From an uncultured Oscillospiraceae bacterium (GTDB lineage: Bacteria > Bacillota > Clostridia > Christensenellales > CAG-138): 64,000 nucleotides of DNA. Location: positions 3,288 to 67,287 of the forward strand of contig CAZXRQ010000001.1 in the NCBI GenBank assembly GCA_964642795.1, written 5' to 3'. The translations under genes were made by a program, and so were the position numbers. This document shows positions 1-64,000 of this stretch, piece by piece. The stretch's first letter is position 1. Every line of letters begins with the position of its first letter. Below the pieces are notes generated by a model. That model had not been told where the DNA came from, did no database searches, and saw nothing but the letters and a program-made list of their open reading frames with translations.

Positions 1-1353
1 TGTCTCGGCATAGCCGACGGCTCCTTTACGCCGGTGTGCTGCTGTGCTGCACAGCCAAATATCGGCATCCACGCGCTGTTGGATAATCTTGTACGCTATA
101 TGCCCGCCGCGGACTCCATCAAGCCGCCAAAGGCAGTCGATACCAAGACCGGCGAAGCGGTTGAGATCAAGCCGGACGGCAAATTCGCCGGGCAGGTTAT
201 GAAGACGGTTGTGGATCAGTTCGGCAAGTTTTCCATAATCAAAGTGTTCAGCGGCACGCTGAGCGTGGAGACTTCGCTATATAATTCAAACTCCGAAAAG
301 AGCGAAAAGAGCACCGCTCCCTCGATACTGCGCGGCAAGAAGTCCATCCCGACGGATAAGCTCATAGCCGGCGATATAGGCGCGCTCAATAAGCTGCAAT
401 TCACCTCTACCGGCGATACGCTGTGCGATGCAGCCGCCCCAGTGAAGTTTGAACCCGTTGACTTCCCCAAGCCCTGCATAAGCCGCGCCGTAAACGCCAA
501 AAAGCAGGGCGAGGAGGATAAGGTGTTCGCAGGTCTCAATAAGATACTGGACGAAGATCCCTCTGTAACGATAGAGAAGAATGTCGAAACAGGCGACGTG
601 CTAATCTGCGGCTTGGGTGAGCAGCATATAGACGTTGTGTGCGCAAAGCTCAAGAACAAGACCGGCGTAGAAGCGCAGCTGAGCGACCCGCGCATCCCGT
701 ACCGTGAGACCATTCGTGGAACTGCGGAGGCCGAAGGCAAGCACAAGAAGCAGACCGGCGGCAGCGGTCAGTTTGGCGTGGTCAATATGCGGTTTGAGCC
801 GTTGGATACCGGCGAAGATTTCGAGTTTGTAAACGCGATAGTCGGCGGCGTTGTGCCAAAGGAATATATCCCCGCGGTTGAAAAGGGTACTCGCGAGGCT
901 ATGCAGAAGGGCGTTTTGGCCGGCTACCCCATGACGGGTCTCAAGGCTACGCTGTACTTTGGCAAGTACCATCCGGTGGATTCCAAAGAAGTGGCGTTCA
1001 AGTCTGCGGCAAGGCTTGCATATAAGGAGGCCTGCGCGCACGCTAACCCTGTGCTTATTGAGCCGGTATACCGCTACGATATCCGCGTACCCAACGACTA
1101 CATGGGTGATATAATGGGCGATCTTTCGCGTCGCCGCGGCCGTATGCTGGGCACCAATCCCTGTGATGAGGGCACCGAGGTAGTAGCCGAAGCGCCGATG
1201 TCCGAAATGCTGAAGTATGCCAACGACCTTCGCTCCATGACGCAGGCGCGCGGCTCGTTCACCAGCGAATTCGTTCGCTATGAGGATGTTCCCGCCAACG
1301 TCGCGCAGAAGATAATCGAGCAGTCCAAGAAGGACGACGACGACGACGAATAA
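1..1353 (+). CDS. Elongation factor G family GTPase, C-terminal ~450 aa (5' end lies outside the window)
   Basis: Frame 1 is open from base 1. EF-G domain II-V style motifs: GKFSIIKVFSGTL, HKKQTGGSGQFG, GGVVPKEYIPAVEKG, GYPMTGLKATLYFGKYHPVDS, EPVYRYDIRVPNDYMGDIMGDLSRRRG. Acidic tail KKDDDDDE. Confidence 0.85.
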   Translation, partial: CLGIADGSFTPVCCCAAQPNIGIHALLDNLVRYMPAADSIKPPKAVDTKTGEAVEIKPDGKFAGQVMKTVVDQFGKFSIIKVFSGTLSVETSLYNSNSEKSEKSTAPSILRGKKSIPTDKLIAGDIGALNKLQFTSTGDTLCDAAAPVKFEPVDFPKPCISRAVNAKKQGEEDKVFAGLNKILDEDPSVTIEKNVETGDVLICGLGEQHIDVVCAKLKNKTGVEAQLSDPRIPYRETIRGTAEAEGKHKKQTGGSGQFGVVNMRFEPLDTGEDFEFVNAIVGGVVPKEYIPAVEKGTREAMQKGVLAGYPMTGLKATLYFGKYHPVDSKEVAFKSAARLAYKEACAHANPVLIEPVYRYDIRVPNDYMGDIMGDLSRRRGRMLGTNPCDEGTEVVAEAPMSEMLKYANDLRSMTQARGSFTSEFVRYEDVPANVAQKIIEQSKKDDDDDE

Positions 1354-1478
1354 TCGGCGTCTGCCGGCTGACTAAGTCGGGTATATGCAGAATAAGCGTC
1401 CATGGATATGAAAACCATAGCCATGGGCGCTTTGACAACAAACGGTGTTAATAAGAATTGGAGCATAAGGAGTGCAGA

Positions 1479-1886
1479 ATGAAAAAACTGATTTGTATTG
1501 TGCTGATATTTACATTGACTGCTTGCTGCGGCTGCGTAGACGTATCGCTATCCGATGCATTCGACGAGACTGAAGTAAGCGCTGCCGCCGAGCACGTGGT
1601 AGAGCTGATAAACGCCCGCGATTACGAGGGTATAGAGGCACTTGTACGCGAAGATCTGCGAGATGTGCTTTCCGCCGAGGTTTTGGCGGATGTACTGGAC
1701 GAGGTGCTGGATCAGTACGGCATGTTTGTGAATTATAAGGCGGTCACCGTGGTGGGGCAAAAGGTTAGCGATACCGGTGAGGAATACGCCGTGGCCGTGC
1801 TGTCTTGTGCATACGAACAGGGCAAATTAAAATACACGTTAAGCTTTGATTCGGAGCTTGCGCTTGCAGGACTGTATGTTAGATAG
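1479..1886 (+). CDS. Small secreted lipoprotein (DUF3887-like), function unknown
   Basis: AAGGAG RBS at 1466-1471, 7 nt before ATG 1479. Signal peptide MKKLICIVLIFTLTAC with lipobox LTAC. The rest is acidic and helical. Confidence 0.6.
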   Translation: MKKLICIVLIFTLTACCGCVDVSLSDAFDETEVSAAAEHVVELINARDYEGIEALVREDLRDVLSAEVLADVLDEVLDQYGMFVNYKAVTVVGQKVSDTGEEYAVAVLSCAYEQGKLKYTLSFDSELALAGLYVR

Positions 1887-1891
1887 TTGCG

Positions 1892-2791
1892 TCAGCCGGC
1901 GGTGCCGGTATTCTTATCCGGGCGGCATGGAGCCGCCTTTGCTTTTTTTAGCAGTATCAACGCAACCGCTATGGCGGGGAGCATGCTGATGATACCAGTC
2001 ATGCAAGGGCCGAGCAGGGGCGAGCTGTTGAAGCAGAAATAGATGGGAGCAGCGGAAAAAGCGTTGATCGCGCTGTGCGCGAGCGCGGCGGGCCATACGC
2101 TGCCGACTTTAAGCGTAAGATAGCCCTCGAAAACGCCAAACGCCATGCAGAACAGTATCATAAGCAGTATGCCGAGCCAGGGTGCGCCGGGATAGTCCAG
2201 CCCGTAATTATGCCCCAAGGCTATCATGGGCGCGTGCCACACGCCCCATACCGCGCCGGTGACAAGCAGCGCCTTTCGTTCGCCGAGCGCCAGAAGCTTG
2301 GGCAGCAGATATGCGCGCCAGCCCAGCTCCTCGCCCAGCGTGGGCAGCAGATTGACAAACGGTGATATAACTATCATTCCGGCCAACTGGACGATAAGCA
2401 TCGTCTGCAGGGAATCCGCGGGTACGCCGGTGGACAGCAGCGCCATGGTAAGTGTGCCGCAGGATGGATCAAGCTCGGAGAAAAAGAATATGAAGTACAG
2501 CACCGCACCGAGTATTATGAGCGCGATGGGGAAGTATGCTGCAAATATATAGCGGACGACGTTACCTTTGAGGCGGGGGCGCAGCAGCATATCCTTGAAG
2601 CCCTCGCGGGTGAGAACGCGGGTGAGCAGCGAGCACAGCGCAGGCAGGAACATTGCCCCCATCAAAAACACGGTGGAAGCGGCGCTGCCGTACTCTACGC
2701 CGGAAAAATGCATTATCAGCACCAAACCCCATGTTGCTGTAAACGTGAGTATTATAAACAGCGTTATCCGTTTTTTCGTTTGCTTATCCAT
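1892..2791 (-). CDS. CPBP family (CAAX/Abi) intramembrane metalloprotease
   Basis: Polytopic membrane protein with the family motifs EELGWRAYLLP, WGVWHAP and HSAINA. Confidence 0.8.
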   Translation of the reverse strand: MDKQTKKRITLFIILTFTATWGLVLIMHFSGVEYGSAASTVFLMGAMFLPALCSLLTRVLTREGFKDMLLRPRLKGNVVRYIFAAYFPIALIILGAVLYFIFFFSELDPSCGTLTMALLSTGVPADSLQTMLIVQLAGMIVISPFVNLLPTLGEELGWRAYLLPKLLALGERKALLVTGAVWGVWHAPMIALGHNYGLDYPGAPWLGILLMILFCMAFGVFEGYLTLKVGSVWPAALAHSAINAFSAAPIYFCFNSSPLLGPCMTGIISMLPAIAVALILLKKAKAAPCRPDKNTGTAG

Positions 2792-2795
2792 TTGC

Positions 2796-3215
2796 TTAAC
2801 CGGCCTTCGGAAAGTCTGTATTATCGGTGCGCTGCGGTTCCTTTTTTGCGGGCAGACGGCAGCCGATAAAGCCCTTCAGTACGATTATCGCGGCCATCGT
2901 GACCAGGGCAAGCTGCGGATTGCCGAAAAACGGCACGTCCAGCTTGAAAAGCTGCACGAAGAACGTGAACAGCGCAAGCGCGCCCAGCAGATACCCCGAT
3001 ATGCTCAAAATGCCGAACGGTGCACGCTTTACAAAGCAAATAATGCCCGGTATGCACAGCATCATTCCGATTGCGCCGAGTATCACTACGGCCATGCGCG
3101 TATCGTCGATAAAGGAGACATCGATACCAAATAACCCTACGATCAGCGCTGCTGCGCATATTAGCACCTCCAGCGCAAACAAGGCAATAAAGAGCCCTTT
3201 TTTAAGTTTGTTCAT
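2796..3215 (-). CDS. Small polytopic membrane protein, unknown function
   Basis: 139-aa ORF with about 4 hydrophobic helices. It ends 4 nt before the start of the CPBP gene on the same strand, so they are probably co-transcribed. Confidence 0.55.
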   Translation of the reverse strand: MNKLKKGLFIALFALEVLICAAALIVGLFGIDVSFIDDTRMAVVILGAIGMMLCIPGIICFVKRAPFGILSISGYLLGALALFTFFVQLFKLDVPFFGNPQLALVTMAAIIVLKGFIGCRLPAKKEPQRTDNTDFPKAG

Positions 3216-3362
3216 ATTACCCTCCGATACAGATAAACTGAAAAACAGAGATCAGTATTTCGACATAAAGCTGCATATTTCGGTTACATGGTTGTTTGCG
3301 GCATGTAACTAATGGTATAATAACACATATATCATTTGGTATCAATCGGAGGACTAACGGAT

Positions 3363-3833
3363 TTGATCGAGAAGGCTGTCAAGGATTCTTACACGGAACA
3401 GGTGCACGTAGTAATGTCGCCCGACTTAAACGGTTATGGAAGGCTGTATGGCGGACGGCTTATGGAATGGATAGATTCGATGGCGGGCATAGTAGCGCGC
3501 AGGCACAGCGGCTGCGTGGTGACCACGGTAATGGTAGATACTCTGCAGCTTAAGGAACCGGTATATAACAATAGCACGGTGGTGCTGACGGGACGTGTAA
3601 CGTGCGTTGGAAACACATCAATGGAAGTAAGGGTGGATACGTATACTGAAGAGCTTTGCGGAACACGCAAGCATAAGAGCATAGCATACCTAATACTGGT
3701 TGCGCTGGATAACGGCGAAAAGCCGATTCCCGTGCCGCGGCTGATATGCACCACACCGGAAGAGGAGGCGGAATTTGCCGCCGGACAGCGGAGACGGCAG
3801 CTTAGAAAGCAGCGCCTGAATGAACAGTTTTGA
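3363..3833 (+). CDS. Acyl-CoA thioesterase (hotdog fold)
   Basis: Motif block VVMSPDLNGYGRLYGGRLMEWIDSMAGIVARRHSG is typical of YciA/acyl-CoA hydrolases. GGAGGA at 3348-3353 favours TTG 3363 over the ORF-track start at 3336, so the start is uncertain. Confidence 0.75.
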   Translation: MIEKAVKDSYTEQVHVVMSPDLNGYGRLYGGRLMEWIDSMAGIVARRHSGCVVTTVMVDTLQLKEPVYNNSTVVLTGRVTCVGNTSMEVRVDTYTEELCGTRKHKSIAYLILVALDNGEKPIPVPRLICTTPEEEAEFAAGQRRRQLRKQRLNEQF

Positions 3834-3866
3834 CCGTAGCGTTCTGCCTGCGGGGAAAGAGACCTA

Positions 3867-4760
3867 ATGCCAAAAACAGTACTAATATTGCTTATAACCG
3901 CGATCGTAGCCGCCTGCGCGCTGGGCGTATATTCGGTCTATACCGGCGGCTTGCCTGCTGCGGCCGCGCCGCAGCCTGCAGAAACGCCTGCGCCGGAGCC
4001 TACTCCGACCTCCACGCCCATGCCAACACCAACATCTAAGCCTACTCCTACGCCGGAGCCAACGCCTACGCCGTTTGAGGTGCTGGCGCCTACCACGCGC
4101 ATGAGCTTCGCTGAGCTAGTAGGGGATAACGGCATATATGATGCGCCTACGGGTTGGCCGCCCGCAGATACGTACAAGCTGCTGGTGGACATAAAGCACC
4201 AGGTGGTAATAGCCTATGTAAAGGATGAATTGGGCGAGTTTACGGTACCTGTACGCTATATGGTATGCACATCCGGCGGCAACGGCAACTATACGCCGAC
4301 GGGCGTATTCGAGGCGGGGGATCACCGCGTGCGCTTCGGTCTGTTTCATAGCGCCGGAGTATATGGCCAGTACTGGACGCAGATATATGGCAATTTTTAC
4401 TTTCATACGCTGCTGTACGGTGAACGCGACGCATCTACATATACCCGCTCAAGCTACAAGCTGCTGGGAACGCGCGGCTCACACGGCTGCGTAAGACTGC
4501 TGGTGCCGGACGCGCGCTGGATATATTATAATATCGCCCCAGGCACGGAGATAGAAATACGTCGCGGTTCATCAGAGGATCTGGAGACGGCCGCCATAAA
4601 GGAACAGCTTGTGAGGGCGGAGCTCCCCGAGGAAAGGCCGAACCTTAAGCCGGGCGAGATACCGGATACCGATAATTGGAGCATAGACGATCTGAAGATA
4701 TACTGGACAACGCCGGAACCTACTATAGAGCCTACACCTACGATAGATCCTACACCGTAA
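3867..4760 (+). CDS. L,D-transpeptidase (YkuD domain) with Pro/Thr-rich linkers
   Basis: N-terminal membrane anchor and a PT-rich linker (PTPTSTPMPTPTSKPTPTPEPTPTP). YkuD catalytic motif GTRGSHGCVRL. Confidence 0.85.
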   Translation: MPKTVLILLITAIVAACALGVYSVYTGGLPAAAAPQPAETPAPEPTPTSTPMPTPTSKPTPTPEPTPTPFEVLAPTTRMSFAELVGDNGIYDAPTGWPPADTYKLLVDIKHQVVIAYVKDELGEFTVPVRYMVCTSGGNGNYTPTGVFEAGDHRVRFGLFHSAGVYGQYWTQIYGNFYFHTLLYGERDASTYTRSSYKLLGTRGSHGCVRLLVPDARWIYYNIAPGTEIEIRRGSSEDLETAAIKEQLVRAELPEERPNLKPGEIPDTDNWSIDDLKIYWTTPEPTIEPTPTIDPTP

Positions 4761-4826
4761 AACCGCTTTGATTTGCAGAAGCGATATGATACAATTATTC
4801 AATACCGAAAACATTGGGAGGGTAAG

Positions 4827-5975
4827 ATGTCCAAAAGAATGATGGCTTGCGTGCTGGCGGTTATAACGCTGATAACGGCGCTTATTCCGGCCACGGCGCT
4901 TGCGCGCGACGAGTTGAGCAATACCGATCCATCGCGCTACTATATTGTACTCGATACTGGAAATCAGGTTGTTACGGTATACGAGCAGGATGACAACGGC
5001 GAGTATACCCGCATAGTCCGGCGGATGGTCTGCACATCCGGCAAGACGGAGGCCATATCCGAGACCGAGCCAGCAAGCCCAACTCCCACCGGCACATGGA
5101 AGATAGGCGCGCGCGAGCGGTTTGGCAAATTTGCGGCGTTTGGTGCTGAATACGCCCGTTACTGGACGCAGATAGTGGGCGGCATATACTTTCATTCGAT
5201 CATGTTCGGAAGCCGCGAGGTGGACGATATAAAAAAGGGCCCGTTCAGCAGACTGGGCAGCCGCGCTTCGCATGGCTGCGTCAGACTGTATGTTGAGGAT
5301 GCCAAATGGCTCTACTACAATGCCTGCCCGGGTACTACGGTAAGGGTAACGAGCGGGATAGGTGAAAACCGCAACCTTGTAAAGCTGCTTAAGACGGATA
5401 TGTCCTTTGACGAATACGCCGCCTTCCAGCAAAACATATACGATGAGCCGGAGCTTCCAAACAGCACCGCCTGGATAGTATCAGACCGGGCGGAGATGCG
5501 CACCGGCAATGGCACCAACGATAAGCGCATCCGTTCGCTGGGCGAAGGGACCGAGGTGGAGGTGCTGCAGGAGGGCGATCCCTGGGTAAAGATACTTGTA
5601 GGCGGGCGCGAGGGTTATGTTAAGCGCTGCTACATCACCTATGAACAGGGCGTGCTGCAGTCAACGCCGGAGGGCAACTATGTTTCCGGCACAATATATA
5701 TGTACGAACAGCCGGACCGGCGTTCCACAGTGCTGTATAAGGTGGCAAGGGATTCCAGCCTTGTTATAGTGGAGCGGGGAGAGGATTACACGCTTATAGA
5801 TTACTGGGGCACGCTGGGCTACATACAGACCCGCTACATCAAGACCGGCTGGGCTACGCTGTATGATTGGGCGGATGAATATACAGCCACCCAAACGGAT
5901 GCGGAGATTTCGGGCACGGATGCCTCGGATACGGATGCCGTAGCCGCGGACGCAACCGGCACCGATGCGAACTGA
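4827..5975 (+). CDS. L,D-transpeptidase (YkuD domain) with C-terminal SH3-like repeats
   Basis: GGGAGGG RBS before ATG 4827 and a signal peptide. Catalytic motif GSRASHGCVRLY. The C-terminal half has two SH3b-like segments (EVEVLQEGDPWVKILVGGREGYVKRCYI; LVIVERGEDYTLIDYWGTLGYIQTRYI). Confidence 0.85.
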   Translation: MSKRMMACVLAVITLITALIPATALARDELSNTDPSRYYIVLDTGNQVVTVYEQDDNGEYTRIVRRMVCTSGKTEAISETEPASPTPTGTWKIGARERFGKFAAFGAEYARYWTQIVGGIYFHSIMFGSREVDDIKKGPFSRLGSRASHGCVRLYVEDAKWLYYNACPGTTVRVTSGIGENRNLVKLLKTDMSFDEYAAFQQNIYDEPELPNSTAWIVSDRAEMRTGNGTNDKRIRSLGEGTEVEVLQEGDPWVKILVGGREGYVKRCYITYEQGVLQSTPEGNYVSGTIYMYEQPDRRSTVLYKVARDSSLVIVERGEDYTLIDYWGTLGYIQTRYIKTGWATLYDWADEYTATQTDAEISGTDASDTDAVAADATGTDAN

Positions 5976-5984
5976 GGTAGCAAT

Positions 5985-7001
5985 ATGAAAAAGACGATTT
6001 GTTTAGTATTGATATTTATATTGGCGGTGTGCGCAGGCTGTAACGCCGCGCCTTCTGCTGCGGAGCCGGAGCCTGCGACTGAGCCGGAGGGACAGCTTCG
6101 CGTGTTTGGTAAGGACATAACCGTAGCGTTGCTGTCGGGCAGCGATATGTTCAGCTATGGGGTTGGTATGCAGGCGGATGCGCTGGGAATAGATTTACGA
6201 ATCGTAGACAGCATAGAGGATGCTTCCGGCACAGATATAATTATAGCCTACATGCCGGACGAAGAGCAGCTTGAGATTGCCGCAATGCCGGTAATAGCAT
6301 ATACGAACGACGCTTCACTACATCCTGCAACGGGCAGTTCAATTGTTTACGATGCCGACAGCGAGCTGGAAGCCGCACTTGACGTGATGTTTACCTATGT
6401 GTCGCATGAAGCGCCCGTGCGCATAGTGTGCATGTACGAAGGCGGCCCGGACAGCGCGCCTGCTTTGGCGGTCGCACGTATGAATGAAGAGGGCAAGCTG
6501 TATATAAAGGGCGAGATATCAGCCGAGGAATCCGGCGGAGCGGACGAAGCGGTGGCACAGCTTGAAACGTTGCTTGCGGATATTGTCCCCGGGCTGCTGG
6601 ATACCCTGTTCACCTCCGATGCGGAGCTTGCGATGGCGGCATACGATGTGCTTGAAGCGGCAAAACGCAGTGACGCGGTAGAGGTAATAACCGCAGGGCT
6701 GAATATGGATATAGTAGCAGCCATGATAAACGACCATTTTCTTATGGGAGCGGCAGTCGGTGCAAACGAACAGGGTGCGGGCGCTTTGGCTGTGAGGATG
6801 GCTGTGGAATATCTTGCGGGCGGCAGGGTGGAGGACGTTATGCTTGCGCCGTTTGCGCTATACTCGGACGACGTTATAGCTGCGACCGCGGATGCGTATG
6901 ACGGGATGCCGTTGGACGAGGTACTGCTAGCACTGGATGAGCAGACCGGCGCGTTGTATCAAACCCATACCGTAGAGTATCTTGCAGAATACTATGAGTG
7001 A
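5985..7001 (+). CDS. Lipoprotein, periplasmic-binding-protein (type I, sugar-binding-like) fold; no cognate transporter adjacent
   Basis: Signal/lipobox MKKTICLVLIFILAVCAGC. Alternating beta-alpha pattern. The fold assignment is tentative. Confidence 0.5.
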   Translation: MKKTICLVLIFILAVCAGCNAAPSAAEPEPATEPEGQLRVFGKDITVALLSGSDMFSYGVGMQADALGIDLRIVDSIEDASGTDIIIAYMPDEEQLEIAAMPVIAYTNDASLHPATGSSIVYDADSELEAALDVMFTYVSHEAPVRIVCMYEGGPDSAPALAVARMNEEGKLYIKGEISAEESGGADEAVAQLETLLADIVPGLLDTLFTSDAELAMAAYDVLEAAKRSDAVEVITAGLNMDIVAAMINDHFLMGAAVGANEQGAGALAVRMAVEYLAGGRVEDVMLAPFALYSDDVIAATADAYDGMPLDEVLLALDEQTGALYQTHTVEYLAEYYE

Positions 7002-7971
7002 CAAAAGGGAGCGCATAGTAGGACACATACTTGCGCTTATCTCCACGATGGTGTGGGGATCGACCTTCATATTCACAAAGCTGTTGCTGGAGGCGTTTAC
7101 ACCTATACAGCTCCTTGTGATACGCTATGTCATTGCTTATATTGCAGGCTGCATTGCTGCGCCCCGTTTTTTCAAGCCTACCAAGGATGAATGGACGTTC
7201 CTTTTGCTGGGCATAACCGCCTGCAGCCTGTATACATGGTTGGAGAACACCGCAGTAAACCTTACGCAGGCGAGCAATGTAAGCATAATAATTACAACGT
7301 CGCCATTGTTCATAGCGATACTCGCACATTTTTTTACCCGGGACGAAAAGCTGTCCAAAAAATCTGCGATGGGCTCAGTGGTGGCGCTGGCGGGCGTGGC
7401 GCTTGTGGTGTTCAACGGCTCCGCCGTGCTTAACCTAAAGCCTGCGGGGGACCTGCTTGCATTGGCAGCGGCGCTGTGCTGGGCGATATACAGTCTGCTG
7501 GCAAAGGGAATTGTTGGGAAATACGACGGCTTTGTAATGACCCGCAAGGTGATATTCTACGGCCTTATTACATCCATACCGCTGATGCTTCTTGAGCATA
7601 AGCCGTTTAATTTTTCTGCGCTGTTCGATTTCAAGATGGCGTTCTGTATGCTGGCGCTTCCGTTATTGGGAAGTAACCTATGCAATGTGCTGTGGCATGG
7701 CGCGATGAAGCGTATTGGCATAGTTGCAGCCAATACATATCTTTACCTTATCCCGTTTTTTACCGTAGGACTTGCGGCGCTTGTGCTGGATGAGCGTATA
7801 ACCTGGATGGCGATGCTGGGTGCGGTGCTGATAATAGCGGGGCTTGTGCTTGCGTCGCGCCGCGGCGTTCAAGTGGAGGTGCCGTCGGAGGAGCTTACTC
7901 CTGAACAGCTTAAAAGCCTGCGCGATATTTCCGCAAAGCGGGACGAGGCTGAGAAGGGATCGGATGGATAA
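6994..7971 (+). CDS. EamA/DMT family transporter
   Basis: Ten predicted TM helices in two EamA halves (WGSTFIFTKLLL...; ALCWAIYSLLAKG...). ATG 6994 overlaps the upstream stop by 8 nt (ATGAGTGA). Confidence 0.8.
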   Translation: MSDKRERIVGHILALISTMVWGSTFIFTKLLLEAFTPIQLLVIRYVIAYIAGCIAAPRFFKPTKDEWTFLLLGITACSLYTWLENTAVNLTQASNVSIIITTSPLFIAILAHFFTRDEKLSKKSAMGSVVALAGVALVVFNGSAVLNLKPAGDLLALAAALCWAIYSLLAKGIVGKYDGFVMTRKVIFYGLITSIPLMLLEHKPFNFSALFDFKMAFCMLALPLLGSNLCNVLWHGAMKRIGIVAANTYLYLIPFFTVGLAALVLDERITWMAMLGAVLIIAGLVLASRRGVQVEVPSEELTPEQLKSLRDISAKRDEAEKGSDG

Positions 7972-8674
7972 CGGCTGGAACCCGTGGCACGGCTGCCATA
8001 AGTACAGCGAGGGCTGCCAAAACTGCTATGTTTACCGCATGGACGCCCGTCATGAGCGGGACAGCTCGGAGGTAAAAAAGACCGGCGCGTTCGATTTGCC
8101 ACTGAAGCATACGCGCGACGGCAGCTATAAGCTGCGCTCCGGCATGGTGTATACCTGCTTCACATCGGACTTCTTTTTGGAGGATGCGGACGAGTGGCGG
8201 GCGGAGGCGTGGCGCATGATGAAGCAGCGGAGCGATTTACAGTTTTTGTTCATCACAAAGCGCATACTCCGTGCGGAGGAGTGCTTCCCGCGGGATTGGG
8301 GCTCCGGCTATCCGAATGTGCATATAGGCTGCACTATGGAGAACCAGCGCCGCGCTGACGAGCGCATGGAGGTGTTTAAAAGCCTGCCGATAGCGTATAA
8401 GTACGTTATATGCGAACCGCTTCTTTCCCGCATAGACTTCGGCACACAGCTTGGACCGTGGGCGGAGCAGCTCATAGCGGGCGGCGAGTCCGGTATGGAG
8501 GCCCGCACCTGCGATTATGAATGGGTGCTGTTTCTGCGCGATCAATGCAGGGCTGCCGGCGTTAAATTCCATTTTAAGCAGACAGGCGCAAACTTTGTAA
8601 AGGACGGCAGGCGTTATTCCATACCGCGCAAGCTGCAGGGCAAGCAGGCGCGGAAGGCGGGTATAGACGTTTGA
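7964..8674 (+). CDS. DUF5131 (phage Gp37/Gp68-like) family protein
   Basis: N-terminus MDNGWNPWHGCHKYSEGCQNCY is the hallmark start of this family (W-N-P-W-x-G-C ... C-x2-C). ATG 7964 overlaps the EamA stop by 8 nt. The track's upstream extension (7844) lies inside the EamA gene. Confidence 0.7.
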   Translation: MDNGWNPWHGCHKYSEGCQNCYVYRMDARHERDSSEVKKTGAFDLPLKHTRDGSYKLRSGMVYTCFTSDFFLEDADEWRAEAWRMMKQRSDLQFLFITKRILRAEECFPRDWGSGYPNVHIGCTMENQRRADERMEVFKSLPIAYKYVICEPLLSRIDFGTQLGPWAEQLIAGGESGMEARTCDYEWVLFLRDQCRAAGVKFHFKQTGANFVKDGRRYSIPRKLQGKQARKAGIDV

Positions 8675-8785
8675 CAGCGTCGGATGATGTATAAACATAT
8701 TTTATTGCCGACAATTCTTTACACACGGCGGCGGTATATATATAATAGTTTAGGTAACTGATTAAATAACTACGGAGGCAATACG

Positions 8786-9649
8786 ATGCAGGAAAAAAAG
8801 CCATACCAGATACTCAGAAAAGAGCGGCTCAACCCTACCGTGACGCTTATGGACATATATGCGCCTGCGGTGGCAAAAAAAGCGTTGCCGGGGCAGTTCA
8901 TAATACTGCGAGTTGACGCCGATGGCGAGCGTATACCGCTTACCATAGCCAATGCGGATCATGATACCGGCGCTGTTACCATAATTTATCAGATAGTGGG
9001 CGCTACCACTAAGCTGATCGACAGCCTTAACGAAGGCGATGCGCTGCACGATTTTGTAGGCCCGCTGGGTCGCCCCACCGAGATCGAAGGCCTGAAGAAG
9101 GTCGCCGTAGTGGGCGGCGGCGTAGGCTGCGCTATAGCGTTGCCGGTAGCCAAGGCGTTGCACGCACAGGGTACGATCGTACATTCCATAATCGGATTCC
9201 GCTGTGAGGATCTCGTTATACTTGAAAAAGAGTTTGACGCCGTAAGCGATCAGCTTCTTCGCATGAGCGACGACGGCACCTGGGGCGAGAAAGGGCTTGT
9301 TACGGACGCCCTCAAATCCCTCATCGACGGCGGCGAAAAATACGACGAGGTCATAGCCATAGGGCCGTTGATAATGATGAAATTCGTTTGCAGGCTTACC
9401 CGCGAGTATGGACTAAAGACTACGGTAAGCATGAACCCCATAATGATAGACGGTACCGGTATGTGCGGCGGCTGCCGCTTAACCGTTGGCGGCGAGACCA
9501 AGTTTGCCTGCGTGGATGGACCGGATTTCGACGGGCATCTTGTAGACTTTGACGAGGCTATGAAGCGCGGCGCAATGTACAAGGAATTTGAAAAACACGC
9601 ATACGAGGAGACCTGTAATCTGCTGAAGGGGGGCGCTGAAAATGCCTAA
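8786..9649 (+). CDS. nfnA: NADH-dependent reduced ferredoxin:NADP+ oxidoreductase subunit A (sulfide/dihydroorotate dehydrogenase-like FAD/NAD-binding protein)
   Basis: Ferredoxin-reductase-like fold (PGQFIILRV, VAVVGGGVGCA). C-terminal 2Fe-2S motif DGTGMCGGCRLTVGGETKFACVDGPDF. 8-nt overlap with the next gene. Confidence 0.85.
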   Translation: MQEKKPYQILRKERLNPTVTLMDIYAPAVAKKALPGQFIILRVDADGERIPLTIANADHDTGAVTIIYQIVGATTKLIDSLNEGDALHDFVGPLGRPTEIEGLKKVAVVGGGVGCAIALPVAKALHAQGTIVHSIIGFRCEDLVILEKEFDAVSDQLLRMSDDGTWGEKGLVTDALKSLIDGGEKYDEVIAIGPLIMMKFVCRLTREYGLKTTVSMNPIMIDGTGMCGGCRLTVGGETKFACVDGPDFDGHLVDFDEAMKRGAMYKEFEKHAYEETCNLLKGGAENA

Positions 9650-11030
9650 TATGTCGCTTGCCAAAAACGTAATGCCGGCACAGGAGCCGGATGTAAGAAA
9701 CAAGAACTTCTCCGAGGTGGCGTTAGGCTATTCGGAGGAGCAGGCGCTGGACGAGGCGGAGCGCTGCCTCAACTGCAAGAACAAGCCCTGTATATCGGGC
9801 TGCCCGGTAGGCATAGATATCCCCGCATTTATCGCCAAAATACGCGAGCACGATTTTGAGGGCGCGTATCAGGTCATAGCGAAGGACAGCAGCCTTCCGG
9901 CAGTGTGCGGCCGCGTATGCCCACAGGAGAGCCAGTGCGAGTGCAAGTGCGTTCGCGGCATTAAGGGCGAACCTGTCGGCATAGGACGTCTTGAGCGCTT
10001 TGTGGCGGACTGGCATGCGGCACATACCGACGGCAGCGTGGAGCTTCCCCAAAAGAACGGCCATCGCGTCGCGGTGATAGGCTCCGGCCCGTCCGGACTT
10101 ACCTGCGCAGGCGAGCTTGCCCGCCGCGGCTACGATGTGACCGTGTTCGAGGCGCTGCATGTTGCAGGCGGCGTGCTTATGTACGGCATTCCTGAGTTTC
10201 GTCTGCCCAAGGCGATAGTGCAGGCCGAGGTGGAGACCCTGCGCAAGCTGGGCGTTACCATAAACACCAACATGGTCATCGGCAAGACCGAATCCGTGGA
10301 CGAGCTGTTCCACGACGGCTTCGAGGCTGTGTTTATTGGCAGCGGCGCGGGCCTTCCCAGCTTTATGAAGATACCCGGTGAAAACCTCAACGCCGTTTAT
10401 TCCGCAAACGAGTTCCTCACCCGCGTAAACCTTATGAAGGCTTACCGTGAGGGCTCTGCAACGCCAATAAAAAAGAACGACCGCGTGGCGGTGGTTGGCG
10501 GCGGCAATGTGGCTATGGATGCGGCGCGCTGCGCAAAACGCCTTGGCGCAAAGGAAGTATACATAGTATACCGCCGCAGTGAAGCGGAGCTTCCTGCCCG
10601 TCATGAGGAGGTTGAGCACGCGGAGGAGGAGGGCATTATATTCAAGTTCCTCACCAACCCCGTTGAGATACTCGGCGACGAGAACCGCTACGTATCCGGC
10701 ATCAAGTGCGTGGAGATGGAGCTTGGCGAGCCCGATGCGTCCGGTCGCCGCAGACCGGTTACAAAGCCAGGCAGCGAGTTCGTCATCGACGTGGACTGCG
10801 TCGTAATGAGCATAGGCACCTCGCCCAACCCGCTTATCAAGAGTACCACAGAGGGCCTCGATACCCAGAAATGGGGTGGTATAATCGCGGATGAGGAGAC
10901 CGGACTTACCTCCCGCGAGGGTGTGTACGCAGGCGGCGACGCTGTAACCGGCGCTGCTACCGTTATACTCGCAATGGGCGCCGGCAAGACTGCTGCCGCC
11001 GCTATCGACGACTATATCAAAAATAAATAA
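9642..11030 (+). CDS. nfnB: NfnB / glutamate synthase small-subunit-like NADPH oxidoreductase
   Basis: N-terminal Fe-S motifs CLNCKNKPCISGCPV and CGRVCPQESQCE. Dinucleotide folds VAVIGSGPSGLTCAGELARRG and VAVVGGGNVAMDAAR. Confidence 0.9.
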   Translation: MPNMSLAKNVMPAQEPDVRNKNFSEVALGYSEEQALDEAERCLNCKNKPCISGCPVGIDIPAFIAKIREHDFEGAYQVIAKDSSLPAVCGRVCPQESQCECKCVRGIKGEPVGIGRLERFVADWHAAHTDGSVELPQKNGHRVAVIGSGPSGLTCAGELARRGYDVTVFEALHVAGGVLMYGIPEFRLPKAIVQAEVETLRKLGVTINTNMVIGKTESVDELFHDGFEAVFIGSGAGLPSFMKIPGENLNAVYSANEFLTRVNLMKAYREGSATPIKKNDRVAVVGGGNVAMDAARCAKRLGAKEVYIVYRRSEAELPARHEEVEHAEEEGIIFKFLTNPVEILGDENRYVSGIKCVEMELGEPDASGRRRPVTKPGSEFVIDVDCVVMSIGTSPNPLIKSTTEGLDTQKWGGIIADEETGLTSREGVYAGGDAVTGAATVILAMGAGKTAAAAIDDYIKNK

Positions 11031-11045
11031 GCACATATTTTGGGC

Positions 11046-11077
11046 GGCGCTCATATGCTGAGCGCCGTTCCTTTATT
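11046..11077 (+). terminator. Intrinsic terminator after nfnB
   Basis: Stem GGCGCTCA (11046-11053) pairs with TGAGCGCC (11059-11066) around a 5-nt loop, followed by GTTCCTTTATT. Confidence 0.7.
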
Positions 11078-11223
11078 GAAAAGGGGGAAGTATTATCAGC
11101 CCCGCATTGTACATCTGCATTTTCATGCCGCTGATACTGGCGCTGCTTACAGAGCATAACGAAAAACAACAGCGGATCAAACAGTTAGTCAAACGAAAGA
11201 CCTCAAAAGGAGCGCAGCATAAT

Positions 11224-11439
11224 ATGACCGAGGAAACCATCAAGAGCTTTTTAGGCAAGGAATGCCTTATATATATGCTGAACAATCAGATGACCGGCAC
11301 CATTGAATCACTCAGCGACAACTGGCTGTCCGTACGTGTGGGCGACGCCGTGGATATAGTAAACGTGGAATATATAAGCCGCATACGCGAGTACCCGCGC
11401 ACCAGGTCAGGTAAAAAACGTTCAATAATTGCCGATTAG
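11224..11439 (+). CDS. Small hypothetical protein (71 aa)
   Basis: AAAGGAG RBS about 11 nt upstream of ATG 11224. No recognisable motif. Confidence 0.45.
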   Translation: MTEETIKSFLGKECLIYMLNNQMTGTIESLSDNWLSVRVGDAVDIVNVEYISRIREYPRTRSGKKRSIIAD

Positions 11440-11479
11440 GGCATACATAGCCACAAATAATGAGGGGAGCAGATCATTA

Positions 11480-12766
11480 ATGGAAGCAAAATCCCGACGC
11501 CATACCATGTTCACAAAGCCGGAAAAGGGTTGGATAATGTATGACTGGGCCAATTCCGCATATTCTATTTTTATCGCGGTTGTATTGCCGCTGTTCGCTG
11601 CCAGCCTTGCGGCGGAGGCGGGGGTGGATACCGTTACACACACTGCAAACTGGGGCATTGCAAGCTCGATAGCCTGTGCGATAGTTGCCGTGTGCGCGCC
11701 GATACTTGGCGCAATGGCGGATTACAAGGGGTTAAGGAAGCGCTTTTTTATTGCGTTTTTCATAATAGGCGTGCTGTCTACCGGCATAATCCCCGTAGTA
11801 AACAACTATATGGCCATACTTATAATATACGGCGTGACCAACTTTGGCTTTGCGGGCGCAAATGTGTTCTATGATGCTTTTTTGATCGACGTTACCACGG
11901 TGAACCGTATGGATAAGGTGAGCACGTGGGCGTTTGGCATGGGATATATCGGCGGCAGTACGATACCGTTCCTCGTGACCATAGCCATGTCCACATTCGG
12001 CCATCTTATCGGAATAACCGGTGCTATGACGATGCAGATTTCCGCACTGATTACTGCGGTGTGGTGGGCTGTGTTCACAATACCGTTCCTTAGAAACTGC
12101 AAGCAGCTTACCTCCATTCAGCCGGAGCGCGGGATAATTTCCAGCAGCTTCAAGCAGCTGGGGAATACGCTTAAGCACATCAAAAAGCACAAGTTCCTGT
12201 TCCTGTTTTTGATTGGCTACTTCTTCTACATCGACGGCGTAGGCACAATAATCAAAATGGCAACCACATACGGCTCAGCTCTGGGTATTGACGATACCGC
12301 GCTGATGATAGGCTTGCTTATAACGCAGGTAGTGGCGTTCCCTTGCGCGATACTATACGGTAACCTCGCTGCAAAATACTCCGCCAAGCGTATGATACTC
12401 GTGGGTATATGCACCTATTTCGGCGTGTGTTTGGTAGGGTATTTTATGTGCAAGGCATGGCATTTTTATCTGCTTGCGGCGCTGGTGGGTACGGCACAGG
12501 GCGGTATACAGGCGCTTTCGCGCAGCTACTTTGGCAAGCTTATCCCCGATAAGACGCGCGCAGGCGAATTCTTCGGGTTCTATAACATATTCTCCAAATT
12601 TGAGTCCGTGCTGGGCACGGCGCTTATGGCGCTTATCGTGAGCCTTACCGGCAATGTCAACGCAGGCGTGCTCAGCGTGCTTGCCATGTTTATTATAGGT
12701 GGCGCGATAACACTGCGCGTACCTGACGATAAGGGCATGGCAGCGGCGGAGGATACTGCGACATAA
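11480..12766 (+). CDS. MFS transporter (UMF1/Atg22-like family)
   Basis: About 12 TM helices. N-terminal [14 protein letters not shown] is typical of the UMF1 family. GAGGGGAG RBS lies 10 nt before ATG 11480. The track start at 11429 is a TTG overlapping the previous ORF. Confidence 0.8.
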
Positions 12767-12857
12767 CCTGCCGCAAATAAGACGTCTGCTTTTTGCACAC
12801 CTTTTGTCTGGCGTACATACCTTGAGGTATAAAGCTAAGCAAGAGGTGTGTGCTGAT

Positions 12858-13664
12858 ATGAGAATACTTCAACGCGGCGATACGGGCAACGACGTAAAGC
12901 AGGTTCAGACGGCGCTGATTCGCGCGGGTTATGACCCGGGCGCAGTGGACGGCATATTCGGAGTAAAAACTGAGAATGCGGTAAAACGGTTCCAGCGCGT
13001 GCTGGGGCTGAAGGTGGACGGCATAGTCGGCCCTAACACATGGGCCTATCTTGAGCCGTTCTATTTGGAGACGGATCCATACGTGCTGCGCAGAGGCAGC
13101 AAGGGGGATAAGGTGCTGGCACTGCAGAAGGCGCTGGACGAGGCGGGCAACGACCCCGGCGATCTGGACGGCTTGTTTTGCACCAAAACGCTTGCGGCGG
13201 TAAAGGCATTCCAGCTGAAAAGCGGGCTTACGGACACGGGCGTGGTGGACGACAGCACATGGCTTGCGCTGTTGCCGTATCTGGATACCGACGGCGTACT
13301 GCTCAGACGCGGCGATTCGGGCGTATACGTATACGTGCTGCAGCTCGCGCTCAAGAGCTTGGGCTACGACCCCGGCAATACCGGCGGAGTATTTGATGTT
13401 AAGACGGAAAGCGCTGTAAAGCTGTTCCAAAGTGACAATGATCTGCGTGTGGACGGCATAGTAGGGCCCAAGACATGGGCGGTGTTGAAAAACGGTATGC
13501 CTGTGGAGGTGATACTCTATACGGTAAAGCGCGGTGATACGCTAAGCTCAATTGCCAAGAAGTACAACACTACCGTCGCAGAGCTGCTGGAGCTGAATCC
13601 CCGGCGCGACCCAAACCGCATATATGTCGGTGAGGTATTGAAGATACCGGTAACCGGCTCCTGA
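12858..13664 (+). CDS. Peptidoglycan-binding protein: three PG_binding_1 repeats plus C-terminal LysM, no catalytic domain seen
   Basis: Three repeats of the pattern L(Q/R)RGxxGxxVxxLQxAL...DGxFGxKTxxAVKxFQ...DGIVGPxTW. LysM segment [27 protein letters not shown]. Confidence 0.8.
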
Positions 13665-13684
13665 TTAAACAGGCAAGGTCAAAA

Positions 13685-13715
13685 ATGCCCGCAAGCGTAT
13701 TGCGGGCATTTGCAT
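13685..13715. terminator. Bidirectional intrinsic terminator between convergent genes
   Basis: Stem ATGCCCGCAA (13685-13694) pairs with TTGCGGGCAT (13700-13709), flanked by AAAA upstream and TTTGCAT downstream. Confidence 0.65.
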
Positions 13716-13750
13716 ATTCGCGCCTATTCTTCATCTGCCCAGCGGGCGAG

Positions 13751-14443
13751 TTAGGCGTTAACGGAGCGGGTCATTTCAGCTATGAACGGCTGCGACCACT
13801 TGCGACGGTATATTGCGGAGGCCGCGCTTGTCATATCCTCTCCGCGCGAGGTGAAAAACCCTTCAACGTCCCTGTTGTCGGGATATGAGTTTTGAAATAC
13901 GACATACTGCGCACCGGGTCGGGGCGGTTTCGGTCTTGCTTTTTGCTGCTCCGTAGGGTAGCCAAGGCAAAGCATACATACCGGCATAGCGTAGCGAGGC
14001 AGATTGAGCAGCTGCGTGTGAGCTTCGCAGTTTTCTATTATGTCCCCTATGTAGCAGGAGCCTATGCCCAGCGATTCCGCTGCGACTACGGCGTTCTGCG
14101 CGGCTATTACAGCGTCGCAGCAGGCAAGTAGCATGTCGCCGCAGCCGGGCTTACGCACGTTGCCGCAGCAGCGGGAGAGCGCATCGTACCAGCGCTGGTA
14201 GTCCGCGACGAATATCAGCACGGCGGGCGCATCCTTGATGAACGGCTGCTCGTCGCAGGTGTGGGAAAGCGTTTCTTTTACCGCCGGGTTGGTCACGTCA
14301 ATTATGGTGTAGAGGCACATATTGCCCGCCGTGGGCGCGTTGAGTGCGGCGGCGATTATCGTGCTTTTTGCTTCGTCAGGCAGCGGCCGGCCGTCGTATA
14401 CGCGCACGGATCTGCGCTGCATAAGTTCATCGATAGTTGACAT
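13751..14443 (-). CDS. Nitroreductase family protein
   Basis: N-terminal MQRRSVRVY (RRSxRxY/F motif). The motifs APTAGN and GSCYIG are typical of FMN nitroreductases. Confidence 0.8.
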   Translation of the reverse strand: MSTIDELMQRRSVRVYDGRPLPDEAKSTIIAAALNAPTAGNMCLYTIIDVTNPAVKETLSHTCDEQPFIKDAPAVLIFVADYQRWYDALSRCCGNVRKPGCGDMLLACCDAVIAAQNAVVAAESLGIGSCYIGDIIENCEAHTQLLNLPRYAMPVCMLCLGYPTEQQKARPKPPRPGAQYVVFQNSYPDNRDVEGFFTSRGEDMTSAASAIYRRKWSQPFIAEMTRSVNA

Positions 14444-14542
14444 GGATTCCTCCGTTTTTTGTTGATTTGATGGGCTTTGAACGATATAATCAGATTATAG
14501 CGTTCATTTCGCAAAATCAATAATAATATACGGGAGGCTTAC

Positions 14543-16006
14543 ATGGCAAATCTAAAAAAGCTGACTCTGCTGCACTCTAACGATATGCACGGCGATTTCT
14601 TGGCTGAAAAGGTAGACGAAAACCTGCTTGGCGGCGTATCAATGCTGTCCGGCTATGTGAATAAGGTACGAAATGAGGAACCGAACACCGTATACGCCAT
14701 ATCGGGCGATATGTTTCGCGGCTCGGTGATTGATTCGGAATTCAAGGGCCTTTCCACAATAGAAATAATGAACATGCTGGGGCCGGATGTTGTGACCATA
14801 GGCAATCACGAGGTGGACTATGGCGTGGCCCATCTGCTTTTTATAGAAAAATGTGCACGCTTCCCTATAATCAACGCTAATTTCTTCGTGCGTATAAACC
14901 ACACACGGCTGTTTAAGCCCTGCCAGCTTATTGAGATCGGCGGTATGAAGATACTGTTTATTGGCGTTATAACCCAGGAGGTGCTGAGCCAGACCAAGCA
15001 GGACGCGCTAATCGGTTCATTTGTTGATGTGTTTGAGGCGGCACAGGAGGTGGGGCGTATATGCAATGCGCATAACGCGCTGGATATCGACTTCACGGTA
15101 CTGCTTACGCACATAGGCTTCGAGGAGGACAAGCGGCTTGCCGCCATGCTGGATCCGGCATGGGGCGTGGATGTGATAATCGGAGGTCATTCTCACACGC
15201 TGCCGGATGAGCCCGCCGTGGTAAACGGCATTCCCATAGTGCAGGCGGGTACCGGTACGGATGCTATAGGGCGCTTTGACATAATGGTGGATACGGATAA
15301 GAATTGCATCGATTCGTATGAATGGCGTCTGGTGCCCATCACGCCGGCAAATTGCCCCCGCGATACAGAGCTGGAAAAGCTGATACAGGGCTACAAATCT
15401 CAGACGGACGATAAGTACGGCCGCCTAATAACCCGCTTTAAGCGGCAGCTAACGCATCCGGAGCGTACTCGCGAGACCGAGGTAGGCAACCTTTTTGCGG
15501 ATATTCTTAAGGAGAGCTTCGCAGTGGATGTGATGCTCGTGGGCAGCGGCAGTATGCGTGCGGAGACCATGGGCCCGATAGTGAGCTTTGGCGATCTAAC
15601 CGAAATGTATCCATATGACGACGCCATACACATGATAAAGCTGACCGGCGCGCAGTTCAAGCGAATGGTCAAGCACATATTGCGCGAGGACAACTTCAAC
15701 GGCCACGGCGAGTTCTATCAGTTCTCCAAAGGTGTGCACATACGCTATTCCAGAAAGACCGGAGAGCTTATAGAGCTTACTCTCAACGGAGAACCCATAG
15801 ACGACGAACGCCTGTACAGCGTTGGATTGCAGGATTTCCACTATGGCAGCATGGAGAAGTTCCTCAGCATAACGTTGGACGAGGTAAAGCAGAACGCCAA
15901 GCCGCGCGTGATATGCACCTCCTGCCGCGAAGTGCTGGAGGAGTACATGACGGAAAACCAGCACCTTTGCCGCGAGGTTGAGGGCAGGCTTGTGGTGGAG
16001 CAATAG
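14543..16006 (+). CDS. Bifunctional metallophosphatase / 5'-nucleotidase
   Basis: Calcineurin-like motifs LLHSNDMHGD, GDMFRGS, GNHEVDYG and GGHSHT. C-terminal 5'-nucleotidase substrate domain. Confidence 0.85.
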   Translation: MANLKKLTLLHSNDMHGDFLAEKVDENLLGGVSMLSGYVNKVRNEEPNTVYAISGDMFRGSVIDSEFKGLSTIEIMNMLGPDVVTIGNHEVDYGVAHLLFIEKCARFPIINANFFVRINHTRLFKPCQLIEIGGMKILFIGVITQEVLSQTKQDALIGSFVDVFEAAQEVGRICNAHNALDIDFTVLLTHIGFEEDKRLAAMLDPAWGVDVIIGGHSHTLPDEPAVVNGIPIVQAGTGTDAIGRFDIMVDTDKNCIDSYEWRLVPITPANCPRDTELEKLIQGYKSQTDDKYGRLITRFKRQLTHPERTRETEVGNLFADILKESFAVDVMLVGSGSMRAETMGPIVSFGDLTEMYPYDDAIHMIKLTGAQFKRMVKHILREDNFNGHGEFYQFSKGVHIRYSRKTGELIELTLNGEPIDDERLYSVGLQDFHYGSMEKFLSITLDEVKQNAKPRVICTSCREVLEEYMTENQHLCREVEGRLVVEQ

Positions 16007-16018
16007 AGGGGATACGAT

Positions 16019-17002
16019 ATGCTCGACGTTTCAAAGCTGGAGGCCCAAATCGCTGCAGAACATGATAATATATGCGAGCTTATCGCCATAAAGGACGAAA
16101 AAACGGCGATAGAAATGTACCGTCACGGTTATGTGCCGGGAGATGCTTTGAATGTGATGTCGGTCACCAAAAGCATAGTGTCATTGCTTATAGGCATAGC
16201 GATAGACCTTGGTTTTGTGGGGAGCGTCCAGGATAAGGTGCTGGACTATTTCCCCGATTACGTTACCAAACGCGGTGAAAAGACAATAGGTGATATAACG
16301 CTCCATCAGCTTTTAACTATGACGGCGCCGTATAAATACCGTAGCGAGCCGTGGACAAAGGTATGCACAAGCGACGACTGGACAAGAGCGGCGCTGGACA
16401 TTTTGGGCGGCAGAGCGGGCATTACGGGCGAGTTCAAGTATTCCACGCTCGGCATACAAATACTAACCGGCATAATCGCAGGCTCGAGCGATATGAGTGT
16501 TACGGAATTCGCAAATAAATACCTTTTCGGCCCGCTCGGCATTGCGCCACACAAAAACGCCGATGCGGATACCAAGGAGGATCAGCTCGAATTCCTCATG
16601 TCCAAAGCGCCGAAGGGGGATGTATGGTTTGCGGATCCACAGGGGGTGAATACAGCCGGCTGGGGGCTTGCGCTGGGCGCAAAGGATATGGCGAGCGTCG
16701 GCCGTATGTGCTTAGACCGTGGCGTATATAACGGGCGGCGCATACTGCCAGAAACCTGGATAGACAAAATGACCGTGCCGTATGTGCGGTGCGACGAGCG
16801 CTTTGCCAACATGTCGTACGGGTATTTATGGTGGATTATAGACGAAGCAAAGCCCGTGTACGCAGCCATAGGCGACGGCGGAAACGTTATATATGTGGAT
16901 ACTGCTACCGATACGGTAGTAGCGATCGCAGCAACGTTCAAGCCCCGTGTTTTCGACCGGATAGAGCTGATTACCGGGCAGATCGAACCTATGCTAAGCT
17001 GA
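16019..17002 (+). CDS. Serine hydrolase (beta-lactamase / PBP4-like family)
   Basis: Active-site SxxK motif SVTKS and overall class C beta-lactamase-like length. It starts 12 nt after the 5'-nucleotidase gene. Confidence 0.7.
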   Translation: MLDVSKLEAQIAAEHDNICELIAIKDEKTAIEMYRHGYVPGDALNVMSVTKSIVSLLIGIAIDLGFVGSVQDKVLDYFPDYVTKRGEKTIGDITLHQLLTMTAPYKYRSEPWTKVCTSDDWTRAALDILGGRAGITGEFKYSTLGIQILTGIIAGSSDMSVTEFANKYLFGPLGIAPHKNADADTKEDQLEFLMSKAPKGDVWFADPQGVNTAGWGLALGAKDMASVGRMCLDRGVYNGRRILPETWIDKMTVPYVRCDERFANMSYGYLWWIIDEAKPVYAAIGDGGNVIYVDTATDTVVAIAATFKPRVFDRIELITGQIEPMLS

Positions 17003-17025
17003 AAGTTATATGCAAAAACGGTATA

Positions 17026-17063
17026 AAACCACCGCCGACAGTACCTGCCGGCGGTGGTTTGTG
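17026..17063. terminator. Bidirectional intrinsic terminator between convergent genes
   Basis: 12-bp stem AAACCACCGCCG (17026-17037) pairs with CGGCGGTGGTTT (17049-17060). The stem includes A-run and T-run flanks. Confidence 0.75.
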
Positions 17064-17104
17064 TAAAGGGGAGAAACAATCGATCTCGCGCTTGGTATGG
17101 CCGG

Positions 17105-18010
17105 TTATTTTACATTTTCCGTGCCTTCGTTTTCGACCTTTCGCTTAAACAGCTTGGTAAAATCTATCTCAACTATGAGTATGGCTATCAGCAATAGAGC
17201 CATTCCGGCGTAGTTGCGGGGCAGCAGCACCTCGCCTGCGAACAGGTAGGCGACCAGTGCCGCTACAACCGGCTCCAGCGTCATGAGCACGCCCACGTTT
17301 TCCGCGGCGGTGTGCTGCTGTGCGATGGACTGGAATATGAAGGATAGTCCTGTACAGAACAGCGCGAGCACCAGTACAAAGACTATCGTACGCGGTTCCG
17401 TGGGCAGTTTCGGCGTTTCCAGCAAGAAGGCCAGGATTATATTAAGCACGCCTGCTGCGCCAAGCTGGAAAACGCCCAGCGTGTATGCGTCCACATCCTC
17501 GCGCTGCACAACATATGAGGTTATAAGTATGTGTACGGCATAGAGCATGGAGCACAGCAGGCAGAGCAGGTCCCCCAAAGCCGGTTTAAGCGCTTCGGTA
17601 AGCGTAAGCAGCGCTACTCCTACAAACGCCAGTATTATCACCAGCCATATCTTCTTTGCGGGGCGGCGCTTAAGAAATATCCACGCGAATATCGGCGTCA
17701 TAACGGAGGTGAGGCCACACAGGAAGCTGGCGTTGGACTGCGAGGTATACTGCAATCCGATGGTGCAGCTTGTGTATATTGCAACTAGCAGCGCGCCCAG
17801 CAGCACAGAGTATTTGAGCGTGGCGCGGCTGATAGAGGCGCATTTTTTAGGGGCAATAGCAAATGCCGTAACAAACGCAATGGTAAACCTTATGCCGTTA
17901 AGCGTGAACGGCTGTATGGTAAGCAGGCAATAATCCGTAAGGTAGTAGGAAATGCCCCAAAACAGTGCTACCATAAGCAGCATGATATCCGCCTTAAAAC
18001 GTTTGGACAT
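17105..18010 (-). CDS. EamA/DMT family transporter
   Basis: Ten TM helices with EamA repeats (LLMVALFWGISY...). GGAGG RBS lies 6 nt before ATG 18010. Confidence 0.8.
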   Translation of the reverse strand: MSKRFKADIMLLMVALFWGISYYLTDYCLLTIQPFTLNGIRFTIAFVTAFAIAPKKCASISRATLKYSVLLGALLVAIYTSCTIGLQYTSQSNASFLCGLTSVMTPIFAWIFLKRRPAKKIWLVIILAFVGVALLTLTEALKPALGDLLCLLCSMLYAVHILITSYVVQREDVDAYTLGVFQLGAAGVLNIILAFLLETPKLPTEPRTIVFVLVLALFCTGLSFIFQSIAQQHTAAENVGVLMTLEPVVAALVAYLFAGEVLLPRNYAGMALLLIAILIVEIDFTKLFKRKVENEGTENVK

Positions 18011-18156
18011 CCGATACCTCCGATGCAATCAGTCAGTATTTCCATTCTACAACAAATCGCGTTGTTTTGCCATATATAGTGCGCGGCCGCGGCATAAGAT
18101 GCGTTTTTCATGGAAATACTTTCAAAGAATAATGGATATGGGAGGTATAGACTCAT

Positions 18157-19194
18157 ATGCTGGAGCTTGGAATAAGCAAACTTTTTATGCAGGGCATGGC
18201 AATAGACCTGGGCACGGTAAACACCGTTATAGCAATAAAAGGCCGGGGAATAGTGCTAAAGGAGCCCAGCACGGTGGCAGTGGATTCGAATACCCGCGAA
18301 ATAGTCGCCGTAGGCCGGGAGGCTATGGCAATGCTTGGACGCACGCCGGGCGGAATAAATATAATGTACCCGATGAGAGACGGCGTGGTAGCGGACATCA
18401 CGCTTGCCGCGGCTATGCTCAGGCTTTATATGGAAAAGGCGCTGGGCAGAAAGCCGGGTGCGCTGGGAGTACAGCTTATGCTGTGCCTGCCCATGTGCGT
18501 AACGCCGGTGGAACGCAGGGCGCTTACGGAAGCCGCACACGGCGCGGGTGCGCGTGAGGTATTGGTGATGGACGAGCCGGTAGCGGCCGCATTGGGCGCG
18601 GGATTGGATGTATACGATTGCCGCGGCTGCATGGTGGCGGATATAGGCGGCGGCACGACGGACGCGGCGGTGCTGGCGTTTGGCGGTGTTGCTGCGCAAA
18701 ATTCCGTTAGGGTAGGCGGCACACATATAGATGCGGCGATAAGCGCATACGTGCTAAAGGAATACGACGTGATGATAGGCGAGCGCACTGCGGAGGACAT
18801 AAAGCTCGTACTTGGCAGCGCAATACTGGGTGGTATGGAGCGTATGCAGGTGCGCGGCCGGGAACGGGAGCGTGGGCTGCCGGTGAGCATAAATGTGTGC
18901 GCCAACGAGATAAACCGCGCCATAATGCAGCCCATCCGCAGTATACTCGACGCGATAACCGCTACGCTCAAGGCCACGCCGCCTGAGCTTGCGGGAGATA
19001 TACTTGCAAGCGGAATTACGCTTACCGGCGGCGGCGCGCTGATAAACGGCATGGACAAGCTTGTAAGCCGCGTGACCGGCATGGAGGTCTATATTGCGGA
19101 CTCCCCGCTGGATTGCGTTGCTGGCGGTGCGCTTATGGCGCTCAGGGACGAGGATATGATGGCCTTGGCGGCCGGCGAAACAGCAGGAGCATAA
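18157..19194 (+). CDS. mreB: MreB/Mbl actin-like rod-shape protein (orphan copy, no mreCD adjacent)
   Basis: Actin-fold motifs IDLGTVNTVIA, MDEPVAAALGAGL, VADIGGGTTD and ITLTGGGALINGMD. Confidence 0.85.
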   Translation: MLELGISKLFMQGMAIDLGTVNTVIAIKGRGIVLKEPSTVAVDSNTREIVAVGREAMAMLGRTPGGINIMYPMRDGVVADITLAAAMLRLYMEKALGRKPGALGVQLMLCLPMCVTPVERRALTEAAHGAGAREVLVMDEPVAAALGAGLDVYDCRGCMVADIGGGTTDAAVLAFGGVAAQNSVRVGGTHIDAAISAYVLKEYDVMIGERTAEDIKLVLGSAILGGMERMQVRGRERERGLPVSINVCANEINRAIMQPIRSILDAITATLKATPPELAGDILASGITLTGGGALINGMDKLVSRVTGMEVYIADSPLDCVAGGALMALRDEDMMALAAGETAGA

Positions 19195-19217
19195 TACCGG
19201 ACACACACTATACAAAG

Positions 19218-19248
19218 AAGCCCGCTTGAGTTGTCAAGCGGGCTTTTG
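19218..19248. terminator. Bidirectional terminator shared by mreB (+) and hup (-)
   Basis: 12-bp stem AAGCCCGCTTGA (19218-19229) pairs with TCAAGCGGGCTT (19234-19245) around a 4-nt loop, with T-run TTTTG after and AAA before. Confidence 0.85.
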
Positions 19249-19263
19249 AATATACGATGTCGA

Positions 19264-19536
19264 TCAGTTGATGGAGTCCTTAAGAGCTTTGCCGGCCTTG
19301 AAGGCGGGAGACTTGCTGGCCGCAATGTCGATTTCGGCGCCGGTAAGGGGGTTATGACCCTTGCGGGCGGGACGATCGCGCACTTCAAAGGTGCCGAAGC
19401 CAACCAGAGATACCTTTTCGCCGTCCTTGAGAGCGTCGGTTACGGCCTGAAAGGTAGCATTAACGGCTTTATCGGCATCCTTTTTGGACAGACCACTCTT
19501 TTCGGCAACTGCGGCTATCAATTCGGTTTTGTTCAT
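19264..19536 (-). CDS. hup: DNA-binding protein HU
   Basis: 90 aa. [27 protein letters not shown]...[26 protein letters not shown] is near-canonical HU. Confidence 0.95.
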
Positions 19537-19582
19537 TGATTATGTCCTCCTAATGTATTTTAGCTCCAAGATTACGGTACTT

Positions 19583-19611
19583 ATTGTACCAGTCAAAGCG
19601 CCGTTGCACAA
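19583..19611 (-). promoter_or_regulatory. Candidate sigma-A promoter for hup (TTGTGC-17-TGgTACAAT)
   Basis: On the minus strand the -35 TTGTGC is at 19611-19606. A 17-nt spacer ends in TGg (extended -10), and the -10 TACAAT is at 19588-19583. Confidence 0.5.
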
Positions 19612-19646
19612 GTACTCTTGACGTTTTTTTGAAAAATATACTTAGT

Positions 19647-21095
19647 TTAGCGCAAAAGATCGTTCGTCGAATGCTTTTCCTTTTCCCAGTAAACGTCCAT
19701 CTCCGCAAGGGTCATATCTTTGGGCTGTTTGCCGTCTGACAGTATGCGCTGCTCCATGCGCTCAAACCGCGCGATGAATTTATCCGTCGCTGCGCGAAGA
19801 AGCAGTTCGGGATCCCGCTTGAGCAGACGAGCGACGTTGACCACGGAAAACAGCAGATCCCCAAGCTCCTCGTCGATACCGGAGGGGTCGCTTTGCTCCA
19901 TTGCGCGGCACAGCTCGTCCGCTTCCTCATATATCTTGGCGGAGGCGGCATTGGCATCATCCCAGTCGAAGCCGACTTGGGCAGCTTTTTTCTGCACCTT
20001 TGCGCTGCGCATGAGGGAGGGAAGACCTGCGGGGACCTCGTGCATTGCCTGCGACTGCGTAACGATGCGTTTTTCCTTCTTTTTAAGCTGCTCCCAGTTT
20101 GCCAGCACCTCGTCGGGGGTATTTGCGTGCGCGTCGCCGAATACATGTGGGTGACGGTATATCAGCTTGCCGACTATGCCTGTGTATACGTCGCGCAGAG
20201 AAAACTCGCGGCGTTCCTCTTCAATGCCGGCATGGAATACTACCTGTAACAGCAGGTCGCCCAGCTCCTCACACAGCGCGGGCATGTCCTCGCGGTCGAT
20301 AGCGTCCAGCACCTCGTAGGTTTCCTCTATGAGCGAGCTGCGCAGTGTCATATGCGTCTGTTCCGCATCCCACGGGCAGCCGCCGGGCGCGCGAAGCCGG
20401 GCGAGCACGGTATGCAGATCCTCCATGCTGAAGCGGTCGCGCTGCTCGTAACCGGCCATGGGTACATACAGTACGCAGGAGGAGCAAAGCCCGTTCTGCC
20501 TGTCCAGCTCGTGCAGCGGCAGTTCAACATGCATGTAGCTGCCGGCGGCGGGAAAGAACAGCAGCACGGGATGCTCGTCAGGATAGTATTCGCCCAGCGC
20601 AAGCTTAACTTCGCCGGCGCGGAGCGGGGTATCAAGCTCCTCTATGCAGAGCGGATAATCGGGCTGAATGTTTTGGGGAAGCTCGTTTGCCGTGCAGAAA
20701 AATATGCCGGAAACGGTTATACCGGCGCTTGCCAGCGCGGCGTCTGCAAAGCCGGTGCCGGGCAGCGCGATAAGCTGTACGCCGGCGGCGGAGGCGGCCT
20801 GAGAGATGGCGGCGTATTGGGCTGAGCCTACGCCGCGGCCGGGCACTGCATACACAGCGTTTTCCCCGCAGACGAGCCGTGCGGCGATGGCACAATTGAG
20901 CGCGTCGAAATCCTCGGACGAGGCGTACAGATCATCCATGGAGGTATATTCCAGTCCCGCTTCGATAATAAAACGCGCACTCTCATGCTCGGCCGTCTGC
21001 AAAAACAGCCTTGGCGCGTTGAGAACGGCCTGCTTTGCCGATTCACCTATGCTTTGGGGGGTAGACAGCGGTACTATTGTGAGTGTGCGCATCAT
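19647..21095 (-). CDS. mazG: YabN-type fusion: tetrapyrrole-methylase-like domain + MazG nucleoside triphosphate pyrophosphohydrolase
   Basis: The C-terminal half has tandem MazG motifs (EETYEVLDAI, EELGDLLLQVVFH, EEADEL, EELGDLLFSVVN). The N-terminal ~220 aa is methylase-like. ATGA overlap with the upstream flippase gene. Confidence 0.85.
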   Translation of the reverse strand: MMRTLTIVPLSTPQSIGESAKQAVLNAPRLFLQTAEHESARFIIEAGLEYTSMDDLYASSEDFDALNCAIAARLVCGENAVYAVPGRGVGSAQYAAISQAASAAGVQLIALPGTGFADAALASAGITVSGIFFCTANELPQNIQPDYPLCIEELDTPLRAGEVKLALGEYYPDEHPVLLFFPAAGSYMHVELPLHELDRQNGLCSSCVLYVPMAGYEQRDRFSMEDLHTVLARLRAPGGCPWDAEQTHMTLRSSLIEETYEVLDAIDREDMPALCEELGDLLLQVVFHAGIEEERREFSLRDVYTGIVGKLIYRHPHVFGDAHANTPDEVLANWEQLKKKEKRIVTQSQAMHEVPAGLPSLMRSAKVQKKAAQVGFDWDDANAASAKIYEEADELCRAMEQSDPSGIDEELGDLLFSVVNVARLLKRDPELLLRAATDKFIARFERMEQRILSDGKQPKDMTLAEMDVYWEKEKHSTNDLLR

Positions 21096-22696
21096 TGCTG
21101 TTTCCTCCCGTTAAATAACCGCGCAAGGCGCTTGCCTCCGGGTATGTATGCAAGCTCATCGCTTGAAAACATCCTGAGCAGCACCAGCAGCACGGCATAA
21201 ACTAAAACGCCGGCAACGACTGCACCTAAAGTAGCCAGCGAATTATGGCCGGATGCGTGCAGCGCATTATAGCACAGCTTTACTATGGCCCCCATGACTA
21301 AACTTGCCGCAAGCGGCTTGATAAAAGTATCAAACGGCTGTACGCGTATACTGGCCTTGCGGATAGTGTATATTGCGTCCGCTATGCCGGCAAACGCGTA
21401 GCATACCACGGTGGATACCGCCGCGCCCTGGATATTGATGCGGGGTATGTTCATCAGTATCAGCATGGTGACGACCTTGAGCACAAAGCCAATGAACAGA
21501 TTGAATACCGGCACGTTGGGCTTGCCCATGCCCTGTATCACACCGGTCATGGACTGCACGAGGGAAAGGAATATCACACCTACTGCAGCGGTACGCAGCA
21601 GCTCGCCTGCAAGCGCAAGCTCCTCAGCGGTAAGGTTGACGTAAAGCAGCGAAAGAATAGGCTCCGCTAATACGAACAGCCCCGCGGCACAGGGCAGCCC
21701 GATTATGAGAGCTAGCTTCATGCCAAGCCGTGCGGCAGTGCGCACGCCGGAGAAATCCCGGCGTGCCATCCCGGCGGATATCGCAGGAACAAGACTCATT
21801 GCAAGCGCCATGGTAAGCACGCCCGGCATATTGACCAGCGTTGTTACGTTTGTGCGCAATAGCGAGTAGGCTACCTGAGCGGTTTGGGTATCAAAGCCAA
21901 GGTTGGTAAGCGTGCGCATGATGAGCGCGCTGTCCACTATACCGGTGAGCGGGCTTATGGAGGCGCCTATGGTTATGGGTACCGCCATGAGTACAAGCCC
22001 TTTCAGTACGGGCGAGTTATTCTGCCTTTCGGGCGCCTCAAGCTGTGCGCCGAGACCGCGCCGCTTCTGTACAAAATAAAATACCATTATTACTATAAGC
22101 GCCAGCACCTCGGAAAGCATAACGCCCGTGAGCGCACCCATAGCGGCGTATTCAGGCCCGCGGGGCAGCAGCTTTATGGCGAGCGTAAGGCCTATGGCGA
22201 GCTTGCCGAGCTGCTCCACCACCTGGCTTATCGCAGTGCCCATCATGCGCTGTTTACCCTGCAGATAGCCGCGGAACGCACACATGACGGAAACAAACAG
22301 CAGCGCCGGCGCCAATGCACGGAAGGAAAGGTATGCCTTATCCAGCGTGGTGACGGCGGCTAACGCGTGTGCTCCAAAGTACATCAGCAGCGAGGTGACA
22401 ATACCTATTGCGGTAAGCAGCAGCAACGCAACGCGAAACACGCGGTTAGCGCCGCGGTTATCTCCTGCGGCGGTACGCTCCGCAACCATTTTGGATATGG
22501 CGGTGGGGAAGCCCGCGCTGGATATCACGAGCAGCCAGGCATAGTACGGGTAGACTACTTCATAGTAGCTCATACCTTCTTGGCCTACATAATTGGTAAG
22601 AGGTATGCGAAACAGGGCGCCGATTATCTTTACGATAAGTCCGGCGATAGCGAGCACCGCCGCGCCCTGTACGAATGACCTGCTTTTTCTCTCCAT
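21092..22696 (-). CDS. MOP-superfamily polysaccharide/lipid II flippase (SpoVB / YabM / MurJ-like)
   Basis: 534 aa with about 14 TM helices. N-terminus FVQGAAVLAIAGLIVKIIGALFRIPLTNYVG is typical of SpoVB/YabM. Synteny with yabN-type mazG matches B. subtilis yabM-yabN. Confidence 0.8.
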   Translation of the reverse strand: MERKSRSFVQGAAVLAIAGLIVKIIGALFRIPLTNYVGQEGMSYYEVVYPYYAWLLVISSAGFPTAISKMVAERTAAGDNRGANRVFRVALLLLTAIGIVTSLLMYFGAHALAAVTTLDKAYLSFRALAPALLFVSVMCAFRGYLQGKQRMMGTAISQVVEQLGKLAIGLTLAIKLLPRGPEYAAMGALTGVMLSEVLALIVIMVFYFVQKRRGLGAQLEAPERQNNSPVLKGLVLMAVPITIGASISPLTGIVDSALIMRTLTNLGFDTQTAQVAYSLLRTNVTTLVNMPGVLTMALAMSLVPAISAGMARRDFSGVRTAARLGMKLALIIGLPCAAGLFVLAEPILSLLYVNLTAEELALAGELLRTAAVGVIFLSLVQSMTGVIQGMGKPNVPVFNLFIGFVLKVVTMLILMNIPRINIQGAAVSTVVCYAFAGIADAIYTIRKASIRVQPFDTFIKPLAASLVMGAIVKLCYNALHASGHNSLATLGAVVAGVLVYAVLLVLLRMFSSDELAYIPGGKRLARLFNGRKQQ

Positions 22697-22895
22697 TAGG
22701 TATGCTCCTTAAGGTTGAAAATGTTTATTTTGTAATTATAGCATTTGCCGAAGCTTCTTGCCACTGTTTTGGCAGGAAGGTACGACGTCCGCCATACGAA
22801 GCCGTGAAATGGCAAAAAAAACGGTATGCCTGTGCAACAACCGCACATTTTATAGTATAATATCCTTGTACAATCATTATTACGCAGGAGACAGT

Positions 22896-24623
22896 ATGAA
22901 ACAGAAGTCTAGTTTGGCCCGCTTTGCAGCATATTATAAGCCTCATATGCCGTTATTCATGCTGGATATGGGCTGCGCGCTGCTCATAAGTGCGGTGGAT
23001 GTAGCATATCCTTTATTTTCCAAAATAGCCATTCAGCAATATCTGCCCGATGGCAAGTACAGGGCTTTCTTTATTTTTATTGCTATTGCGTTGACGGCTT
23101 ATGTGCTGAGGGCGCTTATGCAGTATGTTGTGACGGCGTTCGGTCATAAGCTGGGTGTGCTTATGGAAGCGGATATGCGGCGGGATGTGTTTTCGCATCT
23201 GCAAAAGCTGTCCTTCAGCTTCTTTGATAAATCACGCACGGGAGTGCTGATGTCGCGCTGCACCAACGATCTGTTTGAGATGACCGAGCTGGCGCATCAC
23301 GGCCCGGAGGATCTGTTCATTTCCATCGTAACGCTCACCGGCTCGCTGATAGTGATGTTTACCATAGAATGGAGGCTTGCTTTAGTGCTGGCGGTGCTTG
23401 TGCCGGTATTCTCCGGGGCTGTGCTGCTTATGCGGAAATGGCTTATGCGGGTGTCGGGCAACGTAAAGGCCGGGCTTGCGACCGTTAACTCCGATATAGA
23501 GTCGTCCATATCCGGAATGCGGGTAGCACAGGCGTTTACCAACGAGAAATACGAGATCGAAAAATTCGACAGGGGCAACCGTACCTACGTTAAATCCCGT
23601 CAAAAGTTCTATGTGGCTATGGCGAGTTTCGGCTTTGTTATGGAGCTGTTCACATCCGTATTGAGCGTGGTGGTGCTGGGCATGGGCGGCTATCTTATAA
23701 TGGCGCAGGATATGGATCTGTTGGTGCTGCTTACCTTTACCATGTATGTATCCAGCTTTACATCGCCAATCAAGCGTCTTTCCGCTTTTGCCGAGGTGTA
23801 CACTATGGGTATGAGCGGGTTTGGGCGCTTTACCGAAATAATGGATACCGAACCAGATATTGAGGATACTCCGAATGCGGCGGATATAGGCAGTGTGAAA
23901 GGCGACGTGGTGTTTGATCATGTCAGCTTTGCATATGACGAAAACGAAGAGGTGCTTGAGGATGTAAGCCTGCATGTGCCTACTGGGCGCACCGTTGCAC
24001 TTGTAGGCCCGTCGGGCGGGGGGAAGACTACGATATGCCATCTTTTGCCGCGCTTTTACGAGCCGCACGACGGAAGGATTTTGATCGACGGCAAAGATAT
24101 ACGCGGCCTCACGATGCACTCACTTAGGGAGAATATAGGCATAGTGCAGCAGGACGTATTCCTATTTGCGGATACCATCCGTGAGAATATACGCTACGGG
24201 CGAACCGCCGCCACCGAGCAGGAGATAATCGCCGCGGCGAAGGCGGCCGAGATACATGACGATATTATGGCGATGCCAGCAGGATATGATACGGTGGTGG
24301 GGGAGCGCGGGCTCACACTTTCCGGCGGACAAAAGCAGCGCGTATCCATTGCGCGTATATTCTTAAAGAATCCGCCTATATTGATACTGGACGAGGCGAC
24401 AAGCGCACTGGATTCCGCTACCGAAGCGAGAATTACTACCGCGTTTGACAGGCTGAGCAAAGGGCGTACTACGCTGATAATCGCCCACCGGCTTTCCACC
24501 GTGCGAAACGCGGATGAAATAATCGTGGTGGACAGCGGGCGCATAATAGAACAGGGTACGCACGACGAGCTGATCAGGCTTGGCGGCGAGTACGCGGCGC
24601 TGCATTCAGCGCAGATAAACTGA
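22896..24623 (+). CDS. ABC exporter, fused permease/ATPase (MsbA/type I exporter-like)
   Basis: Six TM helices followed by an NBD with Walker A GPSGGGKTT, signature LSGGQKQRVSIAR and Walker B ILILDEATSALD. AGGAGA RBS before ATG 22896. Confidence 0.9.
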   Translation: MKQKSSLARFAAYYKPHMPLFMLDMGCALLISAVDVAYPLFSKIAIQQYLPDGKYRAFFIFIAIALTAYVLRALMQYVVTAFGHKLGVLMEADMRRDVFSHLQKLSFSFFDKSRTGVLMSRCTNDLFEMTELAHHGPEDLFISIVTLTGSLIVMFTIEWRLALVLAVLVPVFSGAVLLMRKWLMRVSGNVKAGLATVNSDIESSISGMRVAQAFTNEKYEIEKFDRGNRTYVKSRQKFYVAMASFGFVMELFTSVLSVVVLGMGGYLIMAQDMDLLVLLTFTMYVSSFTSPIKRLSAFAEVYTMGMSGFGRFTEIMDTEPDIEDTPNAADIGSVKGDVVFDHVSFAYDENEEVLEDVSLHVPTGRTVALVGPSGGGKTTICHLLPRFYEPHDGRILIDGKDIRGLTMHSLRENIGIVQQDVFLFADTIRENIRYGRTAATEQEIIAAAKAAEIHDDIMAMPAGYDTVVGERGLTLSGGQKQRVSIARIFLKNPPILILDEATSALDSATEARITTAFDRLSKGRTTLIIAHRLSTVRNADEIIVVDSGRIIEQGTHDELIRLGGEYAALHSAQIN

Positions 24624-24630
24624 CGGAGGT

Positions 24631-26301
24631 ATGTCTAGTATGAAGTTCACGGTAGATGGGATGATCTGTGATATTGCCCAGGGCGAAAGCCTTGGCGCAG
24701 CAGTTAAGAAGCTTGGGATGGACAGCGACTCGCTGAAATTCCGCCCATTGGCCGCGCAGATAGGCGGCGAGGTTTTCAGCCTTGGATATGTGCCGTTTCG
24801 TGATGTTACGGTGCATCTGCTGCGATATGGCGAGGAGGCAGGGCGCAGGGTTTATGAGCGTTCGCTGCAATTCGTGCTGATAGCTGCGATGCGCAAGCTG
24901 TTCAAAGACGCCAAGGTATACGTGCGGTATTCGTTGGGCGCGGGGTTGTATATAACCGTGGATAAGGAGCCGGCGCTTACCGAGCAGGATGTTTTGGCTG
25001 TGGAAAGCGAGATGCGGAGGCTTGTCCGCCTTGCACTGCCGCTGGCAAGAAAGCGCCTTGGTATTGATGAAGCCATAAAGGTATTTGAGGATAACGGTCA
25101 GCCGGATAAGGCGCGCCTGCTTAAATGGCGCAAGTTCAGCTATTTTGACGTATATGCGCTGGAAGGCCATATGGATTACTATTACGGCGAGATGGCGCCG
25201 GATACCAGCTATGTGGATGTGTTCCGGCTAAAATATGTGCGCGGCGCCATAATGATGCTTATGCCGCGCAGCGACGAGCCGGATGTTCCCAGCGATTTTG
25301 AGGATTTGCCAAAGCTTGCGGACGTGTTCCGCCAAAGCGACGAATGGGGAAGACTCATGCACTGCGATACCGTCAGCGAGCTAAATACCAGCGTTAAGCA
25401 GGGACGCATACGCGAGCTTGTCCGCATAAACGAGGCGCTGCATGAGAGGGGCTATGCCGACATAGCTGACGAAATAGTAAAATCACACGCACATGCCGTA
25501 ATGGTGGCGGGGCCTTCCTCCTCCGGCAAGACCACCAGCGCTAATCGCATAGCCACGCAGCTTAGGGTGCTGGGGCAGGACCCCGTTATGCTTAGCCTTG
25601 ACAACTTCTATCTCGACCGCGACGCCATACCGCTGGACGAGCACGGCCAGCGCGATCTGGAACACATAAACACGCTGGATATACCGCGCTTCAGCCACGA
25701 CCTTGCACTGCTTTTGCAGGGCGAGGAGGTGGAGGTGCCAGTATTCAACTTTAAGACCGGCAAGCGCGAACTGACCGGCAGAGCGATGAGACTGCTGAGT
25801 GACCAACCGCTGATAATCGAAGGCATACACGGCCTTAATCCGCTGCTTTTGGGCGAAGAAGTTGCGCAGGACGCTGTGTTCCGAATATATGTGAGCGCGC
25901 TTACCACGCTTAACATAGACGACCATAACCGTATACGCACAACGGATGTGCGTCTGCTGCGCCGCCTTGTCAGGGATTACAATACCCGCGGGGCGAGCAT
26001 GGAGCATACGCTTTCAATGTGGCCAAGCGTACGACGGGGCGAGGAGACCTGGATATTCCCGTATCAGGAACATGCAGATATGCTGTTTAATACAACGCTT
26101 GTGTATGAGGTGGCGGTACTGAAGAAATATGTATATCCGCTGCTGGACGAAGTGCCGCCGGAGAGCCCGTATTTTGCGCAGGCGCGGGATGTTGTGAAGT
26201 TTTTGAACTATTTTCTGGATGCGGACGTCGAGGACGAAATACCGCCTACCAGCGTTTTGCGTGAATTCATAGGCGGAAATACATTCTACCGTGACGACTG
26301 A
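24631..26301 (+). CDS. Uridine kinase/PRK-family nucleoside kinase fused to an N-terminal TGS / ThrRS-SAD-like domain
   Basis: The C-terminal half has the P-loop GPSSSGKTT and PRK-like IIEGIHGLNP. The N-terminal ~190 aa resembles the ThrRS N-terminal TGS + second additional domain (tentative). Confidence 0.7.
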   Translation: MSSMKFTVDGMICDIAQGESLGAAVKKLGMDSDSLKFRPLAAQIGGEVFSLGYVPFRDVTVHLLRYGEEAGRRVYERSLQFVLIAAMRKLFKDAKVYVRYSLGAGLYITVDKEPALTEQDVLAVESEMRRLVRLALPLARKRLGIDEAIKVFEDNGQPDKARLLKWRKFSYFDVYALEGHMDYYYGEMAPDTSYVDVFRLKYVRGAIMMLMPRSDEPDVPSDFEDLPKLADVFRQSDEWGRLMHCDTVSELNTSVKQGRIRELVRINEALHERGYADIADEIVKSHAHAVMVAGPSSSGKTTSANRIATQLRVLGQDPVMLSLDNFYLDRDAIPLDEHGQRDLEHINTLDIPRFSHDLALLLQGEEVEVPVFNFKTGKRELTGRAMRLLSDQPLIIEGIHGLNPLLLGEEVAQDAVFRIYVSALTTLNIDDHNRIRTTDVRLLRRLVRDYNTRGASMEHTLSMWPSVRRGEETWIFPYQEHADMLFNTTLVYEVAVLKKYVYPLLDEVPPESPYFAQARDVVKFLNYFLDADVEDEIPPTSVLREFIGGNTFYRDD

Positions 26302-26360
26302 CCGTAGGATATGTGTTATAATCGCATTGTAAATATATTTTCATCTGGGAGGCTGAGCAT

Positions 26361-27089
26361 ATGGCAACCAAGGTTTGGGCGCATAGAGGGGCAAGCGCAT
26401 ATGCGCCGGAGAACACCATAGCGGCGTTTCGCATGGCGGTAGAGATGGGCGCTGACGGCGTTGAGCTGGATGTACACGAGAGTGCCGACGGCAAGCTGAT
26501 GGTAATACACGATGAAACCGTGGACCGCACCTCCAACGGCAGCGGGCGAGTGGTGGATATGACCTGCCAGGAGCTTAAGCAGCTGGATTTTTCAAACGGC
26601 TTTGATAAGTATGCCGGCGCGCGCATACCTACGCTGCGCGAGGTGTTCGGTCTGCTCAAAAACACCAACATAACGATTAACATCGAGATAAAGTGCGATG
26701 TGGTGGTTTATTGGGGCATTTGGGACAAGCTGCTGCAGCTTGAGCAGGAGATGGGCATGCAGGGGCGCATATTGTACTCCTCCTTTAACCACTATGTTTT
26801 AATGGAGCTTAGAAAGTCCGCACCGGACGCTAAGATAGGGCTGTTGTATTCCAACGCCATGGTGGACGCGTGGTTATATGCGCAGCACTTGGGCGCTCAG
26901 GCACTACACCCGCACTATCAGGTGGCGCTTCAATGCCCGGGCTATATCGAGGGCTGCCGCGAAGCCGGCGTTGCGATAAACGCTTGGACGGTGAACGATC
27001 CCGAGGCAATGCGTAAGCTTGCTCACGAGAATATCGGCGCAATTATAACCAATACGCCGGATGTGGCGCTGCGGGAATTGGGAAGATAA
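26361..27089 (+). CDS. Glycerophosphodiester phosphodiesterase
   Basis: GDPD motifs WAHRGAS..APENT, GADGVELDVH and VIHDETVDRTSNG. Confidence 0.85.
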   Translation: MATKVWAHRGASAYAPENTIAAFRMAVEMGADGVELDVHESADGKLMVIHDETVDRTSNGSGRVVDMTCQELKQLDFSNGFDKYAGARIPTLREVFGLLKNTNITINIEIKCDVVVYWGIWDKLLQLEQEMGMQGRILYSSFNHYVLMELRKSAPDAKIGLLYSNAMVDAWLYAQHLGAQALHPHYQVALQCPGYIEGCREAGVAINAWTVNDPEAMRKLAHENIGAIITNTPDVALRELGR

Positions 27090-27111
27090 ACAAGCGGTAT
27101 TTGATGTGAAG

Positions 27112-27348
27112 ATGAGGTTGATTACCGCAAGACGGATGATTACCGTTTTGTTTTGTTTGATGTGCGCCGTGCTGCTGTTCGGGAGCTTCACGAATCAATG
27201 GACGTGGGTGCTTATCGGAGTGGGTATGGCATTTGTTACCATTGCGTTCAGCTTTATATTTTACAGATGCCCGTACTGCAACAAATATCTTGCACGGAAC
27301 GATGGAAAGTATTGCCAACACTGCGGCAGCCGACTCGATGATGAATAG
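27112..27348 (+). CDS. Small membrane protein with C-terminal zinc-ribbon (CPYC...CQHC)
   Basis: 78 aa with two hydrophobic helices followed by CPYCNKYLARNDGKYCQHCGSRL. The RBS is weak and the start is uncertain. Confidence 0.45.
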   Translation: MRLITARRMITVLFCLMCAVLLFGSFTNQWTWVLIGVGMAFVTIAFSFIFYRCPYCNKYLARNDGKYCQHCGSRLDDE

Positions 27349-27357
27349 CAAAAGGAA

Positions 27358-27759
27358 ATGATCGCTGATATGGAATTGGGAACAAAGGGATATGCAGAGT
27401 GTACGGTAAACGGCACTAATACCGCAAAAGCAATGGGCAGCGGAGGGCTGGAGGTGTTGGCAACGCCTGCGATGATAGCGCTTATGGAAAAGGCGTCGTG
27501 CGAGAGCGTACAGCCGCACCTTGAACCGGGAAGCGGTACTGTAGGAACGTTTATGAACGTTACGCACGACGCGCCGTCGCCGGTCGGCATGAGGATACAC
27601 TGCACCAGCGAGCTTGTTGCGGCAGATGACCGAAAGCTGGTTTTTCGCGTTGCGGCATTTGATGAAGCGGGAAAGATTGGTGGAGGCGTGCATGAACGCT
27701 GCATCATCCAAAATGAGAGGTTTCAAAGCAGAGCCAATGCAAAGCTCAACAGCCAATGA
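27358..27759 (+). CDS. Hotdog-fold thioesterase (FlK/thioesterase superfamily)
   Basis: TNTAKAMGSGGLEVLATPAMIALMEKAS followed by the GTFMNVTHDAPSPVG pattern is typical of this small thioesterase family. Confidence 0.7.
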   Translation: MIADMELGTKGYAECTVNGTNTAKAMGSGGLEVLATPAMIALMEKASCESVQPHLEPGSGTVGTFMNVTHDAPSPVGMRIHCTSELVAADDRKLVFRVAAFDEAGKIGGGVHERCIIQNERFQSRANAKLNSQ

Positions 27760-27825
27760 TAGAAGCAGACAAAAAAACGGAGCCGCGCTTGCACTTAACC
27801 AAGCGGAGCGGACATTGATAAAGAG

Positions 27826-27858
27826 ACCTCCTGTCGCAGGATAAATACGACAGGAGGT
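27826..27858. terminator. Hairpin between convergent genes (probable terminator, weak T-run)
   Basis: 11-bp stem ACCTCCTGTCG (27826-27836) pairs with CGACAGGAGGT (27848-27858) around an 11-nt loop, followed by ATTTGCAT. Confidence 0.45.
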
Positions 27859-27979
27859 ATTTGCATGGGAGCACTATCTGGAAGCGTTATTACCTAGAAA
27901 GCGTTGGATAATGAAGGAACAAGGTTAAAACATCGAATGACAGAAAAAGCGCTTTTAGCGTTTTAGCATACAAAAAGGG

Positions 27980-28378
27980 TCAAAGTACATCCAGCGAGGC
28001 ATACAGGGATTCAAAGTCGCAGCACATATGGCGCACCGCAGGATGGTGATAAAATACGCAGGTCGCTGTACCGCCGCCGAAAGCCTCGGCGGATTCGCTC
28101 CAAAGTACTATGCGCTTATTATCGCAGGTGGCAAGCGCAGTACCAAGCTCTATATGTGTACCCTTTCCGCCGGGCAATAGTATTAGCACAAGCTCAGCGC
28201 CGGAAACGGCGGCTATCTCATTTGCGGAAACCTCGTTCATACGCGATTCACCCGCATTGCGCACGTCGCCGTGTAAAGTCCAGTCGTAGGCAGGGGAGTG
28301 TCCCAGCGCGCAAAGCCGGAGTATGACCTTGGCGGCGCGCTCGCGGTTTTCCAGTCCGGTTGCAACATAAAAGGTCAT
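27980..28378 (-). CDS. Nucleoside 2-deoxyribosyltransferase-like (NDT/DNPH1 superfamily) protein
   Basis: 132 aa. A Rossmann-like MTFYVATGL start and the motif LLPGGKGTHIELGTALA resemble the NDT-superfamily Gxx(E)xG segment. ATG 28378 forms an ATGA overlap with the tdk stop. The family call is tentative. Confidence 0.45.
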   Translation of the reverse strand: MTFYVATGLENRERAAKVILRLCALGHSPAYDWTLHGDVRNAGESRMNEVSANEIAAVSGAELVLILLPGGKGTHIELGTALATCDNKRIVLWSESAEAFGGGTATCVFYHHPAVRHMCCDFESLYASLDVL

Positions 28379-28959
28379 GCTTTTTCTCCGCGCAGTCCCG
28401 GACCGGGATCGCCAATGCGCCAGTGCTTGCGGCACAGACCGACGTATTTATCGTTTGCGCCCAGCACCACCTGCTCGCCTTCTTTGGCTATACCGCCATT
28501 GCCATCCAAACGGGCGTTGCATATGGCCTTGCGTCCGCACCAGCAGATGGTTTTTATCTCCTCGATGGTATCCGCGCGCGCCATAAGCCACAGGCTGCCT
28601 TCAAAGAAATTACCCTGAAAATCCGTGCGCAGTCCATAGCATATCACGGGCACGTTGTAAGCATCCACCAGCTCGCATAGCAGCTCGACGTCCGCTTTGG
28701 AAAGAAACTGCGCCTCGTCAATTATGATACAGTCATATTCGCCACGGCGTATTGCGCCGAGATCCATGCTGTGAAACAGCACACATTCATCCGAAAGGCC
28801 GCAGCGTGAGCTGATGGTATTTATGCCATCCCGAACATCAATCTCGGGCTTTACAAGCAGCGCCCTCTGCGCGCGTTCGCCATAGTTGTACTTTACCATT
28901 ATAGCATTTGCGGTTTTGCTTGAGCTCATTGCGCCATAGCGAAAATAAAGCTTTGCCAT
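28375..28959 (-). CDS. tdk: Thymidine kinase
   Basis: MAKLYFRYGAMSSSKT P-loop, IIDEAQF, and Zn-ribbon cysteines CWCGRKA...CRKHW. AAGGAGG RBS lies 8 nt before ATG 28959. Confidence 0.9.
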   Translation of the reverse strand: MAKLYFRYGAMSSSKTANAIMVKYNYGERAQRALLVKPEIDVRDGINTISSRCGLSDECVLFHSMDLGAIRRGEYDCIIIDEAQFLSKADVELLCELVDAYNVPVICYGLRTDFQGNFFEGSLWLMARADTIEEIKTICWCGRKAICNARLDGNGGIAKEGEQVVLGANDKYVGLCRKHWRIGDPGPGLRGEKA

Positions 28960-28974
28960 TGTTATATCCTCCTT

Positions 28975-28998
28975 GGAAAAGGGCCGCACAGGCGGCCC
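28975..28998 (-). terminator. Intrinsic terminator/attenuator between the nucleoside ABC operon and tdk
   Basis: The minus strand reads GGGCCGC-CTGT-GCGGCCC followed by TTTTCC. It sits in the 54-nt gap between the permease stop (29014) and the tdk start. Confidence 0.65.
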
Positions 28999-29013
28999 TA
29001 AACAGCAGTTTTA

Positions 29014-30000
29014 TCAGCGGGCTCCTTTATCGTAGGGTATGCCTTCAGCCTTAGGCGCTCTGGACTTTTTGGATGTGAGTATCAGCAATATCATGGTGAC
29101 GATGTAGGGCAGCATGAGATACAGATACTCGCTGGATTTGACGTTGCTAAAGCTGGGCAGGAACGGGATAGAGCCACTGTACGAGCCGACTATCTTGAAC
29201 AGCGCGAAAAACAGCGATGCGCCAAGAATGTTCATGGGCTTCCAGTTGCCGAATATCATAACTGCCAAAGCCAGGAAGCCGTAGCCGGCGACGGAGGATT
29301 GGAACGCGCTGCCGGCTGCCAGCGTATACGCAAGCCCGCCTATACCGCCGAGCAAGCCTGATATCATGACGCCAGCATAGCGCATACGGTACACGTTTAT
29401 GCCTACGGAATCTGCGGCCTGAGGATGCTCACCGCAGGCACGAAGCCTTAAACCAAAGCGTGTCTTGTAAAGCAGTATGACCGCCACGATAAACAGCACA
29501 ACGGCCACAGGTGTCGTAAGGAAAAAGCTTTTGAATACCAAATTCTGGAAAAAAGTGTTCTTAACGGCTATACCGAGGGTGCTTTGGCTGATGCGCGCCC
29601 AGGTGGGTATTAGTATGTTGGTTTGCCCTTGACCCTGAACCGCCCACGTGAGAGTTATTGCAAACGCTGGAGCGAACATATTCAGTGCGGTGCCGCCAAT
29701 GGTCTGATCGGCTTTCAGCTGTATTGAGGCGAACGCCAGCGCCAGCGAGAATATCATGCCGGAGCCTGCCGCAATGAGTATGGCAATAAGCATGGCCTGC
29801 TGAGGATGCATGGCTCCAAGGCCGGAAAGATCGGCAGAGCGCAGGTATAGCGTGCCGAACAGCGCGCCTATAACCATGATACCCTCAAGCGCTATGTTGA
29901 TTATGCCGCTGCGTTCGGAAAACATACCGCCCAAGGCTACCAGCAGCAGCGGTACTGCAAATATGATGGTTGCGGCGAGAATATCGGATAGAATATTCAT
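29014..30000 (-). CDS. Nucleoside (BMP-family) ABC transporter permease
   Basis: 328 aa with 8-9 TM helices, resembling the branched-chain/ribose-type permease fold of NupQ/YufQ. ATGA overlap with the upstream permease. Confidence 0.8.
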   Translation of the reverse strand: MNILSDILAATIIFAVPLLLVALGGMFSERSGIINIALEGIMVIGALFGTLYLRSADLSGLGAMHPQQAMLIAILIAAGSGMIFSLALAFASIQLKADQTIGGTALNMFAPAFAITLTWAVQGQGQTNILIPTWARISQSTLGIAVKNTFFQNLVFKSFFLTTPVAVVLFIVAVILLYKTRFGLRLRACGEHPQAADSVGINVYRMRYAGVMISGLLGGIGGLAYTLAAGSAFQSSVAGYGFLALAVMIFGNWKPMNILGASLFFALFKIVGSYSGSIPFLPSFSNVKSSEYLYLMLPYIVTMILLILTSKKSRAPKAEGIPYDKGAR

Positions 30001-31160
30001 GCTTCGTCGCCCTCGCTTTCCTTGGTATTTGCTTCATCAGGCAAAACGGGTTTAGGCTCCGGATCGGCATTGATGTTGCCGTAGTCATGCAGCTTCTTGC
30101 GCGCGAGCAGCTCGCGTATCAGCAGCGAGAAGGCCGCAAGGTAGATTATCACTGCGATGATGATATCGATTATCTCCTTTACGAACTCAGGCTGCATAGC
30201 GTCGCCGCCGACCTGAATATAGGAGATGAACAGCGCCGAGAACACAGTGCCGAGCGGATGAGAGGAGGCGAGCAGCGCGACTGGGATACCGTTAAAGCCC
30301 ATTGCCAGCAGCGACTTTACCAGCGTATATTGGCCGGTGCCTGCAAGGAAGTACAGTCCGCCGCCCACGCCGGACAGCGCTCCTGCGATGACCATGGAAA
30401 GCACGATGTTGCGTTTGGCGTTGATACCAGCGTATATGCTGGCGTTCTTATTGTGGCCGCAGGCCTTCAATTCGTAGCCGAAGGTAGTTTTTGTGAGTAT
30501 TATCCACATAATGATCGCAAAAAGTATAGCGATAAAAATGCTTATGTTCATATAGTTGCTGTTGAGCAGCTTGTCAAGCCCCATGCGCGGTATCAGTGCG
30601 GACGGGTTGGCCTTTGCGAGGTTTGCGGTGCGGTCCATCTGTGCATCGCCCCAGTATTTTGCGAGCATCATGGGCAGATTGGATATTGAAAAGTTTACTA
30701 GGAACATGGATATCCAGTTGAACATTATTGAGGTGATGACTTCGTTAACGTTGAACAGCGCCTTAAAAAGACCTGGGAACATACCCCAAAATGCGCCGCC
30801 TATCATCGCCATTACAAGGCAGATGTACCACGGCTGCTGGAACTGTATTGCAAATACCAGCGCGAGCCCTGCGCCTATGGTATACTGGCCGGTTGCGCCT
30901 ATATTAAACAGGCCGGTTTTGAATGCGAAGCCGACGGAGAGCCCCACCATTATCAGCGGAGCGGCCTGATACAGCACCTTGGCGATCTTGTCGGAGGACC
31001 TTATACCGGCGCTTATAAGGCTTTCAAAGCCGCGCAGGGCAAACTGCGAATTAAGCGCAAACAGCAGCGCCAAGCCAAACAGCAGCCCTATACAGATCGA
31101 TATAAGGGAGGCTAAGAAGCTGGTGCCTCCTGGTATATGAAAACGGCGTTTTTTATTCAT
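29997..31160 (-). CDS. Nucleoside (BMP-family) ABC transporter permease
   Basis: Polytopic and NupP/YufP-like. ATG 31160 (MNKKRRFHIPG) overlaps the ATPase stop by 8 nt. The longer track start lies inside the ATPase gene. Confidence 0.8.
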   Translation of the reverse strand: MNKKRRFHIPGGTSFLASLISICIGLLFGLALLFALNSQFALRGFESLISAGIRSSDKIAKVLYQAAPLIMVGLSVGFAFKTGLFNIGATGQYTIGAGLALVFAIQFQQPWYICLVMAMIGGAFWGMFPGLFKALFNVNEVITSIMFNWISMFLVNFSISNLPMMLAKYWGDAQMDRTANLAKANPSALIPRMGLDKLLNSNYMNISIFIAILFAIIMWIILTKTTFGYELKACGHNKNASIYAGINAKRNIVLSMVIAGALSGVGGGLYFLAGTGQYTLVKSLLAMGFNGIPVALLASSHPLGTVFSALFISYIQVGGDAMQPEFVKEIIDIIIAVIIYLAAFSLLIRELLARKKLHDYGNINADPEPKPVLPDEANTKESEGDEA

Positions 31161-32709
31161 TTGCTGAACCCTCGCTTTCGGTTTGCCTGCTTTGGCGCTT
31201 TGCACCCGCCATGTAGAGGCCGAGCTCACTGACGTTGGTGACCTTAGGATCAAACTCACCGACGATTTCGCCCTCGTACATCACGAATATCCGGTCGCTT
31301 ACGTTCATAACCTCGTCAAGCTCCAGCGATATAAGCAGCACGGCTTTACCCTGATCGCGCTGGGCCACAAGCTGCTTATGAATGTACTCGATAGCGCCGA
31401 CGTCCAAGCCGCGGGTAGGCTGAACAGCTACGAGCAGCTCCGGATTCTTGTCGATCTCACGGGCGACTATGGCCTTTTGCTGGTTGCCGCCGGACATACT
31501 GCGCGCCGGAGTAAGGGGACCCTGGCCGCTGCGGATATCGTATTGCTCAATCAGTTTTTCGGCGTAGGCGCGTACGGCGTCCTTTTTGATGAAGCCGTTG
31601 TGCTGGAACTGAGGCCGCCAATAGCGCTGCAGCACAAGGTTTTGCTCCAGCGTATAGTCGAGAATGAGACCGTACTTATGCCTGTCCTCGGGGATATGGC
31701 TCATACCGAGTGCAGAACGGGAGCGGATGCTGGATTTGGTTATATCCTGCCCGCACATGGTTATGCTGCCTGCGCTCATCTTCTCAAGGCCGGTAAGCGC
31801 ATACACAAACTCGGTTTGGCCGTTGCCCTCGATACCGGCAAGGCAGACTATCTCGCCGCGGCGTACTTGCAGGGAAACGTTTTTAACGGCGTTGTTCCTG
31901 TGAAGCTTGCTGGGCACCGTGACGTCATCTACTTCCAGCACGACGTCGCCGGGGACGGACTCCTCCTTATGTACCTGAAACTCCACGTCGCGCCCTACCA
32001 TCATGCGGGAAAGCTCCTGCTTGGTGGTGTTTGCTATCTCAACGGTGCCCATGCATTTGCCCTTTCTGAGCACCGTGCAGCGATCTGCAACGGCCATTAT
32101 TTCGTTGAGCTTGTGGGTTATGAACAGTATGGATTTGCCTTCGCGCGTAAAATTGCGCATGATCTCCATAAGCTCGTCGATCTCCTGCGGGGTAAGGACG
32201 GCGGTTGGTTCGTCAAAGATCAGTATTTCATTATCGCGGTACAGCATTTTCAGTATTTCAACGCGCTGTTGCATACCGACGGAAATGTCCTCGATTTTTG
32301 CATCCGGGTCTATGGCCAAACCGTATTTTTGGGAAAGCGCAACTACCTTTTCACGCGCCTCGGCCTTCTTCAAAAAGCCTATTTTATTGGGCTCCACGCC
32401 TAGGATTATGTTGTCCAATACCGAAAAGACCTCAACCAGCTTGAAGTGCTGGTGTACCATGCCAATGTTTAGCGCATTGGCGTCGTTGGGATCCTTTATT
32501 TTTACGGGCTCGCCGTTTTTTTTGATCTCGCCGCTTTCGGGCTGATACAGGCCGAAAAGCACGCTCATAAGGGTGGATTTGCCAGCGCCGTTTTCACCTA
32601 GCAGCGCGTGGACCTCGCCCTTTTTAAGCTGCAAAGTAATGTTGTCATTAGCGCGTATGCCCGGAAAATCCTTTGTGATGTTAAGCATCTCTATGACGTA
32701 CTCGCTCAT
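31153..32709 (-). CDS. Nucleoside/sugar-type ABC transporter ATP-binding protein (duplicated NBD)
   Basis: Two NBDs. The first has Walker A GENGAGKST and signature SVGMQQRVEI. The second has GIEGNGQTE and signature SGGNQQKA. Confidence 0.9.
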   Translation of the reverse strand: MSEYVIEMLNITKDFPGIRANDNITLQLKKGEVHALLGENGAGKSTLMSVLFGLYQPESGEIKKNGEPVKIKDPNDANALNIGMVHQHFKLVEVFSVLDNIILGVEPNKIGFLKKAEAREKVVALSQKYGLAIDPDAKIEDISVGMQQRVEILKMLYRDNEILIFDEPTAVLTPQEIDELMEIMRNFTREGKSILFITHKLNEIMAVADRCTVLRKGKCMGTVEIANTTKQELSRMMVGRDVEFQVHKEESVPGDVVLEVDDVTVPSKLHRNNAVKNVSLQVRRGEIVCLAGIEGNGQTEFVYALTGLEKMSAGSITMCGQDITKSSIRSRSALGMSHIPEDRHKYGLILDYTLEQNLVLQRYWRPQFQHNGFIKKDAVRAYAEKLIEQYDIRSGQGPLTPARSMSGGNQQKAIVAREIDKNPELLVAVQPTRGLDVGAIEYIHKQLVAQRDQGKAVLLISLELDEVMNVSDRIFVMYEGEIVGEFDPKVTNVSELGLYMAGAKRQSRQTESEGSANE

Positions 32710-32866
32710 TATCGGATGTTCCTTCCATATAAATATAAATATACAAAAAAGCTTTAGTACACGACGTATAATGCCGTAAGAACGAACAGGGAGATTTTTG
32801 CGATAAAACGGAAAGGGGCTGGGCTATATGCCCAGCCCCTTGTGTGAACTAACGGTCGATGCAGGA

Positions 32867-34027
32867 TTACTCCTGATAATCAACAGCGATGGAAACAGCG
32901 GGGTGGTTCTCGATGTCGGGAGAAACGACGATCTCGCCGGATACCAGCTTTGCGTAAAGCGCTTCGTAAGCGTCAACGGTGAAGTCGCCCAGCTTCCAGG
33001 AAGCATCGGCGGTGGGGATGCCAACGGAGCCCTGCTCGGCGCCATAGCTGATGCCGTGGCCGGAATAGTCGGCGGGCAGCGTGCCGCCATTGTCATAATA
33101 GGCGGTAAGCGCAGCCTGAACGGAGCCGTAAAGATCCTTCATGGCAGAGGTGATGATGCGCTCGTTGATGTAGCCCTGGTCGACGTCAACGCCAATTATC
33201 TTGCCTTCGGCGGTCTCTTCAGCGGAAGCGATGGCGGAATACAGTATGCCGCCGCCAGCTGCGAATATGACCTCGGTGCCTTCGGTGTACCAGCCGGCGG
33301 TCTTGGTCTTGATATCATCGGTGGGAGCGAAGGAGCCGGAATACCAGTACTTCAGCTCGATGTCGGCGGTGTTGCCAAGCTCCGCAGCAGCAGCGTCAAC
33401 GCCCTGCACGAAGCCTTCACCATAACGGACGACGGCGGGAACAGCCATGCCGCCAAGGAACGCCAGCTTGGTGTAGCCGGCCATTACGGCGGCGTAACCG
33501 GCGAGATAACCAGCCTGCTCCTCCTGATAGCAGATAAGCACGGTATTCGCCGTGGGCTCTGCAACGTCAGGATAGGAGGGGTTGGTCTCAGAGGAGGTCA
33601 TGTCGATACCGATAAAGGTAACATCAGGATACTCCTGCGGAACGGCGTTGAAAGCGCCTGCAAACAGATAGCCCGGGCATACGATGACCTTAGCGCCCTT
33701 GTCGATGGCGGTCTTGATGGTCTCTATGCGGGCTTCGTCGCTGTCCTCAGAGGGACGGTAGTAGTTGAAGGTTTTGCCGTTAGCTTCGGCATAATCCCTT
33801 GCGCCTTCATAGGTGAACTGGTTGAAGGACTGGTCGTCAATGTTGCCGACGTCGGTGATCATAGCGATCTCATAGGTGCCTTCCTCAGCGACGACCTCTT
33901 CCTCGGTGACTTCTTCAGTGGTTTCCTCAACAACGGGTTGTTCGGTGGCACCTTCGTCAGCAGGCTGGCAGCCTACCACTGCGAAGACCATCACGAGTGC
34001 CAGCAATAATGCGGCGATTTTCTTCAT
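32867..34027 (-). CDS. BMP family (Med/PnrA-like) nucleoside-binding lipoprotein
   Basis: Lipobox MVFAVVGC and an acidic linker. BMP-type core (IAMITDVGNIDDQSFNQ, GYLAGYAA, FAAGGG). Confidence 0.85.
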   Translation of the reverse strand: MKKIAALLLALVMVFAVVGCQPADEGATEQPVVEETTEEVTEEEVVAEEGTYEIAMITDVGNIDDQSFNQFTYEGARDYAEANGKTFNYYRPSEDSDEARIETIKTAIDKGAKVIVCPGYLFAGAFNAVPQEYPDVTFIGIDMTSSETNPSYPDVAEPTANTVLICYQEEQAGYLAGYAAVMAGYTKLAFLGGMAVPAVVRYGEGFVQGVDAAAAELGNTADIELKYWYSGSFAPTDDIKTKTAGWYTEGTEVIFAAGGGILYSAIASAEETAEGKIIGVDVDQGYINERIITSAMKDLYGSVQAALTAYYDNGGTLPADYSGHGISYGAEQGSVGIPTADASWKLGDFTVDAYEALYAKLVSGEIVVSPDIENHPAVSIAVDYQE

Positions 34028-34226
34028 TGGTGATTCCTCCTACAAATTCTTTGCTGTAAGTTACAGCATCAGTATATTGATATTCTATCATCACAGCCAA
34101 AATAATTAAAGTATATAACCCAAAAAAGATGCGCAGTTTTTTGCAGCGTTGCAATGTGTTTGCATTTTCGGGTATATTTCAACTTGTTGGTGTGGTACAA
34201 TAGCAAAAAAAGAGAAAGAAATTGGC

Positions 34227-35060
34227 ATGTTTGGGTATATCCTGCCAAACAAAAACGAACTCAAGGTAAGGGAGCTGGCCGAGTACAAAGCATTTTACTG
34301 CGGCCTGTGCCATGCAATAAGCGCTAGATACGGTCAACTGCCCAGGATGTCCCTCAGCTATGACTGCGCTTTTGCGGCGCTGATCGTGAGCGGCTTTTAT
34401 CCCTGCAGCGGTTTTGAACTGCACCGCTGTGCCTATAAGCCGCTGAAGCGGAAAATACCGGTGGCGCGCAGCAGTCCGGCATTGGACTTTGCAGCGGATC
34501 TGAACGTTCTGCTGAGCTGGTATAAGCTCGAAGACGATTGGCACGACGAGAAAAAAGTATCCGCGCTTGCCGGAAGGGCGGCGCTGTACCCGGCGGCAAA
34601 ACGCGCTAAGCGCATTGCGCCGGAGCTCGACGGGGTGATCGCAGAGGGCATAGCCGGGCTTTCCAAAATAGAAAACGCGTCATGCGCGGAGCTCGATCCG
34701 GCTGCAAACGCGTTTTCCGAGATGCTCGCCAACGCATTTTTGCTTGCGCCGCTTCCGGACGACGATGCGCGCAGGATAATTAAAAGCATAGGCTTCGGTT
34801 TGGGCAGGTGGCTGTATCTTATGGATGCGTGGGACGACCGCGGCAAGGATAAAAAGACCGGCTCGTACAATGTATTCAACCTGTGCAACAGCGACGAGGA
34901 ACAGGCGAAATTCCTGCTTAACTTCGCACTTAACGGAGCCATAGACGCATATGACCTTATGGACGTAAGATCGCACAAGGGAGTGCTGGATAATATAATG
35001 TATACAGGCTGTGTAGAAAAGACAATCGCGCTTGTAGGAAAGGGAAAGGACATTGAATAA
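34227..35060 (+). CDS. DUF5685-like protein, function unknown
   Basis: N-terminus [49 protein letters not shown] matches my recollection of the Firmicute DUF5685 family. First gene of a tightly coupled 3-gene unit. Confidence 0.6.
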
Positions 35061-35691
35061 TCCCTATTCGGTTTTGGGAGTGCGCGAGGACGCGTCGCAG
35101 GAGGAAATCCGTGCGGCGTATCTCAAGCTGGTGAAAAAATACCATCCCGACAAATACGCCGACAGCGACCTCAAGGAGCTTGCAAACGATAAGCTCAAGG
35201 AAGTCAACGAGGCTTACGATATGCTGACCAAGCGCAACGATGCCGGCAGAACTGCCGAAAGCGCCCGCAGCTACGGCGGCGCGTACAGCGGTACGGGCAG
35301 CTCGTATTCCGGCCCCAACTCATCGGATTTTTCCCGCGCCAGATCCTATATAAACCAAAATAATCTGCAGGCGGCAAAGCAGGTGCTGGACGCCATATCT
35401 ATACGCAACGCCGAATGGTATTACCTTTACGGCATAATATACCTTAGGCAGGGCTGGCATGCCAAGGCCAGCGAATACATAACCATGGCATACCAGCAGG
35501 AGCCGGGCAATCCGGAATACAGCAGCGCCTATCAGGCCATACGTAATTCCGGCAGCACTTACTATAACCGCAGCGCCGGCTCGGGCAATCCGTATGCCAG
35601 CGATTGCAGCGGCTGTGATGTGTGTACGGGGCTTCTCTGCACAGATTGCTGCTGCGAGTGCATGGGCGGGGACTTTATCCCCTGCTGCTGA
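35053..35691 (+). CDS. J-domain protein with TPR-like middle and C-terminal cysteine-string tail
   Basis: J domain NPYSVLGV...YHPDKY (HPD motif). TPR-like segment [24 protein letters not shown]. The tail [28 protein letters not shown] has 10 Cys in 28 aa. TTG start overlaps the upstream stop by 8 nt. Confidence 0.75.
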
Positions 35692-35700
35692 GCGACGCAT

Positions 35701-36237
35701 ATGGCTAACGGCTTTTCTACAGCCCGAAAACTGACCTACGGCGCCGTATGCACGGCACTTTCTTTGCTTGCTCTCGTGCTTGCGGGCGTGCTGCCCACAA
35801 TGCGATTAGCGTGTTATTTCATAAGCGCTCTGTTTGTATATGTGCTTTCGCGGGAAAGACTGTACGGCGAGGCGTGCATTTGCTTTTTGGCGGTGTGCGC
35901 GCTTTCTCTGCTGCTTTTGCCCGATAAGCTGACCGCGCTTCCGTATGCTGCGCTGCTTGGCCATTTCGGCATTTTCAAGCCGGCGGCGGACAACCGCTTT
36001 GGACAAAAACCAGCTGGATTTATACTATGCGTGCTGTATTGCGACGTGTTTTTTGCTTTAGGCGTGTTTGTCGCGGTGCGACTGTTTGACTTCGACGCTG
36101 CTTCGCTTTCCCGGTATGCCGTGCCTGTATGGGCGCTGGCAGCGGCCTGTCAGCTTGCGCTGATATTGTTCGTATGGCTGTACGGTGTGTGCCAAAGGGT
36201 ATACGAAAGACGTTTTAGAAACCTGCTGCTTAAATAA
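35701..36237 (+). CDS. Polytopic membrane protein, unknown function
   Basis: 178 aa with about 5 hydrophobic helices. ATG lies 9 nt after the J-protein stop. Confidence 0.55.
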   Translation: MANGFSTARKLTYGAVCTALSLLALVLAGVLPTMRLACYFISALFVYVLSRERLYGEACICFLAVCALSLLLLPDKLTALPYAALLGHFGIFKPAADNRFGQKPAGFILCVLYCDVFFALGVFVAVRLFDFDAASLSRYAVPVWALAAACQLALILFVWLYGVCQRVYERRFRNLLLK

Positions 36238-36313
36238 TAAAAACCGTATTATCCGCGCTTAAGCGCCGCCGAGGTTGGCAATGCTAAATAAAAAGTAGTA
36301 TTGCGCTTCGGGG

Positions 36314-38671
36314 GTGATATTTTTGGATGCTGTAAAGAAGAAAAAACGTGGACGCTGGTTCCGGCGCTTGCTGCTTACGGTATCGCTGTGCGTGCTGGCG
36401 TTTTTGCTGTTTTTCGCAGTACGGTTGTTTCAACTGGACGCATGGCACGAATTTGATCCGGACAAGATACTCGGTGCGGATCAAACGCTGATATTGTACG
36501 ACGGCGAGCAAAATGAGATAGTCCGTCTGCACAGCACAGAGGACAGGGTGATGGTGGCGCTTGAGGATATTCCATATCTTACACGCATGGCCTTCGTCTC
36601 GGCGGAGGATGCACGGTTTTATGACCATATCGGCGTGGACTTCATACGCATAGTCGGCGCTGCGTGGGCAGATCTGAAGGCGGGCGGATATGTTCAGGGC
36701 GCGTCCACGATAAGCCAGCAGCTCATAAAGCTGAGCCATCTTACCGCGGAAAAGACCATAACGCGCAAGCTGGAGGAGGCGGTGCTGGCCTATCAGATGG
36801 AGCGGCAGTTCAGCAAGGACGAAATACTCGAGATGTATCTCAACTACGTGTATTTCGGCGGCGGCTACTACGGGATAGAGGCGGCCGCGCTGGGCTATTT
36901 TGGCGTACACGCGAGCGAGCTCGACATATCGCAGTCCGCGATGCTGGCGGGCATATTGAAAGCGCCGGGGCGCTTTGCGCCGCACATAGATTACGACGCC
37001 TCCATAGGCCGCAGGAATGTGATACTGTCCCTTATGCAGGAATACGGTTATATCGACGCCGACACTGTGGCGGTGGAAAGAGAAAAAGAGCCGGTTATAC
37101 TGCATGACCCGACTAATACAGCGGTGCGCGGCTATTACGTCGATACGGCTATCAGCAGCGCGGCGAGGCTGCTTGGCGTATCGCAGAACGAGCTTCTTAC
37201 AGGCGGCTACCGAATATATACCTGCATGGATGCCGAAGCGCAGTATGAATGTGAGCGCATATTTGCCGAGAGTGAGGCGTTTCCTACGGATAACGTGCAG
37301 GCTGCGATAGTGCTGCAGCGCGCCGGAACGGGGGAGGTAGCTGCGCTTATGGGTGGCCGTGACGGGAGCGCTGCGATGTCCTTTAACCGGGCAACGAGCA
37401 TACGCCGCCAGCCGGGCTCGCTGATAAAGCCGATAATATGCTACGCTCCGGCGCTGGAGTACAGCGGCTATACGGCGGCAAGCATACTGTTGGATGAGCC
37501 GACCAGCTTCGGGGACTATTCGCCCGGCAACAACAATGATAAATACTACGGCTATGTTACATTGCGCCAGGCGGTAACAAAATCGCTCAACATACCGGCC
37601 GTGAAAGTGCTGTCCGACGTGGGCCTTACGCGCTGCATGGCGTTTGCCAAAAGCTGCGGCGTAGAGTTTTCCATAGGGGACGAGAGCCTTGCGCTTGCTT
37701 TGGGCGGCTTTACATACGGGGTATCGCCGCTGCAGATGGCGGGAGCATATTCCATGCTTGCATCCGGGGGCGAATATTCCTCGCCTACCGTTATACGGAG
37801 CATAACCGACGCTTCCGGAAACGTGCTGTACAAATATGAGCCGGAATGTGAGCGGCTCATGTGTGAAGAGAACGCCTTCATACTTACCAGTATGCTTGAA
37901 AGCGTGATAAGCGACGGTACGGGCAGGCGGCTTGGAGAGCTGGGAATACCGCTTGCGGGTAAAACAGGCACCGTGGGCGGCGACAACGGCAACCGCGATG
38001 CATGGATGGCCGCATATAACTCCGAATATACCGCAGTGGTATGGATGGGTTACGATGATAACAATATCGAATACCTGTCGGACGACGCTACCGGAGGAAA
38101 GTATCCGGCGCTGATACTTTATGAGCTGTTTGCTTCGCTGTACGACGATACGGCTGCGCCGGGTTTTGAGATGCCGGAAGGCGTGGTGATAAGAAGGCTG
38201 GATGGCAGCACCATGCAGACGCACCACCGCACCGTACTCGCAAACGCACTTACGCCGGCTTCCAGCGTATACAAGGAATATTTTAAACTCGGCACCGAGC
38301 CGGACGAGGAAACGGACTACTGGGTAATACCCTCGCGTCCAGGCGGGTTTGCTGTAAGCGTTGATGAAGCCGGCAAGCCGGTGATAACCTTCAACGCGGT
38401 GCAGGAATTTGTAAGCTATGCGCTTTACCGCGAGGGCGGCAGCGGGGAACCGGTGCTGCTGAAAAGCTGGTCCGGCATTACGGGCAGGCAGACATATACC
38501 GATCAAAGCGTAATGCCAGGTGCAGAATATGTGTATTACATAGTACCGGTGCATATGGAGCTTACCGTAAACGGGAAAAAGGTCACCGGCCTGTCCACGC
38601 GCAGTATAACCGTGGAAACACCTTTGATAACGCCGACAGAATTGCAGGAGGATATCGATTTCACGGGCTGA
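36314..38671 (+). CDS. Class A penicillin-binding protein (PBP1A: glycosyltransferase GT51 + transpeptidase)
   Basis: GT51 motifs EDARFYDHIGVD, GASTISQQL and RKLEEA. Transpeptidase motifs SLIKP (SxxK), KSLN (SxN) and KTGT. GTG start at 36314 is uncertain (TTG 36323 is the alternative). Confidence 0.9.
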   Translation: MIFLDAVKKKKRGRWFRRLLLTVSLCVLAFLLFFAVRLFQLDAWHEFDPDKILGADQTLILYDGEQNEIVRLHSTEDRVMVALEDIPYLTRMAFVSAEDARFYDHIGVDFIRIVGAAWADLKAGGYVQGASTISQQLIKLSHLTAEKTITRKLEEAVLAYQMERQFSKDEILEMYLNYVYFGGGYYGIEAAALGYFGVHASELDISQSAMLAGILKAPGRFAPHIDYDASIGRRNVILSLMQEYGYIDADTVAVEREKEPVILHDPTNTAVRGYYVDTAISSAARLLGVSQNELLTGGYRIYTCMDAEAQYECERIFAESEAFPTDNVQAAIVLQRAGTGEVAALMGGRDGSAAMSFNRATSIRRQPGSLIKPIICYAPALEYSGYTAASILLDEPTSFGDYSPGNNNDKYYGYVTLRQAVTKSLNIPAVKVLSDVGLTRCMAFAKSCGVEFSIGDESLALALGGFTYGVSPLQMAGAYSMLASGGEYSSPTVIRSITDASGNVLYKYEPECERLMCEENAFILTSMLESVISDGTGRRLGELGIPLAGKTGTVGGDNGNRDAWMAAYNSEYTAVVWMGYDDNNIEYLSDDATGGKYPALILYELFASLYDDTAAPGFEMPEGVVIRRLDGSTMQTHHRTVLANALTPASSVYKEYFKLGTEPDEETDYWVIPSRPGGFAVSVDEAGKPVITFNAVQEFVSYALYREGGSGEPVLLKSWSGITGRQTYTDQSVMPGAEYVYYIVPVHMELTVNGKKVTGLSTRSITVETPLITPTELQEDIDFTG

Positions 38672-38792
38672 AATTAAGCTGCGGCGGTTGTACAGCGGCC
38701 ACGCTGATGTTATAATTTACACATGGCAGAATACCGCGTCTGGCGCAGATGCGTCAAACGCAATGAACGGATTGAATTAATAGGGGGTTGCT

Positions 38793-39197
38793 ATGATTAT
38801 ATTTGGCATCATGCTTATACTTGCCGGAGTGATAGTCCTTATCGCTGCATTTTCACAGTGGCTGCAAAACCGCTCCTATGCCGCCTGCTCTGCAAGCGTT
38901 ATGGCGACGGTCACAAGAAAAACCAGCCGTGTTACCAAGCGCGGCCGGGTATACGAGCTGTATGTTGCTTATACGGTGGACGGTGTGCCATATGAGAAAT
39001 GGGTTTGCTCCAAGGCGGATGAGTTTGACGGCATATCGGAGGGAGGGCAGGTCGAGCTTAGATATAAACCACGCGCTCCCAAGCATTGCGTGCGCGTATG
39101 GCAGCTGTCGCCAAAGGCGGTACGCGCGCTGTTCATCGTTGGCGCAGTATTGACCGTTGTGGGCGTTGCGCTGTATCTGGCGGGCTATTACATGTAA
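38793..39197 (+). CDS. DUF3592-like membrane protein
   Basis: N- and C-terminal TM helices flank a small beta-rich domain (YAACSASVMATVTRK...VYELYVAYTVDGVPYE). Confidence 0.55.
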   Translation: MIIFGIMLILAGVIVLIAAFSQWLQNRSYAACSASVMATVTRKTSRVTKRGRVYELYVAYTVDGVPYEKWVCSKADEFDGISEGGQVELRYKPRAPKHCVRVWQLSPKAVRALFIVGAVLTVVGVALYLAGYYM

Positions 39198-39240
39198 TAC
39201 CGGTACTCGCTGAGAAATGCGTCATGCCGCGCCGCGTGAT

Positions 39241-39269
39241 TGTTAACGGCGGCCAAACATGATAGAATC
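39241..39269 (+). promoter_or_regulatory. Candidate sigma-A promoter for pdp (TTGTTA-17-TGaTAGAAT)
   Basis: -35 TTGTTA at 39241-39246. The 17-nt spacer ends in TGa (extended -10). -10 TAGAAT at 39264-39269. Confidence 0.55.
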
Positions 39270-39324
39270 AAGCATACGGGATGCTTGCATGAGCATCCTA
39301 TTTCATATGCGAGGTGCATAACAT

Positions 39325-40638
39325 ATGCGAATGGTGGATCTAATACTCAAGCAGCGCGAGGGCGGCGCTTTGACTCGCGAAGAACTGCGTTATATAGTAA
39401 GCGGCTTTGTGGCGGGAGACATTCCCGATTACCAGATGGCCGCATGGATGATGGCGCTGTGCTTTACCGGCATGGAAAAACAGGGCATAGCCGAGCTTAC
39501 TCTCGCCATGACGGAATCCGGCGATATGATAGACCTTTCGGATCTGCCCGGCGTAAAGGTGGATAAGCACTCCACCGGCGGCGTAGGCGATACCACAACG
39601 CTGGTAGTTGCGCCCCTTTGCGCGGCCTGCGGAGCTACCGTCGCTAAAATGAGCGGCAGAGGATTGGGGCACACCGGCGGTACGCTGGATAAGCTGGAGA
39701 GCATACCCGGCGTAAGCGTTATGCAGCCGATAGAACGCTTTAAACAGATAGTGAGGGAGATAGGCCTTTGCGTGATCGGCCAAACCGGTAATCTCGTGCC
39801 TGCGGATAAGCTGATGTACGCATTGCGCGACGTTACCGGCACCGTGGAGAGCATACCGCTGATGGCATCCAGCATAATGAGCAAAAAACTGGCCGCCGGC
39901 ACCGATGCCATAGTATTGGACGTTAAGGTGGGCAGCGGCGCGTTCATGCATACAGTGGAGGACGCTAAAAAGCTCGCACACACTATGGTAGATATCGGTG
40001 AACACCTCGGCCGGCGTACCGTCGCGCTGATAACCGATATGAATCAGCCGCTGGGCATGGCGGTAGGCAACGGGCTGGAGGTGCGCGAGGCGGTTGAGCT
40101 GCTTTCAGGCTGCGTGCCGGACACCGATCCGCTGTACGAGGTGTGTATGCTGCTGGCCTCCAATATGCTGATGCTTTCGAATATCGCATCCGATGAGGCG
40201 GAAGCGCGCACACTGTTAAAAAACGCATTGGACTCTGGAGCGGGACTTAACAAGCTGAAGCTGATGATAGCCTTGCTGGGCGGCGACGTTTCCTGCATCG
40301 CTGAGCCGGATCTGCTCTGCCGCGTGAAACGGCAGGTGCCGGTGATACCGGGCAAGGCCGGCTTTGTGGGAGATATGGACGCCGTGGGTATAGGCAATGC
40401 CGCGCAGATGCTTGGCGCAGGACGTGCAACCAAAATGGATGTTATAGACCCTGCCGTAGGGCTTGTGATGCAAAAGCGCCGTGGAGACGCCATACGCTTT
40501 GACGAGCCGGTAGCGGTTTTGTACGTAAACGACGAAACCAACCTTGACGCGGCGGCGGAGCTCGTCAAGACCTCGATAGAGATCGCGGATATGCCCGTGC
40601 AGCATGTGCCCATGATACATGCAGTGGTGAAGGGATAG
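39325..40638 (+). CDS. pdp: Pyrimidine-nucleoside (thymidine) phosphorylase
   Basis: MRMVDLILKQREGGALTREEL, KHSTGGVGD and SGRGLGHTGGTLDKLE are canonical Pdp/DeoA motifs. Confidence 0.92.
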   Translation: MRMVDLILKQREGGALTREELRYIVSGFVAGDIPDYQMAAWMMALCFTGMEKQGIAELTLAMTESGDMIDLSDLPGVKVDKHSTGGVGDTTTLVVAPLCAACGATVAKMSGRGLGHTGGTLDKLESIPGVSVMQPIERFKQIVREIGLCVIGQTGNLVPADKLMYALRDVTGTVESIPLMASSIMSKKLAAGTDAIVLDVKVGSGAFMHTVEDAKKLAHTMVDIGEHLGRRTVALITDMNQPLGMAVGNGLEVREAVELLSGCVPDTDPLYEVCMLLASNMLMLSNIASDEAEARTLLKNALDSGAGLNKLKLMIALLGGDVSCIAEPDLLCRVKRQVPVIPGKAGFVGDMDAVGIGNAAQMLGAGRATKMDVIDPAVGLVMQKRRGDAIRFDEPVAVLYVNDETNLDAAAELVKTSIEIADMPVQHVPMIHAVVKG

Positions 40639-40725
40639 CCCGGCTCCGCACACTGTTTACCCACTGTTTACGCATATCGGCCGGGCACGGGTGTACCATA
40701 TACGAATAAGCGGGGTGATACTTTT

Positions 40726-43278
40726 TTGAACAAGCTTATAGCAATAGACGGCAACAGTCTTATGCACAGGGCGTATTGGGCGCTTCCGGGCATGAGCGCG
40801 AAAAACGGCGCGCCGACCGGCGCGATATACGGCTTTATCAGTATGCTGCTCAAGCTGCTGCCGTACCAGCCTGCATATATGGCGGTTGCGTTTGATACGC
40901 ATACGCCCACGTTTCGGCATGAGCAGTACACCGAATACAAGGCGGGGCGCAAGCCCACGCCGGATGATCTGCGCGCGCAGTTTCCGCTGATAAAGCGTCT
41001 GCTGGTCGATATGGGTATAGCGGTCATCGAATGCGATCGCTACGAGGCGGACGACATAATCGGCACGCTTGCGCGCCGCGCTTCCGAACGCGGCATGGAT
41101 GCGCTGCTGGTCACGGGCGACCGTGATGCGCTGCAGCTGATCGATCCGCACATACATGTGCTTATGACCAAAAAGGGCATAACCGATACCGTCGAATATG
41201 ACGAAGCGGAGCTGATGAAGCAATATGGCGTTACGCCCTCGCATATGGTAGATCTCAAGGGGCTCATGGGCGACGGATCGGACAACCTGCCCGGGATACC
41301 AGGCGTGGGGGAGAAGACCGCGCTAAAGCTGCTTGAAAAATACGGCAGCATGGAAAACGTGCTGGCTAACGCTCAAAACGAAAGCGGCGCGCTGCGCCAA
41401 AAGCTGGAGCAAAACGGGGATTCCGCCCGCATGAGTTATAAACTCGGAATAATCGATACCGATGCGCCGATAACCGAGACACTGGACGACTGCGTGTTTT
41501 GCCCTGCCTCAATGGCAGGCGGCGTGCCTATTATGCGGGAGCTGGAGCTGCGCAGCCTTATAGGCAGACTCCCCGCAGGCGATGTGCCCGCTGTTAGCGC
41601 AGAACACGCCGCACCCAAGTGCGCTCGTATAGAGGACGAACAGGCGCTGCTGCGGCTTGTAAAGCAGCTCAAAAGTGCCCAGAGCATAGCGCTATGTTTT
41701 GGAGACACGCTGCTTTTGGCCACAGGGCCGGCGGAGCAATACGAGGTAGTGCTGGGCGCGACTCTGCTGGACAGCGGACTGTCCGAGCAGCAGGTTATTG
41801 GGACGCTGGCGGATATATTTAGCGACGGCAGCATAAATAAGCTGGTGTTTGATGCAAAGCAGGTCATGCATCTGCTTACGCGTTACGATGCCGGACTTAA
41901 CGGCGTTAAATACGACGCCATGATATGCGATTATCTGCTTCATGCCACGCACCCTGCAAGCTCGCTAAAAACATTGTGCGAGGAGCGTTTGCGGCTGCCC
42001 GCAGGCGCGTCACAGCTATACATGCTTATGGAAAAGGAGCTTATAGAGCTGGACGCAAAGGGCATGGGCGGGCTGTACCGCGATATGGAGCTGCCGATTA
42101 TGCGAGTGCTGTTTGATATGGAACGCATAGGCTTTGCGGTGGATACTCAGATGCTGGAGCAGCTGCGCACGGACTTTGACGCGCGCATAGCCAAGACGGA
42201 AAAGCGTATATACGAGCTGGCCGGCGAGCAATTCAACATACTGTCCACCAAACAGCTTGGCGCGGTGCTGTTTGATAAGCTCGGCTTACCGCCGCAGAAA
42301 AAAACCAAATCCGGCTATTCTACTGATGCAGAGGTGCTGGACACGCTTTTAGACAAGCACGAGATAGTGCCGCTTATACAGGAATACCGCTTTTTATCCA
42401 AGCTCAAGAGCACGTTTCTCGATGGGCTTATTGCAATGACCAAAAACGGCCGCGTGCATACCCGCTTCAATCAAAACGTGACCGCGACAGGCCGTATATC
42501 CAGCGCGGAGCCCAACTTGCAGAATATACCCGTGCGCACGGAAATGGGGCGGGAGATACGACGGGCATTCATAGCAAGCCCCGGCAACCTGCTTGTGGGC
42601 GCTGACTATTCGCAGATAGAGCTAAGACTGCTTGCGCATATGAGCGGCGACAGCCGCATGATAGCGGCGTTCAATTCGGGCGACGACATACACGCGCGCA
42701 CCGCAAGCGAGGTGTTCGGCGTACCGCTGGGCTCTGTAACGGGCACGCAGCGCAGCGCGGCTAAGGCCGTCAACTTCGGCATAGTATACGGCATAAGCGA
42801 TTTTGGCCTTGCGCGCAATTTGGGCATATCCCGCAAACAGGCGGGAGAATACATCGATTCCTATTTTGCACGATACACCGGCGTGCGCGACTATATGAAG
42901 TCCTGCGTGGAAAACGGGAAAAAGAAGGGCTATGCGGAAACGCTTATGGGCCGCAGACGCGAGCTGCCGGAGCTCAATTCCGGCAACTACAATACCCGTT
43001 CGTTCGGCGAACGTGCTGCAATGAATATGCCTATACAGGGCACTGCCGCAGATATAATCAAGCTGGCGATGGTACGGGTGAGCGACCGGCTGTCGGCTGA
43101 GAGCCTCGATGCGCGACTCGTGCTTCAGATACACGACGAGCTGATAATCGATACCCCCGAAAAAGAGGTGGAACGCGTTAAAATGCTGTTAAGGGACTGC
43201 ATGGAAAACGTGATGCAGCTGGATGTGCCGCTTACTGCCGAGGTGAGCGCGGGGCACAGCTGGTATGATACAAAGTAG
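40726..43278 (+). CDS. polA: DNA polymerase I
   Basis: 5'-nuclease N-terminus (IAIDGNSLMHRAYWA, EADDIIGTLA). Pol motifs A DYSQIELRLLAH, B RSAAKAVNFGIVYG and C LQIHDELI. TTG start at 40726. Confidence 0.95.
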   Translation: MNKLIAIDGNSLMHRAYWALPGMSAKNGAPTGAIYGFISMLLKLLPYQPAYMAVAFDTHTPTFRHEQYTEYKAGRKPTPDDLRAQFPLIKRLLVDMGIAVIECDRYEADDIIGTLARRASERGMDALLVTGDRDALQLIDPHIHVLMTKKGITDTVEYDEAELMKQYGVTPSHMVDLKGLMGDGSDNLPGIPGVGEKTALKLLEKYGSMENVLANAQNESGALRQKLEQNGDSARMSYKLGIIDTDAPITETLDDCVFCPASMAGGVPIMRELELRSLIGRLPAGDVPAVSAEHAAPKCARIEDEQALLRLVKQLKSAQSIALCFGDTLLLATGPAEQYEVVLGATLLDSGLSEQQVIGTLADIFSDGSINKLVFDAKQVMHLLTRYDAGLNGVKYDAMICDYLLHATHPASSLKTLCEERLRLPAGASQLYMLMEKELIELDAKGMGGLYRDMELPIMRVLFDMERIGFAVDTQMLEQLRTDFDARIAKTEKRIYELAGEQFNILSTKQLGAVLFDKLGLPPQKKTKSGYSTDAEVLDTLLDKHEIVPLIQEYRFLSKLKSTFLDGLIAMTKNGRVHTRFNQNVTATGRISSAEPNLQNIPVRTEMGREIRRAFIASPGNLLVGADYSQIELRLLAHMSGDSRMIAAFNSGDDIHARTASEVFGVPLGSVTGTQRSAAKAVNFGIVYGISDFGLARNLGISRKQAGEYIDSYFARYTGVRDYMKSCVENGKKKGYAETLMGRRRELPELNSGNYNTRSFGERAAMNMPIQGTAADIIKLAMVRVSDRLSAESLDARLVLQIHDELIIDTPEKEVERVKMLLRDCMENVMQLDVPLTAEVSAGHSWYDTK

Positions 43279-43293
43279 GCGGATAATCAATCT

Positions 43294-43896
43294 ATGACAA
43301 TAGGCTTAACGGGAGGCATAGCCTCCGGCAAAACCGCGGTGGCACACAGACTTACGGAGCTTGGCGCATACGTTATCGATGCGGATGATGTGTATGCGGA
43401 GCTTGTGCGCCCCGGCGGGGAGCTGCTTGCCGCGTTGGCGCAGCGTTTCGGGGCTGACATAATTGCACCGGACGGCGCATTGGACCGCAGTAGACTGGCG
43501 GAGATAGTATTCTTTGATGGTGATAGCCGCGCTGAGCTTAACGCTATGACGCATCCGGCCATAATTGGAAAGATGCACGCGCTTGCGGCGGAATACCATA
43601 GCCTGCATTCAGGTGCGCCCGCTTTTTTGGATATGGCGCTGTTGATAGAATGCGGCGAGCAGACGAATGTGGATGAGGTATGGCTGGTTACGGCGCCGGA
43701 CGAGCTGCGCATAGCCCGCATGATGTTGCGGGACGGCTGTACGGAGATGCAGGCACGCGCGAGGATCGCTGCGCAAATGCCGCAGACCGATAAACTAAAA
43801 TATGCCGGCGTAATAATTGATAACGACGGCACGGTGGATGAGTTGATGGATAAAGTGGATGCGCTGTATGCGGCGCTTGTGGCGGATTATGAATGA
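43294..43896 (+). CDS. coaE: Dephospho-CoA kinase
   Basis: MTIGLTGGIASGKT P-loop and CoaE length. polA-coaE synteny is common. Confidence 0.9.
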   Translation: MTIGLTGGIASGKTAVAHRLTELGAYVIDADDVYAELVRPGGELLAALAQRFGADIIAPDGALDRSRLAEIVFFDGDSRAELNAMTHPAIIGKMHALAAEYHSLHSGAPAFLDMALLIECGEQTNVDEVWLVTAPDELRIARMMLRDGCTEMQARARIAAQMPQTDKLKYAGVIIDNDGTVDELMDKVDALYAALVADYE

Positions 43897-44500
43897 AAAG
43901 AAGGCTAAGCGTAAAAAACGAAAGAACAAGCTGACCCGCGCCGCCTGCATAGTTGCAGCGGGCGTGGTATTGGCGGCGGTGCTAATCGCCATGACATATA
44001 TCGCAGGGCGCGCACTGGATCGCCGTACGTATGCGCTCTATTATGCGCCGGAGATAATCGCAAGCGCGGACGAATATGGGCTGGACAGATACCTCGTGGC
44101 GGCGGTTATCCACTGCGAAAGCGGCAACCGCAGCGAGGTCGTATCACCCAAGGGCGCTGTGGGGCTTATGCAGATCATGCCGGATACCGGCGCATGGATA
44201 GCCGGGCAGCTTGACATGGCGGATTACGCCGAACAAAGGCTTACGGATCCCTTGCTCAATATCGAGCTGGGCTGCTGGTATTTGAACTTTCTGTTGAACA
44301 GATATGCCGGAAACAGGACCTGCGCGCTTGCTGCGTACAATGCGGGCCCCGGCAATGTGGATAAGTGGCTGCAAGACCCGGAATACTCCCGGGACGGCGA
44401 GCTGACGCACATTCCTTTTGCGGAAACGGAAAAATATTTGGACAGGATCGAGCGTGCATATGATAAATATACGCAATTATATCAAGAGGAACTGGGTTAG
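43889..44500 (+). CDS. Lytic transglycosylase (SLT domain), membrane-anchored
   Basis: Basic N-terminus plus a TM helix. SLT motifs AVIHCESGN and AVGLMQIMPDTG, with AYNAGPGNV. 8-nt overlap with coaE. Confidence 0.85.
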   Translation: MNEKKAKRKKRKNKLTRAACIVAAGVVLAAVLIAMTYIAGRALDRRTYALYYAPEIIASADEYGLDRYLVAAVIHCESGNRSEVVSPKGAVGLMQIMPDTGAWIAGQLDMADYAEQRLTDPLLNIELGCWYLNFLLNRYAGNRTCALAAYNAGPGNVDKWLQDPEYSRDGELTHIPFAETEKYLDRIERAYDKYTQLYQEELG

Positions 44501-46085
44501 GGTACTTGCGCTGGCGGTGGCCCTGATGGCTGTGCCACTGTGCGGCTGTTCCGGCGATGAGACCGTAGAGGAAGCGCCGCTGGTGCTGCCTACGCCGGAG
44601 CCGGATCCTCAGCCTGCCAGCGGCGGCGGGCTCATACTGCCCATGCCGGAGAATGCAGACATTTCCGATCCGTATCTTGTAAATACGGAGGAGATGCTTT
44701 CGCTCTATTCGATGGTATATGAGGGCCTGCTGCGTATAGATTCAACGGGCCAGCTGACAGCGCTGCTTGCGGAGACATGGTCTGTGGATGATGCCGGCTA
44801 TACATGGACGCTGACTCTGCGAACGGCGCGCTGGCACAACAGCGATACGCGGCTTACCGCATCCGATGTGGTGTACAGCTTTGAGCGTTTGTCGGCCATG
44901 GAGACCAGCTACTACTCAACGATAATCGAGGATATCGAAAGCATAAGTACGGTGGACAACTATACAATCAGCGTAAAGATGAAGCACAAAGGCGTGAGCG
45001 CCCTGTATTCGCTGATATTTCCTATACTGCCGGCAGGCTCCTCAGACGGTCTGCCCGCAGGAACTGGCCCGTATATAATCGAACATGCCTCAAGCGAGCG
45101 TATATCGCTCAGCGCAAACGAGGACTGGTGGCGGCAGCGGGCATATATAGACACCGTGATATTTTTGGCCAGAGATAATACCGAGACTGCGCTTGCTTCA
45201 TATGAGGCCGGTCAGCTCAACATGGTGCCTACAAGTTTGGTATCCGCCGGCCGGTACCGCAGCGAGGGCGTTACAAATGTGCTGGATATTATGACGCAGA
45301 CCTGCGAAATGATAATGATAAACGATTCTGCGGAGCTGTTGAAGAATGTTAAGGTGCGAAAGGCCATTGCCTATGCGCTGGACAGGAGCGCAATAATCAC
45401 CGCTGCCTACATGAACCGCGCGCAGGCATCGGATGTGCCGATAGCGCCGGATTCATGGCTGTATGACAGCACTAGCAAGGTATATGATTATAATCTGGTC
45501 ACGGCGCAGACGCTGCTTACGGAGGTCGGATGGTCGGATATAGACGGCGACGGCAAGCTCGAACGTGAAGGACGCGACTATGACGAGCTATCGCTTACAC
45601 TGCTGGTAAGTTCATCATCGGATACGGCGCGGCAGAGCGCCGCGCAGCTTATCGCGTCGCAGCTGGGGGAGATAGGCATTACCGTGGATGTGGTCAGCGC
45701 GGCGTTTTCCATCGGAGATGAGAGCAGCGAGTATGTAAGTATGCTCAAGTCAGGCAGCTTTGATATAGCTTTGATAGGGGTAAACATGGGGCGCGACTGC
45801 GACCTGAGCGCTATTGTCAACCGTGATGGAGAGCGCAACTACGGCCGGTTTACCAACGCATATCTCGAAACGCTAGTGCAAACTGTGAATACTGCAGCCG
45901 ACGAAGAGTCGTTCAAATTGGCAGCTGCAGAGCTGCAACAGGCGCTGATATCGGATATGCCGTTCATAACGCTGTACTTCAGGCAAAACAGTATCGTGTA
46001 TTCTGCCGAAATACAGGGCTTGACGGATGTGCGCGAACCCGATATATTCAGAACCATATCCAAGTGGTATATAAACGTTGAATAA
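44460..46085 (+). CDS. ABC transporter substrate-binding lipoprotein, family 5 (peptide/nickel type), orphan
   Basis: Lipobox AVPLCGC and family-5 SBP size and layout. The start is uncertain: 44460 gives a 41-nt overlap with the upstream gene. Confidence 0.7.
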   Translation: MINIRNYIKRNWVRVLALAVALMAVPLCGCSGDETVEEAPLVLPTPEPDPQPASGGGLILPMPENADISDPYLVNTEEMLSLYSMVYEGLLRIDSTGQLTALLAETWSVDDAGYTWTLTLRTARWHNSDTRLTASDVVYSFERLSAMETSYYSTIIEDIESISTVDNYTISVKMKHKGVSALYSLIFPILPAGSSDGLPAGTGPYIIEHASSERISLSANEDWWRQRAYIDTVIFLARDNTETALASYEAGQLNMVPTSLVSAGRYRSEGVTNVLDIMTQTCEMIMINDSAELLKNVKVRKAIAYALDRSAIITAAYMNRAQASDVPIAPDSWLYDSTSKVYDYNLVTAQTLLTEVGWSDIDGDGKLEREGRDYDELSLTLLVSSSSDTARQSAAQLIASQLGEIGITVDVVSAAFSIGDESSEYVSMLKSGSFDIALIGVNMGRDCDLSAIVNRDGERNYGRFTNAYLETLVQTVNTAADEESFKLAAAELQQALISDMPFITLYFRQNSIVYSAEIQGLTDVREPDIFRTISKWYINVE

Positions 46086-46108
46086 CGTTTTGCATTTTAG
46101 GGGGTAGA

Positions 46109-46717
46109 ATGTTCGAACTTGTTTTAGGACTGCTGATACTTGCCATAGACCTGTGCACAAAGGCGCTGGCTGCTCATTGGTTGCCAACGCTGACCGGATC
46201 CACCTTTACGGTTATCGAAGGTGTGTTCAGCTTCACATATGTAAAAAACTACGGAGCTGCATTCGGTATAATGCAGGATGCGCGCTGGTTTTTCATAGTT
46301 GCTACGGTGGCCGTATGCGCTGTGATAGGCTATGTGCTTATACACGACTATACCAAGCTGCACCGGCTTATGCGGATAGCGCTTGCGCTGATACTTACTG
46401 GGGCTGTGGGTAATTTTGTTGACCGCGTGATGCTGGGCTATGTTCGCGATATGCTGTACTTTTCGCTGATAGATTTTCCGGTATTTAACGTTGCGGACAG
46501 CGCGCTGACCATTGGCTGCGCCATAATGATACTTGATCTGCTTTTCGGTAAGGGCAGAAAGCTGCTCGACGACAGACAGGAAAAAAAGACGGCCTCAGCA
46601 GATGAAAGCGAATCGGTCGATGAAACAAACAGCGAAACAAAAGCTGACAACCGTTCCGAGCCGGACAAAGCCGAAGCGCCGCACGACGATGCCGACGTGG
46701 AGAAAAAGGATGAGTGA
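46109..46717 (+). CDS. lspA: Lipoprotein signal peptidase II with ~55-aa acidic C-terminal extension
   Basis: Motifs NYGAAFG and FNVADSALTIG. Extra tail LLDDRQEKKTASADESESVDETNSE...DDADVEKKDE. Confidence 0.9.
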   Translation: MFELVLGLLILAIDLCTKALAAHWLPTLTGSTFTVIEGVFSFTYVKNYGAAFGIMQDARWFFIVATVAVCAVIGYVLIHDYTKLHRLMRIALALILTGAVGNFVDRVMLGYVRDMLYFSLIDFPVFNVADSALTIGCAIMILDLLFGKGRKLLDDRQEKKTASADESESVDETNSETKADNRSEPDKAEAPHDDADVEKKDE

Positions 46718-47678
46718 CATTTCCGAAGAAAGCGGAATGCGCGAACTGACCGCCCTCGCGGATAAGGCCGGAGAGCGGCTGGACGTATTCTCTGCGCGCG
46801 TTTCGCTTGAGACGCGCGCTTTTGTACAAAGGCTGATAGATGAGGACAATGTATCCGTAAATGGCCGATCCTGCCGCGTAGGACAGAAGCTGAAGCCGGG
46901 CGACCGCGTGGATATCACCATACCGCCGCCCGCCGTTACGGACATACTGCCAGAGAATATACCGCTGAGTATCGTGTATGAGGATGGCGACATTGCCGTA
47001 ATAGATAAACCCAAGGGTATGGTGGTGCATCCAGCGCCGGGCAACGAGACGGGCACGCTGGTAAACGCACTGCTGTACAGTCTAAACAGCCTCTCCGGAG
47101 TTGGGGGGGAGATACGCCCGGGTATAGTACACCGTATCGATAAGCTGACCAGCGGGCTGATGGTCGTAGCAAAAAACGACCGCGCACACAATGCGCTTGC
47201 GCTGCAAATGAAGGAGCACACGGCCCACAGGACGTATGTGGCGCTGGTGGAGGGCAACATAAAAGAGGACAGCGGCCGGGTGGATGCGCCCATAGGCCGC
47301 AGTCCCACGGACAGAAAGCGCATGGCGGTGACGCAGAACGGACGCAATGCGGCTACACGATACACGGTGCTTTACCGTTTTGGCGAGCTGACGCTTATTG
47401 CGGCCATGCTGGAGACCGGGCGAACGCATCAGATCAGGGTGCATATGTCGCACATAAAGCACCCGCTGGCCGGCGATACGCTGTACGGCCGCGCCAAGCC
47501 GCTGCTGGGATTGGATGGACAGGCGCTTCATGCTGCGCGGCTGACGCTTACACACCCGTCCACGGGGGAGCGCATGAGCTTCTATGCGCCGCTGCCGGAT
47601 TGGTTTGTTGCCGCGCTTGACCGTGCAGGCTATGCCGGCGAGACCGACGTACGCTTACTGCTGCCTCCGGAGGAATAG
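46710..47678 (+). CDS. rluD: RluD-family 23S rRNA pseudouridine synthase
   Basis: S4-like N-terminus (RLDVF...VSVNGRSCRVGQKLKPGDRVDI). Catalytic HRIDKLTSGLMVVAKN. ATG 46710 overlaps the lspA stop by 8 nt, and the longer track ORF is an in-frame artefact. Confidence 0.9.
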   Translation: MSDISEESGMRELTALADKAGERLDVFSARVSLETRAFVQRLIDEDNVSVNGRSCRVGQKLKPGDRVDITIPPPAVTDILPENIPLSIVYEDGDIAVIDKPKGMVVHPAPGNETGTLVNALLYSLNSLSGVGGEIRPGIVHRIDKLTSGLMVVAKNDRAHNALALQMKEHTAHRTYVALVEGNIKEDSGRVDAPIGRSPTDRKRMAVTQNGRNAATRYTVLYRFGELTLIAAMLETGRTHQIRVHMSHIKHPLAGDTLYGRAKPLLGLDGQALHAARLTLTHPSTGERMSFYAPLPDWFVAALDRAGYAGETDVRLLLPPEE

Positions 47679-47681
47679 CGG

Positions 47682-48326
47682 ATGGAAAAGCGCGGAGCAA
47701 AGCTGGAAAAACTAAAACGGCTGATACTTCCGGCCTGCTTGTTCGGGTTTTGCGTTGCGCTGTATTTCCTTACTGCGCCTAAAGGCTCCAGAAGCGTGCA
47801 GACTTCCGACGGCTATACGACGAAAGTCTTCGTGGCGACCGGCAGCTTTTTGCCTACTGCTGTGCCCTCGTACAGCTTTATGGATATCGCGCTGGAGAAC
47901 GGCTTTTCTGGCGAGCTTGTGCAGACCGGCATTGGAGCCGCCGAAATAGCTTACGATGTTGCACGCGAAGGCGGCGGCGCGGCGCAGCTCCTGCTGAAGC
48001 TGGAGGAAGGCGCAGTGTATGCTGTGCAGCTTACAGCCGTCCGCCCTGAGGAACAGGTGGCCAATTCCGTTATAAGGGCTGAGCTGCTTATGGGCTGCTC
48101 ATATGACGAATATGTTCAATGGCTGGAGAACTGTACATCGGCGCTTGCTTGTGCGCTAAATGCGGGCATTGACGCTGCCGGCTGTTCGGATATTGCTGAA
48201 TGTCTGCGGCTCACGGCAGACGATGGGGAACGGCGTGATATCGCATTGAACGGGCTTTCTGCGACGATATCCATTAACACTATGGCTGATCCCGAGCTGC
48301 TTTGCATCTGGCTGGAGCTGGTGTAA
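47682..48326 (+). CDS. Membrane-anchored hypothetical protein
   Basis: 214 aa with a single N-terminal TM helix. It starts 3 nt after rluD. No recognisable motif. Confidence 0.5.
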   Translation: MEKRGAKLEKLKRLILPACLFGFCVALYFLTAPKGSRSVQTSDGYTTKVFVATGSFLPTAVPSYSFMDIALENGFSGELVQTGIGAAEIAYDVAREGGGAAQLLLKLEEGAVYAVQLTAVRPEEQVANSVIRAELLMGCSYDEYVQWLENCTSALACALNAGIDAAGCSDIAECLRLTADDGERRDIALNGLSATISINTMADPELLCIWLELV

Positions 48327-48368
48327 AAAACAGAAATCCGAAAGGAACGTAAATATTGTCATAAAGTA

Positions 48369-48397
48369 TTGAAATAACACACAAGCTATTGTATAAT
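48369..48397 (+). promoter_or_regulatory. Near-consensus sigma-A promoter for zapA (TTGAAA-17-TATAAT)
   Basis: -35 TTGAAA at 48369-48374, an exact 17-nt spacer, and -10 TATAAT at 48392-48397. It lies in an AT-rich gap. Confidence 0.65.
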
Positions 48398-48436
48398 AAT
48401 AAAAACATAAGTACAATATGTATTGGTGGTGTGGTT

Positions 48437-48760
48437 ATGGAGAAAACGCATACAAAGGTGCGCATAGCCGGGCAGGATTTCAGGCTTACCGGCGACAACA
48501 GCGAGGAATATATTCAACGGCTTGCAGAGTTCGTTAATAACCGTATTAGCGAGATGCAGCAGACCTATCCCAAGCTTAGCACAATGGACTGCGCGCTGCT
48601 TGCGTCCCTTAATATTGCCGATGAGCTCCACCAGCTTAAAGCCGAATATGACGCAATGGATACGCGTATATCCGCCCTTCGCGACCTGCCGCACAAGAGT
48701 GTGCCGGCCGCCCCGGTAAAGCGTCCGTTCGAAACGCGGGAGCCGGTTACCACAAAATAA
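48437..48760 (+). CDS. zapA: Cell division protein ZapA
   Basis: KVRIAGQDFRLTGDNSEEYIQRLAEFVNNRISEM followed by LNIADELHQLK is typical of ZapA. Confidence 0.85.
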   Translation: MEKTHTKVRIAGQDFRLTGDNSEEYIQRLAEFVNNRISEMQQTYPKLSTMDCALLASLNIADELHQLKAEYDAMDTRISALRDLPHKSVPAAPVKRPFETREPVTTK

Positions 48761-48833
48761 CGGCGCGGATCTTTATACGGCTTGGGACGGAAGCGCCCGG
48801 GCCGTTTTGTAGTTTAATGGGAGGATATATAGG

Positions 48834-50909
48834 ATGGAACTGCTTTCCCCGGCGGGCAGCTTTGAAAGCCTTATTGCAGCGGTACAGAATGGCGCGGACG
48901 CCGTATATTTTGGAGGCGCGGCATTTAACGCACGAAGACTTGCAAAGAATTTCGACAGTGCGGAGCTTGAGCGCGCAGTGGATTATTGCAGACTGCGCGG
49001 GGCAAAAGTATATATTACGCTAAACACCCTGCTTACGGACCGTGAATTGGGCGAGGCGTTAAATTATGCCGCGGAGCTATACCGGCTGGGAGTGGATGCG
49101 GTAATTGTGCAGGATATCGGGCTTGCCGGTCTGCTGCATAGACAGTTGCCGGAGCTTACGCTGCATGCGAGCACACAGATGGGCATACATGACCTTGACG
49201 GTGCGCTTACTGTACAAAAGTTGGGAATGTGCAGGGCGGTGTTGTCGCGCGAGACTTCGCTTGAAGCTATCAGGCATATTGCAGATAACTGTACGCTGGA
49301 GCTGGAGGCGTTTGCTCATGGCGCGCTGTGCATGAGCTTTTCCGGCGGCTGTCTGTTCTCCAGCATGGCAGGAGAGCGCAGCGGTAACCGGGGCACCTGC
49401 GCACAGCCCTGCCGCAAGCGCATGGCGGTAAACGACAGCCCTGGAACGGACGACTATGCGCTGAGCCTTTCGGATCTGTGTATGCTTTCGCATATAGCAG
49501 ATATGGAGGCTGCGGGTGTGTGCTGCATAAAGCTTGAAGGCAGAATGAAACGACCGGAGTACGTTGCCGCGGCAACACACGCGTATAGGCTTGCGATGGA
49601 TGGGGATACGACGGATCCCAATGAACTGCTCAGGGAGATACGAAGAATATTCGATCGCGGCGCAAGGACGGGCTATTACTACGGCGACGGAGCCGTAACG
49701 GACTGTGTTGCGCAAAGCCGCGGCGAGGAGGACGCGCTAAAACGCGCGCAGCTAAGCTATGCGGAGGAACGGCGCGCAAGACCTCTGGATATGCACTTAT
49801 ATCTGCGTGCCGGCGAACCCGCGCAGCTGCACGTAAGCAGTAACGGCACGACGGCTGAGCTTATCGGCGGCATTGCGCAGACTGCGAACAAGCCTCAGAG
49901 CGGCGACGTATATCTGCGCCAGCTTGAAAAATTAGGCGGTACTGCGTTCCAGCCTGGCAAATGCAGCGTGGACGCAGGGGAGGACGCGTATCTGCCGGCC
50001 GCTGAGATCAACGCGATGCGCCGTGAGGCGTGCCTGCTGATCGCCGGACAGCTTACCCAGCGGCGCGTGCTGCAAACTGCACCCATACTGCCCGCGCTTT
50101 CGCCTATGCAGAGTGAGAGCTTTAAAATATGCGTACAGACATGTACGCTCGCACAGGCAAAGGCCGCGCTGGACGCCGGAGCCGACGAGCTTGCGCTTGC
50201 GCCGTGGGATTATGCTATGGCGGCGGATATGCTGGAAGCCCTGCAAAAATACCGCGACGACGCAAAGCTGCTGCTGAGCCTGCCAGCTGTGGTGATGGCG
50301 CGTGAGGAACGCGACAGACTGATAGGTCTGCTGCACAGCGGCCTTGTGGATGGCGGTATAGCCTCCAACATAGGCCAAACGGACTGGCTGGAAGGGCTTA
50401 CTGTGCATCTTGCGGGTACGCAGCTCAACTCCATGAACTCATACAGCGTGCGCGCGCTGTACGCTATGGGGTATACCGGCGTTTTGCTCAGCCAGGAACT
50501 GACAAAGCCGCAGATAAATGATATACTCAAACACACAACCGCGGGCGTGCGCATATATGGGCGCACGGAGCTTATGCAGCTGTGCCATTGCACGGTGAAG
50601 GAGCACTTAGGCTGCATGGGCTGTACCGGAAATTCAGGGACGCTTGTTGACGAGGCGGGGAGACGCTTTCCGCTTGTTAATGTGAAGCAGACGGACGGCT
50701 GCCTTGTGAAGGTGCTCAACTGCGTCCCCACGGATATATGCGACCTGTACGGTAGACTGCCATTGGACAGGGCGCAGCTGGTATTCTGGGAAGAAACGCC
50801 GGAACAGACGGCGGAGCGTGTGCGCGCAGCCGTGCTTGCAAGAGCCGGTACGGCCGTAACGTCTGTTGAAAACGCTACGCGCGGCCATTGGACGCGCGCG
50901 GTAGACTAA
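48834..50909 (+). CDS. Peptidase U32 family protein (long form with C-terminal extension)
   Basis: MELLSPAGSFESLIAAVQNGADAVYFGG and the E..HGA.C....G.C pattern (EAFAHGALCMSFSGGCLFS). zapA-U32-mutS2 synteny is common in Firmicutes. Confidence 0.85.
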   Translation: MELLSPAGSFESLIAAVQNGADAVYFGGAAFNARRLAKNFDSAELERAVDYCRLRGAKVYITLNTLLTDRELGEALNYAAELYRLGVDAVIVQDIGLAGLLHRQLPELTLHASTQMGIHDLDGALTVQKLGMCRAVLSRETSLEAIRHIADNCTLELEAFAHGALCMSFSGGCLFSSMAGERSGNRGTCAQPCRKRMAVNDSPGTDDYALSLSDLCMLSHIADMEAAGVCCIKLEGRMKRPEYVAAATHAYRLAMDGDTTDPNELLREIRRIFDRGARTGYYYGDGAVTDCVAQSRGEEDALKRAQLSYAEERRARPLDMHLYLRAGEPAQLHVSSNGTTAELIGGIAQTANKPQSGDVYLRQLEKLGGTAFQPGKCSVDAGEDAYLPAAEINAMRREACLLIAGQLTQRRVLQTAPILPALSPMQSESFKICVQTCTLAQAKAALDAGADELALAPWDYAMAADMLEALQKYRDDAKLLLSLPAVVMAREERDRLIGLLHSGLVDGGIASNIGQTDWLEGLTVHLAGTQLNSMNSYSVRALYAMGYTGVLLSQELTKPQINDILKHTTAGVRIYGRTELMQLCHCTVKEHLGCMGCTGNSGTLVDEAGRRFPLVNVKQTDGCLVKVLNCVPTDICDLYGRLPLDRAQLVFWEETPEQTAERVRAAVLARAGTAVTSVENATRGHWTRAVD

Positions 50910-50933
50910 GAATAACTGCCGAGGAATTTACAA

Positions 50934-53282
50934 ATGCAAGATCGTGTATTGAAAACCCTTGAATTCGATAAGATCGCAATAATGGTGCGGGAACGGACGT
51001 CCTGCTGCGTAGGCGAAGAACTGGCGGAAGCCCTCAAGCCGGAGTACCGCTTTGACGAAGTGCAGCGAAGCCTTGAGCTTACCGCGCAGGCGCATACGCA
51101 GCTTGTAAGAAACGGCTGCTCGCCGGTAGACTGGTTTCCGGATATGCGGGAATGTCTTAAAAAAACCCATGCCGCGCTGTATCTTTCTACCGGAGAGCTG
51201 CTTGGTATAGCACAATGCCTGCGTGCATCACGGTTGGCAAGAGAGACCCTGGTACGGGAGGATTTCCCCGGCCTGCTTTATAACATTGCGAGCGGATTGT
51301 CCACGCACCGCAGCGTTGAGGAGGAGATAAGCCGCTGCATTATCAGCGAGGATGAGATGTTCGACGGCGCCTCGCCGGAGCTTGCGCGGATTCGCCGCGC
51401 TATGCGCATAGCCAACGAGCGCGTGCGTGAAAAGCTAAACTCCATGATACGCTCCGCAACATACCAAAAATACCTTCAGGAGCCGCTTATCACGATACGC
51501 AACGGCCGCTTCGTAATACCAGTAAAGCAGGAATACCGCCAGAATGTGCCGGGGCTTATTCACGACCAGTCCGGCAGCGGCGCAACGCTGTTTATAGAGC
51601 CTAATGCCGTAGTGGAGCTGGGCAACGAATATAAAAAGCTGTTGGGCGAGGAGGCGGAGGAGATAGAGCGCATACTCGCGGAGCTTACAGCGCTGCTTGC
51701 TCCGTATGCGGACGATATTTACGACAGCCTGCTGTTGCTGGGCGAGATCGACCTCATATTTGCCAAGGCTAAGCTGTCGCGCGAAATATCCGGCACCCTG
51801 CCCAAGCTGAACAGCGATGGCTTCATACGTATCGTGCGCGGAAGGCATCCGCTGCTTTCACGCGATGGCGTGGTGCCAATAGACATATGGCTGGGCCGCG
51901 ATTATACCACACTGATAATTACAGGCCCCAATACGGGCGGAAAGACTGTAACGCTCAAAACGGTGGGGCTGTTCACCCTGATGGCTCAAAGCGGTATATT
52001 CGTACCCGCGGATGAGGGTACGGAGCTATGCGTGTTTTCCAGCGTGTATGCGGATATCGGCGACGAGCAGAGCATAGAGCAGTCGCTCTCCACCTTTTCT
52101 TCGCACATGACCAACATAGTTGGCATACTCACATCGGCGGACGATCGCTCGCTCGTACTGCTGGACGAGCTGGGCGCGGGCACCGACCCCAACGAGGGCG
52201 CGGCGCTTGCCATGAGTATACTGGACGAGCTTACCGCACGATGCTGCATATGCCTTGCAACAACACATTACAGCGAGATAAAGGCGTTTGCGCTGACCAG
52301 GGAGGGCATGGAGAACGCCTCGATGGAATTCGATGTGGACAGGCTTTGTCCGACCTACCGGCTGTTCATAGGCATACCGGGAAAATCCAACGCATTTGAA
52401 ATCGGCGAGCGGCTGGGCCTTCCAAAGCATATAATCGACGCAGCACGGGAAAACCTCAAAGGCGAGAATGTGCGCTTTGAGGACGTGATATCCAGCGCGG
52501 AATCTCAGCGCAAGCGCGCCGAGCAGGAACGCTTTATGGCGGAGAAGGCCCGCGCGGAGCTGGACAGGCTGCGTGAGGAGGCGGAACGGGAGCGCAAAAA
52601 GCTCCAGGATGATAAGAATAAGCAGCAGGCCAAGGCGCGCGACGAGGCACGCAGGCTGGTGGCGGATACGCGCCGCGAGATGGATAAACTGATCGTTGAG
52701 ATACGCAGCATAAAGGGCATAGACCAAAGCGCTGCTGACAGGGTAATACAGCGCAGCCGTGACGCTATGCGCGCGGCTGAGGCGGGCCTAAGCGAGCCGA
52801 TCCTGCAACAGGCAAAGGATGACGCTGGCAGGCCGCCAAAGTCTGTAAAGCAGGGGCAGACGGTGCGCATAGTGTCATTGGATAAGCAAGCCACGGTAAT
52901 GTCGCCGTCCGATGCGAAGGGAGACGTACAGGTGCAGGCGGGCATAATCAAGCTGACGGTAAAGCTGTCGGATCTGCGGCTGATAGAGGACAAAAGCGAG
53001 ACGGCGGTGCGGACCAGCCTGCCTGCCAACCGTACCGTAGGACTGGAGTTGGATATACGCGGTATGCTTGTGGACGATGCCATACCGGTTGTAGACCGCT
53101 ATTTGGATGACGCTGCTGCGGCAGGGCTTAGCGAGGTAAGCATAATCCACGGCAAGGGCACAGGCGCATTGCGCAGCGGCATACAGGCGCATCTCAAAAA
53201 CCACAGGCGCGTAATGAGCTTCCGGTTGGGCGCATATGGCGAAGGGGACGCAGGCGTTACGGTGGTAACGCTGCGCCAGTAG
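50934..53282 (+). CDS. mutS2: Endonuclease MutS2
   Basis: Walker A GPNTGGKTV, a coiled-coil middle, and a C-terminal Smr domain (LDIRGMLVDDAIP...IIHGKGTGALR). Confidence 0.93.
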   Translation: MQDRVLKTLEFDKIAIMVRERTSCCVGEELAEALKPEYRFDEVQRSLELTAQAHTQLVRNGCSPVDWFPDMRECLKKTHAALYLSTGELLGIAQCLRASRLARETLVREDFPGLLYNIASGLSTHRSVEEEISRCIISEDEMFDGASPELARIRRAMRIANERVREKLNSMIRSATYQKYLQEPLITIRNGRFVIPVKQEYRQNVPGLIHDQSGSGATLFIEPNAVVELGNEYKKLLGEEAEEIERILAELTALLAPYADDIYDSLLLLGEIDLIFAKAKLSREISGTLPKLNSDGFIRIVRGRHPLLSRDGVVPIDIWLGRDYTTLIITGPNTGGKTVTLKTVGLFTLMAQSGIFVPADEGTELCVFSSVYADIGDEQSIEQSLSTFSSHMTNIVGILTSADDRSLVLLDELGAGTDPNEGAALAMSILDELTARCCICLATTHYSEIKAFALTREGMENASMEFDVDRLCPTYRLFIGIPGKSNAFEIGERLGLPKHIIDAARENLKGENVRFEDVISSAESQRKRAEQERFMAEKARAELDRLREEAERERKKLQDDKNKQQAKARDEARRLVADTRREMDKLIVEIRSIKGIDQSAADRVIQRSRDAMRAAEAGLSEPILQQAKDDAGRPPKSVKQGQTVRIVSLDKQATVMSPSDAKGDVQVQAGIIKLTVKLSDLRLIEDKSETAVRTSLPANRTVGLELDIRGMLVDDAIPVVDRYLDDAAAAGLSEVSIIHGKGTGALRSGIQAHLKNHRRVMSFRLGAYGEGDAGVTVVTLRQ

Positions 53283-53326
53283 GAAAATTCACAGCATTGC
53301 CCCCATTATTCATACGGAGTTCATAT

Positions 53327-53776
53327 ATGGATGATAATATTATTTACGCAATTTCGCGCCGCTTAATAGGGGAGATATGCCGGTACGACGAATGCAGCCG
53401 GACGGACGCGGATGCGGACACCCTGTATAAAACGGGGCGGGCGGTGTTGATATGTCCGGAATGCTTGGGTGGCTTGCCTACGCCGAGGCCGCCTGCTGAG
53501 ATAAGCGGCGGCGACGGCTCGGATGTACTGGACGGGCGCGCAAGGGTAATAAACGCCGCCGGACAGGATGTTACGGCACAATTTGTATCCGGTGCGTACG
53601 CCGCGCTGGATCAGGCGAGGCGCGCAGGCGCTTCACGCGCGGTGCTTAGGGCAAAGAGCCCTTCCTGCGGCTGTGGCGTAATATACGACGGAACCTTTGC
53701 CGGCGCGTTGACGCAGGGGGATGGTGTTACGGCTGCACTTTTTAAACGCAGCGGCATCGACGTGGAAACACGATAA
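53327..53776 (+). CDS. DUF523 family protein
   Basis: ACGGAG RBS lies 6 nt before ATG 53327. Motifs CPECLGGLPTPRPPAE and SPSCG are characteristic of DUF523. Confidence 0.7.
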   Translation: MDDNIIYAISRRLIGEICRYDECSRTDADADTLYKTGRAVLICPECLGGLPTPRPPAEISGGDGSDVLDGRARVINAAGQDVTAQFVSGAYAALDQARRAGASRAVLRAKSPSCGCGVIYDGTFAGALTQGDGVTAALFKRSGIDVETR

Positions 53777-53792
53777 TACGGAGGGAGCATTT

Positions 53793-54476
53793 ATGGAAAA
53801 CAAAAACACGATTCTCGTTATCGACGACGACCGCAACATACTTGCCATAATAGAGATGTACCTAAAAAAAGAGGGATTTTCGGTGGTTACTGGCGAGCGC
53901 GGCGACACGGTGCTGGAGCTGTTTCACAAGACGCAGCCTCAGCTTATCGTGCTGGATGTTATGCTGCCCGGAATTGATGGCTGGGAGGTATTGTCCGCTT
54001 TGCGCAAGGAAAGCGATGTGCCTGTGATAATGCTTACCGCAAAAGGCGATACCCTGGATCGTATTCAGGGATTGGAGCTGGGCGCGGACGACTATATGCC
54101 AAAGCCGTTTGAAGCAAAGGAACTGCTTGCAAGGATAAAGGCGGTGCTGCGCAGATTTGCAGCGCCCGAAAACGATAAATGCGTGGAGTATCCGGGGCTT
54201 GCGATATCGCTGGACAACTATTCCGTTACGCTGGACGGCAAACAGCTTGAAATGCCCCCAAAGGAGATAGAGCTGCTGTTTTTCCTTGCTGCGCGCGAGG
54301 GAAAGGTGTTTACGCGGGAGCAGCTTTTGGAGCAGGTGTGGGGCTTTGATTTCTTCGGCGATTCGCGTACTGTGGACGTGCATGTAAAGCGCATCCGTGA
54401 GAAGCTGGGCGAGCGCGAGGAGTGGCAGCTAAAGACAGTTTGGGGCGTAGGCTATAAATTCGAGGCGGCAAAATAA
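53793..54476 (+). CDS. OmpR-family response regulator
   Basis: Receiver domain (ILVIDDD, DVMLPGIDG, LTAKG) plus a winged-helix domain (RTVDVHVKRIREKL). Confidence 0.92.
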   Translation: MENKNTILVIDDDRNILAIIEMYLKKEGFSVVTGERGDTVLELFHKTQPQLIVLDVMLPGIDGWEVLSALRKESDVPVIMLTAKGDTLDRIQGLELGADDYMPKPFEAKELLARIKAVLRRFAAPENDKCVEYPGLAISLDNYSVTLDGKQLEMPPKEIELLFFLAAREGKVFTREQLLEQVWGFDFFGDSRTVDVHVKRIREKLGEREEWQLKTVWGVGYKFEAAK

Positions 54477-54479
54477 AGC

Positions 54480-55955
54480 ATGTTCAAGACGCTCTTTTCC
54501 AGGATGCTGGTTACCTATCTTGCCGTTACGCTGGGGCTGCTGCTGCTGCTGGGCGTAACGGTAAGCGGTCTGTTCAGGAACCAGTACATATCCGAAAAGG
54601 AGTTTGAGCTTCGCCGTGAGGCGGAGGAGATAAATACAATCATTATCAACCGTTATCTGGACGATGATAAGCGGCCTGTAGCCAAGGATGAGCTGGCAAC
54701 TATAACAAGGAAATACGATGCGCTGCTGCAGCTGCAGTTCACGGACGCCAAGTTCGGCAAGGTGATATTCATGGACGAGACCTCGGCTGATAAATGGGCG
54801 GGCAGCGAAAACGTTGACATAGGCGCGGAAACCGAGGCGCTTATAGCCGGAGGCACTGCGGCGGTTTACACGGATATGATGAAAGACGAGCTGGATATAC
54901 CCGTAATGACCATAACCCGCGCCATAACGGACGCCGACGGAAACAGTATAGGCGCAATGTTTTTGCATACGGATATGAGCAGCATAAATGATTCCATGCG
55001 GCAGGTATATTTGGACGTGCTGCTGTCCGCCTGCGTGGCGGTGCTTATTGCGTTTTTAACGGTATCGTATACCACCGGCAGAATTACCAAGCCTATAACC
55101 AACATGAATAAAACCGTGCAGCGGTTTTCCAAGGGCGAGTTCGATGTGCGTGTGCAGGTGGATTCCTCGGACGAGGTGGGTCAGCTTGGCGCGAGCTTTA
55201 ACGAGATGGCGGGGGAGATAAACGCACTCGAGCAGGTGCGGCGCAGCTTCGTTGCAAACGTTTCGCACGAGCTTAGAAGCCCGCTTACCAGTATGCGCGG
55301 CTTTCTTGAGGCCATGCAGGACGGTACGATACCGCCCGAGGAATATGATAAGTATCTGGATATTGTAATTGGCGAAAACAAACGCATGACCAGCATGGTA
55401 AACGACCTGCTGGATCTTGCGCGAATAGAAAGCGGACAGTATGTGCTGAATTTAGAGCATTTCGATATAAACGAGCTTATAGCGCGTACTTTGCTTACGT
55501 TTGAGGCGCGGATAAACGCAAAAAAGCTGGATGTCGAGCTGGACTTTTCACCTGAGCGCAGCTTTGTATCGGCTGATCCGGGGCAGATAGCGCAGGTGTT
55601 GCGAAACCTGGTGGACAACGCAATTAAGTTTACGCCGGATGGGGGCAGGCTTTATATATCCACCTGCGTTAAAAAAACGGTCACGCTGGTTTCGGTAAAA
55701 GATTCCGGGCGAGGCATACCCAAAGAGGATCTGCCCTACGTCTTTGACCGCTTCTATAAAGCGGAAAAGGCGCATACGCCTACGGATACCAGCGGCACGG
55801 GGCTGGGCCTTTCCATAGTGCAGCGCATAATCGAGCAGCACAATCAGACCATAAACGCGGAGAGCGACGGCACCGGCGGAGGCACCTGCTTTACCTTTAC
55901 CCTGCAGCATGTAAACGAGCGCATAGACACAAAACGTTCACGCGAAAAACGTTGA
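54480..55955 (+). CDS. Sensor histidine kinase (2 TM, HAMP, HisKA, HATPase_c)
   Basis: H-box FVANVSHELRSPLTSM, N-box LVDNAIKFT, and G-boxes DSGRGIP and GTGLGLSIV. Confidence 0.92.
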   Translation: MFKTLFSRMLVTYLAVTLGLLLLLGVTVSGLFRNQYISEKEFELRREAEEINTIIINRYLDDDKRPVAKDELATITRKYDALLQLQFTDAKFGKVIFMDETSADKWAGSENVDIGAETEALIAGGTAAVYTDMMKDELDIPVMTITRAITDADGNSIGAMFLHTDMSSINDSMRQVYLDVLLSACVAVLIAFLTVSYTTGRITKPITNMNKTVQRFSKGEFDVRVQVDSSDEVGQLGASFNEMAGEINALEQVRRSFVANVSHELRSPLTSMRGFLEAMQDGTIPPEEYDKYLDIVIGENKRMTSMVNDLLDLARIESGQYVLNLEHFDINELIARTLLTFEARINAKKLDVELDFSPERSFVSADPGQIAQVLRNLVDNAIKFTPDGGRLYISTCVKKTVTLVSVKDSGRGIPKEDLPYVFDRFYKAEKAHTPTDTSGTGLGLSIVQRIIEQHNQTINAESDGTGGGTCFTFTLQHVNERIDTKRSREKR

Positions 55956-56005
55956 ACAAAGCGCGCTTAAGTATTATACTGTCCATATTCAGGAGGAATT
56001 AAATT

Positions 56006-57331
56006 ATGTACGAGAACAACGGCTATACCAACGATTATCAACCGCAGGGCTACTATGAAAAACCGGCGGGCGGAAAGCGCGGAGCGGGCGGCTATATTAT
56101 TACTGCGCTTATCGCTTTTATCGTCGGCGTGATGGTGGCGAGCGTGTTTTTTATTTACTTCAAGGATGCTGGGGATACAGGGCTTGCGCTGCTGCCTACG
56201 CCTAGCGCAGGGGTTCAGCCGGAGGCCACACCGGATACTTCGGAGGAAGCCGGGCAGACACAGGCGCCTGAGCTTACGCCTACGCCAACCGAGCGTGTAA
56301 TGCCTGAGCTGGACGGTACGGCGCCGGTAATAGGGGACAGCAGTAATCCCATTCCGGATATTGTGGAGCAGATATCGCCGGGCGTCGTAGGTATTACCAA
56401 CTACGCGTATTCATATGAATACGCCCGGGATGTGGAAGCTAGCACCGGCAGCGGATTCATCATATCCACGGAAGGCTACATACTCACCAACGCCCATGTT
56501 GTTGAGGGCGCAAGCAAGGTAACTATCAACTTCACGGACGGCGAGGAAATAGAAGCTGAACTCGTAGGTTACGACAAGACGTCCGATATAGCGGTGCTCA
56601 AGATCGAAAAGGCCGGCCTTACCGTGCTGAAGCTGGGAGATTCCGATACGGTGCGCGTGGGAGAATTCGTAATAGCTATAGGCGATCCTACTGGGCGCGA
56701 GCTGGCGGGCACCACCACGTTTGGCATAATCAGCGCCACCGCGCGCGAGGTCAACATCGACGGTGTATCCAACGAATACCTGCAGGCCGACGCCGCGGTG
56801 AACCCCGGCAACTCCGGCGGGCCGCTGCTGAACATGGCCGGAGAGGTAGTGGGCGTGACCAGCGCAAAGACCGTTACCGCGAGCTATGACGAATACGGCA
56901 ATGCGATAGCGGCGGAGGGTCTGGGATTTGCGCTTCCTATAAATTACGCTATGGATATTGTTGAGCAGCTTATTACAAACGGCAACATACAGCGCCCCGG
57001 CATAGGCATAAGCGTTATCACCATCGACGAGCTTTCTGCCGAGCAGTATGGTGTACCGCAGGGCATACTGGTATATACGGTGACTAAGGACGGACCGGGC
57101 GATAAGGCAGGGCTTGAGCCCAACGATATTATCGTTGAGTGCAACGGCGCTGCGCTTACGGATCAGGATCAATTCGTGGCGATGGTCAAGGCTTACGGCG
57201 TGGGTGATACCCTGGAGCTCAAGGTGTGGCGCTCCGGCAGCTATATGAACGTTGAGCTTACGCTTGCGGATCTCAATACGCTGGGAAGCGAGCTCATAGG
57301 CGGCGAAGCCGACTTTGAGTTCTTTGACTGA
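56006..57331 (+). CDS. htrA: HtrA/DegP-family S1C serine protease with PDZ domain, membrane-anchored
   Basis: TM helix. Catalytic triad contexts TNAHVV, DIAVLK and GNSGGPL. C-terminal PDZ domain (GILVYTVTKDGPGDKAGLEPNDIIVECNG). Confidence 0.92.
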   Translation: MYENNGYTNDYQPQGYYEKPAGGKRGAGGYIITALIAFIVGVMVASVFFIYFKDAGDTGLALLPTPSAGVQPEATPDTSEEAGQTQAPELTPTPTERVMPELDGTAPVIGDSSNPIPDIVEQISPGVVGITNYAYSYEYARDVEASTGSGFIISTEGYILTNAHVVEGASKVTINFTDGEEIEAELVGYDKTSDIAVLKIEKAGLTVLKLGDSDTVRVGEFVIAIGDPTGRELAGTTTFGIISATAREVNIDGVSNEYLQADAAVNPGNSGGPLLNMAGEVVGVTSAKTVTASYDEYGNAIAAEGLGFALPINYAMDIVEQLITNGNIQRPGIGISVITIDELSAEQYGVPQGILVYTVTKDGPGDKAGLEPNDIIVECNGAALTDQDQFVAMVKAYGVGDTLELKVWRSGSYMNVELTLADLNTLGSELIGGEADFEFFD

Positions 57332-57347
57332 CGTTCAATTAACAACT

Positions 57348-57374
57348 AAGGCGGCTTAAGGGCCGCCTTTTTGT
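57348..57374 (+). terminator. htrA intrinsic terminator (copy 1 of an exact 29-bp direct repeat, 57346-57374)
   Basis: Stem AAGGCGGC (57348-57355) pairs with GCCGCCTT (57362-57369) around a 6-nt loop, with a T-run through 57372. Confidence 0.85.
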
Positions 57375-57580
57375 CTGTCGATAAACCCCGGTATTATTAA
57401 GGGCCGCAGCCCTTAATGTAAAATCCGGTCTGACGACAGGTGCGTCAGACCGGAAGGAAAATCGCAGATTTTCCCTGCTCCTCTCAGTCTTTGCCGCCCG
57501 GGAGCCTAAAGGCACAGCCTGTAGGCAAGAGGCAAAGACTGCAAGCTCGAAAAAGTCAATATTGACTTTTTCGACAGGCT
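57375..57580. other. 206-bp hairpin-dense insert with inverted ends (candidate MITE-like element or structured sRNA)
   Basis: Five consecutive perfect-stem hairpins at 57396-57417, 57424-57454, 57456-57474, 57485-57541 and 57547-57574. The ends CTGTCGATAAA and the reverse complement CTGTCGAAAAA match 10/11. No ORF of 60 aa or more. Confidence 0.5.
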
Positions 57581-57582
57581 CT

Positions 57583-57609
57583 AAGGCGGCTTAAGGGCCG
57601 CCTTTTTGT
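57583..57609 (+). terminator. Second, identical terminator (copy 2 of the 29-bp direct repeat, 57581-57609)
   Basis: Base-for-base identical to 57346-57374 (CTAAGGCGGCTTAAGGGCCGCCTTTTTGT). Confidence 0.8.
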
Positions 57610-57665
57610 TTGCAGCGTATGCTTTGTGGGAATAATAGCCGCAAAACAAGGAGGATGCGGCAATT

Positions 57666-58271
57666 ATGATAGGTATGAGTATACGCGTTTTGCGCGGACT
57701 TTGTGTAGGACTGGCCGGCGCGGCTTTGTTTGGCGCGGGTATGGCGCTTGGATACATTATAGCGCCTCAGGACGGGTCCGGTGATGATATACAGGCTCAG
57801 CATGAGTCTGGCGCGCCATATGCGAGCGCTACGGATATTTCGACGGAGAAACCGGACGCTGCGGCCGTTGGCGCGTCTGAGATAATTGTTGGGGTCAACA
57901 CCCGCGCCGTATTCAGCTATACGTTCAGCGGCTGCGGTCATACGCTGGATGTGCTTACCGATGACGTGACGGGCATGAATGAATCCGATGTGCGCACGGC
58001 TTATCCGAATAAGCGCATAGTAGAGTTTACACAGGAGCAGGTCGTTCTGCTGGAAAAGCTTGACGGATGCTGCCCAATGCATTATTATGTTCGGCTTGAA
58101 AACGGACGGGTTGTGGTTACACGGCGTGACGAACAGACGCTTGACCCCTGTGTTGTGGCTGAGTTTTCTCCTCCGGAGACGAGCGATGAGCAGCTGGCCG
58201 AGCTGACCGAAGGGTTGGTTTTTGACTGCCTCGAGGATATCAACGTGTATTTTGAGAGTTACGGCAGCTGA
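57666..58271 (+). CDS. Membrane-anchored protein, possibly BofC-like (sporulation checkpoint) domain
   Basis: AAGGAGGA RBS before ATG 57666 and an N-terminal TM helix. The C-terminal segment VVLLEKLDGCCPMHYYVRLENGRVVVTRRDEQ resembles the BofC beta-domain pattern. The position next to ruv genes mirrors B. subtilis bofC-ruvAB synteny. Tentative. Confidence 0.4.
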   Translation: MIGMSIRVLRGLCVGLAGAALFGAGMALGYIIAPQDGSGDDIQAQHESGAPYASATDISTEKPDAAAVGASEIIVGVNTRAVFSYTFSGCGHTLDVLTDDVTGMNESDVRTAYPNKRIVEFTQEQVVLLEKLDGCCPMHYYVRLENGRVVVTRRDEQTLDPCVVAEFSPPETSDEQLAELTEGLVFDCLEDINVYFESYGS

Positions 58272-58356
58272 GCGTTGGCAAAATGAGGTTATCATGGTAA
58301 AATAGCCATATATACAGTCTGTACGAATGCGGGTACACAGTATCGGAGGACGCGCC

Positions 58357-58854
58357 GTGATAATTTTAGGCATAGATCCGGGTTACGCCATACTCGGTTA
58401 CGGCGTTATCGAATCAGACGGTGTACATATGCGCGCGTTGGACTGCGGCGTTATTCAAACCGATAAGAGCATACCGTTCCCGCAACGGCTGGACAGGCTG
58501 TATTCGGGTATGCGAGAGCTGGCAGGGTTATACCGCCCGGATCATATCGCGTTTGAGGAGCTGTTTTTCGCCCGCAATACAAAAACCGCTATACAGGTGG
58601 GCGCCGGGCGCGGCGTGGCGCTGCTTGCGGCACAGCAGAGCGGTAAGCCGCTGTATGAGTATACCCCCATGCAGATCAAGCTGGCGGTGACCGGCAACGG
58701 CCATGCGGACAAGCTGCAAGTACAGCAGATGGTAAAGCTGCTGCTGAACCTGCGCGACATACCTAAGCCCGACGATGCGGCGGATGCTTTGGGCGTGGCT
58801 ATCTGTCATGGAAACACCTCCGGACCTGCCGCTGAGGAGTTTCGCATCAAATAG
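58357..58854 (+). CDS. ruvC: Holliday junction resolvase RuvC
   Basis: GGAGGA RBS lies 6 nt before GTG 58357. VIILGIDPGYAILGYG, FEELFF and DAADALGVAICH are canonical RuvC acidic-residue contexts. Confidence 0.9.
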   Translation: MIILGIDPGYAILGYGVIESDGVHMRALDCGVIQTDKSIPFPQRLDRLYSGMRELAGLYRPDHIAFEELFFARNTKTAIQVGAGRGVALLAAQQSGKPLYEYTPMQIKLAVTGNGHADKLQVQQMVKLLLNLRDIPKPDDAADALGVAICHGNTSGPAAEEFRIK

Positions 58855-58875
58855 TGATTGTGGGGTGCATTAAGC

Positions 58876-59469
58876 ATGTTTGCACACATCCGGGGCATTG
58901 TGGACAATATATATGTCGACCGCGTAGTTATCGATGCGATGGGGGTTGGCTATGAGCTGCTCTGCAGCGCCGCTACGCTGAAAAAGCTGCGCGCTGGAGC
59001 GGAAGCAAAGCTGATAACGCATTTTCATATAGCACAGGATTCCGTTGCATTGTACGGCTTCTATGATATTGATGAACGCACTATGTTCAGACGGCTGATA
59101 TCCGTTACACGCGTAGGCCCCAAGGTCGCGCTTGCGGTGTTGGGCGCGCTGAGTGTGCAGGATATAGCTGCGGCGATAGTCACGCAAAACTCGGCGGCGT
59201 TTGCCGGGATACCCGGCTTGGGCGCAAAGACCGCCGCACGCCTGCTGCTTGAATTGAAGGAGCAGATCGGCACCGATGAAATGGTGAGCGCGGGCCTGCC
59301 GGACAGCGCGGGTACAGCGCTGGATATGCGCACGGAGGCCATAGCCGCGCTGGTGGCGCTGGGATATGACGGAGTGACCGCAGGGCGCGCCGTGGCCAAC
59401 GCGCCGGAGTGCGGCAGGGTAGAGGATATGATAACGCTTGCGCTGCGCGAGCTTGCCAGAAAGGGATAA
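58876..59469 (+). CDS. ruvA: Holliday junction branch migration protein RuvA
   Basis: MFAHIRGIV...GVGYEL OB-fold start. HhH region with GVGPKVALAVL and IPGLGAKTAARL. Confidence 0.92.
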   Translation: MFAHIRGIVDNIYVDRVVIDAMGVGYELLCSAATLKKLRAGAEAKLITHFHIAQDSVALYGFYDIDERTMFRRLISVTRVGPKVALAVLGALSVQDIAAAIVTQNSAAFAGIPGLGAKTAARLLLELKEQIGTDEMVSAGLPDSAGTALDMRTEAIAALVALGYDGVTAGRAVANAPECGRVEDMITLALRELARKG

Positions 59470-59472
59470 CGC

Positions 59473-60507
59473 ATGGAAGGCGAAAGGATAATCACATCCT
59501 CGCTCATGAATGAGGATGAGCAGATCGAATACAGCCTGCGCCCGCGTTTCCTTAGCGAGTACATAGGCCAGCATAACGTTAAGGAACACATGCGCATATA
59601 TATCGAGGCCGCAAAGAAGCGGGGCGAGCCGCTGGATCATGCGCTGCTTTTCGGCCCGCCGGGACTGGGTAAGACGACGCTTGCGGCGATAATCGCAAAC
59701 GAGCTGGGAAGCGCCCTGCGCGTTACCAGCGGCCCTGCCATCAGCCATGCGGGCGATCTAGCCGCGCTGCTTACCAACCTCGCTGCGGGCGACGTGCTGT
59801 TTATAGACGAGATTCACCGTCTTAACCCGAAGGTGGAGGAGGTACTGTACCCCGCCATGGAGGATTTTGCGCTGGATATAATCATCGGCAAGGGGCCCAG
59901 CGCACATTCTATACGCTTGGATCTTCCGCGCTTTACTTTGGTAGGCGCTACCACCCGTATGGGGCTGCTGACCTCTCCGCTCAGGGATAGGTTCGGTATA
60001 AAGGAGCAGCTGGAGCTTTATGCGCCGGAGGATCTGTGCGCGATAATCGACCGCAGCGCCGACATACTCGGCATACAGATAGACCATGACGGTGCGGTGG
60101 AGATAGCTTCGCGTTCACGCGGAACTCCGCGAATAGTCAATCGCCTGCTCAAACGGGTGCGTGATTATGCGCAGGTGCGCGGAAATGGCGTTATAGATCT
60201 GCCTACTGCGCGCGACGGGCTGGATATGCTAGCGATAGACGAGCTTGGCTTGGATGCGGTGGACAGGCGTATGCTTATCACCATGATAGAAAAGTTTTCC
60301 GGCCGCCCTGTGGGGCTGGATACCATAGCCGCCGCTACGGGCGACGACGCAAGCACCATAGAGGATGTGTACGAGCCGTATTTGTTGCAGCTGGGACTGA
60401 TAGCGAGGACGCCGCGTGGGCGCATAGTGCTGCCGGCCGGCTACCGGCACATGGGGTACGCGCCGCCGGAGAATAGCGCACAGCAGCGTATGGATATAAC
60501 GGACTGA
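59473..60507 (+). CDS. ruvB: Holliday junction DNA helicase RuvB
   Basis: [12 protein letters not shown], Walker [12 protein letters not shown], Walker [10 protein letters not shown] and RGTPRI. Confidence 0.95.
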
Positions 60508-60526
60508 TTTTGATTGGAGGGATAGG

Positions 60527-61369
60527 ATGAGCAAGAAGATCCGCGAATTGCAGGAGGCGCTGGACAGGCGCGAACAGGAGCTGATAGAGAAGGGGCTGAA
60601 GATCGAGGAGCTGAGCGCAAAGAACCTCGATTATCAGCGACGTGAAAGCGAGATAGTCGAGGTGCTTACCGAAGCACAGGCTACCGCAAAGCGCATATTA
60701 ACAGAAGCGGAGGCCAAACGCGACGGCATGATCACGGAGGCGGAGGAGCGTGTTGCCGAGCATGAGCGCAGCATGAAAACCAAGCAGCTTGAAGCTCAAA
60801 AGCAGGCCGACGGTATTGTGGACGACGCCAAGCAGGAGGCCAAGCGCCTGCTCGCACAAGCGGATGCATCGCTTGCTGAGTACAAGTCAAGCGCCGATAA
60901 GCTTAAGGCTGAGATGGCTGAGGCGGCGCTGCAGGCGCAAAAACAGGCGGAGCGCTTCAAAGACTTTTTAGGCGGTGTTCAGCTCGTATCTACCGATGGC
61001 GCCGAGTATAAAAACGAGTATACAGGCATAGCCGACGCGGTGGAAGCCAATAAGGCCGGCCTGCCGGAGAGCTATGACGACCCATCGCAGCTGATGCGCA
61101 GCATATATGCCATACAGGGACGTGAGCTGCCGGACGCTGCACAGAATCCAGCGGCGGAGAAGGACGAGAATGAGAAGCCCAAGGAAGAAATCAGCCAAAC
61201 GGCCGAAAACCAGACGGATGGTTTCGAATCCGAAGCGCCGGACGGGCATGTGTGGACCGTGGACGAGGTGATCAACGCAAAAGGTGATACGGCACAGCCG
61301 GCTGCGGATGATCTGGGCGCGGATATAGACCTTGACGAGCTGATAGACGGCATGATAGGCAAGGACTGA
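60527..61369 (+). CDS. Coiled-coil protein (DivIVA-like N-terminus) with acidic C-terminal half
   Basis: The heptad-rich N-terminal ~150 aa (IRELQEALDRREQELIEKGLKIEELSAKNLDYQRRESEIVEVL) resembles DivIVA-domain proteins. The C-terminus is low-complexity and acidic. Confidence 0.5.
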   Translation: MSKKIRELQEALDRREQELIEKGLKIEELSAKNLDYQRRESEIVEVLTEAQATAKRILTEAEAKRDGMITEAEERVAEHERSMKTKQLEAQKQADGIVDDAKQEAKRLLAQADASLAEYKSSADKLKAEMAEAALQAQKQAERFKDFLGGVQLVSTDGAEYKNEYTGIADAVEANKAGLPESYDDPSQLMRSIYAIQGRELPDAAQNPAAEKDENEKPKEEISQTAENQTDGFESEAPDGHVWTVDEVINAKGDTAQPAADDLGADIDLDELIDGMIGKD

Positions 61370-61379
61370 CATCATTTGA

Positions 61380-61408
61380 TTGACAAGCCGCGGACGGTTT
61401 GGTACAAT
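61380..61408 (+). promoter_or_regulatory. Consensus sigma-A promoter for the proS leader (TTGACA-17-TGgTACAAT)
   Basis: -35 TTGACA at 61380-61385. The 17-nt spacer ends in TGg. -10 TACAAT at 61403-61408. Confidence 0.75.
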
Positions 61409-61414
61409 ACGCAG

Positions 61415-61562
61415 GTCAAAGGCGTTGATGGGGGTATCCCGCCCCTATTAGCCGCGGGGAGGAAATGCCCCGCCGCAGGAGAGCGTTAAAGCCGATAAAG
61501 ACCAAATTAAGGTGGTACCGCGATACTGTCGCCCTTATCCAAAGATAAGGGCGATTTATTTT
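61415..61562 (+). promoter_or_regulatory. T-box riboswitch leader (tRNA-Pro-responsive, terminator type)
   Basis: T-box sequence AATTAAGGTGGTACCGCG at 61505-61522. Terminator stem TCGCCCTTATC (61529-61539) pairs with GATAAGGGCGA (61544-61554), followed by TTTATTTT. It lies directly upstream of proS. Confidence 0.85.
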
Positions 61563-61576
61563 ATCAGGAGGAAGCT

Positions 61577-63022
61577 ATGGCAAAGAATAACGAAGAGTTT
61601 GTGCAGCACATCGCGTCACGCAGCGAGGATTTTCCGCAGTGGTATACCGATGTTATTCTCAAGACCGATATGGTGGACTATTCAGACGTAAAGGGCTGCA
61701 TGGTGATAAAGCCCTACGGTTACGGCGTATGGGAGCTTATACAGCAGCAAATGGACGCAATGTTCAAGGCAACGGGGCATAAGAATGCATATTTTCCGCT
61801 GTTCATACCGGAAAGCCTGCTGCTAAAGGAGGCTGAGCATGTTGAAGGCTTTGCGCCGGAGGTTGCGTGGGTCACGCAGGGGGGCAACGAGCAGCTGACT
61901 GAGCGCCTTGCCATTCGTCCTACCAGCGAAACCGTGATCGGTTCCATGTATTCGCGCTGGATCCAGTCCTATCGCGACCTGCCCGTACTTATGAACCAGT
62001 GGTGTAACGTGGTACGCTGGGAAAAGAGCACGCGTCCATTTTTACGCACCAGCGAGTTCCTCTGGCAGGAGGGCCATACCGCCCATGCCGCGTTTGACGA
62101 GGCGCAGGAGGAGACCATGCGTATGCTTGAGGTATACCGTACCTTCATGGAAAACATACTGGCTATACCTGTTATATGCGGCCAAAAGAGCGATAAGGAA
62201 AAATTTGCAGGCGCGCGTGCCACATATACGCTGGAAGCCATGATGCAGGACGGCAAGGCGCTGCAGATGGGCACGTCGCATAATTTAGGCGATAACTTTG
62301 CACGCGGATACGATATAACCTATCTGAGCAAGGAAGGTAAGCTGGAGTATTGCTTCACCACTTCGTGGGGAACGTCTACCCGTATGATCGGCGGAATGAT
62401 AATGGTGCACGGCGACGACCGCGGTCTTGTGATGCCGCCCAAGGTGGCGCCTATACAGGCCGTGATACTGCCTATCGCCATGCACAAGGAAGGCGTGCTG
62501 GAAAAAGCGAAGGAGCTGAAGTCACAGCTTGAAGCCGCCGGTATTCGCATGGAGCTGGATGCAAGCGACAACAGCGCGGGCTGGAAATTCAACCAATGGG
62601 AGATGAAGGGCGTGCCGCTGCGCATAGAGGTTGGCCCAAAGGATATAGAAAAGGGTCAGGTAGTGGTCGTGCGCCGCGATAGCCTGGAGAAACTGTTTGT
62701 GCCCATGGATGGGCTGGCGGACAGCGTAAGGAGGCTGCTTGACGAGGTCCAGCAGGGTATGTACGATAAGGCGCTGGCTCTGCGGGAGAGCAAGACTGTT
62801 AATGCAAAGACCTTTGAGGAATTTGCTTCCGGCGTACAGACGGGCTTTGTTCGTGCTATGTGGTGCGGAGAGCGCGGCTGCGAGGATGAGATAAAGGCAA
62901 AGACCGGCGCGACGACCCGCTGCGAGCCGTTCGACCAGTCGCATAAAGATGAGCTTGGCGACGTGTGCGTACATTGCGGCAAGCCGGCCAAGCGTATGAT
63001 GTATTTCGCTAAAGCGTATTGA
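61577..63022 (+). CDS. proS: Proline--tRNA ligase (archaeal/eukaryote-like form, no INS editing domain, C-terminal Zn-binding domain)
   Basis: 481 aa. FPQWYTDVI, RPTSET, FLRTSEFLWQEGHT and the C-terminal cysteines CGERGCEDE...CVHCGKPA. Confidence 0.92.
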   Translation: MAKNNEEFVQHIASRSEDFPQWYTDVILKTDMVDYSDVKGCMVIKPYGYGVWELIQQQMDAMFKATGHKNAYFPLFIPESLLLKEAEHVEGFAPEVAWVTQGGNEQLTERLAIRPTSETVIGSMYSRWIQSYRDLPVLMNQWCNVVRWEKSTRPFLRTSEFLWQEGHTAHAAFDEAQEETMRMLEVYRTFMENILAIPVICGQKSDKEKFAGARATYTLEAMMQDGKALQMGTSHNLGDNFARGYDITYLSKEGKLEYCFTTSWGTSTRMIGGMIMVHGDDRGLVMPPKVAPIQAVILPIAMHKEGVLEKAKELKSQLEAAGIRMELDASDNSAGWKFNQWEMKGVPLRIEVGPKDIEKGQVVVVRRDSLEKLFVPMDGLADSVRRLLDEVQQGMYDKALALRESKTVNAKTFEEFASGVQTGFVRAMWCGERGCEDEIKAKTGATTRCEPFDQSHKDELGDVCVHCGKPAKRMMYFAKAY

Positions 63023-63038
63023 TAATAAAGGCATGTTC

Positions 63039-63078
63039 TGCGTCCGCAGCACCGTTTGCGGGCGCAGTTTGTTATTTC
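63039..63078 (+). terminator. Intrinsic terminator after proS
   Basis: Stem CTGCGTCCGCA (63039-63049) pairs with TGCGGGCGCAG (63058-63068) with one G-U pair, followed by TTTGTTATTT. Confidence 0.75.
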
Positions 63079-63137
63079 TCGCGTTATAGGTTATAATAAA
63101 TCAATTGCAAAATGACGAGATGCAGGAGTGAACGCTT

Positions 63138-64000
63138 ATGATAGACATAGCGATAATCGGAGGAGGGCCGGCCGGATTGTCCGCGGGACTGTACGCTGCG
63201 CGCGGAGGCAGGAAGACCGTGTTGTTCGAGGCGATGTATGCCGGCGGCCAGATCACAAAGACCTCAATGGTGGAAAACTATCCCGGATTTGACGAGCCTG
63301 TGGACGGCTTTGCAATAGCATCCAAGATGGAAAGCCAGGCGGCGCGCTTCGGCTTGGAGGAGCTTTATGAGAACGTGACTGAGCTGGAGCTTGACGGCGA
63401 TGTAAAGCGCATCATATGCGGCGATAAAGCATACCAAGCGCATACCGTGATACTTTGCACGGGTGCGTCTCCAAGGAAGCTGGAGCTTCCCGATGAAGAA
63501 AGGCTTACCGGTGCGGGCGTATCCTATTGCGCTACCTGCGACGGCGCGTTTTTTCGTGATAAGCCCGTGGCTGTGGTCGGCGGTGGCGATACGGCGCTGA
63601 GCGACGCGCTGTATCTTGCGCGTTTTGCAAGCAGAGTATATCTCGTACATCGGCGGGACGAATACCGCGCTGTGGATGCATTACGGCGTGCCGTGGAAAA
63701 TGAAGCGCTGATAACCCCGGTGCTGTCCTGTGTGCCGGAGGCTATACTCGGCTCGGATACGGTAAGCGGCCTGACAGTGCGCGCAAACAAAACTGGCGAT
63801 CTGATGCAGCTTGACGTAAACGGCATTTTCGTGGCTATCGGCGTTATGCCAAATACTGGGCTGGTGGCGGGCAAGCTCGCGCTTAACGAGAACGGCTATA
63901 TAATAACCGATTCTGCTATGCGCACGGATATTGACGGTGCGTTTGCAGCAGGGGATGTAAGAAATACTCCGCTTAGGCAGGTAGTAACGGCCGCGGCGGA
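63138..64000 (+). CDS. trxB: Thioredoxin-disulfide reductase (3' end outside the window)
   Basis: Not in the ORF track because it has no stop in the window. My own translation from ATG 63138 gives MIDIAIIGGGPAGLSAGLYAARGG. The redox-active site VSYCATCDGAFF and the second dinucleotide fold VAVVGGGDTAL are present. Confidence 0.9.
   Translation, partial: MIDIAIIGGGPAGLSAGLYAARGGRKTVLFEAMYAGGQITKTSMVENYPGFDEPVDGFAIASKMESQAARFGLEELYENVTELELDGDVKRIICGDKAYQAHTVILCTGASPRKLELPDEERLTGAGVSYCATCDGAFFRDKPVAVVGGGDTALSDALYLARFASRVYLVHRRDEYRAVDALRRAVENEALITPVLSCVPEAILGSDTVSGLTVRANKTGDLMQLDVNGIFVAIGVMPNTGLVAGKLALNENGYIITDSAMRTDIDGAFAAGDVRNTPLRQVVTAAA

Follow-up and report, generated by a model that had tools for sequence, protein, structure and literature searches.

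Why should a J-domain protein with a cysteine-crowded end be encoded in one tight unit with a DUF5685 protein and a membrane protein? This question is raised by three plus-strand genes of the window, i.e., the whole 64,000-nucleotide stretch of DNA analyzed here, whose numbering is used throughout. Gene 1 (34227..35060, ATG start) encodes a soluble, all-alpha DUF5685 protein of 277 aa, gene 2 (35053..35691, TTG start) a class C J-domain protein of 212 aa, and gene 3 (35701..36237) a polytopic membrane protein of 178 aa, modeled with six helices in a fold that resembles ECF S components. The gene 1 stop and the TTG start of gene 2 overlap by 8 nt (35053..35060, + strand), indicating translational coupling, and 9 nt lie between the gene 2 stop and the gene 3 start, so that the compact three-gene arrangement described in the initial annotation was recovered from the open reading frames in every detail. 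The TTG start is backed by an MN(N)PY N-terminus that is conserved in homologs. A weakly supported candidate promoter region (34077..34178, + strand), with two sigma-70-like consensus matches (10/12 and 9/12), lies in the 199 nt that separate gene 1 from its divergently oriented neighbor. Heat-shock control by HrcA/CIRCE was considered and rejected, as no CIRCE operator was found in the window, and identity as a defense system was likewise rejected, none of the three proteins matching any PADLOC anti-phage model.

The distribution of this gene order was analyzed in 160 loci from near and distant branches, including both reference genomes and metagenomes, which were dereplicated to 113. A gene for a J/TPR/Cys-tail protein was located directly 3' of the DUF5685 gene in 103 of the 104 informative dereplicated loci, and the two were paired in 79 of 80 reference-genome loci. 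Most pairs overlapped by 4-17 nt, the values in the majority of groups being 4, 8, 14 or 17 nt, and the same order was present in the database's own gene calls. A relative of gene 3 directly followed the J-protein gene in 53 of 93 groups. Chance does not account for the order of these genes, as both the pair and the trio recur at such frequencies among dereplicated loci. The initial annotation had made the unit depend on co-conservation in other genomes; the unit survives this comparison for genes 1 and 2, which form the obligatory unit, whereas the trio proposed there is only partly co-conserved, gene 3 being missing from about 40% of modules. A single-sequence phmmer search, with hits in 29 of 80 loci, had made gene 3 look like a lineage-specific accessory, but this idea was overturned by sampling of distant branches with an iterated profile, by which gene 3 was found in 29 of 32 distant groups (compared with 24 of 61 near groups). 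All other neighbors vary across groups. The module is widespread in gut and environmental Clostridia, and one partner protein alone was found on more than 670 contigs. It is very probable that the locus represents a conserved chromosomal module of Clostridia, in which a DUF5685 protein with a predicted class I isoprenoid-synthase fold is coupled to a J protein with a cysteine string, accompanied in over half of the cases by a small membrane protein (gene 3) whose predicted fold weakly resembles that of ECF S components.

The J domain of gene 2 (residues 3-61; 35059..35235, + strand) is a bona fide one, as had been proposed: it scored 60.4 bits against Pfam DnaJ (PF00226; cut-off 27.8, E=1.8e-16), was matched by the J domain of E. 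coli DnaJ (E=2.6e-14), and carries the HPD motif at residues 31-33, with H31, P32 and D33 invariant among homologs. A total of 2,882 homologs were detected, many of them full length at 59-75% identity. The Gly/Ser/Tyr-rich linker and the TPR-like segment recognized earlier were also found. The latter, a helical segment of about residues 95-162 (35335..35538, + strand), matches consensus TPR proteins and gave Pfam hits over residues 95-160 that lie under the curated cut-offs (TPR_2, 6.4e-6; TPR_16, 4.2e-5). It is the best conserved part of the protein after the J domain, with invariant residues including NAEW, LYG, LR.GW and P.N.EY, and both parts are more conserved than DUF5685. No match to DnaJ_C or DnaJ_CXXCXGXG was found in gene 2, which sets it apart from the class A and B proteins (DnaJ and CbpA proper). 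Judged by its domain order, i.e., J domain, G/S/Y linker, TPR-like segment and cysteine string, gene 2 is a predicted class C J-domain co-chaperone.

The cysteine string itself (residues 185-212; 35605..35688, + strand) contains 10 Cys in 28 residues, exactly as first counted, and ends in CC. Among the tails of 103 partners, the number of cysteines varied from 6 to 11 in 50 different spacing patterns; a Cys was present within the last three residues in all 103, a terminal CC in 70, and His in none. Trp occurs in 33 of the 103 tails, although not in that of the window. Apart from the cysteines, the tails consist of small or hydrophobic residues, and outside the tail the J protein has only 0-1 Cys. 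An acceptor or lipid-anchor string appears to fit the tail better than a fixed metal site, because the cysteines are strictly C-terminal and reach the terminus, their spacing follows 50 patterns and His is absent. On the other hand, a part of the tail (..WCxDxxCECxGGDLIxCC) is kept across distant branches and could instead mark a folded metal-binding element. Many tails also have CxxCxxCxxxxC in their N-terminal part, which is ferredoxin-like but differs in spacing from the ferredoxin-type CxxCxxCxxxCP and lacks its Pro.

An N-terminal HPD-containing J domain combined with a Cys-rich or Cys-terminal segment of the lipidation type is also found in the eukaryotic DNAJC5/CSP and Ydj1/DNAJA1. CSP is palmitoylated and Ydj1/DNAJA1 farnesylated, and the lipid-bearing segment tethers the Hsp70 recruiter to membranes. 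With its J domain and clustered cysteines gene 2 has the defining features of cysteine-string proteins, and the composition of its tail (C, L, G, S, F, M) resembles the CSP string; however, gene 2 matches DNAJC5 over the J domain only (query residues 4-64), no better than it matches other J domains, and its string lies at the extreme C-terminus, whereas that of CSP is internal. Gene 2, for which lipidation is a hypothesis, has no CaaX box, and we know of no DHHC palmitoyltransferases or alpha/beta protein prenyltransferases in bacteria. A second comparison is offered by HscB-HscA-IscU, in which a specialized J protein is likewise genetically tied to a Cys-containing partner, HscB and HscA serving IscU in Fe-S cluster transfer. 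Gene 2, however, matches HscB models in its J domain only (at most 20 bits, below the cut-offs), and the module differs from that system in that the HscB C-terminal domain is missing, the partner is not IscU-like and the operon contains no Hsp70 gene of its own.

The assignment of gene 1 to DUF5685, originally suggested by its N-terminal region (12 residues followed further on by YCGLCHAI), was confirmed by Pfam: the protein covers positions 1-270 of the 272 in PF18937 with 253.7 bits (cut-off 26.7, E=2.8e-75). The family is large, comprising no fewer than 5,981 clusters at the 50% identity level; the extra length of its longer members consists of low-complexity inserts only. A DUF5685 protein has also been reported from C. 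difficile R20291 (PMC9403866). A confident AlphaFold2 model of gene 1 (pLDDT 93.3, pTM 0.90) was compared with the PDB using Foldseek, and the top 50 matches were all MoeN5 or trans-polyprenyl diphosphate synthases, with probabilities of 0.95-1.00 and TM-scores of 0.55-0.61, albeit with weak E-values (1e-3 to 5e-2) and at 10-15% identity; MoeN5, a prenyltransferase, led the list (TM 0.61). DUF5685 is thus predicted to adopt, in strongly diverged form, the class I isoprenoid-synthase (trans-IPPS/terpenoid synthase) fold. A link at the level of sequence was sought and rejected: a Pfam scan of 60 DUF5685 members at E<=10 found no isoprenoid family (PF00348, PF00494, PF19086 and others) and no ComQ, a PDB profile search with DUF5685 gave no isoprenoid-synthase match, and hhalign of DUF5685 against IspA or a three-sequence IPPS alignment was not significant (probability 0.1-0.2), so that the register of motifs described below counts as consistency evidence only.

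Conservation was examined in 60 diverse DUF5685 representatives that are 28-45% identical. The first Asp-rich motif, D103-D104-W-H-D107-E108 (34533..34550, + strand), is of the DDxxD type and lies at the C-terminal end of helix 84-108; D103 and D107 were found in all 60 sequences, and the motif aligns to the FARM of IspA (D83-D84) in a collinear but non-significant hhalign alignment. The second, D200-A-W-D-D204-R-G-K-D208 (34824..34850, + strand), has i, i+4, i+8 spacing and is followed by an invariant Y214-N215. D200, D204 and N215 were present in 60/60 sequences and D208 in 56/60, and D200 and D204 align to D244 and D248 of the IspA SARM, again without significance. This second motif (D200-x-x-D203-D204-x-x-x-D208) is an exact match to neither the DDxxD nor the NSE/DTE consensus. 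In the same alignment, which is collinear but not significant alone, R67-C68..P72 falls on the IPP-binding KR..RP loop of IspA. Both Asp-rich motifs are placed at the ends of helices equivalent to those of trans-isoprenyl diphosphate synthases, from which DUF5685 differs in its shorter length, the spacing of about 97 residues from one motif to the other, the DxxDDxxxD form of the second, an invariant MxGY at the N-terminus and a Cys-bearing hairpin in place of the GGKRxR IPP-binding loop. Three cysteines (C25, 34299-34301; C28, 34308-34310; C68, 34428-34430; codons within 34299..34430, + strand) were each invariant in 60/60 representatives and constitute a putative three-ligand metal site. The candidate for a fourth ligand varies, H71 being present in 31/60 sequences and replaced by N, S or K in the others, while C47 occurs in only 13/60. 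DUF5685 is probably an active enzyme rather than a scaffold, because D103, D107, D200, D204, N215, C25, C28 and C68 are all invariant at 28-45% identity.

Gene 3 is a membrane protein (GRAVY +1.0), as stated in the initial annotation, but six long helices rather than the estimated five or so were present in its AlphaFold2 model, which is of moderate confidence (pLDDT 78.8). Above a TM of 0.45, the model was matched by RibU (5kbw, 5kc0, 3p5n) and 4hzu_S alone, both belonging to the S components of ECF transporters; the Foldseek scores were weak (TM 0.47-0.61, E 0.04-2 for the S components overall; TM 0.59-0.61, probability 0.87-1.0, E=0.04-1.2 for RibU, from the same moderate model). Like RibU, FolT and other S components, the protein has about 170-180 aa and six helices, and its helix 1 shows the AxxxA-like pattern (A15...A19) known from them. 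However, it belongs to none of their known sequence families (no match in Pfam, NCBIfam or PDB sequence searches), no ecfA or ecfT genes were seen in the flanks, and no ECF genes recurred among neighbor clusters. The possibility that gene 3 is a CaaX-processing enzyme similar to ICMT or Rce1 was rejected in view of the lack of any Pfam match or matching motifs.

What could these proteins do together? Gene 1 had been regarded as a partner without assigned function; we also found no characterization of it, although its predicted structure now provides an isoprenoid-synthase fold with intact Asp-rich motifs. Based on this fold and these motifs, it is now more likely that an enzyme acts on, or together with, the cysteine tail than that a chaperone serves two clients. 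By analogy with ComQ/ComX, our preferred but tentative reading (probability roughly 0.3) is that DUF5685 attaches prenyl groups to the cysteines of the J-protein tail (S-prenylation), fixing a recruiter of Hsp70 to the membrane. DUF5685 would bind an isoprenyl diphosphate via its two Asp motifs, and a Zn-type metal held by the three cysteines, its fourth ligand being the substrate thiolate, would activate the cysteines of the tail, onto which prenyl groups would then be transferred. By its lipidated tail the J protein might be kept on the cytoplasmic side of the membrane, perhaps beside the gene 3 product, where the J domain would recruit DnaK to clients held by the TPR-like segment. Such Hsp70 recruitment at the membrane, already suggested in the initial annotation, is a hypothesis with which the evidence is consistent. 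On the same tentative reading, DUF5685 would found a family of bacterial protein S-prenyltransferases, built on a trans-IPPS fold rather than on the eukaryotic alpha/beta barrel and multiply prenylating the string of the J protein.

Besides the pairing, fold, invariant residues and tail described above, S-prenylation is supported by the position of the Asp motifs on the FARM and SARM of IspA (in an alignment that is collinear, though not significant alone), by precedents for enzymes of the trans-IPPS fold whose substrate is the peptide specified by the neighboring gene, modified with a prenyl group close to its C-terminus, and by the membrane protein co-encoded in more than half of the groups. 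These precedents come from the ComQ family (ComQ-ComX, StheQ-StheX, PalQ and the P domain of ChrPC), which shares with DUF5685 the all-alpha trans-IPPS fold (predicted in the case of DUF5685), a DDxxD first motif and an altered second motif. In ComQ/ComX and StheQ/StheX the enzyme gene is followed by the substrate gene, whose product carries the acceptor near its C-terminus, and the module is arranged alike, with the J protein as the putative substrate. Several differences exist between the two: no sequence similarity was detectable (neither PF00348 nor ComQ matched), DUF5685 has three additional invariant cysteines, the partner, a strongly conserved chaperone of full length, is not a secreted pheromone precursor, and genes of the ComP/ComA signaling type are not adjacent. 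Moreover, the candidate acceptor is Cys and not Trp, which weakens S-prenylation, because all characterized trans-IDS-like peptide prenyltransferases target Trp. The proposal is further weakened because the link to isoprenoid synthases comes from predicted structure, weak Foldseek E-values and non-significant profile comparisons, because the conserved ..WCxDxxCECxGGDLIxCC could reflect a metal-binding element, and because the stronger conservation of the J and TPR parts relative to the enzyme is also predicted by a dedicated co-chaperone model. To our knowledge, protein S-prenylation endogenous to bacteria is without precedent, and its prior is accordingly low.

The main rival to S-prenylation is a metal or Fe-S function, to which we give a limited chance of being right. 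In that case the tail would bind a metal or an Fe-S cluster, which the J protein and DnaK would deliver into the three-Cys site of DUF5685, much as HscB and HscA do for IscU. DUF5685 would then be an isoprenoid-diphosphate enzyme that depends on a metal or an Fe-S cluster, similar in this respect to the three-Cys [4Fe-4S] enzymes IspG and IspH, and import of the metal or cofactor might be the role of gene 3. A set of three invariant cysteines plus a variable fourth ligand is what site-differentiated clusters typically show, the hosts live anaerobically, strict 1:1 pairing suits a dedicated co-chaperone and its client, and the predicted fold of gene 3 resembles that of the micronutrient-binding S components. 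In the tails, the ferredoxin-like N-terminal portion of many members and the ..CECxGGD..CC core recurring in distant branches point in the same direction, whereas 50 spacings of 6-11 cysteines in 103 tails are unlike any fixed cluster-binding motif, neither His nor a Pro after the fourth Cys is present, and the cysteine found in the last three residues of every tail has no obvious metal-binding role. Beyond the J domain, no match to Fe-S, Zn or metallochaperone families was found in Pfam, NCBIfam or PDB.

The same fold and intact Asp motifs would also be expected if DUF5685 made or remodeled an isoprenoid lipid or another small molecule, e.g., by acting on polyprenyl (di)phosphate carriers used to build the envelope, with the J protein as a dedicated DnaK adaptor for its folding, turnover or regulation, the hydrophobic Cys-rich tail sticking to the membrane unaided and gene 3 binding or passing on the lipid product. 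Plant J20 serves DXS in this manner, and OR serves phytoene synthase. MoeN5, the best structural match, acts on a lipid-linked substrate, and control of isoprenoid enzymes by DnaJ-like proteins offers an analogy from the literature (PMC5025653). In 23 near groups, that of the window among them, the gene after the module encodes a class A PBP, with no terminator predicted between the two in the window, and IspD/IspF lie downstream in one lineage. However, the PBP gene was absent from this position in the distant sample and IspDF was limited to 2 groups, so an isoprenoid-pathway neighborhood was rejected and both were treated as inherited synteny restricted to particular lineages. This explanation, which also leaves the terminal-Cys string of every lineage and the three invariant cysteines of DUF5685 unaccounted for, has in our opinion a small chance of being correct. 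Finally, the genes might be co-transcribed neighbors with unrelated housekeeping roles, in line with the ordinary housekeeping genes in the flanks of the window (PnrA/Bmp ABC transporter, PBP1A, PyNP and PolA) and with the lack of gene 1-gene 2 fusion proteins, apparent examples, including P0008, being read-through gene calls. That adjacency, order, strand and start/stop overlap are kept in 103/104 groups at about 30% DUF5685 identity makes this very improbable.

In either of the first two cases, new biology might be involved. DUF5685, a large family common in human-gut Clostridia, looks like a previously unrecognized branch of isoprenoid synthases tied to an Hsp70 co-chaperone. If it does modify the tail, protein S-prenylation would be extended to bacteria, as the first endogenous system for protein cysteine prenylation there, and the acceptors of trans-IDS-like prenyltransferases would be widened from Trp to Cys. 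A lipid-anchored Hsp70 recruiter would then exist at the membrane of many gut Clostridia, having arisen convergently with CSP, Ydj1 and Rab-type lipidation; bacteria may thus lipid-anchor a chaperone of their own, which has so far been described in eukaryotes only, and could use such a module to position DnaK at the membrane. If the metal-based explanation holds, an isoprenoid enzyme that relies on an Fe-S cluster or a metal and is equipped with a J protein of its own would be novel as well.

The statement that the module had no known experimental characterization agrees with the literature, in which no such study was found and DUF5685 is mentioned in a single paper and only in passing, and with the database, in which proteins of the module carry generic names only. 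A large census of J proteins contains just a generic DnaJ-TPR class. The labels "DnaJ" or "CbpA" now attached to J proteins of the module are over-annotations, because gene 2 lacks DnaJ_C and scores 30-58 bits against the DnaJ and CbpA equivalog models, whose cut-offs are 338-619.

The module comprises three plus-strand genes, encoding a DUF5685 protein (gene 1, 34227-35060, ATG start, 277 aa), a J-domain protein with a cysteine tail (gene 2, 35053-35691, TTG start, 212 aa) and a polytopic membrane protein (gene 3, 35701-36237, 178 aa), at coordinates identical to those in the initial annotation. The ORF coordinates also bear out the 8-nt overlap of genes 1 and 2 and the 9-nt gap between the gene 2 stop and the gene 3 start, and the TTG start is supported because homologues share a conserved MN(N)PY N-terminus. 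Flanking genes are ordinary chromosomal ones: a divergent PnrA/Bmp-type ABC transporter upstream (29014-34027, minus strand) and, downstream, three plus-strand genes for a class A PBP (Transgly and Transpeptidase domains, 36314-38671), a small DUF3592 membrane protein (38793-39197, E=6.5e-7) and a pyrimidine-nucleoside phosphorylase (39325-40638), as well as a DNA polymerase I gene. No terminator was predicted in the 76-nt gap between gene 3 and the PBP gene.

Conservation was examined by scanning one genome per GTDB species, 535 of which encode a DUF5685 relative. Among the best 80 loci, a J/TPR/Cys-tail gene lies directly 3' of the DUF5685 gene on the same strand in 79, and the sole exception is truncated by the end of its contig. 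Because these loci are all fairly close relatives, a distant branch (~33% identity to the window protein) was added from metagenomes, giving 160 loci in all, or 113 groups after dereplication at 90% identity. Of the 104 groups with sufficient sequence, 103 keep genes 1 and 2 paired; the other is a ~1x-coverage contig whose J gene is truncated. In most groups the J reading frame begins before that of DUF5685 ends, with an overlap of 4, 8, 14 or 17 nt, and independent database gene calls give the identical gene order; pure coincidence is practically excluded. By neighbour clustering and iterated profile search, a gene-3 relative follows 0-30 nt past the J gene in 53/93 informative groups (24/61 near vs 29/32 distant), which overturned the view of gene 3 as a lineage-specific accessory that had rested on a single-sequence search (29/80 loci). 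The proposed co-conservation of all three genes thus holds for the pair and in part for gene 3; the trio appears to be the ancestral state, from which certain lineages, Christensenellaceae-type loci among them, would have dropped gene 3.

Gene 1 is a full-length DUF5685 protein, as had been proposed (PF18937, E=2.8e-75). The family contains 5,981 clusters at 50% identity (E<=1e-3), nearly all of ~280 aa and single-domain with the match starting at residue 1, and no real fusion of genes 1 and 2 was found among its members. Many public gene calls overextend the J protein by 80-100 residues (to 287 or 317 aa, vs about 200; proteins P0008 and the P0418/P0419 cluster, and the 278-aa J ORFs of loci L008, L017 and L020), since they begin at an in-frame upstream codon inside the DUF5685 3' end; one even gains a spurious DUF5685 Pfam match. 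Such calls were rejected as fusions and represent an artefact of annotating overlapping genes.

Across 60 DUF5685 representatives (28-45% identical), M1, G3, Y24, C25, C28, C68, D103, D107, E149, G193, D200, D204 and N215 are invariant, and Y4, D157, D208, Y214 and N256 nearly so. They include a DDxxD motif (D103, D104, D107), a second Asp triad spaced i, i+4, i+8 (D200, D204, D208) and three Cys without a constant fourth partner (the candidate position is His in 31/60 and otherwise Asn, Ser or Lys). The AlphaFold2 model is confident and all-alpha (pLDDT 93.3, pTM 0.90), both Asp motifs lying at the C-terminal ends of long helices, and its best 50 Foldseek PDB matches all have the class I isoprenoid-synthase fold, including the prenyltransferase MoeN5 (TM 0.61) and octaprenyl, GGPP, FPP and related synthases. 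No such link was seen by Pfam scan, PDB profile search or hhalign; a low-stringency hhalign against E. coli IspA (sequence checked against 1rqj) was collinear over 225 columns and not significant. In this non-significant alignment, the first Asp-rich motif (FARM) of IspA is matched by DD103-104 and D107, the two outermost Asp of the second (SARM) by D200 and D204, the GKSTYP Tyr by Y214, and the IPP-binding KR..RP loop by R67-C68..P72. The model and its matches suggest, with good confidence, that gene 1 encodes a very divergent member of this fold retaining the Mg2+/diphosphate-binding apparatus; there is only a hint that its Cys site might lie where the second substrate would bind.

Gene 2 encodes a class C J-domain protein in which a G/S/Y linker joins the J domain to a TPR-like segment and a polar linker leads on to the cysteine tail. 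The features read from its sequence were confirmed: the J domain is above the Pfam cut-off with an HPD (residues 31-33) invariant among homologues, the strongly conserved TPR-like segment gives sub-threshold TPR matches at residues 95-160, and the 28-residue tail holds 10 Cys. It was ruled out as DnaJ or CbpA, since neither a DnaJ_C domain nor a zinc-finger region was found and scores lie far under the cut-offs of both equivalog models; these names nonetheless appear in public records. In the 103 dereplicated DUF5685 partners, tails of 20-31 residues carry 6-11 Cys (34.5% Cys). Cys is present among the final three residues in all 103, is the final residue in 90 and forms a CC end in 70. Trp occurs in only 33 tails, His is absent and Lys/Arg almost so, the remainder being Gly, Leu, Ser, Asp, Ile, Ala and Met; outside the tail each J protein has 0-1 Cys. 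No PDB match to the gene 2 tail was found.

Gene 3 had been described as a membrane protein of about five helices; its membrane nature stands, and the AlphaFold2 model (pLDDT 78.8) has six. Searches of Pfam, NCBIfam and further sequence methods placed it in no family. Its only structural matches with TM >0.45 are S components of ECF transporters, RibU (TM 0.59-0.61) and 4hzu_S, with weak Foldseek E-values. Among 61 relatives G87, which is part of a G-x-[YF]-G-x-x-K motif, does not vary. On the model, an S-component-like protein is probable, not established.

In kind, the module couples a putative enzyme of the isoprenoid-synthase fold to a partner polypeptide. The preferred reading, tentative at a probability of roughly 30% and with every catalytic step conjectural, is S-prenylation of the cysteine string by DUF5685. 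The enzyme would bind an isoprenyl diphosphate and activate tail thiols through a Cys3-bound metal, and the prenylated string would anchor the DnaK recruiter at the membrane, possibly beside the gene 3 product. This would explain why both Asp motifs are intact, why the three invariant Cys leave a fourth position open, and why the tail must have a terminal Cys while its spacing is loose, as well as the coupling of the genes and the presence of a membrane partner. The main rival, a slightly less probable one, is a metal or Fe-S function, in which the tail carries a cluster or metal and the J protein with DnaK loads the DUF5685 Cys site, much as HscB serves IscU. The 3-Cys site agrees with it, as does a tail core like WCxDxxCECxGGDLIxCC shared by several distant branches, but the variable spacing (50 different patterns in the 103 tails), the missing His and the terminal-Cys rule do not. 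A third option, less probable again by a small margin, is that DUF5685 is a small-molecule or lipid enzyme with the J protein as its dedicated co-chaperone, which would leave the cysteine string unexplained.

ComQ/ComX is closest to the module in gene logic and fold, and CSP and Ydj1 in the proposed outcome. ComQ-family enzymes have a trans-IPPS fold, and the peptide they prenylate, at a residue close to its C-terminus, is the product of the adjacent gene, a direct precedent for the strict enzyme-then-partner order. However, in sequence DUF5685 resembles neither ComQ nor the IPPS families, and the candidate acceptor is Cys, whereas all characterised ComQ-type peptide prenyltransferases target Trp and Cys S-prenylation is known only from eukaryotic protein prenyltransferases (2026 review). 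Gene 2 is homologous to DNAJC5 only over the J domain and lacks a CaaX box; judged by sequence, the module would fall outside ComQ/ComX, CSP and Ydj1 alike. As initially stated, no prior characterisation was found in the literature: the only paper found to name DUF5685 merely lists it among domains of C. difficile hypothetical proteins, and the J-protein census offers a generic DnaJ-TPR class and nothing closer to gene 2. If the S-prenylation reading holds, this would be the first system by which bacteria prenylate cysteines of their own proteins.

No further general neighbour of the module was found in the near and distant samples. The class A PBP follows it, with gene 3 present or absent, in 23 near and 0 distant groups, and may be co-transcribed or simply inherited synteny. 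A gene for a CYTH-domain protein (triphosphate tunnel metalloenzyme), absent from the near sample and the window, directly precedes DUF5685 in 22/37 distant groups, in the same orientation and in most cases overlapping it by 1 nt (e.g., L126:3447-4001, PF01928, E=1.2e-24, from loci L116-L160); in these lineages it may provide the module with a fourth component that acts on (poly)phosphate. In one lineage the genes that come next on the same strand encode a small S4-domain protein and an IspD/IspF fusion of the MEP isoprenoid-precursor pathway (L164:5202-6598, also L062, L064, L066 and L165); at only 2 dereplicated groups, this is anecdotal. Nucleoside-salvage genes recur nearby, with no evident link: the transporter 5' and phosphorylase 3' in the window, a Bmp transporter in 17 near groups, and thymidine kinase 5' in L161-L163 (L161:2384-2974, minus strand).

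The module's proteins gave no defence-system match, and no CIRCE operator was found in the window. Opposite the PBP, Bmp and ABC ATPase genes run long antisense ORFs of 393-756 aa (36284-38554, minus; 32828-34009 and 31183-32403, plus). Their translations are of low complexity and rich in Arg, Ala and Gly, as is typical where G+C-rich DNA leaves an antisense frame poor in stops, and they are almost certainly not genes. An imperfect palindrome (AAAAAGATGCGCA / TGCGCAGTTTTTT, 34123-34142), with three TTGCA repeats 3' of it (~34136-34166), lies in the intergenic region between the divergent Bmp gene and gene 1 and could be an operator common to both promoters.

Follow-up and report, generated by a model that had tools for sequence, protein, structure and literature searches.

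What is the 206-bp sequence that lies between two identical terminators behind the htrA gene, and how did it come to be there? The locus is part of a 64-kb stretch of DNA (the window), to which all coordinates refer, and every feature described is on the plus strand. The htrA gene (56006–57331) encodes an S1C serine protease with a PDZ domain (Pfam Trypsin_2 and PDZ), and its orthologues in related bacteria are syntenic. After a spacer of 334 bp it is followed by a gene for a 201-amino acid protein (57666–58271) and by ruvC, ruvA and ruvB, which were identified through Pfam; the downstream gene is orthologous across the relatives. In a greedy ORF map of the window two gaps are bigger than the htrA spacer, and both are covered by alternative ORFs. 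The original prediction had called the 201-amino acid protein BofC-like. This label is not borne out, the protein having no Pfam family and BofC_C being faintly matched (E 0.19) in one orthologue only. A word-indexed protein search returned no homologues; when aligned, the orthologues display 26–33% identity with C90, H92, C136 and H139 invariant.

The spacer contains an exact direct repeat of 29 nt (CTAAGGCGGCTTAAGGGCCGCCTTTTTGT) at 57346–57374 (T1) and 57581–57609 (T2), with the period of 235 bp that had been reported for it; the repeat extends to 32 nt at 97% identity. T1 starts 14 nt past the htrA stop codon and consists of a stem-loop (57348–57369; −10.2 kcal/mol as a DNA hairpin) followed by TTTGT, while the 5’ foot of T2 is found 2 nt past the end of the insert. 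Both copies score as the good intrinsic terminators they had been taken for, with 9 pairs (6 G-C), a 4-nt loop and a T-run. A promoter-like site for the downstream gene (TTTGCA-16-AATAAT; 57609–57636) is left intact by the duplication. The distance from the end of the T2 hairpin to the next ATG is 62 nt, the corresponding values, measured by eye, being ~74 nt in L006 and ~64 nt in L009; a −10 resembling that of the window (GGCATAATAGC) is found upstream of the orthologous gene in L006. On our best reading the insertion struck the terminator of htrA, the gene upstream. The outer parts of the arrangement, which we shall call T1-X-T2, are identical in contigs of two independent sequencing runs, and it is therefore not an artefact of one assembly; in two Logan assemblies the contigs break inside X, not at the repeat edges. 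A metagenome scan with a 25-mer of the terminator gave two matches, both to unrelated terminators which, from a reading of their flanks, are located after a succinate-dehydrogenase-like gene and beside an alanine-dehydrogenase/transhydrogenase-like gene. The terminator sequence is thus convergent and not diagnostic.

The insert, X (57375–57580), is a cassette of five hairpins, its ends set by the match to the second copy described below. All five of the perfect-stem hairpins that had been proposed were recovered: H1 (57396–57417) with a 9-bp stem and a CGCA loop, H2 (57424–57454) with a 12-bp stem and a 7-nt loop, H3 (57456–57474) with an 8-bp stem, H4 (57485–57541) with an 11-bp outer stem around an inner 9-bp hairpin (57504–57526), and H5 (57547–57574), a perfect palindrome of 28 nt. 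H1 is situated 21 nt from the left end of X and H5 6 nt from its right end. Folded as DNA each of these hairpins, which are mutually unrelated in sequence, has a z-score of −3.8 to −5.6, and the insert region reaches about −10 relative to shuffles on either strand. The whole 64-kb window has 12 perfect hairpins with stems of ≥9 bp, and three of them are packed into 180 bp here. The inverted ends were likewise confirmed: the left terminal motif (57375–57385) matches the right one (57567–57577, in the 3’ arm of H5) at 10 of 11 positions (CTGTCGATAAA / rc CTGTCGAAAAA), and the window has no other exact pair; with up to one mismatch there are 4 matches against 1.1 expected. So was the observation that H1 reuses 11 nt of the terminator (TTAAGGGCCGC), a flank-versus-insert match of that length occurring in 3 of 300 shuffles. 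X is present once in the window, where no further copy or similarity was found.

A six-frame translation of X was compared with a set of 5.8 billion proteins and gave one real match, P0122. The only addition from 1.84 billion representatives, P0123, is a 4818-amino acid tandem-repeat protein matched over 21 low-identity stretches, and was rejected as compositional. The second copy of X lies on contig L014, where it had been detected only as a spurious 196-amino acid ORF. Positions 709–504 of this contig are identical to 57375–57580 at 189 of 206 nucleotides (92%) without a gap, and the homology stops exactly at 57375 and 57580, the flanks being unrelated. The genes also differ from those of the window, comprising a Zn-ribbon/DUF7577 protein and a serpin-like ORF. 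L014 probably derives from the same species or genus as the window. With X removed its tetranucleotide signature correlates with that of the window at r 0.871, compared to 0.875 for a conspecific contig and to means of 0.47–0.69 for 2.2-kb chunks of family-level relatives (best single chunk 0.78). The copy begins 15 nt past a stop codon and abuts or interrupts a terminator stem; here, as in the window, a terminator hairpin has its 5’ foot 2–3 nt from the right end of X, and the L014 terminator differs from the 29-mer of the window. Because it is positioned between the stop codon and the only terminator of that gene, the L014 cassette must be co-transcribed. Its ends carry an imperfect AG(T)CGGAG repeat (5–8 nt) 1 nt off each end, which is not a clean target duplication. 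The left terminal motif is the same as in the window, and the CTGTCGAWAAA terminal repeat matches at 10 of 11 positions in both copies.

At the site corresponding to that of X the relatives possess no insert. A scan of the genome collection for HtrA returned relatives that are only 34–40% identical. In five related lineages that share this gene order the htrA spacers measure 116, 128, 92, 129 and 47 bp, as opposed to 334 bp in the window; three contain a clear single terminator hairpin, the fourth a short weak one, and none is evident in the 47-bp spacer. Subtraction of X and one terminator from the window spacer leaves 99 bp. The empty sites anticipated by the original prediction thus have counterparts in these short spacers.

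A diverged homologue, X’, was found in another spacer of the same gene cluster, between the orthologue of the ~200-amino acid gene and ruvC, in a family-level relative with a 57% identical HtrA (nhmmer, 1.3e-13; covariance model built on X, L018, full length, 75.9 bits, E 1e-19). Orthology of the surrounding genes is supported by alignment, and X’ is fixed in 8 contigs of its host species. It lacks the distal 20 nt of H4, the 5’ arm of which pairs with a proximal partner instead. Its H1 homologue (H1’) together with TTTTATT constitutes a terminator, and no terminator follows X’. The 11-bp terminal inverted repeat is not kept, with (C/A)TGTC remaining of the left motif and the right end unrecognisable, and no target duplication is evident for the copy in L017. 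JGI annotates a 57-amino acid ORF within X’. Relatives show a three-hairpin form at this site (L029, without H3 and H4) and a rearranged form (L028), while L030 has a 90-bp spacer without the cassette which shares both flanks and resembles an empty site. When ~370 kb of fetched loci were searched with profiles and covariance models, copies emerged only in the window, L014, the X’ species and L029. The 64 kb of the window contain a single copy, as do the roughly 21 kb from the X’ host. Three independent cassette loci are known, and at each the cassette lies 9–43 nt past a stop codon and is oriented like the gene upstream.

X is, then, a discrete unit with sharp ends which occurs in differing genomic contexts and is absent from the orthologous sites of relatives. 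We read these copies as a family spanning at least two uncultured Clostridia lineages of family-level divergence, always just 3’ of a gene and co-oriented with it. The original prediction was to be abandoned if the element proved to be single-copy, without an empty site and with unconserved hairpins; a second copy at an unrelated locus (L014, 92%), a diverged X’ in another spacer of a relative and the short spacers at htrA were found instead, and the hairpins are maintained by compensatory change.

The last point is drawn from several comparisons. Window and L014 differ at 4 of 122 paired nucleotides as against 13 of 84 unpaired ones (Fisher p 0.0033), and the four include one compensatory pair, a U-A to A-U change in the inner stem of H4. 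Relative to X’ there are two two-sided pair changes in H1 and four in H5, and X’ retains H3 with two two-sided changes and one mismatch; H2 displays one compensatory pair, with G·U variants in L014 and L029. Across a four-sequence alignment 96.9% of cells pair, and both sides changed in 13 pairs, a number that was 0 in every slid control. Covariation scores 0.262, versus 0.131 for shuffled alignments (0/500). Variants compatible with G·U pairing are mostly on the sense strand (4 versus 1–2). Folding energy favours neither strand, and strand assignment by this means is uninformative because both fold equally well.

X has no coding potential and belongs to no known RNA family. As had been stated, it contains no ORF of ≥60 amino acids, and in its longest open frame the 17 nucleotide differences between window and L014 result in 14 amino acid changes (own count). 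The Rfam search that had been suggested gave no match at the gathering threshold for the whole window (Rfam 15); with the limit relaxed to E≤10, the regions of X, L014 and X’ yielded nothing beyond generic hairpins or terminators below threshold. No sense-strand promoter was found in the window, L014 or X’ copy. The flanking terminators are outside the conserved unit, and most of the element comes after a terminator (T1, or H1’ of X’) in two of the three contexts. These results do not support the earlier suggestion of a small RNA gene equipped with a terminator copy of its own.

We consider the chances somewhat better than even that X exemplifies a short mobile DNA element, non-coding, non-autonomous and defined by the ordered run of its five local hairpins, which was moved by transposition and duplicated the terminator on insertion. 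On our best reading the cassette family is previously undescribed and represents a new family of bacterial intergenic palindromic mobile elements. This agrees with the first alternative of the original prediction, a palindromic element inserted at a terminator hairpin and duplicating it, in that the unit has exactly the boundaries drawn there and recurs at an unrelated locus, but the term MITE is only loosely justified for an element whose terminal inverted repeat is lost in X’ and whose 29-bp duplication is specific to one locus. X would have inserted at the intrinsic terminator of htrA, with the two strand transfers of the enzyme flanking the stem-loop; the simplest version places them at the feet of a hairpin extruded as a cruciform. 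Repair would have copied the 22-nt stem-loop with 2+5 flanking nucleotides to both sides of X to yield T1-X-T2. In the outcome T1 would serve htrA, T2 would keep the terminator-proximal promoter context of the downstream gene, and X would be insulated between the two. The hairpins of X may not function as RNA but serve as the recognition feature for the mobilising enzyme, in the form of single-stranded or cruciform DNA; transposition would account for the spread of the cassette, and cruciform attack may be the source of the 29-bp duplication. That duplication is a single instance, confined to the window, the other copies having no clean target duplication, and we infer rather than observe its link to the mechanism of insertion.

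The search for the means of transposition was negative within the sequences covered. The 64-kb window contains no transposase, integrase, RAYT or Cas genes and no Y1_Tnp domain, and no cognate autonomous element or IS with matching ends was found. A blastn search with X of phage and plasmid collections gave only chance terminator-sized matches; X’ had no match in the plasmid collection, and a viral-contig collection was negative for exact sequence patterns and for the protein pattern. Against mobility, moreover, X and X’ occupy adjacent spacers of one gene cluster, and this placement could reflect an old resident element that shifted locally instead of transposing. Five hairpins long kept by compensatory change are more typical of functional RNA or protein-binding DNA than of a selfish MITE.

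A rather unlikely but substantial alternative is that X is a structured non-coding RNA, either a cis element of the 3’-UTR that stabilises mRNA or serves as a processing platform, or an sRNA that depends on read-through, copied as a cassette to several gene ends. The hairpins would be conserved because the RNA works, and mobility at the DNA level is compatible with this. The sense-strand G·U-compatible variants count against a pure DNA reading and are compatible with a role as RNA, yet folding energy does not favour the sense strand. The 13 two-sided changes, the 96.9% of cells that pair and the avoidance of stems by substitutions (p 0.0033) all suit an RNA; H3 and H4, however, are dispensable in L029, the cassette is missing from most relatives, and the 28-nt palindrome H5 has no loop, as would be more typical of a site in DNA. 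Position speaks on both sides, in that all three loci are 9–43 nt after a stop codon in sense orientation, and the L014 copy, which precedes its gene’s only terminator, must be co-transcribed, while T1 in the window and H1’ in X’ are upstream of most of the hairpins and little transcript is expected there. The cassette has no promoter of its own, nor was an Rfam family matched.

Exact 29-bp direct repeats on both sides of an insert at the 3’ end of a gene also recall attL/attR-type core repeats, in which case X would be the decayed, CIME-like remnant of a larger element integrated by site-specific recombination, and palindromes such as H5 could be protein-binding sites. This we hold to be very improbable. 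L014 has the same 206 bp with the same ends and no repeats or T-like core, and ends both sharp and reproducible are not expected of a decayed remnant, so that this copy largely refutes the proposal; the L017 copy is also without a core repeat, the window has no integrase, and the phage, plasmid and viral collections gave no match. Still less credible is an idiosyncratic local product, without element identity, of replication slippage or template switching at the terminator (palindrome genesis). The perfection of every stem and the 11-mer common to terminator and H1 (p about 0.01) would fit such an origin, but for X as a whole it is refuted by the homologous copies at two other loci in other contexts, and X is unlike any other part of the window. 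Slippage could be the origin of the similarity between terminator and H1 alone. Three further candidates were rejected. An inverton was considered in that T1 and T2, being palindromic, double as inverted repeats, and a promoter-like site on the minus strand points outward; but this site is not kept in X’ and the Logan contigs break inside X. Off-target integration of a spacer in the manner of CRISPR would give a duplicated 29-nt repeat, but is contradicted by an insert of 206 bp that recurs elsewhere and by the absence of cas genes. For base-pairing-guided targeting, the match between the L014 flank and H2 is not significant (38/300 shuffles).

If the transposition reading holds, X, which comes from poorly sampled uncultured Clostridia, adds a family to the small group of palindromic mobile elements known from bacterial intergenic regions and offers a concrete natural case of insertion at a terminator duplicating an entire stem-loop. 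It would bear on target choice and processing by structure-dependent transposases, and on the origin of tandem or “spare” terminators and of long structured 3’ regions. A bolder version, which we think improbable, makes X the representative of a new class: a promoterless, TIR-independent five-hairpin cassette, moved as folded single-stranded or cruciform DNA and homing to terminator feet, with T1-X-T2 as a natural target duplication of a whole stem-loop. Each insertion could then add or duplicate terminator hairpins and be a source of new terminators and 3’-UTR structure. In practice cassettes of this sort interrupt short-read assemblies and are wrongly annotated as proteins, and recognition of the family would clean annotation. 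With only three loci the significance is modest.

How does X compare with known systems? The Correia/NEMIS, RUP, ERIC and Bcr1 elements are bacterial MITEs which fold and are co-transcribed, and possess conserved TIRs, short fixed target duplications (often TA) and many copies per genome. At 206 bp X falls within their range of 100–250 bp, as well as below the general MITE limit of ~500 bp; it is likewise non-coding and intergenic, exists as dispersed sharp-ended copies, ends in a short inverted motif in two of them (window and L014), and could alter termination or mRNA stability. The loci observed are two in probably one lineage and a third in a relative, with empty-like orthologous sites. 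X differs in that X’ lost the TIR and in having no target duplication of fixed length: 29 bp at the window locus alone, an imperfect offset repeat in L014 and none evident in L017. With the IS200/IS605-derived PATEs it shares subterminal hairpins (H1 and H5), strand-specific orientation and, in two of the three copies, the lack of a target duplication. Unlike PATEs it has no conserved 4–5-nt 5’ target, the left flanks being TTTGT, GGAGA and ACGCA and those in reverse orientation CTTAG (window) and CGCTC (L014); its end hairpins are unrelated in sequence, and neither TnpA nor TnpB is nearby.

The REP units of BIMEs belong to one family of imperfect palindromes (20–40 nt) in alternating orientation, number hundreds of copies and are tied to a RAYT (Y1 transposase) gene. 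X resembles them and the REPINs as a mosaic of extragenic palindromic hairpins just past stop codons and co-oriented with transcription, and resembles REP/BIME in hairpins that vary in number among related genomes and are kept by compensatory change, with possible terminator or stabiliser side-effects. Its hairpins, however, are mutually unrelated, it is known from three loci only, and no RAYT was seen in the window. REPs have been discussed as targets of IS elements (PMC1525189).

IS1272 of the IS1182 family targets stem-loops just downstream of genes (PMC5678879). All three new insertions reported for it replaced the stem-loop, whereas in the window the stem-loop is duplicated. The likeness is to the published model only, in one pathway of which an attack on the 5’ feet of the cruciform leaves a complete copy of the stem-loop at either end (PMC5678879). 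X also differs from IS1182-type elements in carrying no transposase, in its length of 206 bp and in a terminal repeat of 11 bp that is not conserved in X’, and no IS with matching ends was found. Direct repeats well over 14 bp, as are the 29 bp flanking X, are on record for IS1549 and IS1634, which generate variable ones of 8–514 bp (PMC2266710). What X has in common with IS1272 and its family is insertion at an inverted-repeat structure just past a gene: the htrA terminator in the window and the terminator stem in L014 are both stem-loops a few nucleotides downstream of genes, and in X’ the first hairpin is itself a terminator.

The spacer downstream of htrA carries two copies of the 29-mer CTAAGGCGGCTTAAGGGCCGCCTTTTTGT (T1, 57346-57374, and T2, 57581-57609), each a terminator-like stem-loop with a T-run after it; the direct repeat stretches to 32 nt with one mismatch. 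Between them lie 206 bp (X, 57375-57580) with five perfect-stem hairpins, every one far more stable than shuffled sequence, and the T1-X-T2 region folds with a z near -10 whichever strand is taken. Of the 12 perfect hairpins in the 64-kb window whose stems reach at least 9 bp, three lie inside this region. The termini of X are CTGTCGATAAA and its near-exact inverse, and hairpin 1 has 11 nt in common with the terminator, a match reached by about 1% of shuffles. The repeated terminator, the five hairpins, the inverted ends and the shared 11 nt had been described in the original prediction and were recovered, the repeats and hairpins without any shift in position. The outer parts of T1-X-T2 are base-for-base identical in contigs from two independent sequencing runs, so the arrangement is real DNA and not an artefact of one assembly. 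Two Logan contigs of the window species break inside X, L001 starting at window position 57544 and L002 ending at 57422; the breaks fall at hairpin boundaries, not at the 29-mer repeat, and may reflect low coverage or heterogeneity in mid-X. A perfect 20-nt zero-loop palindrome, GCGTATTCATATGAATACGC, is also present within the htrA coding sequence (56405-56424).

Genes around the insert encode, in order, MutS2, 2-thiouracil desulfurase, response regulator, histidine kinase, HtrA, the spacer, a protein of ~200 aa (57666-58271), RuvC, RuvA and RuvB. The window is ordinary chromosome, and no transposase, integrase or cas gene was found among the about 55 ORFs scanned in it. The name "BofC-like" was not confirmed for the ~200-aa protein, which matches no Pfam family; its sole basis is a faint match of one orthologue to BofC_C (E 0.19). 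A word-indexed homologue search returned the protein itself only. Alignment with its orthologues gives a family at 26-33% identity, with invariant Cys and His (C90, H92, C136, H139) and a conserved GLVFDSLEQINAYFES-like motif at the C-terminus. Directly 5' of ruvC is an extended -10-type promoter, CATGGTAAAATA (58293-58304), which reads TGTTACAAT in the clade of X', a diverged homologue of X. Since this extended -10 is kept in all relatives (loci L006, L009, L015-L017, L028-L030), ruvCAB is served by a promoter of its own that does not depend on the ~200-aa gene.

DNA searches of the large collections were either negative or limited in extent. The six-frame translations of X, concatenated and run against a protein database, gave one match, a spurious 196-aa ORF on another contig, L014. 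Gene callers place such ORFs on the cassettes (57 aa in JGI contigs, 196 aa in ENA), as at L020 and L021 (12034-12207 in both), L024 (6055-6228) and in protein P0122 of L014; it is this annotation that made the second copy findable via a protein database. By blastn, window 57375-57580 aligns with L014 709-504 at 189 of 206 positions without gaps, and similarity collapses at both ends of X, exactly at the limits originally drawn for the insert. In L014 the gene upstream, for a Zn-ribbon membrane protein, has the same orientation as X, its stop codon lying 15 nt before X starts; 3 nt past X comes a terminator hairpin different from T, and no T-like repeat surrounds this copy. With X removed, L014 has a tetranucleotide r of 0.871 to the window, compared with 0.875 for a conspecific contig and means of 0.47-0.69 for family-level relatives (2.2-kb chunks; best single chunk 0.78), and it probably represents a further locus of the window's species or genus. 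L014 continues past X with about 390 bp (113-503) of other non-coding DNA, which shows no similarity to the window and includes another terminator-like hairpin (GGCGGCTGACCCGAAGGCTTCAGCCCGCC GTTTTGT).

A profile built from these two copies matched L017, and a covariance model aligned from end to end with L018 12034-12213, identical DNA to L017 5034-5213 (75.9 bits, E 1e-19). This X' belongs to the "Firmicutes bacterium ADurb.Bin248" type species, whose HtrA is 57% identical to that of the window; eight of its contigs carry X' identically or with 1-2 nt different. X' lies in sense orientation between the orthologous ~200-aa gene and the ruvC promoter, and its hairpin 1 plus TTTTATT is the terminator of the ~200-aa gene. 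Relatives of this host, listed with HtrA identity to it, have hairpins 1, 2 and 5 only (L029, 88%), a rearranged spacer with remnants (L028, 81%) or a 90-bp spacer without the cassette, in which both flanks of the X' site, AAGTTGCCT and the GTGTTACAAT promoter, are present (L030, 79%). These states indicate that X/X' is acquired, lost and reshaped as a cassette, and the site it occupies differs between lineages. The L028 spacer reads TGTCAAAAGGCGGC GTGC GCCGCCTTTTTTGACA at about 12008-12041, a hairpin whose inner stem is the window terminator stem and whose outer arms are like the TGTC...GACA ends of X; it also holds GACAGGCGAAGCC, a 13-nt remnant of X' hairpin 4.

Among 5.8 billion proteins the nearest homologues of the window's HtrA are just 57-65% identical, so there are no close relatives to compare. 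The whole gene order is kept in five related lineages, with htrA-to-next-gene spacers of 116, 128, 92, 129 and 47 bp versus 334 bp in the window. Three of the five spacers have one clear terminator hairpin, that of L015 is short and weak, and none was seen in the 47-bp spacer of L017. Taking X and one terminator out of the window's spacer would leave 99 bp; T1 would then stand as far from the stop codon, and T2 as far from the next start codon, as is usual. The spacers of these lineages look like the empty sites that the original prediction proposed to look for in relatives.

Window X and the L014 copy differ at 17 positions, only four of them among the 122 paired positions (p 0.0033), and two of these four constitute one compensatory U-A to A-U change. 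With X' added, 96.9% of cells pair in an alignment fitted to the model and so biased towards pairing; in this model-fitted alignment 13 pairs changed on both sides, versus none in any slid control, and covariation scores twice what shuffles give. Hairpin 4 of X' is without the distal 20 nt, its 5' arm pairing with a proximal partner instead, and the one "breaking" substitution of L014 makes that proximal pairing better. To judge from these comparisons, the hairpins are under constraint.

The alternative originally offered, a small RNA gene with its own terminator, finds no support in the form given: the terminators lie outside the conserved unit, and no sense-strand promoter was found in any of the three copies (window X, L014, X'). 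In line with the original prediction, the insert is non-coding and resembles no known RNA family (no Rfam match at the gathering threshold across the window; generic hairpin matches only, below threshold, in the T1-X-T2 region), and that region holds no ORF of at least 60 aa. A looser role in RNA, as a 3'-UTR structure or stabiliser, is compatible with action at the DNA level and would suit both the constant sense orientation just past stop codons and the long-term covariation; G.U-compatible variants are mostly sense-strand (4 versus 1-2), and folding energies do not separate the strands. We consider such a role rather unlikely, since in addition to the missing promoter and external terminators, most hairpins stand behind a terminator in two of three contexts and hairpin 5 is a palindrome with no loop. 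These same properties favour a DNA-level role, with the hairpins recognised as folded single-stranded or cruciform DNA. On the minus strand, a promoter-like site (TTTACA-18-AATAAT, 10/12; 57422-57393) spans hairpin 1 and reads outward across the left end of X, in antisense to the upstream gene; its score is 9/12 in L014 (662-691), and X' has no such site. In the window copy a minus-strand terminator is also scored for hairpin 2 together with TTTTACATT.

The duplicated terminator is found at the window locus alone, and so does not belong to X. Most simply, and drawing on this one clear case, two strand transfers would have flanked the 22-nt stem-loop, one of them 2 nt 5' and the other 5 nt 3' of it, and repair would then have copied all 29 nt; extrusion of the palindrome as a cruciform would make this geometry easy. 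Deletion of X and 13 adjoining nt from L014 restores a perfect 11-bp terminator stem, which suggests that X went into the 5' arm of a terminator there; no clean target duplication is visible at L014. In two unrelated metagenome contigs (L012 5960-5984; L013 8690-8714), unrelated genes are likewise terminated by AAGGCGGCTTAAGGGCCGCCTTTTT, identical to the 25-nt core of the htrA terminator, so the sequence of this hairpin is generic and convergent.

X behaves as a small non-autonomous palindromic mobile element, and the first interpretation in the original prediction, a palindromic element inserted at or duplicating a terminator, was largely right. There is a good case, resting on three loci, for a new family of structured cassettes. 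"MITE-like" holds as far as a mobile palindromic unit is meant; strictly, MITEs require a fixed short target duplication and family-conserved TIRs, and X falls short of this, having no such fixed duplication and a terminal repeat that is shared by the window and L014 copies but not recognisable at the right end of X'. It differs from REP/BIME elements in that its hairpins do not repeat a single unit, and from IS200/IS605 PATEs in having no conserved target motif, and we have accordingly classed it as a family that is new within a broad kind already known. Its most unusual feature is the terminator-duplicating insertion at the window locus. Long variable direct repeats (8-514 bp) accompany IS1549 and IS1634 (PMC2266710), and IS1272 of the IS1182 family takes as targets stem-loops located a few nt downstream of genes, pathway b of its model drawing the entire stem-loop as duplicated, exactly as at the window locus (PMC5678879).
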